Of a stretch of DNA of 64,000 nt, positions 1 through 64,000 are shown piece by piece. The notes under the pieces were generated by a model. That model did no database searches. It saw only the letters and a list, made by a program, of their open reading frames with translations, and was not told where the DNA came from. How positions within the stretch are numbered: position 1 is the stretch's first letter; each line of letters begins with the position of its first letter. The DNA is taken from positions 32,001-96,000 of the IMG/VR virus record IMGVR_UViG_3300030012_002034. One strand, written 5' to 3'. The stretch is from a virus. Position numbers and translations under genes: made by a program.

Positions 1-2173
1 CTTCTTTTGAAAGTTCTTCTCCATATATTTTAGATTTAATTGCAGCTAAAGGTTTACCCTTTGCTGTTACCCAATTATCAGCTCCAGATTTTTTTGTAAA
101 ATATTTATCACCTTCTTTTTTATAATCCCAACCTCTTTGAGATATAACACTACCATCTTGATATTTAGGTATCTCTTCTACTATATATCCACCAGCTGCG
201 TATTCTTTAATTTCTTCATCACTTAACTCAGCTTCTATATAGCCACCTTCTTGTAAACCAAACCTATCTCTAAGGCCAGTTCTTCTTCTACCTTTGCCTA
301 TAATAACTCTAGGTGTTTTATCACGCTTTTGTCTACCATCTTGTTTACCTTCTCTTTCTTGTTGTCTAAGTTCTCTACGAGTATATCCTTCTTCTTCTGG
401 CCAATTAAATTCTGGAGCCTCTGCAACAAATTGTTGTAGATTTGTAGGAATCACTTGAGGATCTAAAGTTTCCATTTGTGGAATAGTCATATCTTCAAAT
501 GTAAGTTCTTCTTGAACGGGTGTTCTTCCTGCATAGTCAACATAATCCATTACCTCTTCTTCACTTGCCGCTGGAGTTTTTTTAATTACTTTATTTGGAT
601 CAATAATAACTTCAAACTCTGGTTTTTTATAAAATACATTCCATGTTACATATTGATCATCTCCATGACCTGATGCATAATCAGTATCAGTAAAATCAGG
701 ATTAAAACCATATTTTTTTCCTAAATTATAAATTCTTTTCATATCCGTATCAAGATGTAGCTCTCCTAATTCTTTTGGAGTAGAAACTAATTTTGTACCT
801 CCTGGATAATTACTACTTAGTCTTTTTCTTGCAAAGTCATATTTATGCGTATATCTATCTGGATCTTTCTTCCAGTTATCATAAGATTTTTTATCTAAAA
901 ATTTGTATGTTGAATATTCCTTATCTCTTAATAAATTATCATATCTTCTACGACTTGGTTTAGTCCAATCACCCTTACCTCCTTTAGTTATGTATGCTGT
1001 GAAAAAAGGTTCACCTCTAAAGTTTTGTCCTTTATTTATATTTTTTTGTTTTTTATAAAAAGCTTCTCTAGATAAATCATAAAGTTCTTTTCTTTTTAGA
1101 TACTCTTGATATCTAGGATCATTTTTATCTTTAACATATATAGGTCCTCCTGGTCCTGGTTCTCCTCCTTCTTTATAAGGATATTTAAATTTTGGATTAT
1201 TAGGTATGTAATCTTCAAGATCATTAGTATTATGAATTCTACCGTACCATGTATTTTTATAAGCTTTTAAATCTTCATTGATACTACCTTTACCTCTTTC
1301 TATATTTTGATAATACCAGTCTCTTCCTTTATTCATAAGAATTCTTCTCTCATTTTCTGGAAGTTTTCCTATGGTAGATTTATATATATCAGTAAAATCA
1401 CTACCTCTTCTACCAGGCCATTTGTTATCCTTTAATTGATCTCTACCATACTTTCTATAATATTCTTGAATAGCATAAGCTCTTGGATCTTTTCCTGTAT
1501 TATAAATAAAATCTGCAGCCTCACCTTTTTCAATAGGAGTTGGATAATAAATAAGATCAGGACCTATATTTTCCATTACCCAATTTATAGCATCTTCTCT
1601 AGTAGCTCCTGGTTTTAATTTAGGATTTCCGTAGTTGCTTAAACCTGTACCATATTGACTTCCTCTATTATACTCGTAATCCATGATTTTACCAATCTGA
1701 TGTCTTAAAAGTTCCTCATCTGTTTGCCTTCCCGGTTGTGCTTTAGGTAACTCTTCTACTATATAACCTCCTCTTTTATACTCTTCTATTTCTTCATCAG
1801 TAAGTTCTGCTTCTATATAATTTGGAGAACCTCCAAAATTTCTTTTAGGTAACTTTTTTATTTTACCATTATGAGTTCTAGCATATCTAGCTTCATTAGT
1901 TTCCATACTAGGTATTAAAGTTCCTGAATATGTTTTACCCTTAAAGTTCCAAGATACATTACCACCATTACCATACATTGGTATCTCATAAACAGAGTTT
2001 CCAGGAAATTGATATTCTCCACCAGGCATCATCATTTGTCTATTGCCTTTATCATCAATACCCAATACAGGATAATTTACACCCTGCATAGTTATGCGTC
2101 CATTTGCGTTTGGAATTAATGTATTCTCTCCTGGGTAAGCCCATTGACCATATTTACTTTTTTTAAATTTCAT
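1..2173 (-). CDS. Partial (runs off window) modular virion cargo/ejection protein with repeated linkers and a GH108-like muramidase module
   Basis: ATG at 2173 overlaps the stop of the muzzle gene (TAATG) and the frame stays open to position 1 (MKFKKSKYGQWAYPGENTLIP...). Position directly after the muzzle gene matches crAss-like cargo genes. Not in the ORF track because it has no stop in the window. Confidence 0.7.
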   Translation of the reverse strand, partial: MKFKKSKYGQWAYPGENTLIPNANGRITMQGVNYPVLGIDDKGNRQMMMPGGEYQFPGNSVYEIPMYGNGGNVSWNFKGKTYSGTLIPSMETNEARYARTHNGKIKKLPKRNFGGSPNYIEAELTDEEIEEYKRGGYIVEELPKAQPGRQTDEELLRHQIGKIMDYEYNRGSQYGTGLSNYGNPKLKPGATREDAINWVMENIGPDLIYYPTPIEKGEAADFIYNTGKDPRAYAIQEYYRKYGRDQLKDNKWPGRRGSDFTDIYKSTIGKLPENERRILMNKGRDWYYQNIERGKGSINEDLKAYKNTWYGRIHNTNDLEDYIPNNPKFKYPYKEGGEPGPGGPIYVKDKNDPRYQEYLKRKELYDLSREAFYKKQKNINKGQNFRGEPFFTAYITKGGKGDWTKPSRRRYDNLLRDKEYSTYKFLDKKSYDNWKKDPDRYTHKYDFARKRLSSNYPGGTKLVSTPKELGELHLDTDMKRIYNLGKKYGFNPDFTDTDYASGHGDDQYVTWNVFYKKPEFEVIIDPNKVIKKTPAASEEEVMDYVDYAGRTPVQEELTFEDMTIPQMETLDPQVIPTNLQQFVAEAPEFNWPEEEGYTRRELRQQEREGKQDGRQKRDKTPRVIIGKGRRRTGLRDRFGLQEGGYIEAELSDEEIKEYAAGGYIVEEIPKYQDGSVISQRGWDYKKEGDKYFTKKSGADNWVTAKGKPLAAIKSKIYGEELSKE

Positions 2174-5100
2174 TACCTTTGAGATAGTTGAGTTTTAGTA
2201 TTAACCATTTTAATAACCATATTAACCGGTCCTGATATATTTCTTTTTAAACTTATAAAGTTAGCATAATGTCTAAATCTTTTACGCTGCTCTCTTGGTT
2301 TTTGATAATCAATATTTATAGGATTAAGCTCTCTTATATATCCATTTGGTTTAGTTATCCATATATGTCTTTCATTATAATTACCATCTAATACAGTACT
2401 TCCTGGTATTACAGGAGCATTTGGAGGATAACCCGCACCTATAGGAAACTCTCCTCTATCTTTAGTAATGTCCCAGAATTGATTAAATCTATATTTCTGT
2501 TCTTCTTTTGAGAATAATATATCATATGAAGGATTAGCCACATTATACTTTGGATAATCTAAAGATAATGGTAAGTCGTTCTTTGGCATTAAGTTTAAAT
2601 TTAATAAACCTGATACTTGTTCTGAATTATAAATCACAGCTTCATCAAAGTTAAAGTCTAATACATGAAACTGATCAAAACAATTAAATTCAGCTCTTTT
2701 ATAACATTCTAATAGATATTCTACACTTTTTAATGTTCCTACATTTTGTCCTGTAGATGCAACTAATTCTATTTCAAAAGGATAATTTCTACCATAATAA
2801 TTACCATAGTCATTACAAACATTATTATGTTTCCATAATTCATTTCTTTTTGTAGTCACCCAAGTATTTTTTCCAGGCATCATTAAATCCGGATGCCAAT
2901 CATGGAAAGAAATAAACATTTTACTTTTAGGATCAAAACTTATGGTCCATGACGCATCATCAAAAATCTCAGGATCTCCAAGTTTAAATTTAGTGGCTCT
3001 TCTATCTTTTATAATAAATACATCTTTTGCAAAATCATAAGTAACTTGCCCAACAAACTCTGACTTAAGCTTATAGTCTTTCTTAGAAAAGTATAAAAGT
3101 AAATTGTCATTATCATATAATGTTTGACAACCAATGCCGCATACTGGATTATTAGTATAAGGATAATCTGGAAAATCTTGTGCTAACTGATAAGGCAGAT
3201 AAGTATCAAACCACCACTTCATTCCATTTTGAGATATTTCATTTAATCCATTAGCATAAGAAAATATCTTACCTTGGTTTTGAGATATATAAAAGAATCC
3301 TGCTGGTGTTGATAATATAGATTTAGAATCTTGACAAGATCCATATTCAAATGGTGCAGCTGCTACAGATATATTTTGAGGCGGTTGAGCAAAAAGTCCT
3401 CCATCTCCAATTGTAAGCTCTGTATTTGCATCAGTAGTAATAGTATCTACTCCTCTATATATTATTGGACTCTGATTATGAAAAGTAATAAACATACCAC
3501 TTTTAGCAAAAGATTTAACACCGCTAATTGCAGCCTTCATATCTTTATAGTTATTAACTAAATATACTTTCCATGCATCTTTATATGAAGCATCCTGTTG
3601 AGGTAAAGAATAAATAATTCTATTTGGGTAAGATTCATAACATAACTTAGCTATATCTGGATCATAGTTTCTATTCTGTAAGTTTCCTTGTGAGAAGTAC
3701 TGAGTCCAAGCTTTTGAAATACTTAATGAATAATCATACAAGTAAGTATTGTCTCTTGTTATAATTTGAGGGTCCATATTAAACATACTTCTATAATCAG
3801 TATATCTATATGGATCATAATGTTTTTCTGCAATATTGTTAGTTGTTTCTCTAAAGTCAACTAATACATCACTTTCTACAAAAAAGTCTCTTATTGAAGA
3901 TGCTGATAAATAAAAGAATGCATCTTTAATAGTGAATAATCCAGGAGGATCTCCTTCCATTTGAGCTGTTGCATAATTATATCTGCTACCAGAATTTTTG
4001 AAATAGTCAAGTTCATAAAAAGCTTTTGGAAATATTCCTGTTCCAGGAGTACTGTTTCCTATAAAGTTAGCAGGCATTAAATTAAATGCTTCATAACTAG
4101 TACTATTAGCCCAGAACCTAGGTTCATGAATCATTTGATATAATTTATAGTTATACTCAAATCCATCAGGTTGACCATATAGCCAATCATAGAAAAAGAA
4201 CATGTTATTCTTTTCTGTATATCTATTTATAAATGTATCTCCTCCAAAAAATACTGGAGTATTAGGTATTATATTTAGATGTAAAGGATTAGGATCATTA
4301 GTACCACATATAGGCCCATTTGGCTGTAATCTAAAGTCTTTTTGTTCACACGGTGTTATTGGTATTTGTTTAATAGAATTTAATTGTCCATATTGATTTT
4401 GTAATCTAAATTTTAAACCTCCGTAATAACTTCCTATAGGTAAACTAAACCCATTTGCTTGAGGATCATCTGTAGTAGGTAATGCTCCACTAGGTGAACC
4501 AGGAGGTGCACCAGTTTGTATTAAAGCTCCTAAAGTAGTTAATGATTTATCTTCATCAATTAAAAGTTTAGGTCCTTCAAACTGATTAGGATGTCCATAA
4601 GGACCTGTTTTAGTTCTTAAAGTTACGTGACTATTTCTTTTAAGATTATTTATTTTATATGATACACTGCCTGATGTATTCTGATATAAAGGCACATCTT
4701 GAAAAGTATTCTTAGTATAGAAGCTATCTTCTATTTTAAATCTAGAAGTACTAGAAGTTTTTACAGCTTCCATATTATCATATAAACCATGACACTTCAT
4801 CTGAAGAGCATATTGTCTAAATGGTGTAAGTGCTCTTATAAGTTTTGCAGTAGTATCAGCACCTTCTGAAAAATAAAATGTTAAATGATTTAAAGCACCT
4901 AAAAATCTACTAGCTGGATCTAAGTATGCAAACTTAGGATACTCAACAGTTTGTAGTTGTTGTAAAGGACTTGCAGCATCTGTTGCAATTAAAGCTAATG
5001 CAGGATCTAAAATAGTAGTTTTAAGCCCACCTACGGCAGTATCAGGTACACCTGAAACAACAGCTGTAATAGCATCTGTTAAAAATCCAGTACCAGAATT

Positions 5101-7485
5101 ATAATAAGTATCTAAACCAACGTTATATGCTAATACAGCAGCTTTAAGAGCTTGATTACCTAAACCACCAGCAGCAGCATCTGTTATACCAGGACCTACT
5201 GTTACTTCAGGAGCATTAAAAGTTCTTTTACCAACTAAAGAAATTAAAGCTTCTGCTACTCCTGCTAATATCATAGCAACTGCTGAAAAGTTAGAAAGTA
5301 ATTTTACTTCAGGATGTTGATCAGGATAACAAAACTCTTGTTCAGAAAATCCTTTTATGACTCCATAAAGTTTTAATTCTGTAGTAGATAAATAAGGATT
5401 AGTAAACATTACATCTGGAGAATGAAATGATATTATATCTGATGGAATTTGTTGATGCTTTAATTTATCATCTCCTGGCACCTTAATAAAAGGATCATTA
5501 AACTGATAGTTGTATTGACTACTAGGTGCACCATTATTTATATATGGTATAATAGTATTAAAAGGATAATTAGCATATAGTCCTGTTCTTCCTTTTTTAG
5601 CAGAGCCCTTAAGCTCATAAGTTCTATAATTGTTAATCATTCCTTTTGCAACTATAGATTTATTACCTTCTCTAGAACCTCTCAATATTTCATAACCTAC
5701 TATACCTTCAATATCATTTCCTGCATTATCTTTTGGATAAGCTATATTCTCAAAATATACACCCATCAATCTAATTCTTAAATCATCGGCATTTACACCA
5801 CCTAAAGGATTAGGTTTAAAATGCATAGTCTCATTTAATAAACTATTATCAGGAAACTTATGATGTCTTATAGGTTTACCACATAAATCATTACCAGGAT
5901 CTGATTGATATGTCCAACAGTGACTAGATGAATTCCATATGTTAGGTTTATTATCAGGATATATTTCAGTTGATTCCCAATAACCCATATCTCCAGAAGC
6001 TATAATTTCTCCACCATCATCTAGAGTAGTACTTAAATTTGAATTCAGAGCTCCAGCACTAGCAGTATTATATACTTCATATACTTTTTCTGTAGAATCT
6101 AAAGTTTCTAAATCTTGAATTCCAAGTGTTTCAGAGTATTGCCCAGGTACTCCAGGAATAACAAAATCTCTTGGAGGTCTTCCAGGAATATGATAGGAAG
6201 CAGATTTATCACCTGTATCATAAACCCATCTAATAAAAAATGCATATACCTCATCTCTTAAATAACTGCCTTTATGTCCTCCGTCTACATAGTATGTAGC
6301 AGGATATTCTACAGATGCCCATTTAGCTCTAATTAAATTAGCTAATGGCTGATAATTAAAATCAAACTTTCCAGTAGGAGCTACTCTAAGTAAATAACTA
6401 TTTACTTTCTCCATAGAATTAGATGTCTCATATACAACAGATTGAAGAGGTATATTCTCTTTAGGTACAGATATTAGATCTGATTGTAATAAATCAATTG
6501 TTACTCTAGATGTTTTTGTAGAATAAAACCCTACTTGTTTTGCAGATATTCCTTGATTTATATTTTGAACAACTACTAAAACAAACTCTTCAAAATTTTC
6601 ATCATCAGCAGTAATTTCAATTTCTAAAGAATTTTTAGAATCATCTTCATGCCATAAGGGTTGAGTATTACTAGGTGAAAAATAATCTGTTACTTTTTGA
6701 CCTTTAATTGTATATGCTATTACTACAAAGTAAGTTCCATTTCTTAATGTTCCTCCTGATACTCCTGCTTTGATTTTAATACATGGAGTTTTCATCAAAG
6801 GAGCTAGTCTTATTTTTGGACAATCTAATTTATTATCATCTTCAAAAGTTTGACAAGGTGGTGGAGTTATTTGCGCATTTGTATCTTTTTTCCATTGAAC
6901 TCCAGGCCATAAAATTTTAGTAACTCCATTAGTATAATAATTTATATCACTTTGACCAATAAAAGTAAATGTACTGTCTGGCCAAGTTTCAGGATCACCT
7001 ATATTTAAAAACCTATCAGGATTTAATCCATCACACCAATAGACTTGCCAAGTACAATCTTCCATTTCTCTAGCAGCTCCATCAATAAGATATTTTTTAT
7101 CAAACTTTAAACAAGCATCTTGAACAATTGGCCTATAGTTGCATGAATCTTCTTCAAATAAACCTATTTCAGACATAGTTGCTGTGTCAGCCGCATTATG
7201 ACCAACAGTATATATCACCCATTTATCCGCATAAAGATGTACTGTTCCTATAATAAATCTATTAGGATATGTATTACTCATTGTTGCACCAGCAGTAGCA
7301 CAAAATTGATTTGAAGATGCATTAGATATAGTACCTTGATTTCCTTCAATAGTATTATTAGTTGCATTACGAGCATGTGTCCACATACCATTTTGAAGAT
7401 ACGTAAAGTCTGAATCTTTATTAAGACCTTTTACAAAACTGTGAGTTTGTACATTTGAAGTATTAGGAAGTCTTCTCTTTGCCAT
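2173..7485 (-). CDS. Tail stabilisation / muzzle protein (crAss-like, P22 gp10-like)
   Basis: 1770 aa, N-terminal F-x-KGLNKD...ARNA motif, C-terminal WxSFHDW-like propeller segment, follows ring protein genes. Confidence 0.8.
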   Translation of the reverse strand: MAKRRLPNTSNVQTHSFVKGLNKDSDFTYLQNGMWTHARNATNNTIEGNQGTISNASSNQFCATAGATMSNTYPNRFIIGTVHLYADKWVIYTVGHNAADTATMSEIGLFEEDSCNYRPIVQDACLKFDKKYLIDGAAREMEDCTWQVYWCDGLNPDRFLNIGDPETWPDSTFTFIGQSDINYYTNGVTKILWPGVQWKKDTNAQITPPPCQTFEDDNKLDCPKIRLAPLMKTPCIKIKAGVSGGTLRNGTYFVVIAYTIKGQKVTDYFSPSNTQPLWHEDDSKNSLEIEITADDENFEEFVLVVVQNINQGISAKQVGFYSTKTSRVTIDLLQSDLISVPKENIPLQSVVYETSNSMEKVNSYLLRVAPTGKFDFNYQPLANLIRAKWASVEYPATYYVDGGHKGSYLRDEVYAFFIRWVYDTGDKSASYHIPGRPPRDFVIPGVPGQYSETLGIQDLETLDSTEKVYEVYNTASAGALNSNLSTTLDDGGEIIASGDMGYWESTEIYPDNKPNIWNSSSHCWTYQSDPGNDLCGKPIRHHKFPDNSLLNETMHFKPNPLGGVNADDLRIRLMGVYFENIAYPKDNAGNDIEGIVGYEILRGSREGNKSIVAKGMINNYRTYELKGSAKKGRTGLYANYPFNTIIPYINNGAPSSQYNYQFNDPFIKVPGDDKLKHQQIPSDIISFHSPDVMFTNPYLSTTELKLYGVIKGFSEQEFCYPDQHPEVKLLSNFSAVAMILAGVAEALISLVGKRTFNAPEVTVGPGITDAAAGGLGNQALKAAVLAYNVGLDTYYNSGTGFLTDAITAVVSGVPDTAVGGLKTTILDPALALIATDAASPLQQLQTVEYPKFAYLDPASRFLGALNHLTFYFSEGADTTAKLIRALTPFRQYALQMKCHGLYDNMEAVKTSSTSRFKIEDSFYTKNTFQDVPLYQNTSGSVSYKINNLKRNSHVTLRTKTGPYGHPNQFEGPKLLIDEDKSLTTLGALIQTGAPPGSPSGALPTTDDPQANGFSLPIGSYYGGLKFRLQNQYGQLNSIKQIPITPCEQKDFRLQPNGPICGTNDPNPLHLNIIPNTPVFFGGDTFINRYTEKNNMFFFYDWLYGQPDGFEYNYKLYQMIHEPRFWANSTSYEAFNLMPANFIGNSTPGTGIFPKAFYELDYFKNSGSRYNYATAQMEGDPPGLFTIKDAFFYLSASSIRDFFVESDVLVDFRETTNNIAEKHYDPYRYTDYRSMFNMDPQIITRDNTYLYDYSLSISKAWTQYFSQGNLQNRNYDPDIAKLCYESYPNRIIYSLPQQDASYKDAWKVYLVNNYKDMKAAISGVKSFAKSGMFITFHNQSPIIYRGVDTITTDANTELTIGDGGLFAQPPQNISVAAAPFEYGSCQDSKSILSTPAGFFYISQNQGKIFSYANGLNEISQNGMKWWFDTYLPYQLAQDFPDYPYTNNPVCGIGCQTLYDNDNLLLYFSKKDYKLKSEFVGQVTYDFAKDVFIIKDRRATKFKLGDPEIFDDASWTISFDPKSKMFISFHDWHPDLMMPGKNTWVTTKRNELWKHNNVCNDYGNYYGRNYPFEIELVASTGQNVGTLKSVEYLLECYKRAEFNCFDQFHVLDFNFDEAVIYNSEQVSGLLNLNLMPKNDLPLSLDYPKYNVANPSYDILFSKEEQKYRFNQFWDITKDRGEFPIGAGYPPNAPVIPGSTVLDGNYNERHIWITKPNGYIRELNPINIDYQKPREQRKRFRHYANFISLKRNISGPVNMVIKMVNTKTQLSQR

Positions 7486-7497
7486 TTGAAATAACTA

Positions 7498-8469
7498 TTA
7501 GCTTTTAAACATATCATAATACTTAGAATACATTGCCTTTCTATTTGCTCTATGTATACTTTCTAGCTCTTTAAAGTTAGGCATATTAACTACACTTAAT
7601 GCATTATTTCTAGCAGGTCTTAATTTCTGCTCTATTAATTGCATTCTTTGAGCTACATCTTCTCCATTAATATATAAGTTTTCTAAAATTCTTGATTTAA
7701 TAGCATATTCATAATATTCATTTAATAAAGGATGATCTGGAACAAGTAAGTTGCCATCATGATCCTCCATTGTTCCTTGGTAATTTAAATATACTTTCCC
7801 TGTATTAAAATTTGTACATAAAAATCCATTTTTAATATAACCTTCATTTGTACTACTAATATATAGATTGGGACATTGAGCTTCAATGTTTCTATTAGGC
7901 TTCATTTTTAAAGGTAAGAAATTTCTAGAAACATATGCATTGCCTCCAGCTACAATTTGTATAAGTTCAAACTTATCATTTTTACAATTTGTAAATACTC
8001 TTGGTTTAATACATGTATCTCCAAATACTCCAATTGATTTGTTTAAATCTACATTAGAAGGCAAACATCCCGCAGCTGTATTTTGACAAGGGTTAGAATT
8101 ACAAGCTGAACAGTTTACAGTAGGAGCAGCACATGGATCTGTAGATGCAGGAGTTTCTGTATAAGGAACTTCTTGTATGTTAGTTCCTCCTATATCGTAA
8201 CCTACAGTTTTAATAAAATCTCCACAAATATATGCTAAATTAAAAGTATCAAAATCATCAGGTAACCTAACTTTTCCATGACATACATCTAGTATAACTT
8301 CTTTAGTTTGATTAATTCTTAACCCAAGATCATAATTTACTTTTCTAGCTATTTTAATTAACTGTTGGGGCTCTATCTTATTTTCTAAGGCAAGTCCTGT
8401 CATATCAACTGAAACATCTTCTATAAGCTGATCATAGGTTCTATATTTAAGTGTATAATTGTGATCCAT
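7498..8469 (-). CDS. Tail tubular / ring protein (P22 gp4-like) with Cys-rich insertion
   Basis: VxLPDDF and NFNTGKVYLNY...GNLLVPD motifs; synteny upstream of the muzzle gene. Confidence 0.75.
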   Translation of the reverse strand: MDHNYTLKYRTYDQLIEDVSVDMTGLALENKIEPQQLIKIARKVNYDLGLRINQTKEVILDVCHGKVRLPDDFDTFNLAYICGDFIKTVGYDIGGTNIQEVPYTETPASTDPCAAPTVNCSACNSNPCQNTAAGCLPSNVDLNKSIGVFGDTCIKPRVFTNCKNDKFELIQIVAGGNAYVSRNFLPLKMKPNRNIEAQCPNLYISSTNEGYIKNGFLCTNFNTGKVYLNYQGTMEDHDGNLLVPDHPLLNEYYEYAIKSRILENLYINGEDVAQRMQLIEQKLRPARNNALSVVNMPNFKELESIHRANRKAMYSKYYDMFKS

Positions 8470-9143
8470 TATCTAAGAACATTTTGATTATCATCTGCAC
8501 CATTTGCTGGTACTTTCATAGTAGTAGTTAATTCTTGTATAACCATTTGCTCTACTTCAGCATACAAATATTCAGGAATACCCATTTGCTCATTTTGTCT
8601 TAAAGAGCATTTAGCAGGATCATCATCACAAAGGAATGGAGCTATACTTCCTTCAAAGGCTCCTTCTATTCTAACCGCATCCCATTCTAAATTTGGAAAA
8701 TATAAATATCCATTTAAAAACCAAAAGTAGAATCTATTATTATATTTAAACGAAGTTAATTTTGTCATTGATGTATAGGTACCGGGATCAGTTCTATATA
8801 ATTCAATTGATCCATCAAGTGAAGAAACTGTTCTAATTACAGGTCCATTTAACCCATCAAGAAATCCAGGCATTTTATATCTAGATCTTTTTATAATACA
8901 TCCTGATTGTATTCCTGCACAAGAAGCTTCTACTTTATCTACTTCTATAAGTTCTACATTTGGAAGAACATTAAATATAGAACTTAGTTTCATAAGTCTA
9001 TTATTAACATCTTCTCTTTTTATTAAAGCTTGTGCATATTTAATAATAGCATAGTAGATAGTTCTATCAGTTAAGAAAGGATCTTCTTTAACTGCTTTAA
9101 GAACATTTCTTACTCTTGATATTACTTGTCCTACCGTGGTCAT
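8469..9143 (-). CDS. Tail ring protein (crAss-like)
   Basis: 224 aa, NGYLYF motif and C-terminal DDNQN, between IHF-like and tubular protein genes. Confidence 0.65.
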   Translation of the reverse strand: MTTVGQVISRVRNVLKAVKEDPFLTDRTIYYAIIKYAQALIKREDVNNRLMKLSSIFNVLPNVELIEVDKVEASCAGIQSGCIIKRSRYKMPGFLDGLNGPVIRTVSSLDGSIELYRTDPGTYTSMTKLTSFKYNNRFYFWFLNGYLYFPNLEWDAVRIEGAFEGSIAPFLCDDDPAKCSLRQNEQMGIPEYLYAEVEQMVIQELTTTMKVPANGADDNQNVLR

Positions 9144-9676
9144 ATATCTTTATTTAATATGTTACTATCATAGAGAGCCCTAACTTTTTTTGTAGGTTCT
9201 ATTTCCATATATATTGGCCAATTATCAGAATACGCTTTGGATACATTTCTTTTAAATCCTCTGCATGCATCTAGTTTCCAATACTCTCTATGTTTAAATT
9301 GATACTTAGGAGCGTAGTTACTATAAAATATTTTAGCAAGCTTTCCATCTGTTTCCCAGTTTTTATTTCTTACTTTTATTCCATATTTAATTGACTTTCC
9401 TAAATCAATATTATTTTCATTATTAGTTTTACAAGTACCAATAAAAATCCATCCTAAACTTTCTGGAAGTTCAACTCCATCTCTATTGTTTATAACTTCC
9501 TGACAAACATATTTATTAAAGCTTTTTATAATTTGATATATCTCAGATGTTTTCTTTTCTTTATACTCCGGATACTTTTTAAAAAATCTTTTATAAAAAT
9601 CATCATTTATTATATGATGTACTTTTTTTCTATATCTTGGCGCTTTTAAGTCAGGTTTATTAAAACTTTTATCCAT
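9140..9676 (-). CDS. HU/IHF-like DNA-binding protein
   Basis: Helix then VELPESLGWIFI strand typical of the crAss-like IHF family; conserved position in tail module. Confidence 0.65.
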   Translation of the reverse strand: MDKSFNKPDLKAPRYRKKVHHIINDDFYKRFFKKYPEYKEKKTSEIYQIIKSFNKYVCQEVINNRDGVELPESLGWIFIGTCKTNNENNIDLGKSIKYGIKVRNKNWETDGKLAKIFYSNYAPKYQFKHREYWKLDACRGFKRNVSKAYSDNWPIYMEIEPTKKVRALYDSNILNKDI

Positions 9677-9734
9677 GCTACTTATTAATTAATATACTAA
9701 ATTTAAATGAGTTTAACAAGTATAAAGATAACAT

Positions 9735-9769
9735 AAAAAACAAAACCCCCACTTGTGTGAGGGCTTTGT
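9735..9769 (-). terminator. Rho-independent terminator
   Basis: Minus strand ACAAAGCCCTCAC-ACAA-GTGGGGGTTTTGT followed by a T run. Confidence 0.8.
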
Positions 9770-9806
9770 CCTTGTTAGTCACAGAACCAACAAAACTGCG
9801 ACATGT
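9735..9806 (-). ncRNA. Candidate 3'-UTR-derived small RNA (seed-loop hairpin plus terminator)
   Basis: Hairpin GUCGCAG-UUUUGUUGGUU-CUGUGAC (9778-9802); the loop is complementary to start regions of several late genes. Confidence 0.45.
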
Positions 9807-9808
9807 CT

Positions 9809-10360
9809 TTATCCAATTACTATAGCTCTTACTTTATCATAAGTAGAACCACTAGATAATGTTATTGTAATGTCTCCTGTACTACCATTTATAGTAATAT
9901 CAGTTGTAGCTTCAGCTGTCATTCTTTTCCAAGTTGTAGTTCCTGTAGTATAATAATAAACATCTATTGTAAAATCTACTTTATCTTGTACAGGAGTAAG
10001 ACCTCCGTTAGGAATAAAACAACCATCTTTTAAACCATTACAAGCAGTAAGCTCGGCTTGAGTAATAGTTATAGGTGTTCCTGATCCTGATGTTGCTAAT
10101 GAAGCCCACTCTTTAATAAATTTGTTAGTAGTGCTAGAACATATTAATGTTACAATGTTTGTAAGTGCTGTATCAATAAAAGTATTTTGAGGAACTATTG
10201 TATTAGTACCACATGCTAACGCAGAACCTGTGTATCTAGTACATTTAGCATCTACTACTTCTGAACACTGTACTGTTTCAGCACATGCCTCTGGATCTGG
10301 ACAAGGAGCTGGAGATGGTAAAAATTTATCATCACATCCGCATTTTTCACAATTTGTCAT
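9809..10360 (-). CDS. Cys-rich virion (fibre-associated) protein
   Basis: N-terminal C..C..YTG..L.C motif shared with the neighbouring 630-aa protein. Confidence 0.55.
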   Translation of the reverse strand: MTNCEKCGCDDKFLPSPAPCPDPEACAETVQCSEVVDAKCTRYTGSALACGTNTIVPQNTFIDTALTNIVTLICSSTTNKFIKEWASLATSGSGTPITITQAELTACNGLKDGCFIPNGGLTPVQDKVDFTIDVYYYTTGTTTWKRMTAEATTDITINGSTGDITITLSSGSTYDKVRAIVIG

Positions 10361-10378
10361 TTTCTAATTTTTTAATTT

Positions 10379-12271
10379 TTAACAAGTTTTAGATGGTTGA
10401 ATATCTGTAGTACATGGATCTATAAAACAAGTTAATCCATCTAAACTAAATTTAAATCCACCTACTTGATCATGTCTAGATGCATCCAATCCAAATGAAT
10501 AATCTGCATAACCTCCTGCACCATCTGAATGTGTTCCAAATCCTAAACCAGGTCCTGTTGCAATTGTTGAACCATTAGTCCAAGTTGTTGGTGTTGTTCC
10601 GGTAGCTATAAAAGTTACTTTAGTAGCATTGGCTCCTGCACCAACATTACTAAAATTATCACCTGTTTGAAAATTATATATTGTATACATTTGACCAACT
10701 ACAAGAGTACCTGAAGTTTGATAAGAAGGTTCAGTACGTATTGCATTACTATGTAAAGTTCCAATTGGACCTTGATCATAATTAGGAACTGAAGCACTGG
10801 CTACAGCAAATGTTGTTATAAAGTTAGCAGCAGAAGATCCTAAAAGGGGAGCTGAATCTGAAGTATTAGTTTCTAAATTATTTAATGTTTTAAAATATAA
10901 TTTTTTATCTGCTGAAATAGATACTTCCATAAAAGCAGTCATAAGAACTGTACCTGTATCTACAGCTACTTGTCTTGTTGCTACAATATTACCTCCTCCT
11001 AATGTAACAAGATTTTCAAAGTTTGTTCCAGTATTCATGATAGTTGTAGGAACAATAGAATTATTTTCATTAAAATATGCTGTAGTTACACCACTACCAG
11101 TTATAGCACTAACTCCTCCTGTTACACCTAATGCAGTTGCAGATCTTGTTATAGTTCTATAAGTATCTACATTACTCATAGCTTCTATTCCTGAACTACC
11201 TCCATTCATTAAAGGTATAAAAACATCTCCTCTAAAGTGAACTACATTACCAATTCTTCTTGCTTGAGGTTTACCTACAGTTCCACCTTGATGATCAAAA
11301 CCAGATAAGTCTTTCCATCCAGTATCTACTATTTTAGCACTAAGTGTAACACCCATATCGCCATATGTAGCATCTTTAGTTACTGTTAAGTCAATAGTAT
11401 TAGTATCTGTTACTTTAACTTCATATGTAGCTAGAAAATTATAAGTATCACATAAAGCAATCCATATATTATTTATAGCAGATGCCATTGTAGTATTACT
11501 TACATCAGTAATCCAGCTTCCTGCATATTTTGTAATCATATTCTGACCTGATGCAGAAAATAAAGCTAAGTCAGCATCTAATATACATTTTCTAGATATT
11601 GCATCTGTAATTGTAGTATTACCACCTGTTAATGCTCTAAAAGAACAGTAACCATAAGTTGAATCATTAACTAAAGCAGTAAGAATATCAGTTAAGGTGT
11701 GAGATGTTCCTGATGTAACAGTACTACTTAAATCGCAAGCTACTGTAAAACTAGGCATAGTAAAACTAGGAGCTGGAGCATTTTCTAATGCATCAACTCT
11801 AATATCTAAACTGTTAATTTGATTTTGAAGTAAGCTTATATCTGTTATTAATGAACATACTTTTCTAGCAATTAAAGTTACATAATCAGTTAAGTTCATT
11901 GTGGTTTCTTCTCCTGTAATTAAACAAGATTCAATTGTCATAATACAACTATTAGGACAATCACCTGATGAGCTTGATGTAGAATCTGTTGTACTTACAC
12001 TTTCTAAAGCACAAATTCTTTTTATTAATAATTGAATTAATTCCTCAAACTTTGCTGGAGGACATGTAGCTAAACTAAAACAAGAAAGATCATAACTACT
12101 TACTTTTAAAGAAGTCATGATTGTACAAAGCTCAGTAGCTAATTTACTAACAGTATCAGATATAGTATCTCCTGTACATAGATTTATACATGATATATCA
12201 GGCCCAGCCCAAATAACACAGTTGGAGGACTGAGGTGCACAAGGAGAGTTATCAGCATTAATAGGTTTCAT
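10379..12271 (-). CDS. Tail fibre-like protein
   Basis: Cys-rich N-terminus, coiled coil (LLQNQINSLDIRVDALE), DTGWKDL...RRIGNVVHFRG receptor-binding-type domain, Thr/Gly-rich C-terminus. Confidence 0.65.
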   Translation of the reverse strand: MKPINADNSPCAPQSSNCVIWAGPDISCINLCTGDTISDTVSKLATELCTIMTSLKVSSYDLSCFSLATCPPAKFEELIQLLIKRICALESVSTTDSTSSSSGDCPNSCIMTIESCLITGEETTMNLTDYVTLIARKVCSLITDISLLQNQINSLDIRVDALENAPAPSFTMPSFTVACDLSSTVTSGTSHTLTDILTALVNDSTYGYCSFRALTGGNTTITDAISRKCILDADLALFSASGQNMITKYAGSWITDVSNTTMASAINNIWIALCDTYNFLATYEVKVTDTNTIDLTVTKDATYGDMGVTLSAKIVDTGWKDLSGFDHQGGTVGKPQARRIGNVVHFRGDVFIPLMNGGSSGIEAMSNVDTYRTITRSATALGVTGGVSAITGSGVTTAYFNENNSIVPTTIMNTGTNFENLVTLGGGNIVATRQVAVDTGTVLMTAFMEVSISADKKLYFKTLNNLETNTSDSAPLLGSSAANFITTFAVASASVPNYDQGPIGTLHSNAIRTEPSYQTSGTLVVGQMYTIYNFQTGDNFSNVGAGANATKVTFIATGTTPTTWTNGSTIATGPGLGFGTHSDGAGGYADYSFGLDASRHDQVGGFKFSLDGLTCFIDPCTTDIQPSKTC

Positions 12272-12302
12272 AGTCTTTATATTTATAATATAGTTATAAT
12301 TC

Positions 12303-14144
12303 TCAAGAACTGCAAGTCTTAGGGGTAGAACAATTACACGTTGAACAAGTACTCTGATTACAGCCGCAACTACTAGGTACTGTAGAACATGTATAATTAG
12401 GATCTATTAATGCTTGAAGTTCAATTAATTCTTTTTTAATAGTCCATTTATCAATTTCTTCCGGACAACAACTAGATATACCATATCTTTTTTGTACTAC
12501 AGACTTATAAAGTTGTTCTCCAAAGTTACATGATATCTTTTCATATTTTTCTATTGAACATGCTGGTGTATTATATCCTGGTTTAATTTTCTTAACAGGG
12601 TATACTTGAGCAGGACATGTCCAAGGAGAATCTGCATTTGCTTGAGTACAATTTCCATGAAATAAAGGTAAAGTACCAGTATTCCATCTGATTACACAAT
12701 ACCTTTTACTTCTAGATTTAGCAGCAACAGATTCAGTAGTTTGTAAAATTCCATTACAATCTATATAAGTAAATGTAGCTGCTTCTGTTCCTTCATTATA
12801 TATGGTTGAACATCTACATGCAAAATCTTTTAAACACGTTGCACAATCAGAATATTGTGAATGAAAAGTAACTCCTACAGGATTTACAGGAACACCTGTA
12901 AAGGTAGAAACTGTAAAGCATTTTTCACAATTTTGAAGTTGAATTACCCTACCAACATAAGCTGATAAATCTGTGCTTGTATATGTAATAGGATCAGCAC
13001 CATCACATGATGTTAGTTTATAGTATGTTGTTTTACACTCTTGACATGTGTCAAAACCACCAGCTTGGATAACTACTGTTGTATCACTAGGAGGTGCTAC
13101 ATTTATTTCTTCAACCGTGTAGCATCCGCAAGGATCAGCTAACTCTACTACTTTATTTTTATACTCTGATAAATCCTGAGTAGTATATACTATTTCTTCT
13201 TCATTATCACAAGAAGTTAGTCTGTAAGCTATTGTAGGTTTGCAAGCCTCACAACTAACATAATCAAATCTAACTATAACATCAATTGGACACTCACAAT
13301 CACCAGACTGAATAGCTACAGTATAACATCCAGAATGACCTTCTATAGTAACTACATTACCTAAGTAAGCAAATAAATTCTGTGATTTACTATTTATTAC
13401 AACACCTGTTGTACATTCTGTAAGTTTATAACAAATCTCAGGACACTTACCGTCTATACAAGCCGTACTTGTAGTAATAGTCCCAGAACCATCTGAATCA
13501 AAAACTGGTTTAGTTAAAGCACAAACTTGAACTGGAGCTAATACTCCTGAACGTGCTATATTATCACAACCAACATAACTAATAGTTCCTGTTCCTGTAA
13601 CTGTATAACATTTGCATGTACAAGCACTACAAGCAGAAGCATAAGTTACAGTAGTAGTTACTCCTGAGCATTCATTTGGTGATTCTTGTACAAACCAACA
13701 ATCTGAATTATCATTGATTGTTATAAATGTATTTACATAAGCTGAAAGATCAGTAATTGTAAGAAAGGAATTACCATCACAGTTTGTTAATCTAAAACAA
13801 GGAGTTACACAAGTAGGACATATTGAATAATCAGCATCTAGAGGTTGTTTATCTTCACATGTCATCTTACCAGTATAGCCAAAACTAGTATCTTGTAAGG
13901 CATCAAATGCTAAAACTGTTGCAACATCAGCTTGTTTTGCCTCAACATAATAACACTTGTTATTTTCAAGTGGTTTAGTTGATCCATCAGTAGCTGTATA
14001 ATTAGTAGTAGAACCTTGATATAAATATACAGAATCTGGACCCCAAAAAGGATTCCAACTAGATTTATCTAGTCTTACATTAAATTGAATTGATGGATCA
14101 CAACAATCTGTTAATGTATAATATCTTATGGAGTTTGTTGACAT
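12303..14144 (-). CDS. Cys-rich repeat virion protein (tail hub/fibre-like)
   Basis: Four to five repeats of (C/Y)(Y/F)xLTxC...DLSxY...C(Y/F/W)xV. Confidence 0.6.
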   Translation of the reverse strand: MSTNSIRYYTLTDCCDPSIQFNVRLDKSSWNPFWGPDSVYLYQGSTTNYTATDGSTKPLENNKCYYVEAKQADVATVLAFDALQDTSFGYTGKMTCEDKQPLDADYSICPTCVTPCFRLTNCDGNSFLTITDLSAYVNTFITINDNSDCWFVQESPNECSGVTTTVTYASACSACTCKCYTVTGTGTISYVGCDNIARSGVLAPVQVCALTKPVFDSDGSGTITTSTACIDGKCPEICYKLTECTTGVVINSKSQNLFAYLGNVVTIEGHSGCYTVAIQSGDCECPIDVIVRFDYVSCEACKPTIAYRLTSCDNEEEIVYTTQDLSEYKNKVVELADPCGCYTVEEINVAPPSDTTVVIQAGGFDTCQECKTTYYKLTSCDGADPITYTSTDLSAYVGRVIQLQNCEKCFTVSTFTGVPVNPVGVTFHSQYSDCATCLKDFACRCSTIYNEGTEAATFTYIDCNGILQTTESVAAKSRSKRYCVIRWNTGTLPLFHGNCTQANADSPWTCPAQVYPVKKIKPGYNTPACSIEKYEKISCNFGEQLYKSVVQKRYGISSCCPEEIDKWTIKKELIELQALIDPNYTCSTVPSSCGCNQSTCSTCNCSTPKTCSS

Positions 14145-14150
14145 TTTATA

Positions 14151-14309
14151 TTAAGTTGTTTCCTCTCTTCTTTTAATTGCTTTTAATTTTAAGTCTTCTT
14201 CATATTTAGATGCGCACATATTACATACTTTTGTGCCATCTGAAGCAGTTCTTAATTGACAACTACAATTCATTGTAGCTCCGCAGTTTGGACATCTTGA
14301 CGTTCCCAT
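14151..14309 (-). CDS. 52-aa zinc-finger-like protein (below ORF-track cutoff)
   Basis: MGTSRCPNCGATMNCSCQLRTASDGTKVCNMCASKYEEDLKLKAIKRREETT; fills the gap between two genes and has an AAAACCAACAAAC leader. Confidence 0.7.
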   Translation of the reverse strand: MGTSRCPNCGATMNCSCQLRTASDGTKVCNMCASKYEEDLKLKAIKRREETT

Positions 14310-14329
14310 AGTTTGTTGGTTTTATTTAT

Positions 14330-14872
14330 TTAACAATTAGTACAATTCATCTTTCCTAATAACTTACACGCATAATTATATAATGTCATTCCTTTTTGAG
14401 GTTCATGACAATATTCTACTTTAGCTTTTGCTGCTTCAAGATACATTTTAATTAAACGTAATTGCTCCAGTTTTTTCTTTATATCAGCTGGAGGGTCACA
14501 AGCAGATACATCAATATCACACAATATTTTATTATATTTTATTAATGCATCAGTAATTCTTAAATGATTATAAGTAACAAATACTACATCATTTGGTGAT
14601 ACACTATATTTTATAATGTATACTCCATCGGGAAGATTAGCATATTTTTCACCGCAATCTTCTGTCTGTAGGTTTAAATCACAGGCAGTTATAGTTTTAG
14701 TAAAATTTTCTGTAACATTTAACTGTATAGAAAATCCATATCCAGGAACAGTAATATTTAAATGTGTACAGTTTACATCAATTAAACTTGAATAAACACT
14801 TGTATCTACAACTCTCATTATACATGAGTTCATAACTGTAGGCACTTCTAAACTTAATACGTGATTTGCCAT
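14330..14872 (-). CDS. Virion structural protein (tail hub-like)
   Basis: LPDGVYIIKYSV motif, Ig-like N-half with helical C-half; position after the auxiliary capsid gene. Confidence 0.55.
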   Translation of the reverse strand: MANHVLSLEVPTVMNSCIMRVVDTSVYSSLIDVNCTHLNITVPGYGFSIQLNVTENFTKTITACDLNLQTEDCGEKYANLPDGVYIIKYSVSPNDVVFVTYNHLRITDALIKYNKILCDIDVSACDPPADIKKKLEQLRLIKMYLEAAKAKVEYCHEPQKGMTLYNYACKLLGKMNCTNC

Positions 14873-14883
14873 AATATATATTT

Positions 14884-15240
14884 TTAAAGTTCAAATATAC
14901 CTACTTCTAAAACAGGTGTACCTGACGCAGCATCAGCTTGAAGATCTACTAATGTTGCCCAAGGGAAGAATGCAAATTCTCCAGGACCTAATGTCATATA
15001 ATGATCTCCACCCTCTGATTTTACTAAATTGATATCAATAGTAGAATCTATATTTTTTACATATACAAAAGCTTTTGTATAAGAAGCTGCAGCTACAATA
15101 TTAGAAGCTGTAGTGCTTATTGTAATTCTTTTTAGCTCTACATTTTTCTCAACATTAATAAGATCAGTTATAGTCATGTTAATTACATCAGAAGTAAGAT
15201 CACTACTGGTTAAAACTAATTTTGCATTTAATGTTCCCAT
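14884..15240 (-). CDS. Small beta-rich virion protein
   Basis: 118 aa, YVKN...LGPGEFAFFPW motif. Confidence 0.55.
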   Translation of the reverse strand: MGTLNAKLVLTSSDLTSDVINMTITDLINVEKNVELKRITISTTASNIVAAASYTKAFVYVKNIDSTIDINLVKSEGGDHYMTLGPGEFAFFPWATLVDLQADAASGTPVLEVGIFEL

Positions 15241-15251
15241 ATTTTATTTTT

Positions 15252-15290
15252 AAAAAAAAAGGAGAGGAAAGATAACTCTAACCTCTCCCT
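15252..15290 (-). terminator. Rho-independent terminator
   Basis: GGAGAGG/CCTCTCC stem plus A9 on the + strand, downstream of the 526-aa gene. Confidence 0.65.
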
Positions 15291-15319
15291 TTAGGTTTAT
15301 TATTGAATTCAACTAGTGA

Positions 15320-16900
15320 TTACACACAAGGTGGGAATTTTGTTAAAGGTGTACATGCAGCTGTATCACATGTAATTGTTTCCATTTGAACATCACAGTT
15401 TCCACAACCTCCTAACCAAGTATTCATAAAGGTTTGGAAGTCAGTGTGGTTTTCATCACATATAATTTCAACTAAATATTGATCATTATCAAATACTCCA
15501 GTTGGGTTATTATAACGTGGAACAGTATGTAAAATTTGGTAACGTACCCATGTATTTTTACTTCTAATTGATGCTCCTGTATCATCAGTAAGAATATCAT
15601 TTCCTTGAGTTATCTCACGGATTCTGATATCAGTTGCAAAGTGATTTTGACCATAAGATTCTGATAAAATCAAGTCTCTAACCACTGTTTCACCTAGACC
15701 CATTGGAGAAACTGGTGCACATACTTCACTAACACAAATACCAGTGAACTCACATGGATTACCTGTGTAATCTACTTCAGAAACAAAAATCTTAATAGGC
15801 TGATAATCATATCCATCTAAGTATTGGAATGAACAATCTCCAAATTTAGTACTTACGTAGCATCCTTCAATTGTTAATCCTGCACACTCACCTGTAGTGT
15901 GACCAGTAGAAACATAATCTTTCCAGTTACCACCAATTGTAAATCCAGTTGGAGCTACTAAACCTGATGTGTCAACATCATCAGCATACCATAATTTATT
16001 ATCCTCTCCAGTAACAACTATTTGAATAAAGTCTTTCATAATAGGACTTGTAGTAAGTTGTTTAGCCCACTCAATAAATACAAGTGTACTATCTACTGGC
16101 GTAGGATTTGTAGGATCTGGACAACAATCAGTAGACATTTCAACTGTTAAATATGCATTATGTGCAAGAAGATCTAATGCAGGCTCTCCTTTTAGATCTA
16201 CTCTTAAAGAGTAAGTTTCATCACAAAGGAATTCTTGACAACAATCTTTAGATCCTTGTGTCATTGCAGCTGTATAAGTACCATCTATTGAACCAGAAGA
16301 AGGTGTTCCTGCACCTAAGTCAGCTGCAGCAATAGACCAAGTAAGTGTAGTAGCAGGTAAACCATATCCTTGACCAGCAGCAGTAATAGTAACACTAGCA
16401 ACAACACCACCAGCAACTACAACAGTAGCTAAAGCACTATTAGCTCCTGTAGAACCTGTAACTTTAACATTAGTATATGTATTATTTGTTAAGCCGCCAC
16501 CACCATTATCAACAATTGTTAATGCTTGAGTAACTAGTAAACCAACTGTGTCAGGAGTATACCCAACAGCAACAACATGATTTTGTGCAGCACAGTCATC
16601 TATTCTGTAGAATTTGTGCACATATCTAGGGTTAATAAGTTTAGACTTATTAGTTTCTTTATATCCACCGTGGTGAGGTCCTACTTTATCTTTATCATAA
16701 AGTGATCCTGAAACTAATGTTAAGGGACAACAATCAGTTGGTGCTGACCCTATGTCAACAAGATTCCAATTCTTGTCAACAAAACCAAATTCACCTTTAT
16801 CTAAGGTGTTTCCAGTTGTGCCTAAAAGGCCTTTTGCTTTTTCTACAAAGTCCTTGCTACCTAGCATGGTCTTCTTAAAAGCGTGATTAAAATAACTCAT
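15320..16900 (-). CDS. Abundant structural protein, probable auxiliary capsid protein, with inserted beta-repeat domain
   Basis: Own promoter motif and terminator; synteny after ring gene as in crAss-like phages; VAGGVVASVTITAAGQGY insertion. Confidence 0.55.
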   Translation of the reverse strand: MSYFNHAFKKTMLGSKDFVEKAKGLLGTTGNTLDKGEFGFVDKNWNLVDIGSAPTDCCPLTLVSGSLYDKDKVGPHHGGYKETNKSKLINPRYVHKFYRIDDCAAQNHVVAVGYTPDTVGLLVTQALTIVDNGGGGLTNNTYTNVKVTGSTGANSALATVVVAGGVVASVTITAAGQGYGLPATTLTWSIAAADLGAGTPSSGSIDGTYTAAMTQGSKDCCQEFLCDETYSLRVDLKGEPALDLLAHNAYLTVEMSTDCCPDPTNPTPVDSTLVFIEWAKQLTTSPIMKDFIQIVVTGEDNKLWYADDVDTSGLVAPTGFTIGGNWKDYVSTGHTTGECAGLTIEGCYVSTKFGDCSFQYLDGYDYQPIKIFVSEVDYTGNPCEFTGICVSEVCAPVSPMGLGETVVRDLILSESYGQNHFATDIRIREITQGNDILTDDTGASIRSKNTWVRYQILHTVPRYNNPTGVFDNDQYLVEIICDENHTDFQTFMNTWLGGCGNCDVQMETITCDTAACTPLTKFPPCV

Positions 16901-16997
16901 TTTTTAAATTGCCTCCTATTTTATTCAGAGGACTTTTTTTGTTTATAAATAAATAGATACTATAATATAATAAAATTTAGTATAATATCAAAATAGT

Positions 16998-17696
16998 TTA
17001 ATTATTTCTTTCAGCTGTATCTGTACCTCTTGAGAACTGACTCATAGATTCAATATCTCCAGCTAATACACTAACTGTTTCATCAATAATTAATTCAACT
17101 ATATCATCTTTAAATTCAGATATAACATCTGTAGTAGATTGTACCTGAGTATAAGGATTAGAGCATCCTTTAATTTGAATTTTACGTGGTTGTCTATAAT
17201 AGACAAACTCACTTTTATCAATTTCAAAATCTTGATTAGTAAAAATATTTAGTTTATTTCCTTGTAGAGTAGCAAATGTTTCTGACCATTCAAAGCTTGG
17301 TTGTTTTGATTTATCTCTTAAAAGTAAATTAAGGTTAGCTTCTTCAACTAAGTATACTACCATTCTTCTATTCTCACAACAATCCTTTTTTGCAAAAGCA
17401 TCTACTCTTTTCCATTGTAAATAATCTATAGGAACAGCGGCAGAAAAATGATCAACTTTATCAGTTAATATTAAATTATCAGTTACCAATAAAGCTTGAA
17501 GATCATCTATTCTTCTAGTAGATTGTTCATCACCTTCTTTCATTAAGTTCATACCATGAAGTTGCCTACGGGCCCATTCTACTTGTGCTTTATTAAAAGC
17601 CTCAACAATCATCCAGCATTCTATGTTATCATAGTCATTACTGTCTAATTTATTTAGACGCTGTTTTACTTTAATTGTTATAGTACTATTTAACAT
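16998..17696 (-). CDS. Ring/adaptor protein (crAss-like conserved gene downstream of MCP)
   Basis: LNKLDSN...FNKAQ...EQSTRRIDDLQAL and YYRQP motifs. Confidence 0.7.
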   Translation of the reverse strand: MLNSTITIKVKQRLNKLDSNDYDNIECWMIVEAFNKAQVEWARRQLHGMNLMKEGDEQSTRRIDDLQALLVTDNLILTDKVDHFSAAVPIDYLQWKRVDAFAKKDCCENRRMVVYLVEEANLNLLLRDKSKQPSFEWSETFATLQGNKLNIFTNQDFEIDKSEFVYYRQPRKIQIKGCSNPYTQVQSTTDVISEFKDDIVELIIDETVSVLAGDIESMSQFSRGTDTAERNN

Positions 17697-17905
17697 TACT
17701 TCTTTTTCTTTCTTAATTTACCTAATGTAATTGCAAATCTAGCACGTTGAGCAGTTTTACCTTTACCTTTAGCTTTTTCTCTAAGCCAAGACTTTTTTAT
17801 TTTCTTATTCTTTTTATCATATCCTCCTTCTCTTTTAGCTGTCGCAGTAAGAGAACCTGGTTTCTTAATTGCTTTTTTAATATTTAACTTTTTCTTTTGT
17901 GCCAT
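17696..17905 (-). CDS. Small Lys/Arg-rich protein
   Basis: MAQKKKLNIKKAIKKPGSL...RARFAITL; start revised to the ATG after the upstream stop. Confidence 0.75.
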   Translation of the reverse strand: MAQKKKLNIKKAIKKPGSLTATAKREGGYDKKNKKIKKSWLREKAKGKGKTAQRARFAITLGKLRKKKK

Positions 17906-17910
17906 TTTTA

Positions 17911-18195
17911 TTAGCATTTCCACCTTCTTCTAGCCTGTCTTATTCTAGAATTAGGATTATTTCTTGTTTTAGCACTACTCCTTTTTAGCTGCCCTAAGCT
18001 TCTAGCACAATATGATTTACGTCTTTTAGCAGCTTTACTACCTTTCTTGACTTTACCCGTTACAGCTGTTTTTAACTTAGATCCGGGATTAGCACGTCTA
18101 TATGCTCTAACTCCCTTTTTAGTCATTCCTGCACCAGATTTAGTCTTACGGTAGTTACCACCTTTACCAATTGTTCTTCTTATTGCTTTAGCCAT
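17911..18195 (-). CDS. Small Lys/Arg-rich protein (AAKRRKSYCARS family of marine phages)
   Basis: 94 aa, RRANPGSKLK...RRKSYCARS...RRRWKC. Confidence 0.8.
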   Translation of the reverse strand: MAKAIRRTIGKGGNYRKTKSGAGMTKKGVRAYRRANPGSKLKTAVTGKVKKGSKAAKRRKSYCARSLGQLKRSSAKTRNNPNSRIRQARRRWKC

Positions 18196-18494
18196 TATTT
18201 CTTCTTTTTAGCATTATGTGCTTTTCTAATAGACTCTTTTCCTCTTTTAAATATAGCAGCTTGTTTAGGCTTTCCTCCATATTTAGATCTTTGTTCACCT
18301 ACAGTTAGTATTTGAATTTTTCTAGCATAAGGTTTTCTAATTCTTTTTACTTTAGCTACTGTAGCTCTTGCATCTGCTTCAGTTGCATATTTTATTTTAA
18401 CAGTATCTTTAGGATTTTCATCTGTATAAAGTCTCCTACTGCTACCTTTAGGTTTCTTACCTGTGCCAACTTTAGGATCTTTTTTCTTAGCCAT
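18195..18494 (-). CDS. Small Lys/Arg-rich protein (LYTDENPKDTV family)
   Basis: 99 aa, overlapping start/stop with both neighbours. Confidence 0.8.
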   Translation of the reverse strand: MAKKKDPKVGTGKKPKGSSRRLYTDENPKDTVKIKYATEADARATVAKVKRIRKPYARKIQILTVGEQRSKYGGKPKQAAIFKRGKESIRKAHNAKKKK

Positions 18495-18622
18495 TACTTC
18501 TTTTTCTTAGATGGCTTAGACATACTTTTAAGCATAGCATCAATTCTTGCTGCTTGACCTTTATGCATAGCAGATGCTTTCTTTAACTCTGCAGAAATCT
18601 TTTTTAGTTTTTTAGTATCCAT
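18494..18622 (-). CDS. 42-aa basic protein (below ORF-track cutoff)
   Basis: MDTKKLKKISAELKKASAMHKGQAARIDAMLKSMSKPSKKKK; its stop overlaps the next ATG (TAATG). Confidence 0.7.
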   Translation of the reverse strand: MDTKKLKKISAELKKASAMHKGQAARIDAMLKSMSKPSKKKK

Positions 18623-18624
18623 AA

Positions 18625-18867
18625 TTATCTTTTTTTCTTTTTGTGTAAACCATGTTTAGCATGTTGTTTACCTGCTCTAGTAGCAGCTCTTTTCTTTTTA
18701 TTTGCGGCAGCTAATTTCTTTCTACCTTTTTTAGTACTTTTTAATTTTGCAATAGTTTTAGAAGGAGCATAGACTTCACCAGTTTCAGAAGACTTCTTAC
18801 CAGAAGGAGTTCTCCATTTCTGTTTAGTCCATCTCTTTAAACTTTTTTGTTTCTTAGTTAGTCCCAT
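18625..18867 (-). CDS. Small Lys/Arg-rich protein (SLKRWTKQKWRT family)
   Basis: 80 aa, very basic. Confidence 0.8.
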   Translation of the reverse strand: MGLTKKQKSLKRWTKQKWRTPSGKKSSETGEVYAPSKTIAKLKSTKKGRKKLAAANKKKRAATRAGKQHAKHGLHKKKKR

Positions 18868-19097
18868 TATCTATATCCTCCTCCTTTAGCTTTATATTGT
18901 TTAGCTAGCATCTGTGCTTTTCTAGCAGACCACTGACCAGGTCTCCCCCCTTTACTGCCCGCTTTAATACGTTCAAATAATCTTTTACGCATACCAGGTT
19001 TAGTATAATTACCAGAAGAATTAACCGTACTCTTCTTTTTTTTAGAAGTGCTCTTTCTCTTAGAAGAAGACCTTTTCAATGTTTTTTTCAATGCCAT
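18867..19097 (-). CDS. Small Lys/Arg-rich protein (GQWSARKAQ family, DUF5872-like)
   Basis: YTKPGMRKRLFERIKAGSKGGRPGQWSARKAQMLAKQYKAKGGGY. Confidence 0.8.
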   Translation of the reverse strand: MALKKTLKRSSSKRKSTSKKKKSTVNSSGNYTKPGMRKRLFERIKAGSKGGRPGQWSARKAQMLAKQYKAKGGGYR

Positions 19098-19099
19098 TT

Positions 19100-20107
19100 T
19101 TAACTATTCCAAAATTTTTCACATTTAGTATTTAAATCACTAAGAATATCCTCATGTAAAGGGTTCTTAAGATACTCAACAACATCACTAACATTTCTGC
19201 CTAGTGCAGCATTTGTATCATTGTGATAAATATAACCATCACTCTTATTAACAATATACTTAAAAAAAACGGAATCTTTAACAATTGCCTTAATTTTTAA
19301 TGTTTCCATATTCATTTTGCATGCATCTAAGAATGAAGTTGCTGCTCTTTCTTTATTACTTTCAATACCTTGACCACTAATATAAATATCCATATTATCA
19401 TAAATAACATCATTTGGAGTATCTTTCTTATATAGTGTACTATGAGTATCTACTACTTTAGCAATATAAAATAACTTACTACTATTCTTATCAAATAATT
19501 TTTGTAGTTCAGAGTATGCTTTGTTTCTTAGTTTCTTATACTCTGTTCTTATCATTGCAGTATCTTCTTCTTTATCTAGATAAAACTTAGGCGGTACTGC
19601 TTGTGATCTTGCATCATCATAACTTTTTGCAACTAAGGAAAATCCTCCTGCTTCTATTGCATGAAACTTAATTCTATCATAAGGGTCTTTTAAATCTAGG
19701 TATACGGGTTCATTACCGCATTTAATTTCAATCTTATTCCAGAATTCAGCGTTATTAGGTTTTAATAAAGTTACTTTATTCCAAAAGTCTTTATCTTCTA
19801 TATCAATAACATTTGATGCTAATTCTTTTTCTAGCTCTGCTACTGTAGTTCTTATTTGTTTTATCTTAGCTTTCTTTGCATCTCCTGTTAATAATTTAAC
19901 TGCAGGTGCAAATTCATTTAATCCGGTAACATATCTTATAATACCGTTTTTTTCAATACATGCTAGTTGTTCCATATGTTTGACACCATCAAACATTGTT
20001 ATTCCATAATCCTCTAATCCCATATTTGAGACAGTAGGGTCAAAGTAAGGTTTAATTCTTACTTGTGTTTTCTTATTTGTTTTTGTAATTACTTGTGTAA
20101 ATGACAT
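19100..20107 (-). CDS. Conserved crAss-like protein downstream of MCP
   Basis: 335 aa, YVTGL...LEKEL...FW...LDLKDPYD motifs; VEYLKNP C-terminus. Confidence 0.7.
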   Translation of the reverse strand: MSFTQVITKTNKKTQVRIKPYFDPTVSNMGLEDYGITMFDGVKHMEQLACIEKNGIIRYVTGLNEFAPAVKLLTGDAKKAKIKQIRTTVAELEKELASNVIDIEDKDFWNKVTLLKPNNAEFWNKIEIKCGNEPVYLDLKDPYDRIKFHAIEAGGFSLVAKSYDDARSQAVPPKFYLDKEEDTAMIRTEYKKLRNKAYSELQKLFDKNSSKLFYIAKVVDTHSTLYKKDTPNDVIYDNMDIYISGQGIESNKERAATSFLDACKMNMETLKIKAIVKDSVFFKYIVNKSDGYIYHNDTNAALGRNVSDVVEYLKNPLHEDILSDLNTKCEKFWNS

Positions 20108-20126
20108 AATGTTGGTTTAAAAAATT

Positions 20127-20167
20127 AAAAAAAAGAAAATGGGGAGCAATGTCTACTCCCCGTTTTC
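20127..20167 (-). terminator. Terminator after major capsid gene
   Basis: GAAAATGGGGAG/CTCCCCGTTTTC inverted repeat with A-run on the + strand. Confidence 0.8.
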
Positions 20168-20176
20168 ATATATATA

Positions 20177-21793
20177 TTAGAATGATCCGCCAGTGATTGG
20201 GTTACGCATCACAATCTTAAGCACTTTAGTTGGGTCTTTTACCCATACTGCAGGCATTGTTTGTGACATGTATACACGGTAACCGTTAAACTGTCCTGAT
20301 CCTTGGAAGCCTTGAGTTCTTCCTTGATAATCCATAGTTCCATTTTGATAGAACCATTTTAATTGATTATCCCAAGATAATTTCAACATAAAGATGTTGT
20401 CATTAGTATTATCCGTTACATCAAAGATAATGAAAGAATAAGATGATAATGGGAATCCATCAATAATTGGGTTCTCAATGTCATTAGTATGAACATTGTC
20501 AAACGCAGGATTAATTACAAACTTCACGTTTGCTAAGAAAGGAATTACATAAGAAGTATATGCAAATCCAAAGTTAAGGTCCATTCCTTTACCAGTAATT
20601 GCACCTATATCAGCAGCTTGAATAGTAAGACCTGAAGCTACAGCTTCTAATTTAATAGCCTCATTAACCATTCTCATACCACCCATACCTGTTTGTACAA
20701 TTAATTGACGTTGTGGATCTGGTCCAGTAAAGTCAACTTTACCATTGAAGAAATTAAAGATCTCTCCACGGAATAAATCAAGGTTGAAGTTATTCTTGTT
20801 GTATACTCTTTTGAAAGAGTTATCCAACTGTTTCCAAAGACCTACAGATAATCTTACATCATCTGGACCGTCTTGTCTAACTCTACCACCATGACCCCAC
20901 ATTAGGTAAGTCTCAATGTCAGTAGCTACTTTTGTTAAGTGAGCTGCTTCCATATTTGTTAAGAAGCTTCTTGATAAATCTCCGTTATCAAATGCTTTCT
21001 TAACTGCATCTTTACCCATGATTTTAACCATATCTTCCATAGAAGAAACAGAAGGATTAAGATTCTTGTCAAAAGATCTCCAGATCTCTGTAACAGGAAT
21101 AGTACCATCTGCATTCATTCCACCTTTGATCATAAGATCAGCTCTAGAAGAAATAGAATAGTGAACGTGAGCTTCAGCTCCTCCTACATAGTTGTAGAAT
21201 TCACGGAAACCAGTGTTAGTAATGATATCAGAAAATCTCTCTCCATACTCACCTCTTGCAGAACCTTTTCTAAAAAGTTTAGTTCCATTAGCAAGATACT
21301 TGTTGTCTAGAAATTTAGTACTATCATTATTAACTAACTGAACAGTGTAGATGAATCCATCACCAAGAGGTTGTATATCATCTGCTGTAATATAAAGTTC
21401 AGCACCGTTATACTTGTCATAAGTAATGATATCACCGTGACCAAATTCACGTTTGTTAATTTTAATCTTAAAGGTAGTACCATCAATACCTTTAGACGTA
21501 TTGGAAGCTTCAATATCCTCAATGATATAAGGAAGATCCTGATTAACAGGAGTCTGCCATTTATACTCACCACGGGCATTGTCAACCATGATTACATTTT
21601 TACCACCAAAACTAGAAAGTTGATAAAGAGGCATCTCTACTTTTTGAGCCATAGCCCATAGGTCCACTGGACCCATATCCATAGGTTCTGCATCTTGCAA
21701 CATGTTTCTAAGGTGATAGGAATCCAAATGTGACGAAGCCTGATAAGCTGTGTCTCTCATAAAGATCCCATTGTTTAAAACTGGAGTTGCCAT
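20177..21793 (-). CDS. Major capsid protein (crAss-like HK97 fold)
   Basis: 538 aa, EYKW, YTVQL, TGxGGM and WVKDPTK motifs; follows scaffold and portal. Confidence 0.9.
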   Translation of the reverse strand: MATPVLNNGIFMRDTAYQASSHLDSYHLRNMLQDAEPMDMGPVDLWAMAQKVEMPLYQLSSFGGKNVIMVDNARGEYKWQTPVNQDLPYIIEDIEASNTSKGIDGTTFKIKINKREFGHGDIITYDKYNGAELYITADDIQPLGDGFIYTVQLVNNDSTKFLDNKYLANGTKLFRKGSARGEYGERFSDIITNTGFREFYNYVGGAEAHVHYSISSRADLMIKGGMNADGTIPVTEIWRSFDKNLNPSVSSMEDMVKIMGKDAVKKAFDNGDLSRSFLTNMEAAHLTKVATDIETYLMWGHGGRVRQDGPDDVRLSVGLWKQLDNSFKRVYNKNNFNLDLFRGEIFNFFNGKVDFTGPDPQRQLIVQTGMGGMRMVNEAIKLEAVASGLTIQAADIGAITGKGMDLNFGFAYTSYVIPFLANVKFVINPAFDNVHTNDIENPIIDGFPLSSYSFIIFDVTDNTNDNIFMLKLSWDNQLKWFYQNGTMDYQGRTQGFQGSGQFNGYRVYMSQTMPAVWVKDPTKVLKIVMRNPITGGSF

Positions 21794-21813
21794 TTGTTAT
21801 TATTTATTTGTTA

Positions 21814-23082
21814 TTAAAATCGTTTAAAAAAATTATTTTTGTTTCTAGGAATACTCTTTTTCTTTGTAGTTCTAGAAGTTGTTTTCTTTTCCGGTGTTAC
21901 TGAGGATGTTATCTTTCTTGAAGACTCAGTCTTCAACATCCTTACAGTTTTTTCATTTGCCTTATTACTTCCTTGACTTTGAATCTTACTTCTGTATCCT
22001 TGAGGATCTGCAAGTAACCAAAGTGCTTCCGCAATAAGATCATGTCTTGGTTCTACATATTGGTATTTCTCTAACAAGTGTCCCAATAAATTTGTAGGTT
22101 TACCTGACATAGAAGGGTAACTAGGTTGAACTAAACCTGTGTATAAAAGTCCTTGTGTCTTTTTATCTAGTTTTACCTCTCCTAATTTACCTACAGATAA
22201 TGTATTATAAACATCATCCATATAAGCTCTTGCTGCATCTTCTTGTTGCTTTTTCATTTGCTCTTGTTGAGCTAACTGTCTAGCAACAATTTCTTCTTGC
22301 ATTCTATCTAACTTAGGTTTAAACTGATTAGCTTTCTTTTCTAGCTTTTCAATATCTCTCCATGTATCTATCTCTTCTTGAATTTCTTCAGGAGTTCCAA
22401 AGTTAGTAGCTGTTAAATACTGTCTTGCTATTTCAGCCTGGTGTTGCTCATTAGAAGGATCTAATTGAGTAACCTCTTCAACGTGTGCAAGAGTTCTAAA
22501 TAATCCCTTCATGTCAGTACCCCCATCTGCTACATATTTTGCAGCTATCTGAAGTTCTTGAGGAAGAGAGTTAAAAAATTCTTTAGGTGTATCCTGTCTA
22601 ATTTTTTCTTCTCTTTGTTGAAAGTTAGCTTCAAACAATTCTCTAAAATCTTTTGCTGTATAGTCCTCTATAGGTTTATCATCATCAAAAGGCATTAAAG
22701 AACCTTCTTCAATCATCTTATTAGCTAAGTCTGCAAGACCACTTTTATCCAGTCTACGTCTTCCTTTCCCTTCAGCATCTTCTTCCTGACTAATTAAATC
22801 ATCTAGTTCAGCAATTGCTTCTTCTGTCTGTTCTGCTATTACTTCATCTGAAACAGGTTTTTCTTCTGTTTCAGTTTCTGTTTTTGCAGGCTTGTCAATG
22901 AACTCAGTGTCAAACGGCTTTTCAGTCGCTAAGACATTTGTTGGTTTTTCAGTTTCTTCTTCTTTTGGTAGCATTACATTGCTTGCATCCGGGCTTGCAC
23001 CAAATATACTATCAATATCTACATCTACCTGACCTACCGTTGTAGTATCTTGTGTTTCCACATTAGTGTTTTCTTCACTCAT
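21814..23082 (-). CDS. Acidic scaffold-like protein upstream of MCP
   Basis: Acidic disordered N-terminus, coiled coil, basic C-tail ending NFFKRF; start revised to MSEENT. Confidence 0.7.
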   Translation of the reverse strand: MSEENTNVETQDTTTVGQVDVDIDSIFGASPDASNVMLPKEEETEKPTNVLATEKPFDTEFIDKPAKTETETEEKPVSDEVIAEQTEEAIAELDDLISQEEDAEGKGRRRLDKSGLADLANKMIEEGSLMPFDDDKPIEDYTAKDFRELFEANFQQREEKIRQDTPKEFFNSLPQELQIAAKYVADGGTDMKGLFRTLAHVEEVTQLDPSNEQHQAEIARQYLTATNFGTPEEIQEEIDTWRDIEKLEKKANQFKPKLDRMQEEIVARQLAQQEQMKKQQEDAARAYMDDVYNTLSVGKLGEVKLDKKTQGLLYTGLVQPSYPSMSGKPTNLLGHLLEKYQYVEPRHDLIAEALWLLADPQGYRSKIQSQGSNKANEKTVRMLKTESSRKITSSVTPEKKTTSRTTKKKSIPRNKNNFFKRF

Positions 23083-23182
23083 TTTTGTTGGTTTTAAATT
23101 ACTGTTACTATTAATATACAAATTAACTTTAAAATAAACTTAAGAAATTTAAAAATTTTTGATAAAAATCTGCACTATATAG

Positions 23183-23455
23183 CTATTTTATTTTTTTATA
23201 TAACTTTTCAAGCTCTTTTATATAAAAATTTCTTTCTTCTGATCTTACTAAAGCTATTTCTTTAATAAAGTTTTCTCTCTCTAAATGACATTGTTTTAAA
23301 AATTGTTCTCTTTCTTTATGCCATGTTTCACGTTCTCTTGTTGATCTATCAGATATCTCTTCAATTTTTCTAAGCAGCCACCTCTCTCTTGTAATAGCAT
23401 ATACTACCCAAACACCAAGAACTCCGTATTGTGTAAGTATATCAAAGAATTCCAT
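23183..23455 (-). CDS. Small membrane protein, BhlA/UviB holin-like
   Basis: N-terminal TM segment (QYGVLGVWVVYAI) followed by a coiled coil. Confidence 0.5.
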   Translation of the reverse strand: MEFFDILTQYGVLGVWVVYAITRERWLLRKIEEISDRSTRERETWHKEREQFLKQCHLERENFIKEIALVRSEERNFYIKELEKLYKKIK

Positions 23456-26205
23456 TATTTCTCTTTATCTTTTTTAGATTTAGGTTCAGATTTATCAAAT
23501 TGATTTTTATTTTCTCTAGCAATTTGTAATTGAGTTTGTGCTACATCTCTTTGAACTTGTAGTTTTTCTCTTTCAATAGCATTTTTCTGGTTAGCTTGCA
23601 TTTGCCTGTTAGATTCTTTTTGTCTAGCCATTTGAGTTTGAGTTTGATATTGTTCTGTTTTACGTATATCATCCATAGCATCTCTATAGTCACTCATTTG
23701 ATTTTGATTTATATCAGACATAGATCCATAACCCGCAGCTTTTATCTCAGCAATAAGAATATCTTTTTGTCTATCTTTCTCATCTCTACCTTCTTCATAT
23801 TCACGTTTAAGTCTTTCTTCTTCTGCTTTAGCTTGAATTTGTTGCTGTTGCATTTCTTGCTGCTGCTGTTGTTCTTGCTGCTGTTGTTGTCGTTGCTTTT
23901 CTTCAGAAGCTTTCATTACACTATTAAGATCAGCAATAGAATCTGATTGAACAATTTTACCAAGGTCATAAATACTAGCGCCAGTAGTATTGTTAGTCAT
24001 TGCCATTTGCTTAAGTTGCTCAAGCACTGCTCGATGATTAGCATTAGTAGTTGAAAAGATATTTAAATCTCTCATTAACAAATCAGTACCATTTATTTCA
24101 AAATTAACTTTTTCAGCAGCTGTTGTTATATAAGTCAATCTAGCAGATGGTTTAGTTGAATGATAGTACTGAGCTAAATCAGTTCTCATTTGATGAACTC
24201 TTGGCATTAAGTAATCACAATGCTGCATAAAATAAGTTTCTGTTTGAGCATATGATGCACTTACAGCTTGTTCTACTCCTGTTGCTGTAGTTTGTGCTAT
24301 TTGCTGTCCCATTCTTTGAGGGTTAACTCCTACAACATCATAAGCTTGTTGTTTAAAGTGATTACCTAATTGAATTCTAGACATAAGCCTATTAGTCTGA
24401 GATAGATCTAATTTTTGGAAATGCTGAAAGTTTAATGCATTTTCTGTATTTGTAATAGAAGTATCTAAAGGTAACATTTGGAAATCTTTCATAGCCACAT
24501 ACGCCTTAGCTAAATTACCTTTACCCCAATCTTCTCCTAATGAATGCCTAGGTAAAGTATTCTGATCTAACATTATTATAGTTCCTAACTCATCAACAAG
24601 TATATCTGCTATTTGATTATTAACCATATTATATCCTATCTGATATGGTTTCATCATATCTACTAATGAAGTAGATCTAGTATTTCTATCTGAGAATACA
24701 GATCCTTCTACAGGAAGCTTGCATCCATACAAACTAGAATCTCCTTTAAATTGAAACTTAAGAGGACCTATATTATTTTTATCAATACCTAAATAAATAG
24801 GATCTAGTCCTTCAGGGTTATTCATGCCCCAATAACTAGGAATGTTTGGACCAATTTTAACACCGCCCCATACTTCATTAATCCATATCCAATCTATATG
24901 TTCTCCAAATACTAAATTATCTTTAGATTTATTTTTAAATAATCTAGTATCATATTGAGGTTTATCTGTAACTTTATATGCTTCAGTAATTATTTCATTT
25001 ACTACTTCACCATTTTCTTTTATTTTAGTGAGATGTCCTACTTTTCTTTGAGACTTCCAGTATACTGTACAAACTCTAAGCAGGTCATTAGTACCATCTA
25101 CATAATATTCTTCACCTTGTAATAATAATTTTTCTACAATATCATCACCATACATTGCCTGTGAAGAAGCCAATGATCTCCAAGCTAAAGATGGAGGATT
25201 GGCGTTTGCTTCATATGATTTAGTTGCATCATAGTATGTACCATCATTTTGATAACCTGTCATATTATATCCTACTGCTTTCATAGGATACACAGCTTCT
25301 AGTGCTTCTAATTGTTTTTCTGACATAAGATAACCATACTTATCAATTACATCAGCGCCTGTCATCATATCAATTTTACCTACCCAGTTACCTTGAGATA
25401 TATATCTAACATCAGGAGACTTGTGATAAAAAGTAATTAAAGGATTCCATAGTTCTACTTCATAATCATCCTCCATCATTTTCATATGCCAGAATTCTCT
25501 ATCTGTGATAAGCATATCACGGAAAGCTCTTTCTTCTAATTCATCTAGTTTAAATCTTTCTACATCAACCTTATGCTGATGAGAAGCCCATTGCTCTACC
25601 ATAGATCTATAATCTTTTTTAAAGAAAGATTCAATTTCTGGTAATTGCTTCAAAGCATCTGGAGCTAGTTGTTGTTGAGCTTCTTCAGATTCAGGGTCTA
25701 AACCTTGTTCTAATAGTGCAGTACCTATTTTTACTTGAGCATCTTGAAATAAAACTTCTTCAACAGCTTGTCTTTTTTGCTCAAGCATTTCATTATAAGA
25801 ACCTTCATCAACTGCTCTATAAGTAAGTTTAGTTGCTCTTTTAGCAAATTCTGCTACAAGTACATTAACCACATTAGGAATAATAGGATAAAACTTTAGT
25901 TCTAATGCTGTAACATCTTCTTTAGTAAGAATATCAATTATTTCAGCATACTCATTATCTTCCTCAACAATATAATCTGTTTTGTCTATAATACCTTTTG
26001 CAAGTTTATAATTTTTAGAAAGCCTTCTAGCATTTCTTTTAATTTGCTTTAGACCATTCCACTCTAGCCAGTCTATATTCCATGCTGCCCACTCACCATC
26101 TTTATCTTTTGGAGATAAAAACTGTAAAGGTTGTGTTATATTTCCTATTCTATTATGTTCTGCTTTAGCTCCTTTTTTGAGCTGCATTGCGTTGAGGACC
26201 TGCAT
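23455..26205 (-). CDS. Portal protein
   Basis: 916 aa, FYPIIPNVVNVLVAEF, SLVDMMKPYQI, GVNPQRMGQ motifs, Gln-rich coiled tail; directly after terminase. Confidence 0.9.
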   Translation of the reverse strand: MQVLNAMQLKKGAKAEHNRIGNITQPLQFLSPKDKDGEWAAWNIDWLEWNGLKQIKRNARRLSKNYKLAKGIIDKTDYIVEEDNEYAEIIDILTKEDVTALELKFYPIIPNVVNVLVAEFAKRATKLTYRAVDEGSYNEMLEQKRQAVEEVLFQDAQVKIGTALLEQGLDPESEEAQQQLAPDALKQLPEIESFFKKDYRSMVEQWASHQHKVDVERFKLDELEERAFRDMLITDREFWHMKMMEDDYEVELWNPLITFYHKSPDVRYISQGNWVGKIDMMTGADVIDKYGYLMSEKQLEALEAVYPMKAVGYNMTGYQNDGTYYDATKSYEANANPPSLAWRSLASSQAMYGDDIVEKLLLQGEEYYVDGTNDLLRVCTVYWKSQRKVGHLTKIKENGEVVNEIITEAYKVTDKPQYDTRLFKNKSKDNLVFGEHIDWIWINEVWGGVKIGPNIPSYWGMNNPEGLDPIYLGIDKNNIGPLKFQFKGDSSLYGCKLPVEGSVFSDRNTRSTSLVDMMKPYQIGYNMVNNQIADILVDELGTIIMLDQNTLPRHSLGEDWGKGNLAKAYVAMKDFQMLPLDTSITNTENALNFQHFQKLDLSQTNRLMSRIQLGNHFKQQAYDVVGVNPQRMGQQIAQTTATGVEQAVSASYAQTETYFMQHCDYLMPRVHQMRTDLAQYYHSTKPSARLTYITTAAEKVNFEINGTDLLMRDLNIFSTTNANHRAVLEQLKQMAMTNNTTGASIYDLGKIVQSDSIADLNSVMKASEEKQRQQQQQEQQQQQEMQQQQIQAKAEEERLKREYEEGRDEKDRQKDILIAEIKAAGYGSMSDINQNQMSDYRDAMDDIRKTEQYQTQTQMARQKESNRQMQANQKNAIEREKLQVQRDVAQTQLQIARENKNQFDKSEPKSKKDKEK

Positions 26206-26209
26206 ATTT

Positions 26210-28411
26210 TTATTTTAAATTTTTAAAAGCTGACTTTTTAAAAACTTTGCCGTTAACCATTCTTCCTCTTCCCATATTGCGAAAAGGACTATATTTTAAT
26301 TTAAATAAATTATCTGACTTTTGCAAGTTTTTATTGACATCATCAGTGATAGTTCTTTTATTATAACCTCTATTAGAATTTTGAATTGTCATAAAGGCGA
26401 TTAGTGCTGTAAATGCTATTAAACGGTCAACATTGACTCCAGGTTGATATTCTCTCATTTCTTTTAAAAGCATTGGATCTGGTATTCTTTCTACACCATA
26501 CTTAGTTCTTACTATTGTACCATCTATTTTAGTTTCTACATCTAACTCTTCCCTAAGATATTCAATTGAGTAATTAAGTAAATGTCCTTTAAATAGATTA
26601 CCTGTGTTTCTCCAACCATATTCTTGATATACATTAGTATTAGAACCCAACTCTTTTAGAAATAATATTTGATTTTTAGGTACTAAATACTTTTGCTTTC
26701 TTTGAGATATCATATACTGAATAAATAAAGAAATGTTATTCTCTATTACTGTCCATGCATTATACCATTCTATAATCATCTCAAGTTTCTGATGTGTCTT
26801 CTTTAGATCATTAAATCTACCGCACCAGGCAGCTACAATTTTATCTGGTTCTATATAACTTTCATGTTCTCCATCATTTAATTTAGTTACTTCCACAGGA
26901 GCTTTCATAACATAAATGGAACAAAGAGACTCTGAGGTTGTGGTCTTGCCTGCTGATACAGGGTCAATAGAGGCATAGTAAGTTCCAAACTTAGGATCTT
27001 TTACTGGTCTTTCCCATACTACTAGCGCTCCTTCTTTATTCTCTGATCTCTTAGATATAGGAAACTCTTTTATTGGTTGTTTATTAGTTTCTTTAGCTTT
27101 TATATTAAATTTTTCATCACGGCTAAGTTCCAGTAGTTCATAAGCATATTCTTTTTCTTCTATTCTTTTTAACTGTGCTGCTAAAAGATTAGGAGGAAAT
27201 AAAGACTCTTTTCTGTATGCAAATGCCTCTTCTATATTTCTAGGATGTTGAGATATTCTTAACTGATATTGTTCAGGACTAAGTTCTTTTTTCCATTTTT
27301 CAAATTGATCATTTAAAGCTTCTAATGCTTCTTTAACTTGAGAATTACCATATTTATCTATAAATGGCGGCATAGACCATTGCTCAGGAATAAATAATCC
27401 TGATCTCCCTTCAGTATTTTTTTTATCTATAAGATTAGTTTCTACAGAATAAATATCATTCATTTCAGGATTAAGTATCATATCCTTTAATGGTTCACAC
27501 TGATCTAAGTCTCCTACTGAACCTGCCGCTATAAACACACCAGTTGTAACTAGTCCTGCTCTCATAGCAGGTCTTAGATATTCATATGTAGTATTCATCT
27601 TAGGTGCAATTCCCGCCTCCTCATGAAAGAAGAACTTAACAGGTCCCCCTACTCCAGTTGTAGGATCTTTTTCAAAAGACATACCTTGTATTGTACCTTT
27701 TAATCCTACTTGAGTTTTTCTACCTCCTTTTCTTACTTCAATCTTTTGTTGCCACATCATAACCTTTTCAGGATTCATAGGTCTATACCAGGCTGTATGT
27801 TCATTTAAAAATCCAGCGTATTCATTAAGAAACTTCCAAGATCCTTTTTCATTTATATAATCTTTTAGAGCGGCTCCTACTTTTAGAGTGACACCTTCTT
27901 CAAACCAAAGCTGATTTATAAGTTTAGCCATATGAAAGTAAGAAGATCCAAACTGTCTTTTCTTTAGTATTGCACAATGTCTATAATATATTTCTGCTAG
28001 TATTTCATATAATGCCATATGATATTGAGCATCTCTTAATTTAGGAAATCCAAACTTTTGTGTTTCTTTATCAAATATAGGAAGGAAGTTAAGAAACATA
28101 TAATAGTCTCTTGTAATGTACCAACTATTATCTCCGGATTTTACAATCAGACCTTTTCTACATTTAGCCTTCTCACCATCCCAGTATTTAATAAAATCTT
28201 TTGATTTAAACGGTGCAGTACAGTATACATTTTCTTGAGTAAACTTTACACCTTCTTTAATAAACTCTTCTGATGTTTTATCAAAGTTATATTGACCAGG
28301 TAATTTAAATAAACTAATAAGATATTCTCCAAATTCATCTCTGGAACTAAAAGAAGTTAAAGTAATTTCTCCATCTTCCCATGTAGGTATATCTTCATAT
28401 ATTTTATTCAT
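26210..28411 (-). CDS. terL: Terminase large subunit
   Basis: LKKRQFGSSY (Walker A-like), FFHEEAG (Walker B), SIDPV nuclease motif, NVDRL. Confidence 0.92.
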   Translation of the reverse strand: MNKIYEDIPTWEDGEITLTSFSSRDEFGEYLISLFKLPGQYNFDKTSEEFIKEGVKFTQENVYCTAPFKSKDFIKYWDGEKAKCRKGLIVKSGDNSWYITRDYYMFLNFLPIFDKETQKFGFPKLRDAQYHMALYEILAEIYYRHCAILKKRQFGSSYFHMAKLINQLWFEEGVTLKVGAALKDYINEKGSWKFLNEYAGFLNEHTAWYRPMNPEKVMMWQQKIEVRKGGRKTQVGLKGTIQGMSFEKDPTTGVGGPVKFFFHEEAGIAPKMNTTYEYLRPAMRAGLVTTGVFIAAGSVGDLDQCEPLKDMILNPEMNDIYSVETNLIDKKNTEGRSGLFIPEQWSMPPFIDKYGNSQVKEALEALNDQFEKWKKELSPEQYQLRISQHPRNIEEAFAYRKESLFPPNLLAAQLKRIEEKEYAYELLELSRDEKFNIKAKETNKQPIKEFPISKRSENKEGALVVWERPVKDPKFGTYYASIDPVSAGKTTTSESLCSIYVMKAPVEVTKLNDGEHESYIEPDKIVAAWCGRFNDLKKTHQKLEMIIEWYNAWTVIENNISLFIQYMISQRKQKYLVPKNQILFLKELGSNTNVYQEYGWRNTGNLFKGHLLNYSIEYLREELDVETKIDGTIVRTKYGVERIPDPMLLKEMREYQPGVNVDRLIAFTALIAFMTIQNSNRGYNKRTITDDVNKNLQKSDNLFKLKYSPFRNMGRGRMVNGKVFKKSAFKNLK

Positions 28412-28739
28412 AATGTTGTTGGTCCCAAAATTTCTTTAGTAACCTAGAACCACATTCTGTATTTTCTATTTCTCCAAGCAATGATCCAAATATTTTATTT
28501 TCTTTAAGAAGCCTTCTATTTTCTTTTTCTGTTAAATATAGTTCATATTGTATATCTCCAGCATCTTTTCTAATTATTTCAATCTCTTCTTCTAAAAGCT
28601 TATAATCTTTTAAAGATACTGTATTACTTTTTGTTTTTACAGGTTCTTTATTTATTATAGAAATTATAAAGAATAAAATAATAGATACTATAATTCCAAT
28701 AAGAAGTAATACTATTCTTAACTTTATTTGGTTATTCAT
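28404..28739 (-). CDS. Membrane-anchored coiled-coil protein
   Basis: N-terminal hydrophobic helix. Confidence 0.6.
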   Translation of the reverse strand: MNNQIKLRIVLLLIGIIVSIILFFIISIINKEPVKTKSNTVSLKDYKLLEEEIEIIRKDAGDIQYELYLTEKENRRLLKENKIFGSLLGEIENTECGSRLLKKFWDQQHYE

Positions 28740-29376
28740 CTATATCAGTGTTATCATAGAACATTCTATCTGAATCTTCAGTATGCCATTTTTCAAAGCC
28801 TTCTGCATTATAAAATTCCTTACATACTAAATAGTCAGGTCTTGCTGGAAAAGGTTTAGTTACAAAACTTGGTTCTGTCCATCTAATTCTATTATTAGGC
28901 TGTAAAGCAATTTGTCCATTATCTAATAAAATTATATGATGGCTTTTGTGTTCCATAGGATCTTCTGATAATGTCATGTCAGCATTTAAATTATTACTGC
29001 CCCAATTTATAGTAGAGTGATAAACACCATCATACCACTTTTTATCTTTCATGTATACAGATACAGGAGTATCATATAAATATGATAATTGTACTACAGT
29101 AAAGTTATATGAAAAGCAATTCCATATTTGTAAGTAATCAAATGGTAAATCAGGAGTTGGAGTTTTAGGTTCTGTTAATAGCGCATGTGAAGGAAGCTTA
29201 TCTCTCAGTACACCATTATCAAGTAATACCTGAAACAATGCAACTTGTCCAGGCATACATCTAACGGATATAATTACGCCTTCGCTAAATTCACCATGAC
29301 CTTTCTTGTCTTGATATAAGTATTCATTTCTTAAGAATACTTTCATTGGAAAAAAATTGTGTTCTATGTGTGCCAT
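28732..29376 (-). CDS. Conserved phage hypothetical protein
   Basis: HGEF...DKLP..AL...LQIWNCFSY...EHKSHHIILLDNGQIALQPNNR family, common in aquatic phages. Confidence 0.7.
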   Translation of the reverse strand: MAHIEHNFFPMKVFLRNEYLYQDKKGHGEFSEGVIISVRCMPGQVALFQVLLDNGVLRDKLPSHALLTEPKTPTPDLPFDYLQIWNCFSYNFTVVQLSYLYDTPVSVYMKDKKWYDGVYHSTINWGSNNLNADMTLSEDPMEHKSHHIILLDNGQIALQPNNRIRWTEPSFVTKPFPARPDYLVCKEFYNAEGFEKWHTEDSDRMFYDNTDIDE

Positions 29377-29388
29377 ATTTATTATTAA

Positions 29389-29904
29389 TTAAGAGTCATA
29401 CGCTAGTCCTTGACCACCACGTACTTGACTTTGTTGTTCTTCTTGTAAATCTTTATATGCTCCTTTAAAAGAGGATCTTATTTGCTCAAACTTTGCAGCT
29501 GCATTAACTAATGAATTTATATTACCATCTCTACCATGTTCAATAGGGACAGTCTCCATATATCTTGCTAGTTTATCAAGCATTGTTTTAATACCTTTAT
29601 ATGCTCTAGAAGTAGGAGTGCTATACATTTCTTCACAAAATGCTAATGCATGTCTTACAGCACCATCTTCTGTAGAAAATTCTGCTTCTATTTCTTGAAG
29701 TATTAATTCTTCTTTATCTCTTTCTGGAGTATGAAAAAATGGATTTTCTTCTGGGTTAGGATAAGTCATATAAAATATATACTGATATATCTTTAGATAA
29801 TCATCCGGATAATTATCCATTATTTTCTTTAATGTCTTTAGTGTATAACAATGTTCTGTAGGTACTACAGTATTATTCTCTACATCAAATAATCTTACAA
29901 TCAT
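29389..29904 (-). CDS. Conserved crAss-like protein near terminase (possible small terminase subunit)
   Basis: 171 aa, helical, VRGG near the C-terminus; function inferred from position only. Confidence 0.5.
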   Translation of the reverse strand: MIVRLFDVENNTVVPTEHCYTLKTLKKIMDNYPDDYLKIYQYIFYMTYPNPEENPFFHTPERDKEELILQEIEAEFSTEDGAVRHALAFCEEMYSTPTSRAYKGIKTMLDKLARYMETVPIEHGRDGNINSLVNAAAKFEQIRSSFKGAYKDLQEEQQSQVRGGQGLAYDS

Positions 29905-30734
29905 TTTTTAAATTTTGATCTATTATCATATAACCAATGAATTATACTTATTACTTCATCTTTTAAATAATCAACAGGCATTTGTATTATCTCTTTTATA
30001 ACAGGGTCTCCTTCCGGAGTATATTTAGTTATAGGATAACCATATTCATCTTTACCTTCTTCTTCAAATTTAACATGATGTATGTATATCTTTCCTGGTT
30101 TAAGTTTAGGGTTATGCTTTATTATAATATACATATAAATACTGAGCTGTAAAGTATAATGACTAAAATTACAATCATCTAAATGAGATAAGGGTAAAGT
30201 CATTCTTTCTGATTTACCTTCCCAATTTTTAAAAGATTTTGTTTTAATTTCTTTATTTGTTTTATAATCTATTATGTTCACTTTTCCATCAACTACTTCC
30301 ACTAAATCTGCTTGACCACAAACACCTGCAGATTTTAAATATACCATATGTTCAGGATATATACCCGGATCTAATTTTTGAATTGGTGCAATTTTAATTC
30401 CATCTTCTTCTCCTTTAGGAGCAAATACAGGAATAGTAAAGCCATCTCTTTCTATAGAACTAAGACTACAAATATCTTTCTCTCTTTGATCATGATAAAA
30501 AGTTCCTAAAGTCATTGCACGTATAGATTCATTATTCCATATTTCTTGAATCTTTTTAGGTTTAATACCATACCATTTTGAATTCTTTTTTTTAGATACT
30601 TTAATAGCTATCTTTTCTGCATTAAATGGATTTTTAAATTTGGATATAAGAGTAGTTACACTAATCCAATTAATATTTTCATCAGAGCTTATGCTTTTAT
30701 AACTATGATCTTCTGCATTAAATATTATACTCAT
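29901..30734 (-). CDS. PD-(D/E)XK nuclease
   Basis: SVTT, GTFYH, CGQADLV...IIDYKTNK, YTLQLSIY motifs. Confidence 0.85.
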   Translation of the reverse strand: MSIIFNAEDHSYKSISSDENINWISVTTLISKFKNPFNAEKIAIKVSKKKNSKWYGIKPKKIQEIWNNESIRAMTLGTFYHDQREKDICSLSSIERDGFTIPVFAPKGEEDGIKIAPIQKLDPGIYPEHMVYLKSAGVCGQADLVEVVDGKVNIIDYKTNKEIKTKSFKNWEGKSERMTLPLSHLDDCNFSHYTLQLSIYMYIIIKHNPKLKPGKIYIHHVKFEEEGKDEYGYPITKYTPEGDPVIKEIIQMPVDYLKDEVISIIHWLYDNRSKFKK

Positions 30735-31021
30735 AGCTCATTCAATTTATCTTCTTGCTCTTGTGTCATAACTGCTTTCCATTTATCTAAAGGACAATCA
30801 CTAGATAAAGATCTTAATTTAAACCCTAATGAACAACCACATTCTCCACAACAAGGTTGCGTTCCAGGAACAGCGCATTTATCTCCATTAGATTCACAAA
30901 GTTTACAAATAGCCCATCTTTCTTTTGCAATAGCTTCTACAAACTCATCTCTGAGTACTGCATTTTTTATACCCTCTAAAATCTTTTTTCTATTTTTCCA
31001 AATTTCCTTTAGATTGAACAT
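30731..31021 (-). CDS. Cys-rich small protein (DUF6171-like)
   Basis: RWAICKLC...CGECGC...CPLDKW. Confidence 0.7.
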   Translation of the reverse strand: MFNLKEIWKNRKKILEGIKNAVLRDEFVEAIAKERWAICKLCESNGDKCAVPGTQPCCGECGCSLGFKLRSLSSDCPLDKWKAVMTQEQEDKLNEL

Positions 31022-31376
31022 CTTTTTTATTTTTAAATTCTTTCTTTTTATTTACTTCTTCATAATGTTTTTCTCTAACACTAAGAAGCTTTTCTAACAA
31101 TGATTCTTTATATTTAAAATATTGAAAACTGTTAAAGGTATAAACATCCTTATTTTTTATAATTTTTTTGCATCTATTAATTTCTTTATTAACAGCTTTA
31201 ATCTTTATATTAAAAACACCTAATCCAGGAGTATTTATTGAAATATGATTAAGCTCTGTTAAAGTTGATCTTAAATCTCTGTAATAAAAATCAATACAGG
31301 CAGAAATAAAATTTTTATTAGCATCTAAATCTTCAGCTATCTCTTTATAAATCTCTTTATATTTTTTAGGTTTCAT
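30990..31376 (-). CDS. HU/IHF-like protein (second copy)
   Basis: EIYKEIAEDL...INTPGLGVFNIK. Confidence 0.55.
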   Translation of the reverse strand: MKPKKYKEIYKEIAEDLDANKNFISACIDFYYRDLRSTLTELNHISINTPGLGVFNIKIKAVNKEINRCKKIIKNKDVYTFNSFQYFKYKESLLEKLLSVREKHYEEVNKKKEFKNKKDVQSKGNLEK

Positions 31377-31732
31377 TTAGCTAAAAACTTATAGTCAAGT
31401 AAAATACTTCCATCTGTTTGTATTTTTAATTTTTTATTCAAACTAATAATCTTTTTATTCTTTCTATCTTTTATTACTAGTTTGTTCTTTGCACATTTAT
31501 TAATACAGTTCCTTACTGTTTGTTGCGATTTAAATATTTTATATTCCTCAGCTGCATCATAACAAAAATCAGTAAGTTCAATTGGTCCTGATTCACTTAA
31601 TAATGTTAAACATTCTAATTCAGAATTACTCACCGCTATACTATTTATATAACAGTGAGTTAATATCTGATATTTAATGATATCTTTTTTAGACATCACT
31701 ACACGCTTTTGTACCTGATTTACAATAGCCAT
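31373..31732 (-). CDS. Winged-helix DNA-binding protein
   Basis: SQQTVRNCINKCAKNKLVIK wHTH-like segment. Confidence 0.55.
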   Translation of the reverse strand: MAIVNQVQKRVVMSKKDIIKYQILTHCYINSIAVSNSELECLTLLSESGPIELTDFCYDAAEEYKIFKSQQTVRNCINKCAKNKLVIKDRKNKKIISLNKKLKIQTDGSILLDYKFLAK

Positions 31733-32010
31733 TATTTTTTCTTAAGCGTTCTTTTTTTTGGCTGAGATTTCGTTTGGGGCTCTTCTTCCATTTCTTCAGG
31801 TGGATTCATCATCATTGCAAACTGCATTTGAATCTGAGCTCTTTTAAATCTCACTTCATCTAGCTTCATAAGAGTCTCTTCATATTTGTGTTGAGCATCT
31901 AAATAAGGAATAGATTCAGTGTAAAAGTCTAGCATTTCTTTTTTCTTTTTTGCTAGTTCTTCTGGAGACATTTGCTCCATTTCTTGTTCTGTTGGTTCTG
32001 CTGTTATCAT
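31732..32010 (-). CDS. Hypothetical coiled-coil protein
   Basis: 92 aa, preceded by TATATTTG promoter box. Confidence 0.7.
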   Translation of the reverse strand: MITAEPTEQEMEQMSPEELAKKKKEMLDFYTESIPYLDAQHKYEETLMKLDEVRFKRAQIQMQFAMMMNPPEEMEEEPQTKSQPKKRTLKKK

Positions 32011-32076
32011 AACATATATAATTTGAATTTAAACAAATATATACATTTAAAGTTTAAACATCAAATATTTAAACAT

Positions 32077-32107
32077 AAAAAAGTCTCCTCGTTACTGAAG
32101 AGACTTT
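32077..32107 (-). terminator. Terminator after lysis cassette
   Basis: AAAGTCTC/GAGACTTT stem with A-run on the + strand. Confidence 0.65.
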
Positions 32108-32125
32108 ATAATATATATAACTATA

Positions 32126-32284
32126 CTATCTATTTTTTAGCGTAAAGTTTAATAATGTGATTAGATAAAACTCACGGGAGAGGTCTACCTCAATTGCAAA
32201 TATATCTAGAGATGAGATTCTAAGTTTTATAATAACTTTATCCCATTGTTTATTTCTTGCATTCCAACCATTTCTTATCTTCAT
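32126..32284 (-). CDS. 52-aa hypothetical protein (below cutoff)
   Basis: MKIRNGWNARNKQWDKVIIKLRISSLDIFAIEVDLSREFYLITLLNFTLKNR, 2 nt after the endolysin stop. Confidence 0.55.
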   Translation of the reverse strand: MKIRNGWNARNKQWDKVIIKLRISSLDIFAIEVDLSREFYLITLLNFTLKNR

Positions 32285-32286
32285 AA

Positions 32287-33165
32287 CTATAAACTTAATA
32301 ACATATCAATTAATTCTTGTTGAGGAGCCATATCAAACTTACCCTTTCTGCAGTTTGTATGATTCCATAAACCTTTACTTTCTGTACACATAGATACACT
32401 ACATATATCAAAAGCTTCTGTCCCTTTTTCTTTTATTAGATCTACTAAACCTACTGTAGGATCTATATCATCTCTATTAGCTATATATAGAATTAAGTTT
32501 CTTAATGATCTTAATTGTTCATCAGAGTATCTATGCCACTCTTTAAAACCTCTAAACTTTTCTTTTAATGTAACTACTTGATTTTCATGCGGTATAGTTC
32601 CTGCATAAGTTCTTCCGTTAGAAATGTATCCAAAGTTACAAACTTCTATACCTACAGAATGTCTATGCATTACTGAATTGCCTGTGCCTAAATGCCAACC
32701 ATATCCTCCTTCAGGCATACACTGAACTATTTCGCCATCATATTTAGAATCATTGTTCTTAATATTCTGTCCACCAATAACAAATTCTGTAGCTACTCTA
32801 CCTCTTCTATCATTGTTCCAGTGATCTACTGTATTATAAGGATTATTCCATCCTGCAGTATGATGTAAGAATATCCAGTGTTTACCTCTATCTCCTCCAA
32901 AGTATTCATCAGGAGATAAATAATGTTTATTTATAACCAAGTTACCTTCTATAATCTTTCTTTCTTTTTGATCAGTATCTAGTATACCCATTGCATTCAT
33001 AGTCTTAGGTCCTACTATACCATCTCCCCAAAGATTATTTTCTTTTTGAAACTTTATTACTGCTTCTTTTGTTTTGGGCCCAAAGATCCCATCAGCAGTA
33101 ATACCTAGATACTCTTGTATATCTTCTACAAGAGATCCTTTACTTCCTTGTTTGATTAACATCAT
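32287..33165 (-). CDS. Endolysin: PG-binding domain plus N-acetylmuramoyl-L-alanine amidase (Amidase_2)
   Basis: DGIFGPKT...DGIVGPKT repeats; LHHTAG, WHLG, SVGIEVCN, HTN...KFD zinc-amidase motifs. Confidence 0.9.
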   Translation of the reverse strand: MMLIKQGSKGSLVEDIQEYLGITADGIFGPKTKEAVIKFQKENNLWGDGIVGPKTMNAMGILDTDQKERKIIEGNLVINKHYLSPDEYFGGDRGKHWIFLHHTAGWNNPYNTVDHWNNDRRGRVATEFVIGGQNIKNNDSKYDGEIVQCMPEGGYGWHLGTGNSVMHRHSVGIEVCNFGYISNGRTYAGTIPHENQVVTLKEKFRGFKEWHRYSDEQLRSLRNLILYIANRDDIDPTVGLVDLIKEKGTEAFDICSVSMCTESKGLWNHTNCRKGKFDMAPQQELIDMLLSL

Positions 33166-33389
33166 TTTTTTGTTTTACTAAATTTATCCATTGATGTAAG
33201 ACCTAATGCGCCAAATGCAAATAAAGCTACAGCATCTACTAGATATTCAGCTGGTCTAATATCTTCTGAACTAAATGTATTAGCTATTAGGCATGCTACA
33301 AGAGCAAATATACATATTAATCCAGATAGTCTCTTAGATGAATAATTTCCTGACTCATCACTTAATAATTGTTTAAAGAAAGTTTTCAT
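33162..33389 (-). CDS. Holin (2 TM)
   Basis: SSKRLSG motif and two hydrophobic helices next to the endolysin. Confidence 0.65.
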   Translation of the reverse strand: MKTFFKQLLSDESGNYSSKRLSGLICIFALVACLIANTFSSEDIRPAEYLVDAVALFAFGALGLTSMDKFSKTKK

Positions 33390-33856
33390 AATTTAGGTTT
33401 TAAAAATTTATATAATCTATAGATTCCATATAAAATTAATAATATTAAAGATAGATATATTCCTTTATTTATAAGTTGTTTCCATTTAGGAGTTTTTTCA
33501 TAATACTTTACAGGTATCTTTCTTTCTATAATTTTTTCTACTGTTACAGTATCACACTTACCGCTGACGTAAATAGAATCATGTATAGTATCATGAAATA
33601 TTTCAATTCTAAGTCTTTCTTTTTCTATAACTAAAGTATCTTTTCTAATCTCGGTCCAAAAGTGTTGAGTAAATACTGTATCATGTTCTACCTTTTCTAT
33701 AGTAAGCTTTACAGTATCTACTACTTCTACACTATCTATAGTTAATAAGTACGGATGTTTTTCTACTAATCTTGTAAATCTTGTTTTTGGACTACAAGAA
33801 ATAAGTGTTAATAAAAGTAGTAAACTAAATATTATATGTTTACTTTTTACTTGCAT
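33386..33856 (-). CDS. Lipoprotein with C-terminal TM helix, unimolecular-spanin-like
   Basis: Start revised to MQVKSK; lipobox LISC; beta-rich DT repeats; C-terminal GIYLSLILLILYGIY. Confidence 0.6.
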   Translation of the reverse strand: MQVKSKHIIFSLLLLLTLISCSPKTRFTRLVEKHPYLLTIDSVEVVDTVKLTIEKVEHDTVFTQHFWTEIRKDTLVIEKERLRIEIFHDTIHDSIYVSGKCDTVTVEKIIERKIPVKYYEKTPKWKQLINKGIYLSLILLILYGIYRLYKFLKPKL

Positions 33857-34163
33857 GTATAGCCTGAATAATTCTAAGTTCCATTTGACCCATTTCAGTT
33901 TTAAGTTCTGAAATAGATGCTTCATTTTTAGATCTGTTTTCTTCTACTTGGTCTTTCAAGATGTCAATTCTTTTATGTAGTGTTAATTGTCCCTCTTTTT
34001 TAGTTGCTTTAATCTCTTCCATATCTTTCTTAAGATTTTCTAAGACTACTTGCTGGATAGCAACTTTATTCTTTAGACTATACCATACTGTTAAAGCTCC
34101 TATTAAAGCTGAAAGTAATGACACTAAGGCATCAAAACCTATCTGCATACTTGTAATTTCCAT
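33840..34163 (-). CDS. Membrane-anchored coiled-coil protein of lysis cassette
   Basis: N-terminal TM helix plus coiled coil; first gene after a late promoter. Confidence 0.6.
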   Translation of the reverse strand: MEITSMQIGFDALVSLLSALIGALTVWYSLKNKVAIQQVVLENLKKDMEEIKATKKEGQLTLHKRIDILKDQVEENRSKNEASISELKTEMGQMELRIIQAIHASKK

Positions 34164-34226
34164 CTCGCACTCTTATAAATAAATAAATATACTATAATAT
34201 ACAAAATATATTTAACTTATAGAAAT

Positions 34227-35120
34227 TTATACAGGGAACTTATGAGAGTCTATGCCTCTGTGATATATATCATTACCACCTTTTGTAGATCTTCTATATC
34301 TAATATTTAAGATTCTTCCTCCTACAGGTTTAATTGGGGCACCTCTTTCAACATGCCAACCTTTAGATCCATCACCATATTCTTCTTTATATGTACCTGT
34401 AAGCATCATATGAATTTGTCTTTGCTCTTGTCTATAACTATCTCTACCTTGTAGCAGTTTATCTCTTACATCATTTCTAGCCGCATTCTCATGTATATGA
34501 CCCATAGTAAATACATCAAAGTCTTCATACATTTCTAAAGCTCTAGTAAGATTCAAGGCCCCTTTAGTTACAATACCTCCTCCACCAGATCCGTGAAAGT
34601 ATCTTATCTTCATAGTTCTTATTACACCACCTCTTTCTTTTGTAGTACCTCTAAGAATTTGATTCACAAGTATCCAACCTCCATAGCCACCTACTTGTAC
34701 ATTAGTATTGTTTTCATGATTCAGCATTTTAACAAATCTAGCAAGTATATCTGTTTCTTGCCATTTAATAATAGCTGTTTCATGATTACCATATCCTATT
34801 ACTGTAAGTAAATGAGAGTATGGTGACCACCATTCAACAGCAGTTTCCACAATACTATCTAAATATTTTGCATTATTATGTTCTGGTCTTATATCAGATT
34901 TGTTTTTTCTATTGTCTCCTCTTCCCTGCATCAAGCAAAACATATCACCATTTATCATAATAGGAATAGACTCCTTTACACAGTAATCTAAATCTCTTTT
35001 TAATGTCTCCCAGTCACACTTTGGGTTATCCCAATGTATATCTGACAACATGGCAATCCTTGCATGTGTACCCTCAAGTTTAATCTCATGGATATTAGCA
35101 GCATGTGCTTTTATTTTCAT
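34227..35120 (-). CDS. Calcineurin-like metallophosphoesterase
   Basis: DIH, GD, GNHE, FHG, GHIH motifs. Confidence 0.85.
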   Translation of the reverse strand: MKIKAHAANIHEIKLEGTHARIAMLSDIHWDNPKCDWETLKRDLDYCVKESIPIMINGDMFCLMQGRGDNRKNKSDIRPEHNNAKYLDSIVETAVEWWSPYSHLLTVIGYGNHETAIIKWQETDILARFVKMLNHENNTNVQVGGYGGWILVNQILRGTTKERGGVIRTMKIRYFHGSGGGGIVTKGALNLTRALEMYEDFDVFTMGHIHENAARNDVRDKLLQGRDSYRQEQRQIHMMLTGTYKEEYGDGSKGWHVERGAPIKPVGGRILNIRYRRSTKGGNDIYHRGIDSHKFPV

Positions 35121-35130
35121 ATTTGTGTTT

Positions 35131-35397
35131 TTAATCTTCTGCTTCTAAAGCAGTCCAAATTTCAGTATTTGTTTCTTCTAAAATTTCTTCATGAGAATAT
35201 AGTCCATCAGGTATGACTGTACCATCTGCAATAAAAGTAGGTTCGGTGTCCCAACATAAAAGAAATTGAGTAGGAGGATCTAAAAGATTTTTTCTAATTG
35301 TATCAGCAGAATCTACTCCTGTTTGTGAAAAATCAATCTTTGATAAATCTTCCATTCTAACTATTGCATATGTAGTAAATATTGATCTTACTTGCAT
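35131..35397 (-). CDS. Small conserved phage protein
   Basis: IDFSQ...DTIRK...P.F...YSHEEIL; typically found next to LamG genes. Confidence 0.6.
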   Translation of the reverse strand: MQVRSIFTTYAIVRMEDLSKIDFSQTGVDSADTIRKNLLDPPTQFLLCWDTEPTFIADGTVIPDGLYSHEEILEETNTEIWTALEAED

Positions 35398-35406
35398 AAC
35401 TGTTTT

Positions 35407-36198
35407 TTAAGGTACATCTGCAGTATATGATGCAGAATTAATTAATGTTGCGTTAACAGAACCAGCAGCATCTGTTAATGTTGTACCAGAACCTCCATCA
35501 CTATCTCCCATTCTATACCACAAAGTAGGTGCAGGTGATAATATTGATAAATCTCCTGGTTTAGCTGTTCCTCCTTGATTATAAATAGCTTGTGCTTGAG
35601 CAAGAGTTAAAGTAGTTCCATTATATATTGCAAACTCATCTATATTTCCATTAAAAGGGTTGTAGTGACCTGTTTTACTTTCTCCTATATATAACTCATC
35701 AGTTGCTGTTGGAAAGCTGTTTGTTGTTCCCATATTATCTCCTGTTGTTACATCTACTCCATTTAAAAACATTTGACATTCTGGGCCTCCACCATGAGTT
35801 AAATCAACAGCAACAACTAAATGATTCCAACTTCCATATGTTAAAGTGCTTATATTTCCCCTGCCATACGGACCACTACTAGTAATACTAAAATCAATTC
35901 TATTACCTGCATATAAAAATAATTGACACTGTGAGTTTAAACCTGTAGATCCTCTTCCAATTTGAAAAACCATTCTTAATCCAGAACCCCCACTTATAGG
36001 TTTTAACCACATTGAAAAACTTACATTAGTAGCTCCATTTAAAGCGGTGTAAACAGCATCACTTTTTGCATACTGTCCTATTGCACCATCTAAAAGTAAT
36101 GAATATACATTTGTAAATCCACTAGCAGAAGGTAATGTAATAGAAGTGTTTCTTGAAGTTACACCTAATATTTTATCAAAATTTATATTAGTAGGCAT
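35407..36198 (-). CDS. LamG/concanavalin-A-like lectin domain virion protein
   Basis: SFSMWLK, WNHLVV, FNGNIDEFAIYN, WYRMGD motifs. Confidence 0.8.
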   Translation of the reverse strand: MPTNINFDKILGVTSRNTSITLPSASGFTNVYSLLLDGAIGQYAKSDAVYTALNGATNVSFSMWLKPISGGSGLRMVFQIGRGSTGLNSQCQLFLYAGNRIDFSITSSGPYGRGNISTLTYGSWNHLVVAVDLTHGGGPECQMFLNGVDVTTGDNMGTTNSFPTATDELYIGESKTGHYNPFNGNIDEFAIYNGTTLTLAQAQAIYNQGGTAKPGDLSILSPAPTLWYRMGDSDGGSGTTLTDAAGSVNATLINSASYTADVP

Positions 36199-36912
36199 CT
36201 ATGTTAAAGTTGCTATAAGAAATGTTGTTCCTGCTCCAGGTGTTGTAGGATCATACGTTACAGCTGCTAATGTATTATTTAAAGAACCTGCATCAAAGGT
36301 TACTGTTTCTCCTGCAGCTAATTCTATTCCTAAAACAGTTCCACTTTCAGCTCCTACATTAGCAATTGATACTGATCTTGCTCCTGCAGAAACAGATCCA
36401 GAAGTAGTAGGTCTAAGTAAAGCTGGAGTTATTCCAGTTACTGGATCTGTATTTCCTTCAATACCTGCAGTTGATGTAGCAATAGCAGTTGTATCAACTT
36501 CTATTTCAGTATTCTTTGCAAGAATATCTGTATTCATAGCTAATATAGCAGCATTACTTGTATCAATACTAGTAGTTTCAGTAGCTGTAGTTTCAGTAGC
36601 AGTCTTAATTGCATCTAGTACTAATGCATTATCCTCATCAGCATATTGTACTGCACTAGGAGGAGTTACAGGAGTATTACTTCCTACTTCATAATACTTT
36701 GGATTGCCGCTCCAATCACTAGTATCTATATCCCAAAGTCTTACCTCTAAGTATAATGTATACGGAGAGGCAATTAATCTCACCAGTCTAGATTCAAACT
36801 CTGTACTCGTGCCTAGACTAGAAGAGATGCTATTTAGTGTTTTTAACACAGCATATTGCCATGTCCAGTTATTTCCCTTACTTCCAATAGTTTTTACGTT
36901 ACCAATAGACAT
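36199..36912 (-). CDS. Virion fibre-like protein
   Basis: Ala/Thr-rich stalk and small beta C-domain; late promoter upstream. Confidence 0.5.
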   Translation of the reverse strand: MSIGNVKTIGSKGNNWTWQYAVLKTLNSISSSLGTSTEFESRLVRLIASPYTLYLEVRLWDIDTSDWSGNPKYYEVGSNTPVTPPSAVQYADEDNALVLDAIKTATETTATETTSIDTSNAAILAMNTDILAKNTEIEVDTTAIATSTAGIEGNTDPVTGITPALLRPTTSGSVSAGARSVSIANVGAESGTVLGIELAAGETVTFDAGSLNNTLAAVTYDPTTPGAGTTFLIATLT

Positions 36913-36959
36913 GTTATAATTTTTTCAGATAATATATATAATAATATACAAAAAACTTT

Positions 36960-38006
36960 CTATATATGCAAAAAGCCCTTTCTAGATTTTTCAGCAGCGC
37001 AAACCAAATTCCATAAAACCCTAGCACCAACATTTGCATCCCATTTTGATGAAGAATCAATAGAAACTTCTGATAAATCAAAACCAATTATTTTTCTTTG
37101 AGACTCTACAATTTTAAAAATCAAATAAATAGCTTCATCAAATTCTAACCCACCCGGAACTGGCGTTCCAGTTGATGGGCACAAATAAGGACATAAGCCA
37201 TCTATATCAAAACTTATATAAACATGCTCAGGTAGTTCAGAAATAATTTCATTTACTTGATCGTCCCAAGTAAGCCCTTTAAACCTACCCTCTTTTAATG
37301 TAGCATCAAAAAAGGTTTTAATTTTATCATTATTATCAGAAAAGACAAACTCTTCAGAAGAAAAATCACGAACACCAACTTGAACAAGTTTTGTTAAATT
37401 ATTACACTCTTTTAGGACATTATACATGATTGAAGCATGAGATTGATCAAAATCTTGATAAGAATCTCTTAAATCGCAATGCGCATCAATTTGAAGAATC
37501 CCAAAGGAAGAATATTTCTCATCCAATGCTAGAATTAATCCTAATGGAACCGAATGCTCTCCTCCCAAAACCGAAACTAGAACATCCTTATCAAGTAAAT
37601 CTTTAGCTCTTTTATAAAGGCTTTCTTTTAATTGGTTATTAAACTGATTAACCGTGTTAACAAAATCCTTAAACTCAATATTTTGATTGATACTCCCCCC
37701 TTCTTCCAGAAAAGTAAGATAAGCAATAGATTTTTCAGATAAGTGATTATTAATCTCTTTCCATTCAGAAGATAATTGAGAAAGAAAAACTTTTGTCTGA
37801 TGAGCATTTGACAATTTATGATGAAAAAAATCAAGTTGTAAAGATTCCTCTAAAATACTTTTAGGGGCATCAGAGGCTCCTTTTCCGTATGAAGTAGTTA
37901 AATCCCATGGTATAGATATTATTACTTGATTAGCATCTTTTTGTGCAACAGGAAATCCAAAAATATTTCCATTGGAAATTCCAACCTTATTTGGATCAAA
38001 AGACAT
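36960..38006 (-). CDS. speB: Agmatinase (arginase/ureohydrolase family, Bacteroidota type)
   Basis: FDPN N-terminus, PWDxTxSY, GGEHS, DAHCD, SHAS, SFDIDGLCP, TGTPVPGG Mn-binding motifs intact. Confidence 0.9.
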   Translation of the reverse strand: MSFDPNKVGISNGNIFGFPVAQKDANQVIISIPWDLTTSYGKGASDAPKSILEESLQLDFFHHKLSNAHQTKVFLSQLSSEWKEINNHLSEKSIAYLTFLEEGGSINQNIEFKDFVNTVNQFNNQLKESLYKRAKDLLDKDVLVSVLGGEHSVPLGLILALDEKYSSFGILQIDAHCDLRDSYQDFDQSHASIMYNVLKECNNLTKLVQVGVRDFSSEEFVFSDNNDKIKTFFDATLKEGRFKGLTWDDQVNEIISELPEHVYISFDIDGLCPYLCPSTGTPVPGGLEFDEAIYLIFKIVESQRKIIGFDLSEVSIDSSSKWDANVGARVLWNLVCAAEKSRKGFLHI

Positions 38007-38086
38007 TTAGAATTTTTAAAAAATTAAAGCCCCAGAAATACATCCAGGGCCTTGATAACCAATTAAATTATTAATTATGAGCTTCT

Positions 38087-38512
38087 TTACCAACAAGTAC
38101 CTTCACAGTCTAATGGCATACATACAACAACAGGTATTGAACAATCTAGAGTTTCCTCTCCATTTTGTATTTTAAAAGTTTTTACAAGTGAAAAAAGTTG
38201 ACCTGGTGCTACGCCTCCTTCAGCTGCTTCTGCACAACTAGTAAATGTATTACATGCAAGCAAAAGTTTAAGAGAACTTTCTCCTGCTGCTGCTGATGCT
38301 TCAGCTGCTGCTTCATTTGCTGTAGTTGCTAATTCACTTACTTCATTAATTTGTTGTTGATTTTTAATTGTTGTTGTAGAAATAGTTGCAATATCAGCAT
38401 TAACTTGAGGAATAACTTGATTATTCATTTGACCTGTAGTAACAGGTTTCATATCAGCTCCTTTGTTTAACAACTTATCAGGAGATACTGCTTTTAGTTT
38501 TTTAACTGCCAT
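38087..38512 (-). CDS. Virion fibre-like protein, N-terminal paralogue of 38533..39129
   Basis: MAVKKLKAVSPDKLLNKGADMKP; Ala-rich coiled coil. Confidence 0.55.
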   Translation of the reverse strand: MAVKKLKAVSPDKLLNKGADMKPVTTGQMNNQVIPQVNADIATISTTTIKNQQQINEVSELATTANEAAAEASAAAGESSLKLLLACNTFTSCAEAAEGGVAPGQLFSLVKTFKIQNGEETLDCSIPVVVCMPLDCEGTCW

Positions 38513-38532
38513 TGTTTAAAGTTTTAATTAGA

Positions 38533-39129
38533 TTATGAGAATGGAGTTGCTGCAGTACCAGAATGACCTAATTCTGCACGTACTCTCCACTCAGTATCAG
38601 AAATACCTACAAACTCAATTTTATCACCAACTAGTCCTCCAGTTGTAGTACCATTTAATGTAATCGCAGTACTTCCTGCAGCAGCAAAATAAGATATAGC
38701 ATCTCCTCCAGCTATGTGACTGTTAAGTAGGGCATAACCACTTATTGTGGTTCCTGCACTAACTCCTATAAGATGATTACCAGAAGTTACCTTTTTTGTT
38801 ATTAAAACAGTTATTCTTGCGCCTTCTGATGGAGTAGGTAATCCTAGAATTATACCTAGATTTCCTACCACAAGATATTCATTTCCAGCCGCTCCAACTG
38901 GTGGTAGTAAGGGGTTAATTGGTGTTAAATCTGGTAATGTAACAAGACCAGTAAACTTAGGATCATTAATATCTGCTTTTAAAGCAATAGCTGATGCATT
39001 AGTTGATACTTCTGCTGCTATCTGTCCTTTTAAATCATTATTCCAATCTCCTACTTTTAAAGGAGTCATATCTACTTCCTTCAAAAGATTTTTACTAGGG
39101 GAAGTAGGAACTATTTTCTTTAGTGCCAT
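38533..39129 (-). CDS. Virion fibre/decoration-like protein
   Basis: KADINDPKFTG fibre motif, ITLNGTTTGG...ATPFS C-domain. Confidence 0.6.
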   Translation of the reverse strand: MALKKIVPTSPSKNLLKEVDMTPLKVGDWNNDLKGQIAAEVSTNASAIALKADINDPKFTGLVTLPDLTPINPLLPPVGAAGNEYLVVGNLGIILGLPTPSEGARITVLITKKVTSGNHLIGVSAGTTISGYALLNSHIAGGDAISYFAAAGSTAITLNGTTTGGLVGDKIEFVGISDTEWRVRAELGHSGTAATPFS

Positions 39130-39187
39130 TTTTTTAAATTTATAAATTCTTAATTAGTATACTAATATTAATATACAAAAAATATTT

Positions 39188-39565
39188 TTAATTTCTAAGT
39201 AATCTGTTCATAAATGCAGAAAAACCTAATCCATATACTGCTCTACATATTATAGTTATTATGACTGAGTCTATGATATTTTGATAGTTTCCTTGTAATA
39301 CAAAAAATAATCCAGCAAATAAAAAAATATTTCTAAGAAATTTCATTAGATGCCAAGCATCCGTTACAAATACAAATATTGTAGTAGAACCTGGAAACTT
39401 AGCTCCATATCTAGGGTCATTAAGCTTGTACTTATTCTTCCAAGATATTTCTGGATTCCAAAAAGCGTGATTAAATGAACTAAATTTAGATCTGTAAAAA
39501 TGAAATTGTAATGTATCCATATGAGCTTCTGCTATACCAGCTAGGAAAAACATTAACAATTCCAT
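39188..39565 (-). CDS. Membrane protein (SWKNKY...TDAWH family)
   Basis: Multiple hydrophobic segments. Confidence 0.6.
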   Translation of the reverse strand: MELLMFFLAGIAEAHMDTLQFHFYRSKFSSFNHAFWNPEISWKNKYKLNDPRYGAKFPGSTTIFVFVTDAWHLMKFLRNIFLFAGLFFVLQGNYQNIIDSVIITIICRAVYGLGFSAFMNRLLRN

Positions 39566-39567
39566 TC

Positions 39568-39789
39568 TTAATCTTTTTTTCTATAATATTCTAGTTCGTG
39601 AGCTATAGTTCCTCCTAATGCTCCAATACATGCTATACCTACACCAATCTTTAAATACCAACTATGTAAATATTGATCAGTAACTAAACAATATATATAA
39701 AACCCTAGACAAGTAGATGCTAGAGTTATAGTTGCTAATGATGTCAGCACATCTAATTTGCGTCTCCACTTTGGATTAAGCAATCCCAT
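39568..39789 (-). CDS. Small 2-TM membrane protein
   Basis: Two hydrophobic helices. Confidence 0.6.
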   Translation of the reverse strand: MGLLNPKWRRKLDVLTSLATITLASTCLGFYIYCLVTDQYLHSWYLKIGVGIACIGALGGTIAHELEYYRKKD

Positions 39790-40163
39790 TATCTTAAAGA
39801 TTTACCTTGGATTACTTTAGGAGGGCACATTCCGCCCATTCCCATTTTTGTAGCACCGCCTCTTTTCTTTTTACGTTTATTATATGCATCTTTCATTATG
39901 CTAAACATAACATTTTTATTTTCATTTGCTTTTTGGATCTTATCAAGATCTTGACCTGTCATTCCGCCCAATTTCTTTTTATCAATTGTATACTCTCCAG
40001 TATCATAGTTAACATTTACACCAGAGCTAATACTTTTAGTTTGTCTATCAATAAGCTTGTCATATAATCTTCCAGCTTTTTTAGCTTTTCCAGCTTCTTT
40101 TGCTTTTGTGTATTTATCATACGTTCTTAGCTCTCTTTTAGCTAATCTATCTACTTTTGCCAT
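39789..40163 (-). CDS. Basic protein with repeated xxxGG motifs
   Basis: KKKLGG, KKKRGG, KMGMGG. Confidence 0.7.
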   Translation of the reverse strand: MAKVDRLAKRELRTYDKYTKAKEAGKAKKAGRLYDKLIDRQTKSISSGVNVNYDTGEYTIDKKKLGGMTGQDLDKIQKANENKNVMFSIMKDAYNKRKKKRGGATKMGMGGMCPPKVIQGKSLR

Positions 40164-40165
40164 AA

Positions 40166-40708
40166 TTATCTGTTTTTTCTTGCTCCTCCTCTAGAGTAGT
40201 TTCTAAGAGTTTTAGCTTTAATTACTGAACCACCTGTCTTTCTGTTACCAGGAATAGTAACCTCGTCAAGAGGAATTGGATTTGTTTCTGTTCCAAAAGG
40301 TTGAAACTTAACCATTTTATTAAGATCAGCACCATAGCCCAATTCTTCTCTCAGTGCTTCCATTTGCGCTTGTCTTGCAGCTGCTCTATTAGCTGCGTTA
40401 TTTTTCATCATGCTATCCATGATTTGTCTATCAACTGAATCAAGTTGATCTAGTTTTGTAGCAAATTGATCTGCCTCACTTCTAAATGGAACAAAGTTAA
40501 CATTACTAACTGCATCCATAAACTCAGTTTTAGGACCAGCAGTTTGATACTTTTTTAACTTCTTTTTCTTTTTAGTACCTCCTTTTTTCATGGGGGTTAG
40601 GCTTTTAGCCATAGGCTTAGCTGCACCTCCTCCGTACATTTTCTTTATTTTCTTTTTTTTAGATGGTCTACCTACTTTAGATCCATATGTTCCTTTACCT
40701 CTTGGCAT
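40166..40708 (-). CDS. Basic protein with repeated xxxGG motifs
   Basis: MPRGKGTYGSKVGRP, KKMYGGG, MKKGG, KKYQTAG, RKTGG, YSRGG. Confidence 0.7.
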   Translation of the reverse strand: MPRGKGTYGSKVGRPSKKKKIKKMYGGGAAKPMAKSLTPMKKGGTKKKKKLKKYQTAGPKTEFMDAVSNVNFVPFRSEADQFATKLDQLDSVDRQIMDSMMKNNAANRAAARQAQMEALREELGYGADLNKMVKFQPFGTETNPIPLDEVTIPGNRKTGGSVIKAKTLRNYSRGGARKNR

Positions 40709-40760
40709 AATTTCTTTTTTTTAAATACGTATACAACTAATATACAAAAAAATTTTGATA

Positions 40761-41153
40761 TTATCCTATACTACTTTTGAGTTCTTCTGGCCATAATTGA
40801 ACTATCTCGTAGTTTCTATCAAATAATTTAGCCGAAGTTTCCCGCATTCCGTAAGAACTAGCAATCAAATCTACCGTATCTTTTTCAAAAAACTTACATG
40901 AGTAAACATCTAACTGATAATCTAGACTTTCATCCCATGTATGAACTGCAATATGAGATGTAGTAATTATACCAACACCAGATACTCCTGGATGATCATT
41001 TGGTTCATACCCTACAACAGGATTTATAGGCATTGTCTTGACATACTGCATATCAAGTGCCTCAACTAAATTATTTATTAAACTAGTTACTTCTTCAATA
41101 GTTAAAGATTTATCTAGAGTTCCTTTAGATACAAGATGTTTATGATTAAGCAT
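40761..41153 (-). CDS. speD: Pyruvoyl-dependent S-adenosylmethionine decarboxylase-like proenzyme
   Basis: Start revised to MLNHKHL; GVSGVGIITT|SHIAVHTW autocleavage motif and LDVYSCK. Confidence 0.85.
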   Translation of the reverse strand: MLNHKHLVSKGTLDKSLTIEEVTSLINNLVEALDMQYVKTMPINPVVGYEPNDHPGVSGVGIITTSHIAVHTWDESLDYQLDVYSCKFFEKDTVDLIASSYGMRETSAKLFDRNYEIVQLWPEELKSSIG

Positions 41154-41167
41154 ATTAATAATTTTAG

Positions 41168-41195
41168 AAAAGGGCCGCCAACTAGAGCAGCCCTT
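41168..41195 (-). terminator. Terminator-like hairpin in the speD leader
   Basis: Minus strand GGGCTGC-TCTAGTTG-GCGGCCC-TTTT, between a TATATTTG box (41228-41235) and the speD ATG. Confidence 0.5.
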
Positions 41196-41493
41196 CAGGA
41201 AGAATATGAAAATATATTTGAACATCACAAATATAATAACTTTTTTTGTATACAACGGTATATGGAAAAATAATGTGCAATAAGTTGTAGTGGGTATTAT
41301 ATAACAATACCCCCCTGCCACCACCCCTCTGGCCTACCCCCCTTGCTTGGCATGGCCAACACACAAAATCTGACTACACAAAATAAAAAAAATTTCTGCA
41401 GGGAAAGTTTGCCTTCCCTCTCCCACACACAGGCCCTCACACCTCCAACCCTCAGACCTCTCTGAATTGATTGTAAATATAAAACTTATAATT

Positions 41494-41631
41494 ATGATTT
41501 CAATTTATTTAATTAAGAGATATAATCTCACATTACCTTCTGACAAGGTCAAAGCAGTTATTGCCGGTGTATGTTTATCTGCACCAATAGTAATACCTAC
41601 AGTTCTAGTACTAACCGGAATAATACTATAA
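41494..41631 (+). CDS. 45-aa membrane peptide (first early gene)
   Basis: MISIYLIKRYNLTLPSDKVKAVIAGVCLSAPIVIPTVLVLTGIIL; follows early motif 1. Confidence 0.55.
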   Translation: MISIYLIKRYNLTLPSDKVKAVIAGVCLSAPIVIPTVLVLTGIIL

Positions 41632-41634
41632 GCC

Positions 41635-41856
41635 ATGAGATATAAAAGATTAAAACTAATAGTATTTAAGCATCTATGTTTCTTACTTAGTGTGTTATAT
41701 ATGGTAGCATCTATATTCTGCTGGATGGAAATAGCAGTTACTGAACCAAGATATACTACTGATGCAAGTCTAATAGTTGCATTTGTAACAATGCTTCTTG
41801 CTGCTGTTTCCTGGTTAGGATTTATGGAATGTAGAACTAAACTACAGAAGCTATGA
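41635..41856 (+). CDS. Early 2-TM membrane protein
   Basis: Two hydrophobic helices. Confidence 0.65.
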   Translation: MRYKRLKLIVFKHLCFLLSVLYMVASIFCWMEIAVTEPRYTTDASLIVAFVTMLLAAVSWLGFMECRTKLQKL

Positions 41857-41992
41857 ATGATATAGCTACTATTATCCTGGTATCAATTCTGCTATACTCA
41901 CAGTATAAACTAAATAATAAGTACGGAGACTAGATCTCTGTATTTTTTTTAGACCTCTCTGAATTAATAGGGAACTTTAAATTTATAAAATT

Positions 41993-42202
41993 ATGATATC
42001 CGCATTTATTATTGACATGATTAGAGAATATGAAAATGAATTAGATCTTCCGCAAGAAGAAAGATACACTGATAGTGATTTCTTCTATATGGAGATGCAA
42101 CAAGCTGATGCTATATTACGCCAGCTTAAAGCAAAGATTGCAGAAGAACAGCACTATGCTGATCAGATGCTAATGATTCAAAGCATAATTTCTAAGTTCT
42201 AA
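41993..42202 (+). CDS. Early hypothetical protein
   Basis: Own motif upstream and terminator (42208-42234) downstream. Confidence 0.7.
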   Translation: MISAFIIDMIREYENELDLPQEERYTDSDFFYMEMQQADAILRQLKAKIAEEQHYADQMLMIQSIISKF

Positions 42203-42279
42203 TAAAGAGTCCTCTGTATAGAGGATTTTTTTTTGGAGGACCTCTCTTAATTAATAGTAACTTATAAATTATATATATT

Positions 42280-42588
42280 ATGCAAAATTTTTATTTAAAG
42301 TATGATTGCACACAGCTATCTAAAGGACATGGAATACATCGTAAAGGCCCTAATGCAATAGAAGCAAGTACAGTTTTGAATGAGATTATACCATTTTATG
42401 CAAACTTAAAAAGGACACTTGAGTTCTCCAGAAAGCGGGGAAATAAACTTGCAGTACGTGTTATATCTAACCATGATAACTTCAGAGTTGTTGATATTGA
42501 ATTAATAGGTGATGATTGGCACTATAAATGGAGGTTTGGTCTTGACATAGAACTATGGTCTTTCTTACCGGAAATACAAGAGGGTTAA
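42280..42588 (+). CDS. Early hypothetical protein
   Basis: Own motif upstream and terminator-like hairpin at 42578-42602. Confidence 0.7.
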   Translation: MQNFYLKYDCTQLSKGHGIHRKGPNAIEASTVLNEIIPFYANLKRTLEFSRKRGNKLAVRVISNHDNFRVVDIELIGDDWHYKWRFGLDIELWSFLPEIQEG

Positions 42589-42730
42589 TACCCTTTTGTT
42601 TTCCAACCAACTTGGGGAGCATATATGCCCGTTTGTGCAAAGGCGCAAGAGACTAAAAATTTTATTCTAAAATTTGGCTTTTAGACATCTCTTAATTGAT
42701 AGGAATTATTAATCATTTAAATTTACAATT

Positions 42731-43099
42731 ATGGCAAAGCCTAAATTTGAAAGCGTTACTTTAAGTAACGGCACACCCGCTAAAGTAGCGCAGGTATCAG
42801 CAGAGTTAATCTCAATTAATGAGAATGACATTTATGAAAACAAGAATGGTACTCAGTACCGCCTTTGTACAATCAAGTTTGATAACGGTAATAAAGTTAT
42901 GACTCCTGGTGCAATGATGTATGAGAGTAACTACCAGAAAGGCGTTACTGTCGGTAGCCATTATCTTGCAGAAATTACATTAACTGCTGATAATGACCCG
43001 CTATTTATTTGCTCTGCATTGTCTCAAAGACAGTCAGTATCTAACAGTGACTTTGATGTAGAAGTTACTGCTGCTGATTTCTCTGAAGCAGGCAAATAA
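42731..43099 (+). CDS. Early OB-fold-like (ssDNA/RNA-binding?) protein
   Basis: Beta-rich NKNGTQYRLCTIKF pattern, acidic C-tail; terminator at 43111-43139. Confidence 0.5.
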   Translation: MAKPKFESVTLSNGTPAKVAQVSAELISINENDIYENKNGTQYRLCTIKFDNGNKVMTPGAMMYESNYQKGVTVGSHYLAEITLTADNDPLFICSALSQRQSVSNSDFDVEVTAADFSEAGK

Positions 43100-43199
43100 A
43101 CCTACACACAAAAGACAGACTAATACTCTGTCTTTTTTTCTACCTTAGAAAAATTCTTTATTCTAAAGAATTTGGCTTAAAGACATCTCTAAATTGATT

Positions 43200-43420
43200 A
43201 TGTGTAGGTAGTGTTAACGGTTTTATAAGAAAACACGCAAGAGTTTAAAAGAACATGTAATATTTTACAAAGTTTTATAAACATTTGTGTGTTGTTAACA
43301 CAGTAGGAGTCAAACAACCCTTCTTTCTTAGGCTTAAAGCTTAAAAAAGAATTGTTATAGCTCATTATATATTATATATAGCTATTCTTTGGTTGACAAT
43401 AGCTATTTGCCTACACACAT
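43200..43420 (+). ncRNA. Candidate ~220-nt structured RNA
   Basis: Closing helix 43201-43210/43408-43417; long inner hairpin 43211-43301; starts right after early motif 5; no ORF. Confidence 0.5.
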
Positions 43421-43509
43421 TAGTCTATCTATCACTATATACATTACTTATGTAATCTCTTATAGTATCTTATATAGTTTCATAGACTTATTCACCGGAC
43501 TTAAATAAA

Positions 43510-43638
43510 ATAACAGCATTAGATGTAGGAGTGAAACTCTCATACCAACAATCTATAAAGTCTTGCATTAAAGCATGTAAAAGAACTTTAACTGACAGTA
43601 CAATCTAAAGTAAATGACCTTAGTGGTATGGCTGTTAT
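43510..43638 (+). ncRNA. Candidate ~130-nt structured RNA
   Basis: ATAACAGC/GCTGTTAT closing stem with internal hairpins, bracketed by ATTCACCGGA motifs. Confidence 0.4.
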
Positions 43639-43706
43639 ATTTATTCACCGGATTAATTCTATAATGGTTCGCAATTAAATATTTATTAACCATTAAAATT
43701 TTTATT

Positions 43707-43916
43707 ATGAAAATTAAAATAGAATTAGAGATTACTGATACTCAACTTCAGAATGTAGACAATGTTAATACTCTTATGAGTTTCTTAGCTAATGATCTAT
43801 ATACTAAAGAACCTGATTTGTATAATTATATACATAGGCTCGGTGCAAACTGGGCTGATCAGCAGGCTAAAGAGTATCATGATGCTCATTTTTATGACTG
43901 TGACTGCTATCGTTAG
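43707..43916 (+). CDS. Early hypothetical protein
   Basis: 69-aa ORF with AT-rich leader. Confidence 0.65.
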   Translation: MKIKIELEITDTQLQNVDNVNTLMSFLANDLYTKEPDLYNYIHRLGANWADQQAKEYHDAHFYDCDCYR

Positions 43917-43979
43917 TAGTCATATGTCATTCACCGGATTAATAGTGTGTCAATAGATTGCACACTGTTATATTATTAT

Positions 43980-44060
43980 TGGAGTGAGGGAGGACAGTTA
44001 TACTTCGGTCACTGACTGGATACACAAACCCTGCAGGTCTTAGCCGTGTACCTCACTCTA
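43980..44060 (+). ncRNA. Candidate three-way-junction RNA
   Basis: TGGAGTGAGG/CCTCACTCTA stem, CAGTTA/TGACTG arm capped by C(UUCG)G, TACAC/GTGTA arm. Confidence 0.45.
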
Positions 44061-44087
44061 TTAATTTAACAAATTAAATTAACACTT

Positions 44088-44243
44088 ATGAAACAAATTA
44101 CGCATTACTTATTTGCTGTACTCTTATTGGGTACACTTACTTCAGTATTTTCTTCCGGAGATTCATTCTCGCTTGGAAAGTCCTTAGTTATTTATGGATT
44201 TTGGGCGCTTATGTTATCTCCTATGACAATTAAAAACGTTTAA
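44088..44243 (+). CDS. 51-aa membrane peptide
   Basis: MKQITHYLFAVLLLGTLTSVFSSGDSFSLGKSLVIYGFWALMLSPMTIKNV. Confidence 0.55.
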   Translation: MKQITHYLFAVLLLGTLTSVFSSGDSFSLGKSLVIYGFWALMLSPMTIKNV

Positions 44244-44248
44244 CTATT

Positions 44249-44371
44249 ATGAAAAAGATTATAATTACTCAAAAAGAAATCCAGGACGCTATGAAACATA
44301 GAGTTCAAAGGAACAAAAAAAAGTATTACCGGAAGGTAAAACACAAAGGTGCTTCTAAAGAGGCACAATGA
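44249..44371 (+). CDS. 40-aa basic ArfA-like peptide
   Basis: MKKIIITQKEIQDAMKHRVQRNKKKYYRKVKHKGASKEAQ; RVxxNKK...YxRKxKH resembles the ArfA core. Confidence 0.55.
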   Translation: MKKIIITQKEIQDAMKHRVQRNKKKYYRKVKHKGASKEAQ

Positions 44372-45219
44372 CATTTGGTGTTTATCTATAGCTTGCTATA
44401 GTATAAGCATCTCATGACCTTATGGTCATGCGGTTGCTCTCAAACCGTTAAGATAAACCAGTAATGGTATAAATCTGTAGTCGTCTTGGTAATAAGACTA
44501 CGGAGATATGTATAGCTTGCTATATGTATTTTATAGAAGAGTATTCCAATATCCATGTAACGGCAGCAATAAATCCCACGGGTTTGTGAGTTGCATGGAG
44601 AGTATGACAGGCATGCTCTTGAGCTTAAAAGGCAATAAGAATTGGGATAGATATTGGTACTATGGTGTTGTCGCACTTAGAGCTGGTATTAGAATTTGTA
44701 TTTAGAATGCTGTAAGAAATTACGTGTTCACATAAATATTTATTTAGTTAGTAGCCTTGACAAGCAAAAGCAGGTAGGAGTAGTAATCTAAACTTCCCAA
44801 AAGGAAGCATGATTACATAAACTCTAAGCGCCTTCTATCACTAACCTGAAACCTTTTTCAGCCATTAGATTGGCAAGTTTAATTTAAATATCAAGTAATA
44901 ACTTAAAAGCAAAATTAGTTTAGAGACTATTGTGATGCCACTAAAGGCAACAATGTTCTTATCCTTCTGCAATATGGAGGCATGGATAGCTCGCAAGGCT
45001 TGCCATGAAGGAATCCAGTAGTATCTGTAGTGAGGGGACACCCTCTTTAGCTCGTAAGGCATGCGGTATGAAAGTGAACTTATGTAAACAATAGTAGTGA
45101 TGGCGGACATCTTAATCCGTGAACATGTACAGTACAAATTAGAAATAGTTTGTGTGAGATAGTTGGAGAAATCCTAATTAATCTGTACGTAAAAGGTCAA
45201 GCTCTCAGCCTTTTTTTTT
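44372..45219 (+). ncRNA. Large (~850 nt) highly structured non-coding RNA (GOLLD/ROOL size class)
   Basis: More than 15 hairpins with GNRA and CUUG tetraloops, nested long-range helices, ends in T9; only short overlapping spurious ORFs. Confidence 0.7.
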
Positions 45220-45266
45220 ATATCAGAACAATTATTAATCAATTAAAGTTAAAGACGCATAAGCTT

Positions 45267-45731
45267 ATGAAAAAAGAATTAGCAATTATTGTAGATGTTG
45301 ACGGGACGTTAGCAGATATGAGAGGTATTAGAGGACCTTTTGAGTGGGACAAAGTTCACCTTGATAGACCCCATCAAGATATTATTGATCTTGTTAAAGA
45401 TTTAGCAGATGCTGGTACAGATATAATGTCAGGTGATGCTTTAGCGGGAACGGAATACAAATATAAAATCATTATTACTACAGGTAGAGATGGTGTTTGT
45501 GAACAAGCAACTAAAAAATGGTTAGATGACCATAAAGTACCTTATTATGATTTCTTTATTAGAAAAGCAGGTGACTTTAGAAAAGATAACATCATTAAGT
45601 CTGAGATCTATATGGATCATATTAGACCTAAGTATGATGTTAAGTATGTTATTGATGACAGAAACCAGGTTGTTGAAATGTGGAGGTCATTAGGTTTACG
45701 GGTGTTACAAGTAGCACCAGGAAATTTTTAA
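45267..45731 (+). CDS. HAD-family polynucleotide 3'-phosphatase (T4 PseT phosphatase-domain-like)
   Basis: DVDGTLAD, TGR, RKD..IK, IDDRNQVVEMWRSLGL..LQVA motifs; start revised to MKKELA. Confidence 0.85.
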   Translation: MKKELAIIVDVDGTLADMRGIRGPFEWDKVHLDRPHQDIIDLVKDLADAGTDIMSGDALAGTEYKYKIIITTGRDGVCEQATKKWLDDHKVPYYDFFIRKAGDFRKDNIIKSEIYMDHIRPKYDVKYVIDDRNQVVEMWRSLGLRVLQVAPGNF

Positions 45732-45899
45732 GGGGTTGAAGAGTGTAAGTCCAGACGTGGCAGTATCAACATAATAGAGAGTAAAACATTTGCGTACTCA
45801 CTCTCTTCCTTACACACTAGTAAGCAATTCTTGTGCTTTAAACAAGATAGGTTTTAATACTTGTACCTGAACAAGTATTTTTTTTACTATCTTTACAAC

Positions 45900-46136
45900 A
45901 TGTTATACTTTAAAAGAGCAAAGAAAGGCAAGTATGAAGTCACTCAAATTACAAAAGGAGTGGTTAACTTTGTATACTCCGTTAATGCTAGCAATGAGAA
46001 AGAAGCTTTAGAACAAATAGAAAATAAAGTTAATGATCCTAACTTTGAACCTCTAGAAGAAGCTGATAGAATTGAAGCCCATCCAGACTATGAAAGTACT
46101 TCAACTTATAAAGTAACAGAAGTTAAAAAAGATTAA
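45900..46136 (+). CDS. Hypothetical protein
   Basis: VNASNEKEALE motif; start revised to MLYFKR after a TATCTTTA box. Confidence 0.6.
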   Translation: MLYFKRAKKGKYEVTQITKGVVNFVYSVNASNEKEALEQIENKVNDPNFEPLEEADRIEAHPDYESTSTYKVTEVKKD

Positions 46137-46160
46137 AACTACCATTTAAATTATATATTT

Positions 46161-46472
46161 ATGAAACACTTAATTAAAAGAGTAAGGAAATTCTTTGCTC
46201 CTAATCCAGAGATGGACGTAAAATATCTTCAGGAAAAGATAAAAAGACTTGAGAATGATTTAGCAATGTTTGATTATAACTATTATCAAATGCATATTGA
46301 AAGAGGAACAGCAGATACTTCTACTCTTGACATGCTAAAAGAACAAGCACAATTTCATGTTGTTAATCATATAGAATTATTATCTAGAGCAAGAGTTATT
46401 AGACTAAAAAAAAGATTAATACTTTTTATTGTATTTATTAATATTATGTTATTAATCTCTTTAATATTTTAA
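46161..46472 (+). CDS. Hypothetical protein with C-terminal TM helix
   Basis: ORF track; hydrophobic C-terminus. Confidence 0.6.
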   Translation: MKHLIKRVRKFFAPNPEMDVKYLQEKIKRLENDLAMFDYNYYQMHIERGTADTSTLDMLKEQAQFHVVNHIELLSRARVIRLKKRLILFIVFINIMLLISLIF

Positions 46473-46474
46473 TT

Positions 46475-46651
46475 ATGGCAAAGAAAGAAAAATTAAAATA
46501 CTTTATTGTAGGATTTAGACTAGGAGCTATGCCTAAAGTTAAAAAGTTTATGATGCCGGGGAAGCATCATGAGAGAGGACCATATTGGTTTGATCATTAT
46601 AATGAAGGCTTACTTACACAGATCAGAGATTATAGACGTAGAAATACCTAA
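46475..46651 (+). CDS. 58-aa hypothetical protein
   Basis: MAKKEKLKYFIVGFRLG...; starts 2 nt after the previous stop. Confidence 0.45.
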   Translation: MAKKEKLKYFIVGFRLGAMPKVKKFMMPGKHHERGPYWFDHYNEGLLTQIRDYRRRNT

Positions 46652-46809
46652 CTAAAGATAGTATGTTCTCAAGAATGTACTTTTCCTGAATGAAATATGG
46701 GGGATAAACGTCCCCCATTTTCAAAGAATAGCTATATAGTGGCAAATATTTAATGTTTAAACTAATATTTCTGCATAAAATATAATATATTTACGTCTAC
46801 TATAATGAG

Positions 46810-47073
46810 ATGCAGTATCAGTTACCAAATGGCAAGGTTGTTTACTTGAGCATTGAGGAGTTTTTAAACCTCACAGATCAAGACATCCAATATCTTATGG
46901 CTATGAATGCTGGTGATTATGTTCATAATCCTTTTCAAGGTTCTGCAATTAGTAGAAAATCTATTCCAAGTTTTGGTACAAATGATGATGATATTATTAA
47001 AGATATTGATGATGATGATCTTAGAAATATTGATCTCAATAATCTAGATGATATAGAAGATCTTTTGAAATAA
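46810..47073 (+). CDS. Acidic small protein (YQLPNGK family)
   Basis: 87 aa, Asp-rich tail. Confidence 0.7.
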   Translation: MQYQLPNGKVVYLSIEEFLNLTDQDIQYLMAMNAGDYVHNPFQGSAISRKSIPSFGTNDDDIIKDIDDDDLRNIDLNNLDDIEDLLK

Positions 47074-47081
47074 TAGTAATA

Positions 47082-47132
47082 ACTATTCTTACTCTTGATG
47101 TGAGCAGTCAAGAGTATAGTAAGTTCTGCTCA
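47082..47132 (+). promoter_or_regulatory. H-type RNA pseudoknot in the 5' UTR of the SSB-like gene
   Basis: S1 47090-47098/47108-47116 (9 bp); S2 47101-47107/47126-47132 (7 bp). Confidence 0.65.
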
Positions 47133-47162
47133 ATCAATTATTTATTTATTAACCTTTAAATT

Positions 47163-47678
47163 ATGAGTCTAAAATTAGATGAAGGGAGACCTCCTGTGAG
47201 AGTCTCTGCAGACAAAGCAGGCTGTATTATTAAACAGTCAAAGAATCCTGAATGGGGATTTATTAGAGTAGTACAAGAAAAACTTGTAGTAAGAGATAAC
47301 TTCTATGGTGAAAAAGAAGTTAGTGCTTTATTCCATGGACCTATGGATAAATTAAAAAACATGGGACTTCAAGCTGGAGATAAGTTAATAGGAAACATTG
47401 TTATAAAAGAGCAATTAACTCCTTTTAGTTTAGCTACGGCTGAGAAAGATAAGAAGAAAGCTGGTGACACCGGTATATTCTTGACAGTTGGTGGTTGTCC
47501 AATTTACCGTAGGACATACTATACAACAGCTTCTAATGTTGAGGATGCTTTAATCCAACATGATAACATAGAGGAGCTTAGAGCAGCATATGAATCGCAA
47601 AAGAATACTGAAGATGTATCAACTAGTACATCTGAAAGTTTATCAGAAACATCTTTTGAAGATGATTTCTCACTATAA
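47163..47678 (+). CDS. Putative single-stranded DNA-binding protein
   Basis: Beta-rich core (KKAGDTG..LT.GG.PIYR), acidic C-terminus ending SFEDDFSL; terminator at 47711-47744. Confidence 0.55.
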   Translation: MSLKLDEGRPPVRVSADKAGCIIKQSKNPEWGFIRVVQEKLVVRDNFYGEKEVSALFHGPMDKLKNMGLQAGDKLIGNIVIKEQLTPFSLATAEKDKKKAGDTGIFLTVGGCPIYRRTYYTTASNVEDALIQHDNIEELRAAYESQKNTEDVSTSTSESLSETSFEDDFSL

Positions 47679-47768
47679 CATTTAGCTTATTTAGTTTAGG
47701 CTAAACTACAGGGAGGAAGGAGTAGGTTACTTTCTCCCTTTTTTTATTAATCCCCAAATGTATAACAT

Positions 47769-48311
47769 ATGAAAAAACAAATTTCAAATCGCAAAGGAAA
47801 GTATCAGTTTGCAGGCAAGCTGTCAGACTTTCAAAAGTTAGAAGCTAACCCAAAAAGCTTCGTTAAGTATGAGCAGGATAAATACACTGCTTACCAAAAT
47901 TATCTTTACAAAAGAGCTTTATATGGATTTAAAGCAATGACTAAAGAAGAGTATAATAATACTTGTAAACAAAAGAAACAAAGAATAAGTAGAGTATATC
48001 TGAGAGCTCAAAAAGTTATTAATAAACTTAAACAGGAAAGTACAAATAGATACTCAAACTTTATATTTAAAACTTTGTTTCCAGATGCACCACTAACTGA
48101 TTGGTTCATTGAAAATAGTTTTACAGATGATAAATTTAAAAATACTCTTACCTTTGCTGACCTAGGTATATCCAAAGATGATATAGTTCAAATATTTATA
48201 AAAGAAGGTGTCTTACCTCATAATTTTATGGATATCACAGAACAACCTAAGTCTAAATTAAAGAGAAATAATTCTCAGAAATTACCAAGGTTAAAGTATC
48301 AATGTAAATGA
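47769..48311 (+). CDS. Hypothetical protein
   Basis: ORF track; YQNYLYKRALYG motif. Confidence 0.7.
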   Translation: MKKQISNRKGKYQFAGKLSDFQKLEANPKSFVKYEQDKYTAYQNYLYKRALYGFKAMTKEEYNNTCKQKKQRISRVYLRAQKVINKLKQESTNRYSNFIFKTLFPDAPLTDWFIENSFTDDKFKNTLTFADLGISKDDIVQIFIKEGVLPHNFMDITEQPKSKLKRNNSQKLPRLKYQCK

Positions 48312-48715
48312 TAAAAGCTAAAAAGAAAGTATGTGATTCTTGTGAAGAACTTACTTATATCTGGAAAAATTATGGCGGCATGCGCTGGTGTAAAAAATGC
48401 TGGAGTTGCCACAAGGCTAAAGAAGGTGTAAAAAAACCAACTACATCGGCCATCCGTCATAGTTCTGCCAGAAGACAAAAGAAAGATAATGAGTATTTAA
48501 AGTTAAGAAAGAGATACTTAAGTGAGAATTCATTATGTAAAGTAAAAGTAAAAGGATGCACAACACATGCAACAGATGTGCATCATACTAGGGGTGGCAG
48601 TGAAAGAGATGTATATTATTTAATACAATCTACTTGGCTACCTGTATGTAGAAGTTGTCATAACTGGATACATGCTAACCCTAAAGAAGCAAGAGAATTA
48701 AATTATTTAAAATAA
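48308..48715 (+). CDS. HNH endonuclease with N-terminal Zn ribbon
   Basis: CxxC pairs, DVHH, VCRSCHNWIH. Confidence 0.75.
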   Translation: MIKAKKKVCDSCEELTYIWKNYGGMRWCKKCWSCHKAKEGVKKPTTSAIRHSSARRQKKDNEYLKLRKRYLSENSLCKVKVKGCTTHATDVHHTRGGSERDVYYLIQSTWLPVCRSCHNWIHANPKEARELNYLK

Positions 48716-48716
48716 T

Positions 48717-49835
48717 ATGGACAAAACAAAAATTCAAGAGATTGCCCTGAAGCAGACTGATAGAGTCAAAAGATGCGGCTTAGGTTTAGCAACAGGTGTA
48801 GGTAAGACTTTACTAGGTCTTAAACATATGGAAAAAGAGTATAGTCCTTTGAAGAAGTATTTAGTAGTAGCTCCTAAGAAAGCTATTATGGAAGAGTGGA
48901 GATCACAGGCAGTCTTATTTAATAAAACTAAAGTGATATCAATTACAGAGTTTACAACTTATAGAAGTTTAAACAAAAAAGATCCTAAAGAATATGATGT
49001 TATTTATCTAGATGAGTGTCATAGTTTATTAGATAGTCATAGAACATTCTTATCTAATTATAATGGTAAGATTTTAGGATTAACAGGTACTCCTCCTAGA
49101 TTTACAAATTCTGAAAAGGGTAGGATGGTACAAGAGTACTGTCCAATTATTTGGAATTATTTAGCTGATGAAGCTATTGATGATAAAATTCTAAATGATT
49201 ATAAGATAGTTGTGCATCATATACAACTTACTTCTAAACCAGTAATACCTGTTACTGCAAGATTTGGAAAATTAAAGTTTAATACTTCTGAGAAGAAAAG
49301 TTATAACTATTGGAATACTAGATTAGATAATGCTTTTACTCCTAAAGAAATAAATATAGCTAGAATTCAAAGAATGAGAGCTTTAAAAGATTTTCCTAGT
49401 AAAGAAAAGTACACTAAAATACTTGCTCATTCTATAGAGAATACTGACAAAGATAAATGTTTAATCTTTGCAAATACTCAAGAGCAAGCTGATAAGTTAT
49501 CAGAGCATAGTTATCATAGTAATAACATTGATTCAGAAGATAATCTTAAACTATTTAAAGAAGGTAAGATTAATAGACTATCTTGTGTACTACAGTTAAG
49601 TGAAGGTGTAAATATACCTGATCTAAAACAAGGAATTATTATGCATGCATATGGTAATGAAAGAAAAGCTAGTCAAAGAATTGGTAGGCTTTTAAGATTA
49701 AATCCTGATGACACATCTATAATTCATATCTTATGTTACAAAGATACTATAGATGAGAAATGGGTAGCAAATGCATTAGAACCTTTTGATAAAGATAAAA
49801 TAATATTCAAAGATTTTAATATAAAAATCTGGTAA
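48717..49835 (+). CDS. Superfamily 2 helicase
   Basis: ATGVGKT, DECH, LTGT, EGVNIP, QRIGRLLR motifs. Confidence 0.9.
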   Translation: MDKTKIQEIALKQTDRVKRCGLGLATGVGKTLLGLKHMEKEYSPLKKYLVVAPKKAIMEEWRSQAVLFNKTKVISITEFTTYRSLNKKDPKEYDVIYLDECHSLLDSHRTFLSNYNGKILGLTGTPPRFTNSEKGRMVQEYCPIIWNYLADEAIDDKILNDYKIVVHHIQLTSKPVIPVTARFGKLKFNTSEKKSYNYWNTRLDNAFTPKEINIARIQRMRALKDFPSKEKYTKILAHSIENTDKDKCLIFANTQEQADKLSEHSYHSNNIDSEDNLKLFKEGKINRLSCVLQLSEGVNIPDLKQGIIMHAYGNERKASQRIGRLLRLNPDDTSIIHILCYKDTIDEKWVANALEPFDKDKIIFKDFNIKIW

Positions 49836-49854
49836 ATTTTTCGTAAATTATAGT

Positions 49855-50115
49855 ATGGAAGATAAGGTAAGAACACATAAAGTAACACTGTATAATGATG
49901 ATGATCATAGTTTTGAATTCGTAATGGCTTCATTAATAAAGTTTTGTGATCATGATATAAAACAAGCAGAACAGTGTGTATTAATCACTGATGCTACTGG
50001 AAAATGTGATGTCTTTAGTGGAAATTTTGATGAAGTTTTGGAAACTAAGCTAGAATTAGATAACTTAGGACTCAAAGTTGATCTTCATGAAACCGTTAAA
50101 AGTGATATGCATTGA
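49855..50115 (+). CDS. clpS: ATP-dependent Clp protease adaptor ClpS
   Basis: LYNDDDHSFEFV...QAEQC...GKCDV, Bacteroidota-type ClpS. Confidence 0.8.
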   Translation: MEDKVRTHKVTLYNDDDHSFEFVMASLIKFCDHDIKQAEQCVLITDATGKCDVFSGNFDEVLETKLELDNLGLKVDLHETVKSDMH

Positions 50116-50416
50116 TGCCTCTAATAAACCAGAGGAGATACCAGAAGATTTGTGGGTAAAACAAGATGAAATCTATACAATTAAGGATGTAGCTAGACTT
50201 GCTATTCAAGGAGATAAGATTGGTTATAAATTTGAAGAGATAGAATTAGATGAGTCTTGTTTTCCCTATGAGTTTTATAATGCAGATAGGTTTATGTTTT
50301 TATTAGATGTTACTATTGCTGCGGTATTAGAAGATCTTAGAGATTATGACCCTGATGATAATGGTGATGATGAAGATGATACACCTGCAGTAGCAAACTT
50401 TGAAAGTTTAAATTAA
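50087..50416 (+). CDS. Hypothetical protein
   Basis: KVICID...YT...RF; start revised to MKPLKV. Confidence 0.65.
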   Translation: MKPLKVICIDASNKPEEIPEDLWVKQDEIYTIKDVARLAIQGDKIGYKFEEIELDESCFPYEFYNADRFMFLLDVTIAAVLEDLRDYDPDDNGDDEDDTPAVANFESLN

Positions 50417-50424
50417 TTTTATTT

Positions 50425-50610
50425 ATGAAAAAGTCTAATGATTTAGGCTGCTATCTTATGATGGTTAGCTATATGTATTTAGTATTTACACAAGTATTTG
50501 CTTTATATTTTTTTTGGGAATATTATAGCACTCATTCCTTTTGGAATTCAATAATATTTGGTAGCTTAGTAGCTGAGATCAAAGGATTATTATTTCCATT
50601 TTTTATATGA
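50425..50610 (+). CDS. Small membrane protein
   Basis: Hydrophobic 61 aa. Confidence 0.55.
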   Translation: MKKSNDLGCYLMMVSYMYLVFTQVFALYFFWEYYSTHSFWNSIIFGSLVAEIKGLLFPFFI

Positions 50611-51110
50611 ACCAACAATATTCCATGCTGGATGTAGTACAAGAATTAAGACAATTAGTACCTACTAAAGTTACAAGAAAAAGAGTTTATTTAGATAGAA
50701 GAAACTATCTTATATGTATATTATATTACAAGTTTAAATGCTCAGAAGAGTATATTGCAAGTAATCTAAATGTAAAAAGGTGTTCTGTGACTCATGCTAA
50801 GAGACAGCCTATATATCTTGTTAAATCAGGTGATCCTTTATTTCAGAAAAATGTTTTAGAATTACAAAAGAAATATCCTTATGAACTCCCTAAAACAGAT
50901 GCTCCAATAGGTAAAGGTAGAAAGAAAACAAAAACAATATTTTTAGACACTGAAACTTTAAATAGAATACAATCATTTAAAGAAAAATTTCATGTTGATA
51001 ATACTAGATCTGCATTAAGATTACTTATTGATTTAGGTTTAGATAAAGTTGAAAAAGGGAATATAACATTTGAAGTGTTATGGAAAGCTAAAAAGAAAAT
51101 TAATAAATAA
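50607..51110 (+). CDS. DNA-binding protein (DnaA C-terminal HTH-like plus possible RHH)
   Basis: TRKR.Y..RR...IA..LN....SVTHA pattern. Confidence 0.5.
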   Translation: MNQQYSMLDVVQELRQLVPTKVTRKRVYLDRRNYLICILYYKFKCSEEYIASNLNVKRCSVTHAKRQPIYLVKSGDPLFQKNVLELQKKYPYELPKTDAPIGKGRKKTKTIFLDTETLNRIQSFKEKFHVDNTRSALRLLIDLGLDKVEKGNITFEVLWKAKKKINK

Positions 51111-51244
51111 TTAAATGGAAACAATATTTAAGTTATTTAATGAATTAGAACTTTTAGTAAGAGAGGGTAAGCACCCTAATAAACAAGTGCAGTTAATTAT
51201 AAGTATTAGAATACTTTTAAGTGAACTTAATAAAAAATAAATAT

Positions 51245-52179
51245 ATGGCAATAGATAATGAAACTTTTCATCATTTTAGAGAAAAGAAAAAGCAAGAAAT
51301 TCTAGACAGACTAGAGTTTCATAGTATAAGACATAAAGACAAATGTGAAATTTGGATGGATCCTTTTACAGATAAGAAATATAATGTTAAAATAGAAGTT
51401 AAAAGAAGATTTGATGATATGAAAGAGGTATCAGATGAGTAGATGGAAAACAATATTTAGACTAAATATATTCTGTTATAAAATAAGAATCTATAAAAGG
51501 AGAAGATGATGAAAGGCAGTATGATTTACACAAAAGGGCTGGAAGATCAAATTCAAGATTTAAAAACAGAGCTCTTAGAAATCAGAAAACATAAAAAAGA
51601 ATCTGAATTAAAAATGTATAAGAAAGCATATCAGGTGCTTAAAAACTATATTAAAGATAGTAAACAAGAAGTACCAGAATATATTAAAGAAATATTAGAA
51701 CTTGAATTATGAAGTATGGGAAGAATGAAAGATGTATTTATACAAATGAGAGCAGAGGAATATGAGGGAGATGTAAACACTTATGTAAAAAAATACGCTG
51801 AAGAATTAAATTCTATTAAGTATTTTTGTACACACTGCGGTAAAACATGGTCATATAAGCATGATCAAGAAAATGAAGTGTGTCCTGAATGCTTTAGCAC
51901 AGTAATAGAAACAGTTATAAAACACAATAAATGAAACCAATTGAAGAAGATCTAGAGTACATGGAAGGAATATGGGCTGGTAAAGTATTAGTACAACACT
52001 TAGATAGCAGTACTTATGGTACTCTAGATGTAGCAATTGGTGTTAAGAAAACTGTTGTAGAAAAGTTTGAAAAAGAGTTTGGGTATAGTAGAAACATGCC
52101 TGAATATAATAGAGATTACGCATTTAATCTCGGAATGCTGGATGCATTAAAAGAATATAAAAAGAATCAAGAAGACTGA
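51245..52179 (+). CDS. Run of four small hypothetical ORFs (about 51245-51442, 51506-51712, 51716-51934 with CxxC...CxxC, 51931-52179)
   Basis: Tightly packed co-oriented ORFs. Confidence 0.6.
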
Positions 52180-52180
52180 T

Positions 52181-52789
52181 ATGGCAAGGTATTATCATAG
52201 TCCTAGCATATTTGTTGATAACTTAGTAAAAGGAAGAATGGGACAATATTTTAAAGCGTTTAATTTAGATAAGAGAGAAGTTGTAAAACCAGATTGGTTA
52301 AAACTTATGGAGCATAGCTACATAGATAATGAATCTGTTAGTTCTGTAGAAATGTTACTTATAGAGGGAGGCAGATGGCACAAAGATAGAATAGTTTGGG
52401 GTGGAGATTATGGAGAGATGGAATTATGGTCAATGCTCTATGAAGATAAAGCTAAAGATTGGACTGAACTTAAGGGTTTAATTGAAGTAATACCAAATAA
52501 GTATAGATATGTCGTTAATTATGATACAAAAGAGTATGTAGATAAACAAGAGGCTATTCCTGAGTTTACAAAATATACTGATGGGTATACTGAAGAAATA
52601 ACAATACACCCTATGCCGTTGCTGCTAGCAGATGGAAACGGAGGTGGTGGTGGAGATTATCATGGTAGTGATATGTATTTAGTAGGTAGTTGGAAATGTA
52701 ATAGAATTGGTATTCTAGAGGAAGTTCCAGAAAATTTTACTAAATTAAACTATAAGTTCAGAAGAGCTGGTAGTTACGTAGATCATTAA
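52181..52789 (+). CDS. Conserved phage protein (MGQYF...LKLMEHSY...WxxDRIVWGGDY family)
   Basis: Motifs as listed; the true start may be MGQYF. Confidence 0.7.
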   Translation: MARYYHSPSIFVDNLVKGRMGQYFKAFNLDKREVVKPDWLKLMEHSYIDNESVSSVEMLLIEGGRWHKDRIVWGGDYGEMELWSMLYEDKAKDWTELKGLIEVIPNKYRYVVNYDTKEYVDKQEAIPEFTKYTDGYTEEITIHPMPLLLADGNGGGGGDYHGSDMYLVGSWKCNRIGILEEVPENFTKLNYKFRRAGSYVDH

Positions 52790-52805
52790 TCATAAAATTT
52801 AAACC

Positions 52806-52994
52806 ATGCCAAAAAAAATGTACACGTTTTATATCAAAGGAGATATAAGTCAAGAAGCAATATCTCTTGTTAGTTGTGAAGATAAAGAAGAAGCAATAAA
52901 AATCTTTTGTAATCAGAAACAATTAACTAGAGATGATTTTTTAGAACTATTTGAAGTATCAGATGAAAATGGAAGTAACCAGGAAGATATCTAA
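52806..52994 (+). CDS. Hypothetical protein
   Basis: ORF track. Confidence 0.6.
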   Translation: MPKKMYTFYIKGDISQEAISLVSCEDKEEAIKIFCNQKQLTRDDFLELFEVSDENGSNQEDI

Positions 52995-53373
52995 CTTCTT
53001 AAAAAAGATAATTAAAGAACATTTTGAGATAACTAAACACACTGCAAATAAAAATCTTAATTACCTGTGGTTTATGTACTCATCAGGTACAAAGAAAGAT
53101 AACCTTAAAGATGCCTATATGCTAATGTTTTGTGCAGAGCTAGGTATTCTTAAAGAAATGGGTTACATAAGTCATGAGGAAGCAGATAATATAATTAGAA
53201 TGTTACATTCAGATGATACAGACAATCATTTTGTTGCATTTCTAACTGTAAAAACTCTAAGAACTCAAAGAATAAAAGATCATGGAGAGTTTAATCAACA
53301 TAATACTACTTATGATAAAGTAGTAGCTAACTATGCATTTCATGATTTAAAAATTTTAACTGGAGAAAAATGA
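52951..53373 (+). CDS. Hypothetical protein with MLxSxDxDN motif
   Basis: ORF track. Confidence 0.6.
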   Translation: MKYQMKMEVTRKISNFLKKIIKEHFEITKHTANKNLNYLWFMYSSGTKKDNLKDAYMLMFCAELGILKEMGYISHEEADNIIRMLHSDDTDNHFVAFLTVKTLRTQRIKDHGEFNQHNTTYDKVVANYAFHDLKILTGEK

Positions 53374-53633
53374 CAGAACAAGAACTAAAAGACTTAGGTT
53401 TTGAGAGAACTAAAGTTTTAAAAGAAGAAAGTAATAATGATTTTGATTATTATTATTATACATTAAAAATAGGAAACGTATTACATCTTACAAGTACAGA
53501 CAGTAAACAAATAGAAGAAAAAGGCGGTAAGGATGAATGGTTTGTATATAACTATGAGTGGGCTAATTGTACTATAAAAGATTCTAAAAGTATTAAGAAT
53601 CTCAAAGAAATGATTACTTCCTGGCAAAACTAA
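53370..53633 (+). CDS. Hypothetical protein
   Basis: MTEQELKDLGF family. Confidence 0.65.
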   Translation: MTEQELKDLGFERTKVLKEESNNDFDYYYYTLKIGNVLHLTSTDSKQIEEKGGKDEWFVYNYEWANCTIKDSKSIKNLKEMITSWQN

Positions 53634-53637
53634 ATTT

Positions 53638-54009
53638 ATGTTAACACTTAAGATGACTAAGCATAATGGTAAAATAATTTATAAGAATGATTCAGATAAA
53701 TTAAGATACCGTTTGTTTGTAGATAAACTTAAAGAAGGACAAGATCTAGAATTTTTTGTAGATGTAGTTTCAAAGAAAGCATCTACAGCTCAAATTACAA
53801 AAGTCCACACATGTATAAGACTATTAGCTGGAGAAGCTGGATACACATTTGATGAGATGAAAAGTATTGTTAAAGAAAAAGCAGGACTATATATTGAAGG
53901 AGAAGAAGACCTTAAGTCTTTTGCTCATTGTAGCAAAGATGAAATAACTATGGCAATAGAGGTTTGTAATGAAATAGGAAGAGATTTTAATATGGACTTT
54001 ATACAGTAG
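53638..54009 (+). CDS. NinB/YbcN-like protein
   Basis: S.AQ...H..IR.LA.E.GYTFDEMK...KSFA..SK.E pattern. Confidence 0.5.
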   Translation: MLTLKMTKHNGKIIYKNDSDKLRYRLFVDKLKEGQDLEFFVDVVSKKASTAQITKVHTCIRLLAGEAGYTFDEMKSIVKEKAGLYIEGEEDLKSFAHCSKDEITMAIEVCNEIGRDFNMDFIQ

Positions 54010-54310
54010 GAGGTACATATCCTTCATCACCTTCTTCAAGAATTTCTTTTTCATCATAAAGGTTATTGTTCTTAGCTTGAGTTTCAATTTCAGCAAGAAG
54101 CAAAGTAATAGTATAAAAAGATCTTTCTAATTCATTAAGATCTTCATATTTACTTTCCATAATCTTTTTAAGAGTTTCTTCTCTTTTTTTGTCATCTTCA
54201 GGAAGCTGCTTGAATAGATAGAAAGAAACATTTTTACTCATTAAGTAAAATGCTTTGTTAACTTTAATCTCTACTAGAGCATCTTCTTTTAAATCTTTAA
54301 CTTTAATCAT
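53999..54310 (-). CDS. Lone antisense-oriented hypothetical protein
   Basis: 103-aa ORF filling an intergenic gap, with a TATATTTG box at 54315-54322. Confidence 0.7.
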   Translation of the reverse strand: MIKVKDLKEDALVEIKVNKAFYLMSKNVSFYLFKQLPEDDKKREETLKKIMESKYEDLNELERSFYTITLLLAEIETQAKNNNLYDEKEILEEGDEGYVPPTV

Positions 54311-54327
54311 AGAACAAATATACTAAA

Positions 54328-55041
54328 ATGAAATCAACTATCAATATTGAAGATATAAAAAACAAATTGTATAATAATTTAAAGGCTTCAGGATGGGCCC
54401 GTATATTAAAAGGATTTATTTATAGTAAAGACTTTGATAATATTATCAAAGAATTAGCTAAACAATCAAGTGAGGGTAAAAGATTTACTCCAACTTTTAA
54501 AAATATGTTTAGAGCTTTTGAAGAATGTCCTTATGATAAACTAAAAGTAGTAGTAGTTGGGCAAGATCCATATCCTACACCAGGAGTAGCTGATGGTATT
54601 GCATTTTCCTGTAAGAATACACCTAACCTACAACCAAGTATAAGATATATTCTTACTGCTATTAATGATACAGTATACAACGGTAATGCTACATCTTCTG
54701 AACAAGATCTTACAAAATGGGCTAATCAAGGTATACTATTACTAAACACGGCTCTTACTACAACTGTAAGTAAATCAGGTCAGCATTTTAAAATATGGCA
54801 ACCCTTTACAGCATACCTTTTTGATTGGTTAAATTGGCATAACTCAGGAATTGTGTATATTTACATGGGAAGAAAAGCTGAAGAGTGGAGAGATTCTGTT
54901 TCAGATAATAACTATAAGTTAATAGTATCACATCCAGCTAGTGCTGCATACACTAAGCAACAAAAATGGGAATGTAATGATGTATTTAATCATACAAATA
55001 AAATTATGCATAATTTGTATGGAGAAAAAATAATTTGGTAG
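54328..55041 (+). CDS. ung: Uracil-DNA glycosylase (family 1)
   Basis: VVVVGQDPYP, GIAFS, WANQGILLLNTALT, HPAS motifs. Confidence 0.92.
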   Translation: MKSTINIEDIKNKLYNNLKASGWARILKGFIYSKDFDNIIKELAKQSSEGKRFTPTFKNMFRAFEECPYDKLKVVVVGQDPYPTPGVADGIAFSCKNTPNLQPSIRYILTAINDTVYNGNATSSEQDLTKWANQGILLLNTALTTTVSKSGQHFKIWQPFTAYLFDWLNWHNSGIVYIYMGRKAEEWRDSVSDNNYKLIVSHPASAAYTKQQKWECNDVFNHTNKIMHNLYGEKIIW

Positions 55042-55042
55042 C

Positions 55043-55630
55043 ATGGATGAAATATTTAATGTACTCAGGAAATACAAATTAACACCTAATCAATTTTATG
55101 TACTTTATAATATGAAGTATAAAGTAAAAACTGAGAATTTTGTAAATATATCTTTAGAATTAACAAGACTAAAGAATGATAAATGGTTAAAAGACACTAA
55201 TAAATTGACTGATAAAGCAATAATAGTTGTACAACAAGTAGAAGAGTTTTTTAAAGCTCAAAAAAAGAAAACATCTGCTAGTTTAATGGGACCAGAATTT
55301 ATAAATAAAATTAAGGAATATTCAGAAATTTTTCCTAAATTTAAACTTCCAAGCGGTAAGTATGCTAGAACAAATATCAAGACTTTAGAGAATACATTTA
55401 GATGGTTCTTTAATAACTTTGATTATAAATGGGAAACTATTCTCATAGCAGCAAAAAACTATGTGGAAGAATATGAAATGAATAATTACAAGTACATGAG
55501 AACTTCTCAGTACTTTGTTAGAAAACAGAACCAGGATAAAACATATGATTCAGAGTTGGCTGATTATTGTGAAGCATTAATCAATGGAGTAGATGAAAAG
55601 AAGAATCATTTTAAAGAAAGAGTAGTATGA
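55043..55630 (+). CDS. Putative replication organiser / helicase loader
   Basis: wHTH-like N-terminus, FP.....SG.YAR domain, upstream of DnaB as in crAss-like phages. Confidence 0.55.
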   Translation: MDEIFNVLRKYKLTPNQFYVLYNMKYKVKTENFVNISLELTRLKNDKWLKDTNKLTDKAIIVVQQVEEFFKAQKKKTSASLMGPEFINKIKEYSEIFPKFKLPSGKYARTNIKTLENTFRWFFNNFDYKWETILIAAKNYVEEYEMNNYKYMRTSQYFVRKQNQDKTYDSELADYCEALINGVDEKKNHFKERVV

Positions 55631-55818
55631 AATTTTTAAAAAAACCAAAATTAACGCTGGCTATAATAGCTATTATAGGAAGTCTATCAGCTTGGGCACT
55701 AATTAATCTAGCATTAATTAAGATAAATCTATTTGAGTATTTTGTAATTGAAATAATAATTACAGTATTACATTTACTATACAATAAAGCAAAGAAGGAT
55801 CTTATTCCTCAATCATAA
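55627..55818 (+). CDS. Small membrane protein
   Basis: Two hydrophobic segments. Confidence 0.55.
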   Translation: MKFLKKPKLTLAIIAIIGSLSAWALINLALIKINLFEYFVIEIIITVLHLLYNKAKKDLIPQS

Positions 55819-55824
55819 TAATTT

Positions 55825-56808
55825 ATGAGTACGTTATCTGCAGCAGCTTCAACTAAATGGAGCAGTCAAAAGACTGGCTTTATAGATGCCCTTCATTATA
55901 TGAAAGGTAGAATGGATGGAAATATAAAGAGTCTCAAAACTCCGTGGCATAAATTTAATGATGCTACTACGGATGGTATTGAGTGGAATACTCTTACGGT
56001 TATTGGTGGAAGACCTGGTTCAGGTAAAACACTAATAGTAGACCAAATAGTTAGGGAATCTTTTGTACTTAATGCAGGTGAAAACTTTAGAGTATTGCAA
56101 TTTCAATTTGAAATGTTAGCTAGAACAAGTGCTATCAGAGAATATTCTAGTGTGCTTAGACAAACATATAAACATTTATGCAGTGCTGATGGGAGTCTGA
56201 CTCCGGATGAACTGCAGAAATGTTATGACTATGCTAAAAAGAAAGTAAAGTATCCTATTGATATAGTAGAAAGACCATGTACTGTTGAAGAATTTAAAAC
56301 AATAGTTCATGATTATATGAAGCATCATAAAGTAAGAAGAGAAGAGGATGATATTTATACTAAAACTTTAATTACTATTGACCATTCTTTGTTATTCAAA
56401 AAAGATGTAAATGAAAGAGATAAGTTAGAACAACTAAATAAACTTGGAGAAGCTTTAACTTATCTCAAAAGATTATATCCTATTTCTTTTATTGTACTAA
56501 GTCAGTTGAATAGAAACATTGATAAGCCAGAAAGAAATGAAGATGGTAAATATGGTAATTATATTTTAGAATCTGATCTTTTTGGAGCAGATGCTTTATT
56601 ACAACATGCGGATACTTTAGTAGGTATTAACAGACCAGCTAAGCAAAAGATAAGATATTATGGACCAGAGAAATATGTTATAGATAATGACAAAGTTCTT
56701 GTTATGCATTTTCTTAAATGTAGAAATGGTGATAATAGATTAAGTTTCTTTAGAGCTGAGTTTGAAAAGATGACTATTAAAGAGATGCTTACACCTCTAA
56801 CTAAATAA
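55825..56808 (+). CDS. dnaB: DnaB-like replicative helicase
   Basis: GGRPGSGKT, FEM, IDH, LSQLNR, SDL.GAD...Q.AD, K.RNG motifs. Confidence 0.9.
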   Translation: MSTLSAAASTKWSSQKTGFIDALHYMKGRMDGNIKSLKTPWHKFNDATTDGIEWNTLTVIGGRPGSGKTLIVDQIVRESFVLNAGENFRVLQFQFEMLARTSAIREYSSVLRQTYKHLCSADGSLTPDELQKCYDYAKKKVKYPIDIVERPCTVEEFKTIVHDYMKHHKVRREEDDIYTKTLITIDHSLLFKKDVNERDKLEQLNKLGEALTYLKRLYPISFIVLSQLNRNIDKPERNEDGKYGNYILESDLFGADALLQHADTLVGINRPAKQKIRYYGPEKYVIDNDKVLVMHFLKCRNGDNRLSFFRAEFEKMTIKEMLTPLTK

Positions 56809-56810
56809 TT

Positions 56811-57353
56811 ATGCTTAAGAAAAAACCATTTGATAGAAGAAAGGCTACGGCAGAGGTTTTAAACCATCATAAAGATAAGTTTAATAAGTTAAATATTAAT
56901 GATCCTTTATTTATACCTAAGTGTGCATATAGACCTTACGGTAGTGATGAATTACACATATCATTTTTTCCTAGTGAAATAGAAAAGGAACAAGATATTT
57001 ATACTGAATTCTGTAGTAAAGAATGTGAGCCTGAAACTAAAGAAAGAATACTGTATAAGTGGAGACATAATCCACATTATAAGGAAGAGTATGAACACAC
57101 AGAACCTAATGATAGGGGACATGTAAGATATCTTATTCCTGTATCAGAGTTAATTGATCAAGATAAAATAATAGAGCAAGACAAAAAAGAAGAAGAAATA
57201 GAAAACGCTTTTCCAGATTTTAAAAGTGAGTTTATAGATCCTAATACTGATAATCCAATTAATCAGATGACTATAAGAGACTTTGCTTCAATACTTTGGA
57301 AGAAGCCAATTAGTAATAAAAAATGGTTAAACAATTTAATTAAAGATTTATGA
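56811..57353 (+). CDS. Hypothetical protein
   Basis: YLIPVSEL and MTIRDFASI..KKP.S.K.WLN motifs. Confidence 0.7.
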   Translation: MLKKKPFDRRKATAEVLNHHKDKFNKLNINDPLFIPKCAYRPYGSDELHISFFPSEIEKEQDIYTEFCSKECEPETKERILYKWRHNPHYKEEYEHTEPNDRGHVRYLIPVSELIDQDKIIEQDKKEEEIENAFPDFKSEFIDPNTDNPINQMTIRDFASILWKKPISNKKWLNNLIKDL

Positions 57354-58075
57354 GTATAGTACTTCCAACAAAAAAAGTAAAGAAAGAAAGAGTTAATCCA
57401 AAAAGATTAATAATTTATAGTAAGCCTAAAACAGGTAAAACAACTGCATTCGCAGGATTAGAAGATAACCTTATTCTAGATTTAGAACAAGGTTCTGAAT
57501 ACGTTGAAGCTCTAAAAGTTAAAATAAATAACTTACAAGAGTTATTAGATACAGGTAAAGCAATAAAAGAACAAGGTAAACCATATAAATATGTAACTGT
57601 TGATACAGTAACTGCATTAGAAAGCATGGTTATGCCTCTTGCTGTAAAGTTATACAGACAAACTCCTATGGGTAAAAGTTATCAAGGAGATAATGTAGTA
57701 ACATTACCTAATGGTGCAGGATATTTATATATAAGACAAGCATTTTTTCAAGTCTTAGATTTTATAGATACCTTAGCACCACATGTTATATTATCAGGAC
57801 ATATTAAGGATAAAGTTGTAGATGATAAAGGCTCAATGGTTATGTCAGCTAATATAGATTTGACAGGTAAAATTAAGTCTCTTATATGTGCTAATGCAGA
57901 TGCTATTGGATACATGTATAGAAAAGGTAATCAGACAATAATTAACTTTAATAATAATGATGGGGTTACTTGCGGTGCAAGACCAGATCATTTAAGAAAT
58001 AAAGAAGTAGTTATATCTGAAATGAATAAAAAGGGTGAGATTGATACTCACTGGAATAAAGTATATATTGATTAA
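57350..58075 (+). CDS. AAA_24/Sak4-like ATPase
   Basis: YSKPKTGKTT, LDLEQG, VDTVT, GAGY, ADAIGY. Confidence 0.8.
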   Translation: MSIVLPTKKVKKERVNPKRLIIYSKPKTGKTTAFAGLEDNLILDLEQGSEYVEALKVKINNLQELLDTGKAIKEQGKPYKYVTVDTVTALESMVMPLAVKLYRQTPMGKSYQGDNVVTLPNGAGYLYIRQAFFQVLDFIDTLAPHVILSGHIKDKVVDDKGSMVMSANIDLTGKIKSLICANADAIGYMYRKGNQTIINFNNNDGVTCGARPDHLRNKEVVISEMNKKGEIDTHWNKVYID

Positions 58076-58098
58076 TTAATAACAAAAACAAAAGTAAA

Positions 58099-58809
58099 AT
58101 GGCGTTAAGTACAAAAGACCTACAAGAAGGAGGTGCATCGGTCAAAAAAACAATTGCACCCGGAAATCATACGTTAAAAATTAATAGCTTAAATTTAGAA
58201 AAGTTTAAGTTTGTAGAAGATGCGTATCACCTTATATTAAATGTGGAAACAGAACCACTTAAAGACTTTGAAGGTTTTTTAGTTGATCCTAATAATCCAG
58301 ATGGAGGCAGATACGCAGGTCAAGTTGGTAGAGTTAAGACTAACAGATATGCATATGCAGATGGTGAAACAAGATCAGGATTTAAAGTAAACAGAGATAG
58401 ATCTATTTTAATATTTATTAAAAGCATGTGTAAAGCACTAGATGTAGCAGAAGATTCTGATACATTTACTGACTGGTTTACAAATGAAGACGGTAAACAT
58501 GAAACAATTGAATCATTTGTAGAAGCCTTTGATAATAAAATACAAAATAGTGAAAAAGTATATTTAGATTTTGCTATTGGAGGTAGAGAATGGGAAAACA
58601 AAAATGGTTACATAAACTATGATATGTTTTTACTAAAACCAATGAAAGGCACATTTGCTTTTGGTGAACCAGGTTCTAATAAAATTATGACTTATAATGA
58701 AAAAGATCCTAAACATTTAATACCTCTTAAAATTAAAGACGTAGAGTCTTTTGGAGATGAGGATATTTCAATTCCTAGTAATACATCTGGTGACTTTAGT
58801 TTAGATTAA
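58099..58809 (+). CDS. Putative SSB/recombination mediator
   Basis: Follows Sak4-like ATPase; beta-rich with acidic tail GDFSLD; terminator at 58822-58852. Confidence 0.55.
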   Translation: MALSTKDLQEGGASVKKTIAPGNHTLKINSLNLEKFKFVEDAYHLILNVETEPLKDFEGFLVDPNNPDGGRYAGQVGRVKTNRYAYADGETRSGFKVNRDRSILIFIKSMCKALDVAEDSDTFTDWFTNEDGKHETIESFVEAFDNKIQNSEKVYLDFAIGGREWENKNGYINYDMFLLKPMKGTFAFGEPGSNKIMTYNEKDPKHLIPLKIKDVESFGDEDISIPSNTSGDFSLD

Positions 58810-58867
58810 TTAAATTAATTTAAGAGGGAGTCATGGGGATGGCTCCCTTTTTTATTAAATTTAATTT

Positions 58868-59881
58868 ATGATTTCAACTAAAAATTTAATTTCAAGTATA
58901 AATGAAGTTCCAACTGAATGGATATTTGAATACTATTTAAATCTAGAAGAAAAACTAACAGGACAAACTGTTCAAATAAGATCAGTATTTAATCCTAGAG
59001 AAAGAACACCATCAATGTTTTTATTTCCAGGAGAGATAAGCACTAATAAATATTTCTTTAAGGATTACTCAACAGGTAATGCAGGTAGTAGTGTTAAATT
59101 GGTAATGTTATTAAATAATATTCCGTATTGGAAAGCAAAATTAAAAGTTATCCAAGATTATAATGAGTATACCCTAGATACTAAATACACACCTCTTAAA
59201 GAATTTAAAGTACATAATAAATATCAAGTTGATGATTATGAGATTAGACACTGGACTAATCTTGATCAGAACTATTGGAGTATGTATAAGATAAATTCTA
59301 GATTGCTTGAAGCTTATAATGTTTCTCCTTTGACTTATTACACTATGAGTAAAAGAGAAGATGATAAGAAGAAAGTAATTAAGATTGAAGGTAGAAATAT
59401 CTACGGATACTTTAAAGATGATGGAACATTATATAAAATATATCAACCTAAAGTAAAAAAGAAAAAGTTTATAAAAGTAAGAAACTATATACAGGGATCT
59501 GAACAGCTTAAATATGATAAAGAGTTTCTTATTATATGTTCATCTCTCAAAGATATGCTTGCGTTTAATAAACTTAAAATTACTAATGGAGAATGTATTG
59601 CACCGGATAGTGAAAATACTTTAATACCAGAAGCTGCTTTAAATAAAATTACTGAAAGATATAAAGATGTATGTGTTGTATTTGATAATGATGAAGCAGG
59701 TATTAGATCTATGAAAAGATATCAGGATAAATTTAATTTTAAATATGTTATCTTAGATCTTGAAAAAGATATATCTGATGCCGTTAAAAAGTATGGTATA
59801 GATAAAACAAGAAATATTCTTTTTAAACTTTTGAAAGAACAACTTAGACCAAATGAAACAACAATTAAAAACACAAATTAA
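58868..59881 (+). CDS. DNA primase (crAss-like, Toprim)
   Basis: ERTPS, FKDYSTG, YW, KIYQP, SSLKD, FDND.AG, KDISD motifs. Confidence 0.85.
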   Translation: MISTKNLISSINEVPTEWIFEYYLNLEEKLTGQTVQIRSVFNPRERTPSMFLFPGEISTNKYFFKDYSTGNAGSSVKLVMLLNNIPYWKAKLKVIQDYNEYTLDTKYTPLKEFKVHNKYQVDDYEIRHWTNLDQNYWSMYKINSRLLEAYNVSPLTYYTMSKREDDKKKVIKIEGRNIYGYFKDDGTLYKIYQPKVKKKKFIKVRNYIQGSEQLKYDKEFLIICSSLKDMLAFNKLKITNGECIAPDSENTLIPEAALNKITERYKDVCVVFDNDEAGIRSMKRYQDKFNFKYVILDLEKDISDAVKKYGIDKTRNILFKLLKEQLRPNETTIKNTN

Positions 59882-60314
59882 ACACAACTTGGAGTGTTGG
59901 AAGTATCAAGGTGTAGAATTTACTGATGATATGATTCCAGAAGATGCTGTAGGATTTGTGTATGAAATGAGTACAATACTCAATGGTAAGTTTGTTAAAT
60001 ATATCGGTAAGAAAAACTTTTATAGCAATGTAAAAACTAAGCTGCGTAAGAAAGATATGCCTACTGATAAAAGGAAAAAGACATATAAAAGAATAAAGAA
60101 GCTTAATTATCAAAAATACTTTAGTAGTAATGAGGTACTAAAAAAAGCAAGAAAAGATGGTTATCCAATTAAAAGAGAGATACTTTGTATTTGTAACTCA
60201 AAACTTCAGCTATCTTATATGGAAGCAAGACAACAATTTTTATGTGATGTATTAATAAGAGATGAGTATTTGAATGGTAACATCTTAGGTAAGTTTTATA
60301 AAGGAAAAATATGA
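59853..60314 (+). CDS. GIY-YIG (Seg-like) nuclease
   Basis: GFVY...KYIGKK...Y.SS...REIL...E...N.NI.G. Confidence 0.75.
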   Translation: MKQQLKTQIKHNLECWKYQGVEFTDDMIPEDAVGFVYEMSTILNGKFVKYIGKKNFYSNVKTKLRKKDMPTDKRKKTYKRIKKLNYQKYFSSNEVLKKARKDGYPIKREILCICNSKLQLSYMEARQQFLCDVLIRDEYLNGNILGKFYKGKI

Positions 60315-61504
60315 CAAAAAACAAATCTGACTCTCTAGCAAAAGCTAGTAAAGAGTTAATGATGATTGAACCTTTTTATGGGTTCTTTCTAATTATGCTA
60401 AACAAAATTTGGACAAAGACACAAGTTCCTACTGCAGGAGTTTGTAAGAATGGTATCAATTACCAGCTATGTATTAATGAAGACTTCTGGGATTCACTAG
60501 ATAAAAAGAAAGAGTTAGGTATATTGAAACATGAATTGCTTCATGTAGCATTTAATCATCTTACTCATTTTTATTTTCCTGATAAAAGATTAGCAAATAT
60601 TGCTATGGACATGGAAATCAATCAATACATTAATAAAACCTGGTTACCAGAAGATGGTATATTTATTGAAAACTATGAAGATCTTAAATTAGATCACAAA
60701 GCAGGATGTAAGTATTACTATAAAAAACTTCAAGAAGCTAAAGAAGATAAAAAACAGAATGGTACAAGTGGTTGTGAAGAGTTTGATAGATTATGTGATC
60801 AGCTTGATGAAGGAGAAGATCCAGTTAAGAATCATGATATGTGGAAAGACTTTCAAGATTTATCTGAGACAGAGAAAAAACTTATTGAGAAGCAGATAAA
60901 AAGAGTTCTTACTCAAGCTTCTGATATGGCTGAATCAAAGTCTAGAGGTTGTACTCCTGGAGAAATCAAAGATCTTATTAAAGTAGATGAGGTGCTTCCA
61001 CCTAAGTTTGATTGGAAGAATTATGTAAGACGTTTCTCAGGGACTTCTTCTAGAGTATTTACTAAAAAGCTTAGAAGGAAGGAGAATAGGAAGTTTGAAG
61101 ATAACCCTGGTCTTAAAATTAAGATGAAGAAGCATGTCTTACTAGCAATTGATACTTCAGGTTCTGTATCTAATGAAGAGGTAAAGGAATTTATGAATGA
61201 AATGAAACATATTTATAAAACAGGGGTAGCTATGACGCTAGCTCAGTGTGATACTTCTATAAGAAAAATAGAACCATATAACGGAAGTAATGAATTAAAT
61301 ATTGAAGGAAGAGGTGGAACTGAGTTTGATCCTATTCTAGATTATTTTAATGCAAACTTAAGAAAATATACAAGTCTTATATATTTTACTGATGGAGAAT
61401 GCTACACTAGTGTAAAACCCCAAGCACCTGTGCTATGGGTACTATCTGAATGCTCAAGCATGAATGATAAACTACCAGGAAAGGTAATTAAATTAGAGTT
61501 ATAA
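60311..61504 (+). CDS. Metallopeptidase-like plus VWA domain protein (DUF2201-like)
   Basis: HELLH, N.A.D.EIN, DTSGS, GRGGT.F, YFTDG. Confidence 0.85.
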   Translation: MTKNKSDSLAKASKELMMIEPFYGFFLIMLNKIWTKTQVPTAGVCKNGINYQLCINEDFWDSLDKKKELGILKHELLHVAFNHLTHFYFPDKRLANIAMDMEINQYINKTWLPEDGIFIENYEDLKLDHKAGCKYYYKKLQEAKEDKKQNGTSGCEEFDRLCDQLDEGEDPVKNHDMWKDFQDLSETEKKLIEKQIKRVLTQASDMAESKSRGCTPGEIKDLIKVDEVLPPKFDWKNYVRRFSGTSSRVFTKKLRRKENRKFEDNPGLKIKMKKHVLLAIDTSGSVSNEEVKEFMNEMKHIYKTGVAMTLAQCDTSIRKIEPYNGSNELNIEGRGGTEFDPILDYFNANLRKYTSLIYFTDGECYTSVKPQAPVLWVLSECSSMNDKLPGKVIKLEL

Positions 61505-61522
61505 TTAAAAAAAATAAAGCAA

Positions 61523-62698
61523 ATGAGTGGTACTCAATTAAATACTAATGAATTAAAAGATTTTTTAAAGCATATTGTTAAGAATAATAAACAAATTCAG
61601 GAAGATGGAAAGATTCCTGTAGCTGTAAATATAGAAGGTGACGCAGGTCTAGGTAAAACTTCTGCAATAATGCAATTAGGTGAAGAGCTTAATATGCATG
61701 TAGTAAAGATTAACTTATCACAGATAGAAGAAATAGGTGATCTTGTTGGTTTTCCTGTAAAAGAATTTCAAATACAGAATAAAGAAGGTAAAACTACTTG
61801 GATTACTGAACCTCAGATTAGTACAGCTACTAAAAAAGGTTACAAGGTTGTAGCTAAGAGAATGTCTCACGCTGTACCTGAATGGATACAAGGTAAAGAT
61901 GAAGGTGGTTTCCTAGTTCTTGATGATTATACTAGAGCTGATCATAGATTCATGCAAGCTTGTATGGAGTTAATTGATAGACAAACTTATATCTCTTGGA
62001 CATTACCTAAGAACTGGCATATAGTATTAACTACTAATCCAGACAACGGAGACTATAATGTTACTTCTTTAGATGATGCTCAGAGAACTAGATTTATATC
62101 CGTTGATATAAAGTTTGATGTAGATGTATGGGCTAAGTGGGCAGAAGCAGAAGGTATTGATGGTAGATGTATTAACTTTTTATTAATGCATCCTGAACTT
62201 GTAAGCCAGAAGATCAATCCAAGGTCTATCACAACTTTCTTCAACTCTATTAGTTCTATAGATAAGTTTGAAGAAGAGTTACCTTTAATTCAAATGATTG
62301 GTGAAGGATCAGTTGGATCTGAATTCTCAAGCATGTTTACTATGTTTATTAATAATAGACTAGATAAGATTGTTTCTCCTAAAGATGTTCTATTTAATAC
62401 AAATCAGGACTATATTACAGGACAATTAAAAGCAGCTACTACACAAGGTGGAACAGAATTTAGAGCAGATATCAGCAGCATTATTGCTACAAGAACTGTC
62501 AACTATGCTTTACATTATGCAAAAACAAACGCAGTTAAGAAAGAATTAATTGATAGATTGATTTATCTTTCTACGGATTGTGAGTCTTTCACTAATGATC
62601 TTAAATATTATATCATTAAGGAAATAGTTAATGGAAACAAAATTAAGTTTGCTAAACTTCTTATGCACAAAGATGTGGTTAAGATGGCTGTTAAATAA
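61523..62698 (+). CDS. MoxR-type AAA+ ATPase
   Basis: GDAGLGKT, LDDYTRA, TTNP, D.AQ.TRF, NPRS; partner of VWA gene; terminator at 62751-62775. Confidence 0.85.
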   Translation: MSGTQLNTNELKDFLKHIVKNNKQIQEDGKIPVAVNIEGDAGLGKTSAIMQLGEELNMHVVKINLSQIEEIGDLVGFPVKEFQIQNKEGKTTWITEPQISTATKKGYKVVAKRMSHAVPEWIQGKDEGGFLVLDDYTRADHRFMQACMELIDRQTYISWTLPKNWHIVLTTNPDNGDYNVTSLDDAQRTRFISVDIKFDVDVWAKWAEAEGIDGRCINFLLMHPELVSQKINPRSITTFFNSISSIDKFEEELPLIQMIGEGSVGSEFSSMFTMFINNRLDKIVSPKDVLFNTNQDYITGQLKAATTQGGTEFRADISSIIATRTVNYALHYAKTNAVKKELIDRLIYLSTDCESFTNDLKYYIIKEIVNGNKIKFAKLLMHKDVVKMAVK

Positions 62699-62792
62699 AA
62701 CTTCAACAGTTTCCAAATAAAGAAAAATTAAATAAGTTTATTCACAAGTTAAAGGGGTCTTAGGATCCCTTTTTCATTTTAAAAAAAGCTAT

Positions 62793-64000
62793 ATGGAAGA
62801 TATGCAAAAAATAATTGAATTAAATGTTAAAACATTAGATGCAAATGGTGATGATCCAAATACTTGGATAGATAATGCTAATGCTCATGAGTATACATAT
62901 ACGTTTAGTATAGTTGCTAGACCGCCAATGATTGTCTATGAATCAATAGAAGAGTTATATACTGATCTTAAATGGAACAAAGACCAGAATAATGTAGGTA
63001 CAGTAGTAGTTAAGAAAGGAACTAAATTTCATTTTACTCCTGGTGTTAAATTTCCAAGACAACAATTTAAAGAACTACAACAAGCTCATGGAGTTAAATC
63101 TATAAGAGATATAAGTAAGGCAGATTATATTATAATTGATAATAATATGACAGAAAGAACAGTTCAACAAAAATGGAAGCATGGAGTAATAAAAGGCTCA
63201 ACAATGTTTAATGTTTTATATTTTCTTAATGAAGACTTTATACCAATGTATAAGGATCGGGTAAGTGAATGTTATAAACAAGAAATTCTAGATAATGTTG
63301 ATAAAGATCATATGTTTGAACTTGACTATAAAGATCTAAGTCGTGTCCGTTATGCATTAAAATACTTACGTGGAGAACATAAGTATGAAGTTGATAATGG
63401 AAGAAAAGGTTACTTAACTCCACAAGATGAGGCCCTTCTTCAACTTACTATAAATGAACTTAAAGGCACAAGTAAGTATCATAATATAGTTGATGAAAAT
63501 GATTATAAAACTCTTCTTGAATTTCAGAAAGATGATATATCTGAAAGATTAATTGATACTGATTTATTGTCTAAAGTTATTGACAAACACTTAGACAAAG
63601 TTGTTCTTGATGAAGAACAGTATCAAGCTTTAGATACAATGTTTAAAAGTTCTGATGAGGATAATCACATAATTGCTATGGAGATTATGGCTAACTGTCA
63701 CTTTAAAGATAGTCTTCTGTACATTGAGAAGTTATTTCTTGATTATTCTCACAAAATGTGGAATACGGGAAAAGCTAATCATGTAAACTTTAAGAATCTA
63801 AGAAGTTTAGTTGATAGAGCTGATACCTATGACATGAAATATGATAGAGGTTTTGATCATTCAATGAAAGTTTTAGAGAAGTTTGGTATGTTTACTCCAG
63901 AAAATATTAACTTTATGTTAGAAACACATATGAGTAAACTTAATCAATTACTTAATTCTACCAGTAGTTATTTTAATATTAAATCTATAACTTTAAATGA
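62793..64000 (+). CDS. Partial protein with BRCT-like domain (runs off window)
   Basis: Open frame MEDMQKIIELNV...; FTPGVKFPRQQFKEL...IRDISKADYIII; later MFKSSDEDNH motif. Confidence 0.65.
   Translation, partial: MEDMQKIIELNVKTLDANGDDPNTWIDNANAHEYTYTFSIVARPPMIVYESIEELYTDLKWNKDQNNVGTVVVKKGTKFHFTPGVKFPRQQFKELQQAHGVKSIRDISKADYIIIDNNMTERTVQQKWKHGVIKGSTMFNVLYFLNEDFIPMYKDRVSECYKQEILDNVDKDHMFELDYKDLSRVRYALKYLRGEHKYEVDNGRKGYLTPQDEALLQLTINELKGTSKYHNIVDENDYKTLLEFQKDDISERLIDTDLLSKVIDKHLDKVVLDEEQYQALDTMFKSSDEDNHIIAMEIMANCHFKDSLLYIEKLFLDYSHKMWNTGKANHVNFKNLRSLVDRADTYDMKYDRGFDHSMKVLEKFGMFTPENINFMLETHMSKLNQLLNSTSSYFNIKSITLN

Follow-up and report, generated by a model that had tools for sequence, protein, structure and literature searches.

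A short hairpin lies between the stop codon of a gene in a tail-fiber-like block and that gene's terminator, and its loop is complementary to sequences immediately before the start codons of several late genes on the same strand; is this complementarity the mark of a regulatory RNA encoded by the phage, and if so what would such an RNA do? The window, by which we mean the whole 64,000-nucleotide stretch of DNA analyzed, comprises bases 32001-96000 of a 107-kb IMG/VR virus record and has a G+C content of 31%. The features in and around the hairpin, in the order in which the minus strand is read, are:

9809..10360, minus strand: parent gene of the hairpin, encoding a 183-amino-acid Cys-rich protein of the tail-fiber-like block
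9778..9802, minus strand: RNA hairpin with a 7-bp stem, GUCGCAG/CUGUGAC (one G-U pair), and an 11-nt loop
9802-9796, minus strand: 5' arm of the hairpin, GUCGCAG
9795-9785, minus strand: loop UUUUGUUGGUU, the candidate seed, with a core UU(G/A)UUGGUU that is unchanging across the phage group
9784-9778, minus strand: 3' arm of the hairpin, CUGUGAC
9735..9773, minus strand: strong intrinsic terminator common to the upstream gene and the hairpin (stem 9773-9736, U tract to 9735)
9717..9724, minus strand: TATACTTG, a TAnnTTTG-like box (Bacteroidota -7 type) for the next gene, 9140..9676

The TAA codon of gene 9809..10360 occupies positions 9811-9809, the hairpin begins 6 nt further on, and the terminator follows 4 nt beyond the hairpin's 3' arm on the minus strand. 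RNAfold predicts both the hairpin and the terminator (z = -4.45 relative to shuffled sequences). The minus-strand hairpin that a preliminary description of this DNA had proposed between stop codon and terminator was found where it had been placed. TAnnTTTG is the Bacteroidota -7-type promoter consensus, and in relatives the position of the TATACTTG box holds TATATTTG or TACATTTG. The top scores against the Rfam 15 covariance models were 22.6 bits, compared with a cut-off of 55, and came only from generic leader and terminator models; literature searches returned no report of the hairpin element.

The hairpin is a single-copy, syntenic element in well over 150 IMG/VR and metagenome contigs of crAss-like phages, and relatives of the 183-aa protein reach down to 37% identity. 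In 15 related loci the intergenic region forms an island of conservation, with column identities of 0.92-0.97 compared with 0.67-0.80 in the coding flanks, and the stem variants found in close relatives are changes that keep the pairing. (The idea that this island is a recombination linker was discarded, as it does not explain a loop that is more conserved than the terminator and the stem.) An exact-pattern scan of IMG/VR returned 96 stretches, 94 of which are the hairpin element, and a control scan in which the loop was left unconstrained gave the identical loop in 61 of 62 matches. Searched with a covariance model, seven complete or near-complete genomes each gave a single strong copy, whose stem was new and whose loop was unchanged. 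Two more sets of 80 loci, which were anchored on neighboring conserved proteins and whose queries were alignments only 37-48% identical to their own first sequence, carry the loop (U)UU(G/A)UUGGUU(UU) on wholly different stems.

The layout in the 94 non-redundant elements is stop codon, hairpin, spacer, sequence-variable terminator and promoter-like box; the gene before the element is homologous to 9809..10360 in 51 of them, and the one after it to 9140..9676 in 60. Across relatives the spacer between hairpin and terminator measures 4-14 nt and is semi-conserved in sequence, and the terminator differs in sequence with compensatory changes present. Two distant relatives have an extra gene of 390-430 aa between the hairpin-terminator and the homologue of 9140..9676 (G007:24666-25958 and G008:26893-28074), so what the element marks is where the upstream unit ends, not where a fixed downstream gene begins.

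On which strand is this structure selected? The G-U pair of the window's hairpin becomes A-C if read from the opposite strand, and the preliminary description had taken this single pair as a sign of minus-strand RNA. The relatives bear this out on a larger scale: among at least 25 distinct helices (of at least 5 bp) 21 include G-U pairing, and of the 185 stem pairs 34 are of this kind and would be mismatched on the plus strand, which also disfavors the alternative raised earlier that a plus-strand copy acts as a decoy. When the sequences are aligned by fitting them to the model, each of the six stem pairs shows changes in both partners, and 96.7% of the cells are paired, compared with 43-51% when the partners are slid. 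The loop core stays constant while stems, spacer and terminator vary, and the putative seed is thus more conserved than the rest of the RNA. Comparison of the sequences establishes the RNA structure, its strand and the invariance of its loop: the hairpin is a real, strand-specific and deeply conserved RNA structure by this measure, and the loop is its constrained part.

The sites in the window to which the loop is complementary are the following:

23083..23093, minus strand: AACCAACAAAA, leader of the scaffold-position gene 21814..23082, immediately 5' of its ATG at 23082; an 11-nt perfect complement of the loop
14312..14321, minus strand: AACCAACAAA, leader of the 52-aa Cys-rich gene 14151..14309, 2 nt before its ATG at 14309
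20110..20117, minus strand: AACCAACA, leader of the post-capsid gene 19100..20107, 2 nt before its ATG at 20107
31987..32000, minus strand: CAGAACCAACAGAA, inside the 92-aa gene 31732..32010 (codons 4-8); loop and 3' arm together give 14 bp, one of them G-U
28416..28423, minus strand: ACCAACAA, at -12 of the large terminase gene 26210..28411; a weaker, lineage-specific candidate
22937..22946, minus strand: an internal AACCAACAAA within the scaffold-position gene, kept in the closest relative only
50610..50618, plus strand: AACCAACAA, codons 2-4 of 50607..51110; a doubtful site, not seen in relatives

The hairpin and the complementary late-gene sites are all on the minus strand and inside the late block, and the three leader sites and the 14-bp site over the 92-aa gene are as the preliminary description gave them. 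Two of its further pairings were present in the window and went no further than close relatives: the internal scaffold-position site is probably non-functional, and the extension of pairing into the 3' arm, like that internal site, was not found to be conserved beyond close relatives. No conservation of the plus-strand site at 50610..50618 was found in relatives.

How much do such matches mean in one genome? AACCAACA occurs 10 times in the window against 2.2 expected, and the 11-mer complement of the loop, with at most one mismatch, 11 times against 3.1; none of 100 shuffles reached either count. When the letters of the loop were permuted, 27% of the U8G3 loops matched at least five start regions over at least 8 nt and 9% matched at least three over at least 9 nt. 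Match counts from a single genome are weak evidence, because U-rich loops readily match A-rich leaders, and the single-genome count was dropped as an argument when the permutation test was not significant at 8 nt. Since that count is not decisive, significance is taken from the comparison with relatives.

Nearly all of 59 loci surrounding the post-capsid gene (protein identity 51-97%) have AAAACCAACA(A)n-ATG ahead of this gene, often as two tandem copies. AACCAAC is present in these loci 219 times in the sense and 68 times in the antisense orientation; of the 219 sense copies, 132 are found ahead of an ORF start at a distance of 16 nt or less, and these, with one exception, belong to three gene families, being start-proximal at the post-capsid gene in 56 of the 59 loci, at the scaffold-position gene in 53 of the 59 and at the small Cys protein gene in 19. 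The wider family has an unchanging leader core, AAAACCAA, of which the next base is C, U or A. Over all genes of five genomes, AACCAAC is the most enriched 7-mer in the -25..-1 interval (22 observed, 0.64 expected). The question of motif frequency at starts relative to background, which the preliminary description had raised, can be answered directly: AACCAA is present in 211 of 241 leaders (88%) of the three families and in 22 of 734 (3%) of other genes. It lies within -14..-10 of the ATG in the three families, and its first base peaks at -13..-11.

Loop and targets are also conserved together. When the start regions of six genomes (102-142 genes each) were ranked by RNAduplex against the loop, the same three orthologous groups came out on top, with mean predicted-target ranks of 2.3 for the post-capsid gene, 2.5 for the scaffold-position gene and 5.7 for the small Cys protein gene. 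The 92-aa gene 31732..32010 ranks 2-6 in four of the six genomes; in the distant relatives G004 and G006 its motif lies at +10/+11 in another reading frame and encodes other amino acids, which shows that selection acts on the nucleotides. The large terminase site 28416..28423 ranks 2-3 in G000 and G001 only. Across the whole phage group, then, sequence comparison establishes that a leader motif complementary to the loop is conserved before orthologous head-module genes, in position and in gene specificity.

Are loop and leader motif linked to each other? Part of the evidence comes from one clade. The hairpin is absent between the homologous stop codon and terminator in G017, G018 and G020, and the loop is degenerate in G019; apart from the G019 remnant no other hairpin copy was found in these four records, two of which are 94-97% complete. 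Relocation of the hairpin was considered and set aside: the sense copies of UUGUUGGUU that were checked (one each in G017, G019 and G020, none in G018) are all in coding sequence. In this hairpin-less clade AACCAA is kept in only 3 of 12 leaders, with substitutions that differ from record to record, and the association of hairpin loss with leader loss has a Fisher p of 3e-6, a value that rests on one clade and ignores kinship. The joint loss is plain in the sequences, and these leaders look like the product of decay that followed the loss of a partner.

Finer covariation, which the preliminary description had suggested looking for as compensatory loop/target changes, proved ambiguous. In a clade with a G-to-A change in the loop (G008, G012, G013, L205, L239) the C-type leader base is found in 0 of 35 cases, compared with 15 of 56 for those genomes in the set that have the G loop, and its absence is what pairing would require. 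L349, which combines the A-variant loop with a C-type leader, is a counter-example. The loop variants UUUAGUUGGUUU, UUUGUUGGUAUAA and GAAGGUUGGUUUA are mirrored in leaders only in part, GAAGGUUGGUUUA in one of the three leaders seen. A claim of covariation, to which G008, G012 and G013 had seemed to point, was rejected because of L349 and the GAAGGUUGGUUUA count, and clean compensatory changes were not found among the relatives compared, the 8-nt core being invariant on both sides. G007 retains the loop though its post-capsid leader lacks the motif.

We propose that the hairpin is part of a 3'-UTR RNA at the operon's end that pairs through its loop with these leaders, probably repressing their translation, and, judging from the comparisons above, we regard this as the reading with a reasonable balance of probability in its favor. 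The gene block runs from head genes to tail-fiber-like genes with the RNA at its 3' end, and the last ~75 nt of the virion-gene-block transcript would be the hairpin, which would display the U/G-rich, unchanging loop, followed by the terminator. The active form could be the whole mRNA or a stable or processed 3' fragment (hairpin plus terminator, ~75 nt). The loop would base-pair with AAAACCAA(C/U)AA over no fewer than 8 nt (as many as 11 nt in the window genome), and the paired region would span about -13 to -3 relative to the start codon in a limited and constant group of late genes: the scaffold-position gene, the gene after the major capsid gene and the small Cys-rich protein gene, with the first codons of the 92-aa gene as an extra target in the window's lineage. 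Such pairing would cover the region where the 30S ribosome lands on mRNAs that have no Shine-Dalgarno sequence, so the most likely effect is lowered translation; and since the RNA would be made only once transcription reaches the end of the block, it would give delayed feedback on the head-assembly genes. That the two RNAs meet and pair in the cell, with repression as the outcome, is what we infer from these patterns. The preliminary description had likewise read the hairpin as a 3'-UTR-derived RNA that dampens translation of head-assembly genes, an interpretation that is partly supported overall; the coupling of tail output to head output that it added is conjectural.

The alternative that fares best, although we consider it unlikely, holds that hairpin and leader motif are two unconnected RNA elements. 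Each would be recognized by a protein, or both by different surfaces of a single regulator, the hairpin-less clade having lost what recognized them, and their complementarity would be incidental. The leader might then be a translational operator, and the hairpin, beside the terminator, might for example serve in binding, processing, stabilization or antitermination. As separate readers would allow, the 5' half of the loop is conserved even where the leader bases opposite it differ (C, U or A), so that a further constraint, such as a protein, U-turn geometry or additional targets, likely acts on the loop as well. The ambiguous covariation and the constant position of the hairpin 4-14 nt ahead of a terminator are likewise in keeping with separate elements, and one target is a small Cys4 protein that could itself bind RNA (it has a weak Zn-finger match). 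However, this explanation has to ascribe to coincidence a match of 8 nt or more, CC/GG core included, between the loop that is most conserved and the leader 7-mer that is most enriched, of which the unchanging loop is the exact complement, and it would need an unseen common factor to account for leader decay alongside hairpin loss; protein searches (PHROGs, Pfam, PDB) found no candidate RNA-binding protein.

Alternatively, AACCAA(C)A might act as double-stranded DNA, bound by a transcription regulator of phage or host and placed in opposite orientations at late-gene starts and at the block's end. The motif is indeed present in both orientations, both copies are altered or lost together in some clades, and antisense copies in the window also exceed the dinucleotide-shuffle expectation. 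A DNA site would leave unexplained, however, why only one copy is surrounded by a stem with G-U pairs and full compensatory replacement, why orientation is strictly sense at the gene starts, why the spacing of -13..-11 to the ATG is kept even where the site is inside an upstream ORF or after a terminator, and why the site of the 92-aa gene is downstream of the ATG; we find it quite improbable.

A third explanation takes the leader motif as a Shine-Dalgarno substitute that recruits ribosomes by pairing with a host RNA, and the loop as a competitor that mimics the host sequence. The motif's spacing is tight and Shine-Dalgarno-like, no gene of the window genome is preceded by a Shine-Dalgarno sequence, and the loop heptamer GUUGGUU (window 9785-9791) equals a common tRNA D-loop sequence, a resemblance that could hint at mimicry or be coincidence. 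But the motif is found at only 3-4 of ~110 genes, the major capsid gene is without it, and a useful enhancer would not be expected to decay upon loss of the hairpin, so that this explanation too is decidedly improbable. Chance complementarity between a U-rich loop and A-rich leaders, with which the non-significant single-genome permutation test at 8 nt agrees, is negligible as an explanation for two elements that are conserved, gene-specific, complementary and jointly lost across hundreds of contigs.

Returning to the proposed pairing RNA, several known systems share parts of its design. CpxQ, SroC, DapZ and RaiZ are 3'UTR-derived base-pairing sRNAs of enterobacteria, and the phage hairpin resembles such RNAs in its place after a stop codon and ahead of the intrinsic terminator of that gene, in having a short seed more conserved than its surroundings, and in the complementarity of that seed to translation-initiation regions of several mRNAs, conserved in orthologues. 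It differs from them in being encoded by a lytic-type phage and apparently aimed at the phage's own virion genes, and in that the putative seed would be presented in a hairpin loop and not as a single-stranded 5' stretch; the likely host phylum, Bacteroidota, is also not known to have Hfq. The c4 antisense RNA of phages P1 and P7 (immI operon) is made in the same transcription unit as its target, and its loops pair with the ribosome-binding region and block translation. Like c4, the hairpin is phage-encoded and has a loop complementary to ribosome-binding regions of genes transcribed in the same direction; c4, however, lies upstream of one target and controls immunity, whereas the hairpin is at the 3' end and would have 3-4 assembly-gene targets on mRNAs without Shine-Dalgarno sequences, and Rfam gave no match that would indicate homology to c4. 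In the icaR mRNA of Staphylococcus aureus a 3'UTR motif pairs within the same molecule with the mRNA's own Shine-Dalgarno sequence. The phage element, too, is a 3'UTR element complementary to ribosome-binding regions, and the whole mRNA may act unprocessed; its candidate targets, unlike that of icaR, are several cistrons up to 22 kb away with non-Shine-Dalgarno leaders.

The lambda nut boxB and HK022 put hairpins are promoter-proximal, modify RNA polymerase and are not complementary to gene leaders. The hairpin studied here shares with them the character of a conserved phage RNA hairpin near terminators with a sequence-specific loop, but it is at the very end of the operon, 4-14 nt before the terminator with a semi-conserved spacer, and protein searches identified no dedicated antiterminator protein. 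By these comparisons it would work like the 3'UTR-derived seed-pairing sRNAs and P1 c4, while standing outside every RNA family described in Rfam. Bacteroides thetaiotaomicron sRNAs such as GibS and MasB (PMC7366714, PMC10994844) come from the likely host phylum and are reported to act on start regions of mRNAs without Shine-Dalgarno sequences; they differ from the phage hairpin in being host-encoded, stand-alone genes, and they have no sequence or Rfam relationship to it.

A broader proposition, which we put forward tentatively as plausible rather than probable, is that this is a phage-encoded post-transcriptional regulon kept throughout a lineage of uncultured crAss-like Bacteroidota phages, in which a multi-target, end-of-operon feedback RNA shuts a AAAACCAA leader operator on 3-4 head-assembly genes. 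Little is known about regulatory RNAs in lytic phages, and our Rfam and literature searches found none for crAss-like phages or for phage virion-assembly genes. If the regulon exists, the phage would have an RNA-based timer or stoichiometry control, and the operator, sitting at the Shine-Dalgarno position, would form with its repressor RNA an orthogonal pair for hosts without Shine-Dalgarno sequences. If the pairing itself is real, it would establish a new family of RNAs together with a defined and conserved regulon of several genes, provide evidence on translation control of mRNAs without Shine-Dalgarno sequences and a landmark for annotating hundreds of uncultured phage genomes, and offer a compact seed/operator pair as a candidate tool in Bacteroidota. 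Because one clade has lost hairpin and leader motif together, the idea lends itself to a direct test.

The host probably belongs to the Bacteroidota, because Shine-Dalgarno sequences are lacking and TAnnTTTG boxes follow the terminator in most relatives. No cultured relative was found by DNA or post-capsid protein searches of a phage collection; the major capsid protein is 29% identical to that of Leptolyngbya phage Lbo-JY46 and 26% identical to those of Cellulophaga phi17:2 and phi4:1. The head genes are ordered large terminase, portal, scaffold-position gene and major capsid protein. Sequence searches of PHROGs, Pfam and PDB yielded no annotation for the target proteins. The AlphaFold model of the post-capsid protein (19100-20107) is poor (pLDDT 62), with only its C-terminal ~150 residues confident and mostly helical, and Foldseek returned nothing significant with it, the weak matches being to the RecA C-terminal domain (E 0.2-0.9).

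Several other observations were made along the late block. The major capsid gene has its own terminator (window 20108-20176) and the post-capsid gene starts ~30 nt later with its AACCAACA leader, so the post-capsid gene must be translated from read-through transcripts. A 90-aa ORF (23183-23455) between the portal and scaffold-position genes is missing in the closest relative, G001, where the flanks join directly, and it is therefore a recent insertion or deletion. Two of the records compared contain the head module twice, in diverged copies: in G003 (L293-L299) this concerns the scaffold-position and post-capsid genes, and in the 246-kb IMG/VR 3300030098_004828 (L221, L238) the 14330..14872 homologue and its flanks; both are probably concatenated or chimeric assemblies of two related phages. 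Finally, a TTTGTATATTA-like repeat lies 25-45 nt upstream of several starts, including that of the scaffold-position gene (23115-23135, 36913-36950 and 40709-40750), and may serve as a phage promoter element; the leaders of the five genomes are enriched in GTATATT as well.

What the first reader, a model, noticed from the sequence alone, without database searches (positions are those of the whole stretch)
44249..44371. ArfA-like ribosome-rescue peptide abutting the large ncRNA
Seen in sequence: an unannotated 40-aa ORF containing HRVQRNKKKYYRKVKHKG. Recalled from memory, the E. coli ArfA core is [21 protein letters not shown], sharing RVxxNKK...YxRKxKH but with a GKGS segment absent here. A hairpin GTGCTTC-TAAA-GAGGCAC (44349-44366) sits right after the KH codons, reminiscent of the 3' hairpin controlling arfA mRNA. 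Inference: a phage factor that binds the ribosomal mRNA channel (rescue or inhibition), or a basic partner of the adjacent RNA. Together with the PseT-like phosphatase this could be a module countering RNA-cleaving defences.
Basis: partly seen in the sequence, partly recalled or inferred. Interest (0 to 1): 0.7.

Follow-up and report, generated by a model that had tools for sequence, protein, structure and literature searches.

The report
Phage ArfA-like peptide beside GOLLD RNA
A distant crAss-like phage carries a real, conserved 40-codon gene whose basic tail matches, residue for residue, the part of the bacterial rescue factor ArfA that docks in the empty mRNA channel of stalled ribosomes, and this gene repeatedly sits next to the enigmatic giant GOLLD RNA, tRNA clusters or a phage smpB gene, so it is probably a phage-borne ribosome-rescue (or ribosome-docking) peptide; no experiment exists.

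Summary
The 40-aa ORF (44249-44371, +), the quoted motif and the 7-bp hairpin (44349-44366) are all there.

The ORF is a genuine gene. It has a fixed ATG and length in more than 70 phage loci, pN/pS is about 0.3, and 267 clusters turned up in a 1.84-billion-protein search.

It fails the Pfam ArfA model and lies at the edge of Pfam DUF7230. Even so, family profiles pick ArfA as the best natural match in the whole PDB (E 0.04-0.25). hhalign gives P 0.0003-0.001, and 400 column-shuffled decoy profiles never come close. The match covers ArfA's RF2-recruiting strand (QRVE) and its channel tail, including the KH motif. The family's invariant residues are the ones shared with ArfA.

Context points to translation. 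A phage smpB lies about 270 nt upstream in one jumbo-phage clade, and tRNA clusters flank the gene in others.

The adjacent RNA is a divergent GOLLD (44385-45219). The peptide gene accompanies 9 of 14 GOLLD loci with full flanks, in either order. Yet 63 of 73 peptide loci lack GOLLD, so the two are not obligate partners.

The arfA-style hairpin reading is not supported: the stem is short, has no U-tract and is not conserved.

This scan has noted the same family before on other DNA; no paper describing it was found.

The parts
44249..44371 (+). ArfA-like small basic protein gene (40 codons plus TGA; 11 K, 3 R, 2 H; net charge about +11)
   Evidence: ORF found. There are 19 close homologues and 73 viral loci with the same ATG and length. 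pN/pS is 0.27-0.31 and third-codon-position variability is 0.45 against 0.22 and 0.16. A search of 1.84 billion representative proteins gave 267 clusters.
44294..44308 (+). Codons 16-20 (KHRVQ), aligned to ArfA R26-E30, the beta-strand that recruits RF2
   Evidence: HMMER and hhalign alignments. The role of ArfA Q27-E30 is taken from PMC8012679. The central V/I is kept across the family.
44309..44347 (+). Codons 21-33 (RNKKKYYRKVKHK): basic tail with KH motif, aligned to ArfA K31-G46, the mRNA-entry-channel tail
   Evidence: Family invariants N22, K24, K25, Y26, K29 and K31, and near-invariants R21, K23, R28 and H32. Nine of these ten are identical to the aligned ArfA residues: N32, K33, K34, K36, Y39, R41, K42, K44 and H45; R21 pairs with K31. 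The KH motif binds a pocket of the mRNA entry channel in ArfA and BrfA (PMC8012679).
44349..44366 (+). 7-bp hairpin (one G-U pair, loop UAAA) inside the last six codons
   Evidence: z -2.3. A hairpin occupies this position in L002/L003 (same sequence) and L005 (different sequence); it is absent in L004 and in most relatives. No U-tract follows. Function unknown.
44385..45219 (+). Divergent GOLLD-type large RNA, about 835 nt, ending in a terminator-like hairpin plus T-run
   Evidence: Rfam RF02032 matches 44773-45211 at 64 bits (gathering score 150), E 9e-16, covering the whole model. An nhmmer family of 10 plus 37 loci supports it.
44088..44243 (+). 51-aa hydrophobic small ORF; its stop lies 5 nt before the peptide's ATG (likely coupled)
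   Evidence: The same small ORF sits directly upstream of the peptide gene in L002, L003, L008, L009, L012, L013 and L068.
45267..45731 (+). Stand-alone PNKP-type HAD 3'-phosphatase, downstream neighbour of GOLLD
   Evidence: Pfam PF25109 E 3e-46 and phrog_505 E 1e-53. It also lies downstream of the peptide gene in L005 and L018, which lack GOLLD.
43929..43943 (+). Second copy of an exact 15-mer (ATTCACCGGATTAAT), a candidate early promoter element ahead of this unit
   Evidence: Two exact copies, at 43643 and 43929; 0.19 expected by chance. Its function is inferred only.

Best explanation
The ORF encodes a phage-borne, shortened ArfA-like peptide.

Shown: it is a real gene under purifying selection. 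It belongs to a large family found almost only in phages. Its residues 16-33 match ArfA 26-46 in an order-specific way, covering both the RF2-recruiting strand and the KH-containing channel tail. It also keeps company with translation and rescue genes.

[quoted passage not shown] The basic tail (RNKKKYYRKVKHK) would dock in that channel on the 30S subunit, with K31-H32 in the KH pocket. The preceding extended segment (HRVQ) and the short helix (residues 8-15) would then offer a platform for a class-I release factor, which hydrolyses the peptidyl-tRNA. That would return ribosomes to the pool for phage translation.

My odds: real gene 0.97; docks on the ribosomal mRNA channel about 0.55; also recruits a release factor (true rescue) about 0.4.

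Its position next to GOLLD most likely reflects a shared early 'translation/RNA island' and possibly one transcript. A dedicated peptide-RNA complex is less likely.
For: - **Real gene.** Searches show a real, conserved coding gene.
- **PDB search.** Family profiles against all 177,635 distinct PDB sequences return ArfA as the only or top natural hit: E 0.25 (A1), 0.041 (A2), 0.08 (A4).
- **Profile-profile.** hhalign against an ArfA alignment gives P 0.001 and 0.00027, probability 21-41%.
- **Composition control.** 400 column-shuffled decoy profiles score -0.8 +/- 1.9 bits (maximum 6.8) against ArfA, versus 16.8 bits for the real profile.
- **Reverse search.** An ArfA HMM weakly hits 113 of 231 family members, against about 7 of roughly 8,800 other phage ORFs.
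- **Pfam cross-link.** E. coli ArfA's only other Pfam hit is DUF7230 (E 0.11). DUF7230 is the family that 48 of 53 relatives hit (best E 5e-6).
- **ESM Atlas.** It lists a 46-aa cluster in which 23% of members carry PF03889 (score 0.90).
- **Matching residues.** Nine of the family's ten invariant or near-invariant tail residues are identical to the aligned ArfA residue, including the KH motif. The KH role comes from PMC8012679.
- **Predicted shape.** The AF2 model has an extended N-terminus, a helix at 8-15 and an extended basic tail, with mean pLDDT 73.5.
- **Context.** Phage smpB (PF01668, E 5e-44) lies about 270 nt upstream in a clade of 10 loci. smpB is present in 8 of 50 peptide-bearing contigs. 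tRNA genes or clusters flank the gene in L011, L019-21, L029, L037, L048 and L071. GOLLD, a PNKP phosphatase and the early region surround it here.
Against: - No member reaches the Pfam ArfA model.
- Every individual E-value is sub-threshold, and the match covers only about 20 residues. Convergence on a generic RNA-binding motif cannot be excluded.
- The invariant ArfA GKGS segment is missing, and so are ArfA residues 1-25 (the A18 helix and F25).
- The conserved core is 33 aa, whereas ArfA cut to 40 aa is inactive (PMC8012679).
- ArfA is known from beta- and gamma-proteobacteria (background knowledge). The likely hosts here are Bacteroidota, and RF2 recruitment is species-specific.
- This lineage has no arfA/brfA-type non-stop wiring.
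- No expression, ribosome-binding or release data exist.
Confidence: 0.5

Rival explanations
1. Channel plug or inhibitor. The tail docks in the mRNA entry channel as above, but the short N-terminal half recruits no release factor. The peptide would then block tmRNA-SmpB or other A-site factors, or park vacant host ribosomes, as part of host takeover.
For: It rests on the same tail similarity. The N-terminal 15 residues do not align with ArfA 1-25. A synthetic SmpB-tail peptide is reported to inhibit trans-translation (PMC8012679). The core is only 33 aa.
Against: The match includes the ArfA strand that recruits RF2, with the central V conserved. The N-terminal half (T7, I11, A14) is itself strongly conserved, which argues for a specific second contact. 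The gene co-occurs with, and is adjacent to, a phage-encoded smpB. That sits poorly with a factor that blocks trans-translation.
Confidence: 0.15
2. RNA-binding partner or chaperone of GOLLD, or of phage tRNAs. The basic peptide would coat, fold or cap the giant RNA encoded 13 nt downstream.
For: The peptide gene lies beside GOLLD, always on the same strand. This holds in 10 of 73 peptide-anchored loci, in 9 of 14 GOLLD-anchored loci with both flanks of at least 2.5 kb, and in 7 of 14 GOLLD clusters at 80% identity. Order and spacing vary from 23 to 2186 nt. The peptide has a net charge of about +11.
Against: 63 of 73 peptide loci have no GOLLD within 3 kb, and Rfam found no other large RNA in 20 of them. 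At least 5 GOLLD loci with full flanks lack the peptide. The conserved motif matches a protein that binds rRNA in a defined pocket. From background knowledge, not a tool result, published cryo-EM work describes GOLLD as an RNA-only assembly.
Confidence: 0.15
3. A generic small basic nucleic-acid-binding or regulatory protein (DNA-binding, or packaged in the head) whose likeness to ArfA is convergent.
For: The match is short, lysine-rich and sub-threshold. The family occurs in phages of 30-350 kb with many different neighbours.
Against: Decoy profiles of identical composition never approach the real score. The gene lies in the early/replication arm, not the virion module. Its recurrent neighbours are translation-related.
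Confidence: 0.1
4. Not a gene: a chance ORF, or the 5' part of the GOLLD RNA.
For: It is very short, has no Shine-Dalgarno sequence, and abuts a non-coding RNA.
Against: pN/pS is about 0.3 with a third-position excess. The ATG and length are fixed in more than 70 loci, most of which lack GOLLD. GOLLDs in other phages start without it. From background knowledge, Bacteroidota genes typically lack a Shine-Dalgarno sequence.
Confidence: 0.02

Closest known systems
ArfA (YhdL; Pfam PF03889), the RF2-dependent alternative ribosome-rescue factor of E. coli
   Same: Colinear match of residues 16-33 to ArfA 26-46, with 11 identities in 18 aligned positions. It includes V29, N32-K34, Y39, R41-K42 and the K44-H45 'KH' motif. 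Both are small and very basic, with a variable and dispensable-looking C-terminal end. The predicted order of elements is the same: helix, extended strand, basic tail.
   Different: No Pfam ArfA match. It lacks the invariant GKGS insertion and ArfA residues 1-25 (the A18 helix and F25). The core is 33 aa, against the roughly 46-55 aa needed in ArfA. It is phage-borne, and only 13 hits, all on MAG contigs, were found in 185,579 species genomes. The likely hosts are Bacteroidota. It has an ordinary stop codon and no conserved non-stop device.
Pfam DUF7230 (PF23876), an uncharacterised family of about 42 aa
   Same: 48 of 53 relatives match it (best E 5e-6). The match covers the same region, positions 12-36 of the 42-position profile. 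E. coli ArfA also hits it weakly (E 0.11).
   Different: The window's own peptide scores only 11.5 bits (E 0.34) against a cut-off of 27. No function and no literature were found for the family.
BrfA (B. subtilis) and ArfT (Francisella), independent small RF-dependent rescue factors
   Same: The concept is the same: a peptide of about 40-60 aa with a basic tail in the mRNA channel. BrfA shares the KH motif, and ArfT is also only about 40 aa (PMC8012679).
   Different: No BrfA chain appeared among the PDB hits at E <= 10. By background knowledge the PDB holds BrfA (6SZS), but its presence in this copy was not checked. ArfT was not tested at all. brfA carries an in-frame terminator, which this gene lacks.
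Pelagiphage HTVC027P gp30, annotated as ArfA in PMC12753301
   Same: A phage-encoded small basic protein read as a rescue factor. It is expressed during infection according to that paper.
   Different: It is a different sequence type (KKGRGSFKR, no KH-ending tail). Its Pfam ArfA hit is itself below threshold (E 4e-4, 20.2 bits against 25.5). It did not surface as a relative of this family.
GOLLD RNA (Rfam RF02032), for the neighbouring element
   Same: The whole 416-position model is matched. The RNA is about 835 nt, phage-borne, and tRNA-associated in relatives.
   Different: The score is 64 bits, well below the gathering score of 150. This is a divergent marine, crAss-like-phage subtype.

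Membership tests
ArfA (PF03889) | Match to the Pfam ArfA model at or above 25.5 bits | tested here: not met
   No ArfA hit at E <= 10 for the peptide or for any of 53 family members. E. coli ArfA scores 89.5 bits as a positive control. The six-frame scan of the phage found no candidate, but its first look is lossy.
ArfA (PF03889) | Basic C-terminal tail with KH motif that occupies the mRNA entry channel | tested here: met
   At sequence level only. RNKKKYYRKVKHK aligns to ArfA K31-G46 with KH on KH. The match is order-specific: 0 of 400 decoys reach it. Binding itself is not testable here.
ArfA (PF03889) | Beta-strand Q27-E30 (plus F25) that augments the RF2 domain II/IV sheet | tested here: inconclusive
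   H17-Q20 align to Q27-E30 and the central V/I is conserved. There is no F25 equivalent. AF2 leaves the segment extended.
ArfA (PF03889) | Invariant G35-K36-G37-S38 segment | tested here: not met
   It is invariant in the ArfA alignment A3 and absent from all family members, which have a single K there.
ArfA (PF03889) | N-terminal 1-24 with alpha-helix 15-24 and A18, needed to activate RF2 | tested here: not met
   No alignment of residues 1-15 to ArfA 1-25. The peptide has only one short helix, at 8-15.
ArfA (PF03889) | RF2-dependent hydrolysis of peptidyl-tRNA on non-stop ribosomes | not testable with these tools
   This needs biochemistry.
ArfA (PF03889) | In-frame hairpin (RNase III site or terminator) that makes the mRNA non-stop and puts the factor under tmRNA control | tested here: not met
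   A 7-bp hairpin lies in frame before the stop, but no U-tract follows and z is only -2.3. Only 8 of 55 relatives have a stable 3'-end structure (z < -2), and none lacks a stop before a terminator.
DUF7230 (PF23876) | Match to the Pfam model at or above 27 bits | tested here: inconclusive
   The window peptide scores 11.5 bits, E 0.34. 48 of 53 relatives match at E <= 10, best 5.4e-6. The family is the same as DUF7230 or borders on it.
BrfA | Sequence similarity to solved BrfA (by background knowledge PDB 6SZS) | tested here: not met
   No BrfA chain appears among the PDB hits at E <= 10 with three profiles. Whether this PDB copy holds a BrfA chain was not checked.
GOLLD RNA (RF02032), the neighbouring element | Covariance-model match at or above the gathering score (150 bits) | tested here: not met
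   64 bits, E 9e-16, model positions 1-416 all matched. A family of about 835-nt relatives exists in 47 loci. I call it GOLLD-like.

The most novel reading that the evidence does not exclude
The GOLLD giant RNA and the ArfA-like peptide belong to one phage translation-takeover system. The peptide gene is the commonest protein-coding neighbour of this GOLLD subtype, on the same strand, in either order, and possibly on one transcript. The two would therefore act on the same target: stalled or vacant ribosomes and their tRNAs. That would give GOLLD its first functional handle. Even without GOLLD, the peptide would be the first RF-dependent rescue factor known from viruses and from the Bacteroidota world.
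Probability: 0.12. Interest if true: 0.85.

Novelty: new variant of a known kind. Interest (0 to 1): 0.62.

Why it matters
Small release-factor-dependent rescue factors (ArfA, BrfA, ArfT) are hard to find by sequence. Reviewers of the field expect more to exist (PMC8012679).

A family of at least 267 clusters of 35-45-aa phage peptides carrying the ArfA strand-plus-KH tail would have two consequences. It would show that many phages, probably of Bacteroidota, bring their own way of dealing with ribosomes stalled on cut messages. It would also provide minimal natural peptides that target the mRNA entry channel.

The recurrent neighbourhood with GOLLD, tRNA clusters and phage smpB is a testable lead to the function of GOLLD. 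To my knowledge that function is still unknown; I did not check the literature on this point.

Tried and rejected
- **Rfam at gathering thresholds** over the window found nothing. The GOLLD match appeared only with E-value thresholds.
- **blastn and tblastn against the GenBank phage collection** found no relative of the region or the peptide. The low-complexity filter probably masks the peptide.
- **The genome search with RF02032** on 50 contigs found only 3 GOLLDs and missed one 96% identical to the window's. I replaced it with nhmmer.
- **Six-frame scans of the phage** with PF03889 and PF23876 gave no candidates and are uninformative.
- **A diverse ArfA set** could not be obtained, because W handles have no relatives. 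The ArfA alignment A3 therefore covers Enterobacteriaceae only, which weakens the hhalign test.
- **Complex prediction**, peptide alignment with RF2 of a Flavobacteriales MAG (L136): no answer, score 0.00. Three Swiss-Prot RF2 references were not held.
- **Is the ORF-end hairpin the GOLLD 5' hairpin seen in other phages?** That hairpin has the loop TGAGAAT and a covarying stem. It holds the same relative position, but the loop and sequence differ. Rejected as unproven.
- **arfA-like non-stop wiring** was looked for in 55 unique relatives and not found.
- **RNA ligase families** PF09414, PF01139 and PF09511 were not found in the phage. The PF09511 control did not ring anywhere, so that result is uninformative.
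- **Neighbour clustering** gave no universal neighbour.

Full report
**What is there**

The + strand holds an ATG-initiated ORF at 44249-44371. It encodes MKKIIITQKEIQDAMKHRVQRNKKKYYRKVKHKGASKEAQ: 40 aa with 11 Lys, 3 Arg and 2 His. It starts 5 nt after the stop of a 51-aa hydrophobic ORF (44088-44243). It ends 13 nt before a large RNA. A 7-bp hairpin (GUGCUUC-UAAA-GAGGCAC, 44349-44366) lies within its last six codons. Together with an outer AAACAC/GUGUUU helix, the hairpin folds at -12.7 kcal/mol (z -2.3; 8 of 200 shuffles do as well).

**The host genome**

The record is a 107,381-bp virus with 30.9% G+C and an estimated completeness of 91%. It has no tRNA or tmRNA genes, one copy of the peptide gene and one GOLLD. 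Its terminase, portal and major head proteins are phage-typical. The terminase is about 26% identical to those of crAss-like phages of Bacteroides, Flavobacterium and Cellulophaga. This is therefore a distant, probably aquatic, crAss-like phage whose host is likely a member of the Bacteroidota. The absence of a Shine-Dalgarno sequence before the ORF fits that host group (background knowledge).

**It is a real gene**

- A word-indexed search of 5.8 billion proteins found 19 homologues of 37-52 aa.
- A scan of IMG/VR found 73 loci.
- A full HMM search of 1.84 billion representatives found 267 clusters at E <= 1e-3, 74 of them at E <= 1e-10.
- In the loci the ATG and the length are fixed. The consensus is MKxIxVTQxEIxxAMRPNVxRNKKKYxRKxKHK, followed by a variable tail of 3-20 residues.
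- Over 54 unique coding sequences pN/pS is 0.27-0.31. Third codon positions vary twice as much as first and second positions.
- In 185,579 species genomes only 13 hits appeared, all on MAG contigs, and 7 of those were binned to Bacteroidota. The scan pattern reached close relatives only. Within that limit the family is essentially phage-borne.

**Is it ArfA-like?**

The Pfam ArfA model does not match the peptide or any of 52 relatives. Instead, 48 of 53 members weakly match Pfam DUF7230 (best E 5.4e-6; the window's own peptide scores E 0.34). By that defining test it is not an ArfA family member. The resemblance is nevertheless specific:

- Profiles of the family searched against all 177,635 distinct PDB sequences return the ArfA chains as the only natural hits. 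E is 0.25 with 19 sequences, 0.041 with 53 and 0.08 with 114.
- hhalign against an alignment of Enterobacteriaceae ArfA gives P 0.001 and 0.00027, with probability 21% and 41%.
- 400 decoy profiles, made by shuffling alignment columns so that composition stays identical, score -0.8 +/- 1.9 bits against ArfA (maximum 6.8). The real profile scores 16.8.
- In the reverse direction, an ArfA HMM weakly hits 113 of 231 family members but only about 7 of roughly 8,800 other phage ORFs.
- E. coli ArfA's only other Pfam hit is DUF7230 (E 0.11).
- The ESM Atlas feature search lists DUF7230 clusters and also a 46-aa cluster in which 23% of members carry PF03889.

The aligned stretch is K16-K33 against ArfA R26-G46, with 11 identities in 18 aligned positions. 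According to the review PMC8012679:

- ArfA Q27-E30 form the strand that recruits RF2.
- The basic tail binds 16S rRNA in the mRNA entry channel.
- The KH motif sits in a pocket of that channel, and is the one feature ArfA shares with the independently evolved BrfA.

Of the phage family's ten invariant or near-invariant tail residues (R21, N22, K23, K24, K25, Y26, R28, K29, K31, H32), nine are identical to the aligned ArfA residue.

The differences are also clear:

- The GKGS insertion, invariant in ArfA, is absent.
- ArfA residues 1-25, including the A18 helix and F25, have no counterpart.
- The conserved core is only 33 residues.
- An AF2 model (mean pLDDT 73.5) shows an extended N-terminus, a helix at residues 8-15 and an extended tail.

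Homology and convergence cannot be told apart on 20 residues.

**Context**

Neighbour clustering over the 73 loci shows no universal neighbour, but the recurrent neighbours are translation-related:

- In a clade of 10 loci from roughly 300-kb phages, a phage smpB (PF01668, E 5e-44) lies about 270 nt upstream of the peptide gene.
- smpB is present in 8 of 50 peptide-bearing contigs. One is a 353-kb phage where the two genes are 46 kb apart.
- tRNA genes or whole tRNA clusters flank the gene in L011, L019-21, L029, L037, L048 and L071.
- In the window itself the neighbours are GOLLD and a stand-alone PNKP-type phosphatase (PF25109, E 3e-46). No kinase domain and no RNA ligase were found, so a complete T4-type RNA repair module is not shown.

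**The large RNA and its link to the peptide**

Rfam's GOLLD model matches 44773-45211 over its whole length at 64 bits, below the gathering score of 150, with E 9e-16. An iterated nhmmer profile places the RNA at 44385-45219. It ends in a hairpin plus T-run.

- Anchoring on the peptide: 10 of 73 loci have this GOLLD within 3 kb, always on the same strand.
- Anchoring on a conserved GOLLD 22-mer gave 38 further loci. The peptide gene is present in 9 of the 14 that have at least 2.5 kb on both sides. It lies within 1.5 kb downstream in 11 of 26 and within 1.5 kb upstream in 3 of 30. It occurs in 7 of 14 GOLLD clusters defined at 80% identity. Spacings range from 23 to 2186 nt.
- The window's order, peptide then GOLLD, is the minority arrangement.
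- GOLLD loci without the peptide often carry tRNA clusters instead.

The two elements are therefore frequent neighbours across diverged lineages, but neither needs the other nearby. I read this as shared membership of an early 'translation/RNA island', possibly transcribed together. An exact 15-mer at 43929, repeated at 43643, and a structured 144-nt leader precede the unit. An obligate peptide-RNA complex remains a minority reading.

**The hairpin**

In arfA and brfA an in-frame hairpin truncates the mRNA, which places the factor under tmRNA control (PMC8012679). Here the stem has 7 bp and no U-tract follows. The same hairpin recurs in L002/L003, and a different-sequence hairpin at the same position in L005. 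It is missing in L004 and in most relatives; only 8 of 55 have z < -2 over the 3' end. No relative lacks a stop codon before a terminator. Other GOLLDs carry a covarying 5' hairpin with the invariant loop TGAGAAT at about the same distance from the first GOLLD helix. The window's hairpin does not share that loop. Its role is open: it could be a boundary or processing element between the ORF and GOLLD, or chance.

**Prior knowledge**

- No paper mentions DUF7230.
- One paper annotates pelagiphage HTVC027P gp30 as ArfA (PMC12753301). That protein is of a different sequence type, and its Pfam ArfA hit is itself sub-threshold.
- Burroughs and Aravind describe a wider ArfT family and make no mention of phages (PMC6514570).
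- Earlier notes of this scan report the same kind of peptide on many other genomes, including next to phage smpB and under the DUF7230 label. I re-derived the smpB adjacency and the DUF7230 and ArfA links on my own loci. I did not find the non-stop wiring reported for some other phages.

**Verdict**

The gene is real, and the ArfA-like reading is the best available. My odds are about 0.55 for channel docking and about 0.4 for true RF-dependent rescue. ArfA membership is not met, and the hairpin analogy is not supported. The GOLLD neighbourhood is recurrent but not obligate. Function remains untested.

Noticed in passing
window 43643-43657 and 43929-43943: An exact 15-mer (ATTCACCGGATTAAT) occurs twice, against 0.19 expected by chance. 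Each copy lies ahead of a small-ORF unit. The second copy may drive one early transcript covering the leader, the 51-aa ORF, the peptide ORF and GOLLD.
   Followed up: partly
window 43944-44087: A 144-nt structured leader sits between the 15-mer and the 51-aa ORF. It folds at -36.5 kcal/mol (z -2.5) and includes a 10-bp GGAGUGAGGG/CCUCACUCU(A) closing helix.
   Followed up: partly
L082, L083, L088, L090, L096, L099, L108, L109, L115 (about 26-45 nt before the first GOLLD helix): In one GOLLD subgroup there is a 5' hairpin with the invariant loop UGAGAAU and covarying stems (CUAAGG/CCUUGG, AUAUGG/CCAUAU, ACUACUGG/CAGUAGU). The nhmmer GOLLD profile, which was built from the window lineage, does not cover it. 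The window lineage lacks this hairpin.
   Followed up: partly
L039, L041, L043, L045, L049, L050, L052, L053, L056, L064 (e.g. L045:2303-2734): Fragments of phages of about 300 kb encode a full SmpB. No tmRNA gene was found within 3 kb. A DHH-family protein and an SPFH/Band-7 protein are neighbours.
   Followed up: partly
P0079 (156 aa; cluster of 55 members, contigs up to 180 kb): A longer form exists. The peptide core, with KH changed to KS, continues into a hydrophobic, membrane-like C-terminal part. This recalls the unstable hydrophobic tail of full-length ArfA.
   Followed up: no
L032:1176-1208: The Rfam DUF805b motif (RF02914) matches at 36 bits, just over its gathering score. The match overlaps the 3' end and stop codon of the peptide ORF in a marine phage clade.
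   Followed up: no
L019-L021 (3103-3175), L048 (3088-3160), L011 (3374-3446): A tRNA starts within a few bases of the peptide gene's stop. It is tRNA-His(atg) or has an odd anticodon loop. In L011 it lies between the peptide gene and GOLLD.
   Followed up: no
G001 (contig of L002/L102): the genome search with the Rfam GOLLD model reported no match in a contig that holds a GOLLD 96% identical to the window's. Absences reported by that route are unreliable for this RNA.
   Followed up: yes
L077:15768-15944 (Pelagibacter phage HTVC027P gp30): The published 'ArfA' annotation rests on a Pfam hit below threshold (20.2 bits against 25.5). The protein has a KKGRGSFKR motif but no KH-ending tail.
   Followed up: yes

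Follow-up and report, generated by a model that had tools for sequence, protein, structure and literature searches.

The window analysed here is a stretch of 64,000 nucleotides of viral DNA (positions 32,001 to 96,000 of IMG/VR record IMGVR_UViG_3300030012_002034). Between two tiny ORFs and a phosphatase gene it holds an element of about 850 nucleotides, which an earlier note, made from the sequence alone, had described as a non-coding RNA of the large, ornate kind found in phages, encoded on the + strand of a crAss-like phage. Our results support this description in all its parts.

Only three ORFs overlap positions 44372-45219 (78, 65 and 90 aa, on mixed strands), and each of them is broken in 22 of 22 aligned relatives by 1-10 internal stops and/or a frame-breaking change in length. 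The earlier statement that the stretch has no credible ORF is therefore borne out. One could still take the three ORFs of 65-90 aa as small proteins, or as the remains of a decaying coding sequence, but all three are disrupted in every relative while the nucleotide structure is conserved, and the substitutions are pairwise-compensatory. With no ORF of the three intact in any relative, the protein-coding reading is refuted, and we give it practically no chance.

As had also been noted, the element is more GC-rich (36.8%) than its 2-kb flanks (30.6-32.7%) or the whole 64-kb window (31.1%), and a run of nine Ts ends it (45211-45219). A comparison with shuffled controls, suggested in the earlier note, gave an MFE z-score of -4.8 for the + strand, which is thus more stable than the controls, and of -4.3 for the - strand. 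Because these two values lie close together, the sense is not fixed by folding energy alone. The distant mode of blastn found no match to the RNA among 50,697 GenBank phages, and an Rfam scan of the upstream segment 43050-44400 was likewise negative.

GOLLD RNAs are among the largest non-coding RNAs of bacteria and phages, and they form a protein-free 14-mer cage. The class reportedly goes back to work by Weinberg and colleagues in 2009. When positions 44200-45350 were compared with all 4227 Rfam families in a permissive cmscan (E up to 10), the GOLLD family RF02032 matched at 44773-45211 (+) from model position 1 to 416 of 416, with 64 bits and an E-value of 5.1e-16. A separate profile search on the source record reproduced the match (E 1.1e-17). 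The earlier note had called for a scan of this kind and had held that a family match would remove the novelty and confirm the RNA, which is its effect here. Other large RNA families (ROOL, OLE, HEARO, group I or II introns, RNase P or tmRNA) have a negligible claim on the element. ROOL suits the size class and the phage context; however, the permissive scan returned, besides GOLLD, only two chance-level sRNA matches, and ARAGORN found no tRNA or tmRNA gene in the 64-kb window.

The window RNA does not reach the gathering cut-off of RF02032 (64 versus 150 bits), which is an annotation threshold and not a biological feature, and a gathering-mode Rfam scan of the whole 64-kb window returned no match. 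Thus, routine annotation overlooks this RNA. Additionally, the match survives the Infernal speed filters only in very small searches. A 99%-identical copy at the related locus L003 was missed by cmscan and profile search in 3 kb, in 61 kb, in three small cut-outs and, among ten records searched, in its whole record. We have therefore set aside negative cmscan results on relatives, as such results reflect the filters and not absence.

The RF02032 model describes only the conserved 3' half of GOLLD. In published GOLLDs, ~420 nt of variable 5' sequence precede a conserved 3' region of ~410 nt; they also have an A-rich L14 loop, a linker that varies and a pseudoknot at L27 (10.1101/2024.12.08.627333; PMC12990946). 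An 850-nt element with an RF02032 match in its 3' half thus has exactly the published layout. In our clade, a less conserved but structured 5' domain of roughly 340-400 nt is joined by a variable linker to a 3' domain of roughly 440 nt, and the GOLLD signatures (the A-rich CAAAAG loop, AAAGCAAAA in the linker, the CGCAAG loop and the terminal UCUCAGCC) are invariant or nearly so.

Homologues were collected and tested for covariation, as the earlier note had advised, and the structure covaries across 23 of them. The test alignment, A3, is a MAFFT alignment of 23 homologous sequences that includes the window. RNAalifold, run de novo on A3, predicted 119 pairs, 97 of which carry compensatory double changes. 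The Rfam consensus structure could be threaded on the window with 91 of 98 model pairs present, 82 of these 91 being canonical. On A3, the same structure left 81.4% of cells paired (41-46% in slid controls), had double changes in 66 of 91 pairs (29-40 when slid) and reached a covariation score of 0.461 (about 0.11 when slid); the observed pairing, double changes and score were reached in 0 of 500 shuffles. Covariation was stronger still for the 5' domain with both pseudoknots (59 RNAalifold pairs plus the pseudoknots): 91.3% of cells in A3 were paired, against 37-43% in slid controls, and 56 of 71 pairs showed compensatory changes.

Both pseudoknots share in this pattern. Pseudoknot 1 is paired in 89.9% of cells and has compensatory changes in seven of its eight pairs. 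The first three pairs of pseudoknot 2 are 100% paired on A3; over 36 sequences, its second pair occurs as UA (15), AU (5), CG (1) and GU (1) and its third as GC (11) and AU (9). The register of pseudoknot 2 can also be seen in the Rfam consensus letters, and its counterpart is known from the env-38 GOLLD, where the L27 loop pairs with the linker (10.1101/2024.12.08.627333). These results show that compensatory changes have preserved a secondary structure and two pseudoknots across some 26 lineages, most of them crAss-like phages.

All the helices quoted in the earlier note exist where it had placed them, and many are upheld by covariation. This is the case, across the 23 homologues, for the hairpin at 44474-44504 and for the stem at 44552-44599 nested in 44542-44649, as well as for the GNRA-capped stems at 44711-44724, 44981-45007, 45133-45154 and 45163-45177. 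The long-range helix between 45127-45132 and 45183-45188 is strongly supported. Two small hairpins are present as described, but are not conserved across the clade: 44413-44430 occurs only in the window, L003 and L004, and 44386-44401 only in near relatives. Two further long-range helices had to be given up. The segment 44822-44829 (CTCTAAGC), which had been paired in part (44822-44828) with 44676-44682, pairs with 44918-44925 instead, and the proposed helix between 44835-44843 and 45095-45103 clashes with a covarying helix. The suspected pseudoknot at the 3' end exists, but its register was misjudged, as 45155-45159 with 45203-45207 lies 2 nt off the covarying 45156-45159/45201-45204.

Table 1. 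Features of the RNA and of the adjoining genes (window coordinates). A3 is the alignment of 23 homologues; R1 and R2 are the covariance models described in the text.
Feature	Position	Strand	Remarks
Two small ORFs, 51 and 40 aa	44088-44371	+	Upstream of the RNA; no family match
5' extension, sub-clade specific	44345-44430	+	Aligns with upstream hairpins of near relatives, not with the rest of the clade
Hairpin, 7 bp, UAAA loop	44349-44366	+	Shares sequence with the final codons of the 40-aa ORF
CUUG-loop hairpin	44386-44401	+	Retained in near relatives only
Hairpin insert	44413-44430	+	Only in the window and the 99%-identical copies L003 and L004
Conserved GOLLD 5' domain	44431-44772	+	Covariation on A3; core model R2 matches
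Hairpin	44431-44447	+	5' domain
GAUAAA-flanked GNRA hairpin	44452-44473	+	5' domain
Hairpin	44474-44504	+	5' domain; covariation-supported
Variable hairpin	44506-44529	+	5' domain
Multi-helix core, including UUGAG, hairpin, CAAUAAGAAU	44542-44695	+	5' domain
GAAA-loop hairpin	44711-44724	+	5' domain; covariation-supported
GOLLD 3' domain, roughly P13/P14 to P27	44773-45211	+	RF02032 match, threading, covariation, model R1
A-rich CAAAAG-loop hairpin	44783-44816	+	Inside helix 44773-44781 / 44830-44839
Variable linker (J13/15 equivalent)	44841-44926	+	Length and sequence vary across A3; no embedded tRNA (ARAGORN)
Optional hairpin	44861-44874	+	Within the linker
Conserved AAAAGCAAAA	44905-44914	+	Within the linker
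Junction-closing helix	44927-44934 / 45087-45094	+	3' domain
CGCAAG-loop hairpin	44981-45007	+	3' domain; covariation-supported
Three-way domain	45127-45188	+	3' domain
Pseudoknot 1	44822-44829 with 44918-44925	+	Crosses helix 44773-44781 / 44830-44839
Pseudoknot 2	45156-45159 with 45201-45204	+	Directly after invariant GUGUG; partner is the terminal loop (L27 equivalent)
Terminal hairpin, 12-nt conserved loop, then U9 run	45191-45219	+	Stem covaries: AAGG/CCUU, AGAG/CUCU, GCAG/CUGC
Downstream gene, PNKP-type HAD phosphatase domain	45267-45731	+	PF25109, E 3e-46; phrog_505

The ends of the RNA deserve separate mention. The 5' extension can be aligned in L165, L167, L120, L086, L160, L174 and L181. 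As its first hairpin overlaps the end of the 40-aa ORF and aligns with a hairpin conserved in near relatives, the RNA may start before 44372. The 40-aa ORF, in turn, may not be a gene. The 'ArfA-like' label that it had been given found no match in Pfam or PHROG. At the other end, the terminal hairpin and U9 run form a possible, if atypical, intrinsic terminator or 3' end; a consensus terminator scan made no call there, and the U run is absent from some relatives. Separately, we observed that the CUUGC loops at 44392-44396 and 44516-44520 are complementary to the invariant GCAAG at 44992-44996, in the CGCAAG loop of the 3' domain. The complementarity may reflect contact between the loops, or the two CUUGC loops may be no more than stable CUUG tetraloops.

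Motif searches found about 40 homologous loci in IMG/VR, which represent 26 lineages at 95% identity; most of the contigs that carry them are crAss-like and about 100 kb long. A motif of the 5' domain (window position 44452) occurs at 38 IMG/VR loci, most of which have the 3' motifs 685-751 nt downstream. Thus, the two halves occur together as a unit. With the motif pair AAAAGCAAAA-N(55-85)-CUCGCAAGG, at least 84 IMG/VR viral loci were retrieved. Eight of these, from isolate prophages, were scored against the GOLLD model, and all eight lie above the gathering cut-off (254-283 bits); nine loci of the window-like clade fall below it. A pattern search with the 5' core in IMG/VR returned clade members only. 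The 5' motif had three matches in the genomes of 185,579 species, which is about the chance expectation, and none of them fits either of the covariance models described below (R1 and R2).

The carriers are related to the window phage over a wide range. Five carrier contigs have terminases 64-72% identical to that of the window phage, and in three more the identity is 25-27%. In the GenBank phage collection, the window terminase matches only crAss-like phages, at about 26% identity, and these relatives support the earlier assignment of the phage. The cultured crAss-like phages phi14:2, Fpv3, FPSV-D24, crAss001 and DAC15 gave no R1 or R2 match, which is weak evidence, as the search was prefiltered. 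A Bacteroides thetaiotaomicron genome that served as a control had a sub-threshold RF02032 match, a hint that Bacteroidota may have more GOLLD-like RNAs that lack annotation.

Some carriers have tRNAs or other features near the RNA. The L169 RNA lies inside an array of 15 tRNAs, L166, L172, L184 and L188 are likewise in or near tRNA arrays, and several carriers have tRNAs within a few kb. ARAGORN called odd tRNA-like genes 20-300 nt from the GOLLD-like RNA at L120:1002-1076, L181:6565-6639 and L165:3656-3728; the calls include 'tRNA-His' with the anticodon ATG at position 30 and one gene with a 4-base anticodon. On the L119 contig, the RNA is followed after about 400 nt by a Pistol ribozyme (L119:1434-1498, +; RF02679), whose 42 bits exceed the gathering score. 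At L183:6821-7777 (-), the gene directly downstream of the RNA encodes a histone-deacetylase-family domain (PF00850, E 3e-23).

To link the clade with certified GOLLDs in the opposite direction, we used two covariance models. Model R1 was built from the window clade only and covers the last (3') 121 nt. It matches eight of eight certified GOLLD loci over its full length and within 7 nt of their 3' ends. The individual scores are weak (22-24 bits, rough E 0.02-0.05), but the evidence is forceful because all eight matches land at the expected position. The intermediate loci L087, L124, L083 and L139 score 40-51 bits with R1 and so bridge the two sets of scores. Model R2, also built from the clade only, represents its 5' core (window 44542-44695). 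It matches L098, L113 and L079 with 24-36 bits, in each case 84-116 nt upstream of a GOLLD match that passes the gathering score (171-223 bits with RF02032); in the window, the corresponding spacing is 78 nt. Against 40 Lactobacillales-type GOLLD loci R2 found no match, as would be expected of a 5' domain that is known to vary. Sequence-only nhmmer profiles of either domain did not reach the Lactobacillales-type GOLLDs. Within the window itself, R1 has a weak full-length match in the structural-gene region (7860-7958, -; 25 bits, rough E 0.014), which is probably due to chance.

These results show that the 5' and 3' domains are both homologous to those of GOLLDs that pass the Rfam threshold. 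The element might instead belong to a new class among the large ornate RNAs, one that came to resemble GOLLD by convergence, through short motifs and GNRA hairpins and not through common descent. The modest Rfam score (64 versus 150 bits), the failure of the clade's nhmmer profiles to reach canonical GOLLDs and the absence of the 5' domain motifs from the 40 Lactobacillales-type loci could be read in this way. However, the covariance model aligns collinearly over its whole length, and 90% of the pairs threaded on the window are canonical; the Rfam structure, which is independent of the clade, covaries within it; the reciprocal models fall at the expected positions in eight of eight (R1) and three of three (R2) certified GOLLDs; and the intermediates bridge the scores. 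We therefore consider convergence very unlikely. The earlier note had left the choice between a divergent GOLLD or ROOL member and a new class. The RF02032 match, the covariation and the reciprocal models decide for a divergent GOLLD member and against a new class. Thus, the window RNA is a sub-threshold lineage of the known GOLLD class and not a new kind of RNA, and the segment from 44372 or 44431 to 45219 (+) is, with high confidence, the gene for a divergent yet full-length GOLLD RNA.

The neighbourhood of the RNA varies among relatives. The earlier note was right about the phosphatase downstream, whose PNKP-type HAD domain matches PF25109. A functional link between RNA and phosphatase is not supported: in relatives, the RNA adjoins other small genes, and in close relatives of the phosphatase gene the corresponding slot is filled by a protein gene or a different spacer. 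Among 68 related loci, the RNA lies beside a phosphatase gene only in L003 and L004, and Pfam showed no common function among ten genes that lie downstream of the RNA in relatives. These findings also bear on the proposal that the element is a long structured 5' leader, a cis-regulator of the phosphatase gene and not an independent RNA. The two are co-oriented, and the RNA ends 48 nt before the start codon. However, unrelated small ORFs come after the RNA in most clade members; phosphatase relatives of 72-86% identity carry the RNA elsewhere on the contig (L008/L077, L009/L085, L011/L180) or have none in this slot; and a hairpin with a U9 run stands between the RNA and the gene. A leader is, in our judgement, a highly improbable explanation.

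Compared with L003, the block that comprises the two tiny ORFs and the RNA (44088-45219) diverges by 0.6-0.8% (the RNA by 0.8%), whereas the flanking segments diverge by 12% (the phosphatase gene) to 62%. This could mean strong constraint or, as the mosaic pattern suggests, a recent exchange of the module. In the closest phosphatase relatives, L002 and L006, the GOLLD slot is taken by an ORF-free gap of 0.7-1.2 kb (L002:2300-3000, L006:1786-2989). R1, run with filters off, found no GOLLD 3' end in L002, L006, L005 or L007. In a weak test, the two gaps also gave no Rfam match, and they might contain some other RNA. Upstream of the RNA, an ORF-poor region contains three copies of ATTCACCGGAYTAA with 0-1 mismatch within 450 nt (43490-43503, 43643-43656 and 43929-43942, +), and elsewhere in the 64-kb window the sequence is matched only at three mismatches. 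These copies may be an early-promoter or operator repeat.

Based on these findings and on what is known of other GOLLDs, we propose a model for the window RNA. It would be transcribed rightward along with the early-region genes, and its 3' end would lie at, or close to, the hairpin and U run that close the element. By homology only, the RNA may then assemble into a protein-free, homo-oligomeric, cage-like particle, as does env-38. If the geometry of env-38 applies, the ring would consist of 3' domains, capped by 5' domains. The role of such a particle would most likely be in phage takeover or RNA handling, where it would sequester tRNA, ribosomes or factors of RNA processing or serve as a scaffold for them; we favour this reading solely because of the association of the class with tRNA arrays.

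A bolder version of the model is that the crAss-type GOLLDs are a sub-family with a function of their own. They would be uncoupled from tRNA arrays, would form a mobile early-region module with the two tiny ORFs and would build a cage of altered stoichiometry that acts at the start of infection. In this version, the change in stoichiometry would come from the additional 5' hairpins and from altered bridge loops, and the cage would not serve tRNA handling but would sequester, for example, ribosomes of the host or factors of RNA-targeting defence or repair. We regard this version as unlikely.

Whatever its function, the diverged GOLLD lineage is found in environmental crAss-like phages both close to and remote from the window phage (terminase identity from 72% down to 25%). 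It extends the class to a major phage group that had no earlier report in the literature searched, which contained no work on GOLLD together with crAssphage and, among the GOLLD and ROOL studies listed, none on crAss-like phages. The published GOLLD census covered GenBank genomes, with cmsearch at E 1e-5. Our results reveal a gap in annotation, as a whole GOLLD sub-family escapes the Rfam model and threshold and is lost by the default filters of Infernal in searches of more than about 1 kb. The roughly 26 new and diverse sequences, with two covariation-supported pseudoknots, provide material for rebuilding the GOLLD family model. They also let one ask which GOLLD features, such as tRNA linkage or bridge loops, are essential.

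Comparison with known systems places the window RNA within the GOLLD class. ROOL (RF03087), which forms an octameric cage, is likewise a large ornate phage-associated RNA of similar size class, but its sequence and fold are unrelated to the window RNA and it gave no match at E up to 10. The best-known relative is env-38, a member of RF02032 from a marine metagenome, whose 14-mer cage was solved by cryo-EM in 2025 (Kretsch et al. 2025, PMC12286853). Both RNAs have about 800-830 nt in two domains with a variable linker. In the 3' domain they have in common helices, an A-rich hairpin loop, CGCAAG-type loops and a terminal UCUCAGCC loop with a pseudoknot. For the 5' domain, a comparison by eye only suggests that GACAG...UUGAG-hairpin-CAAUAAGAAU, GGAUAAA, the GAAA-loop hairpin and CCUGAAACC occur in both. 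Unlike env-38, the window RNA is strongly diverged in sequence (64 bits to the family model), belongs to a crAss-like phage, has extra 5' hairpins (44345-44430) and lacks the tRNA-Met that lies upstream of env-38; the loop that makes the symmetric kissing contact in env-38 has no confidently mapped counterpart.

The GOLLDs of Lactobacillales and prophages (for example L091, L153 and L126; 254-283 bits) have the same 3'-domain fold as the window RNA, the AAAAGCAAAA and CUCGCAAGG signatures in common with the window clade, and R1 matches at the correct position. They differ in that their 5' domains have no detectable similarity to those of the window clade, they usually adjoin tRNAs, whereas the window has none, and they pass the Rfam gathering score, which the window clade does not. 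The environmental GOLLDs L098, L113 and L079 from IMG/VR stand closer to the clade. They have both the 3' domain and the 5' core in common with it, at similar spacing, and their 3' domain is nearer to the Rfam seed than that of the window clade.
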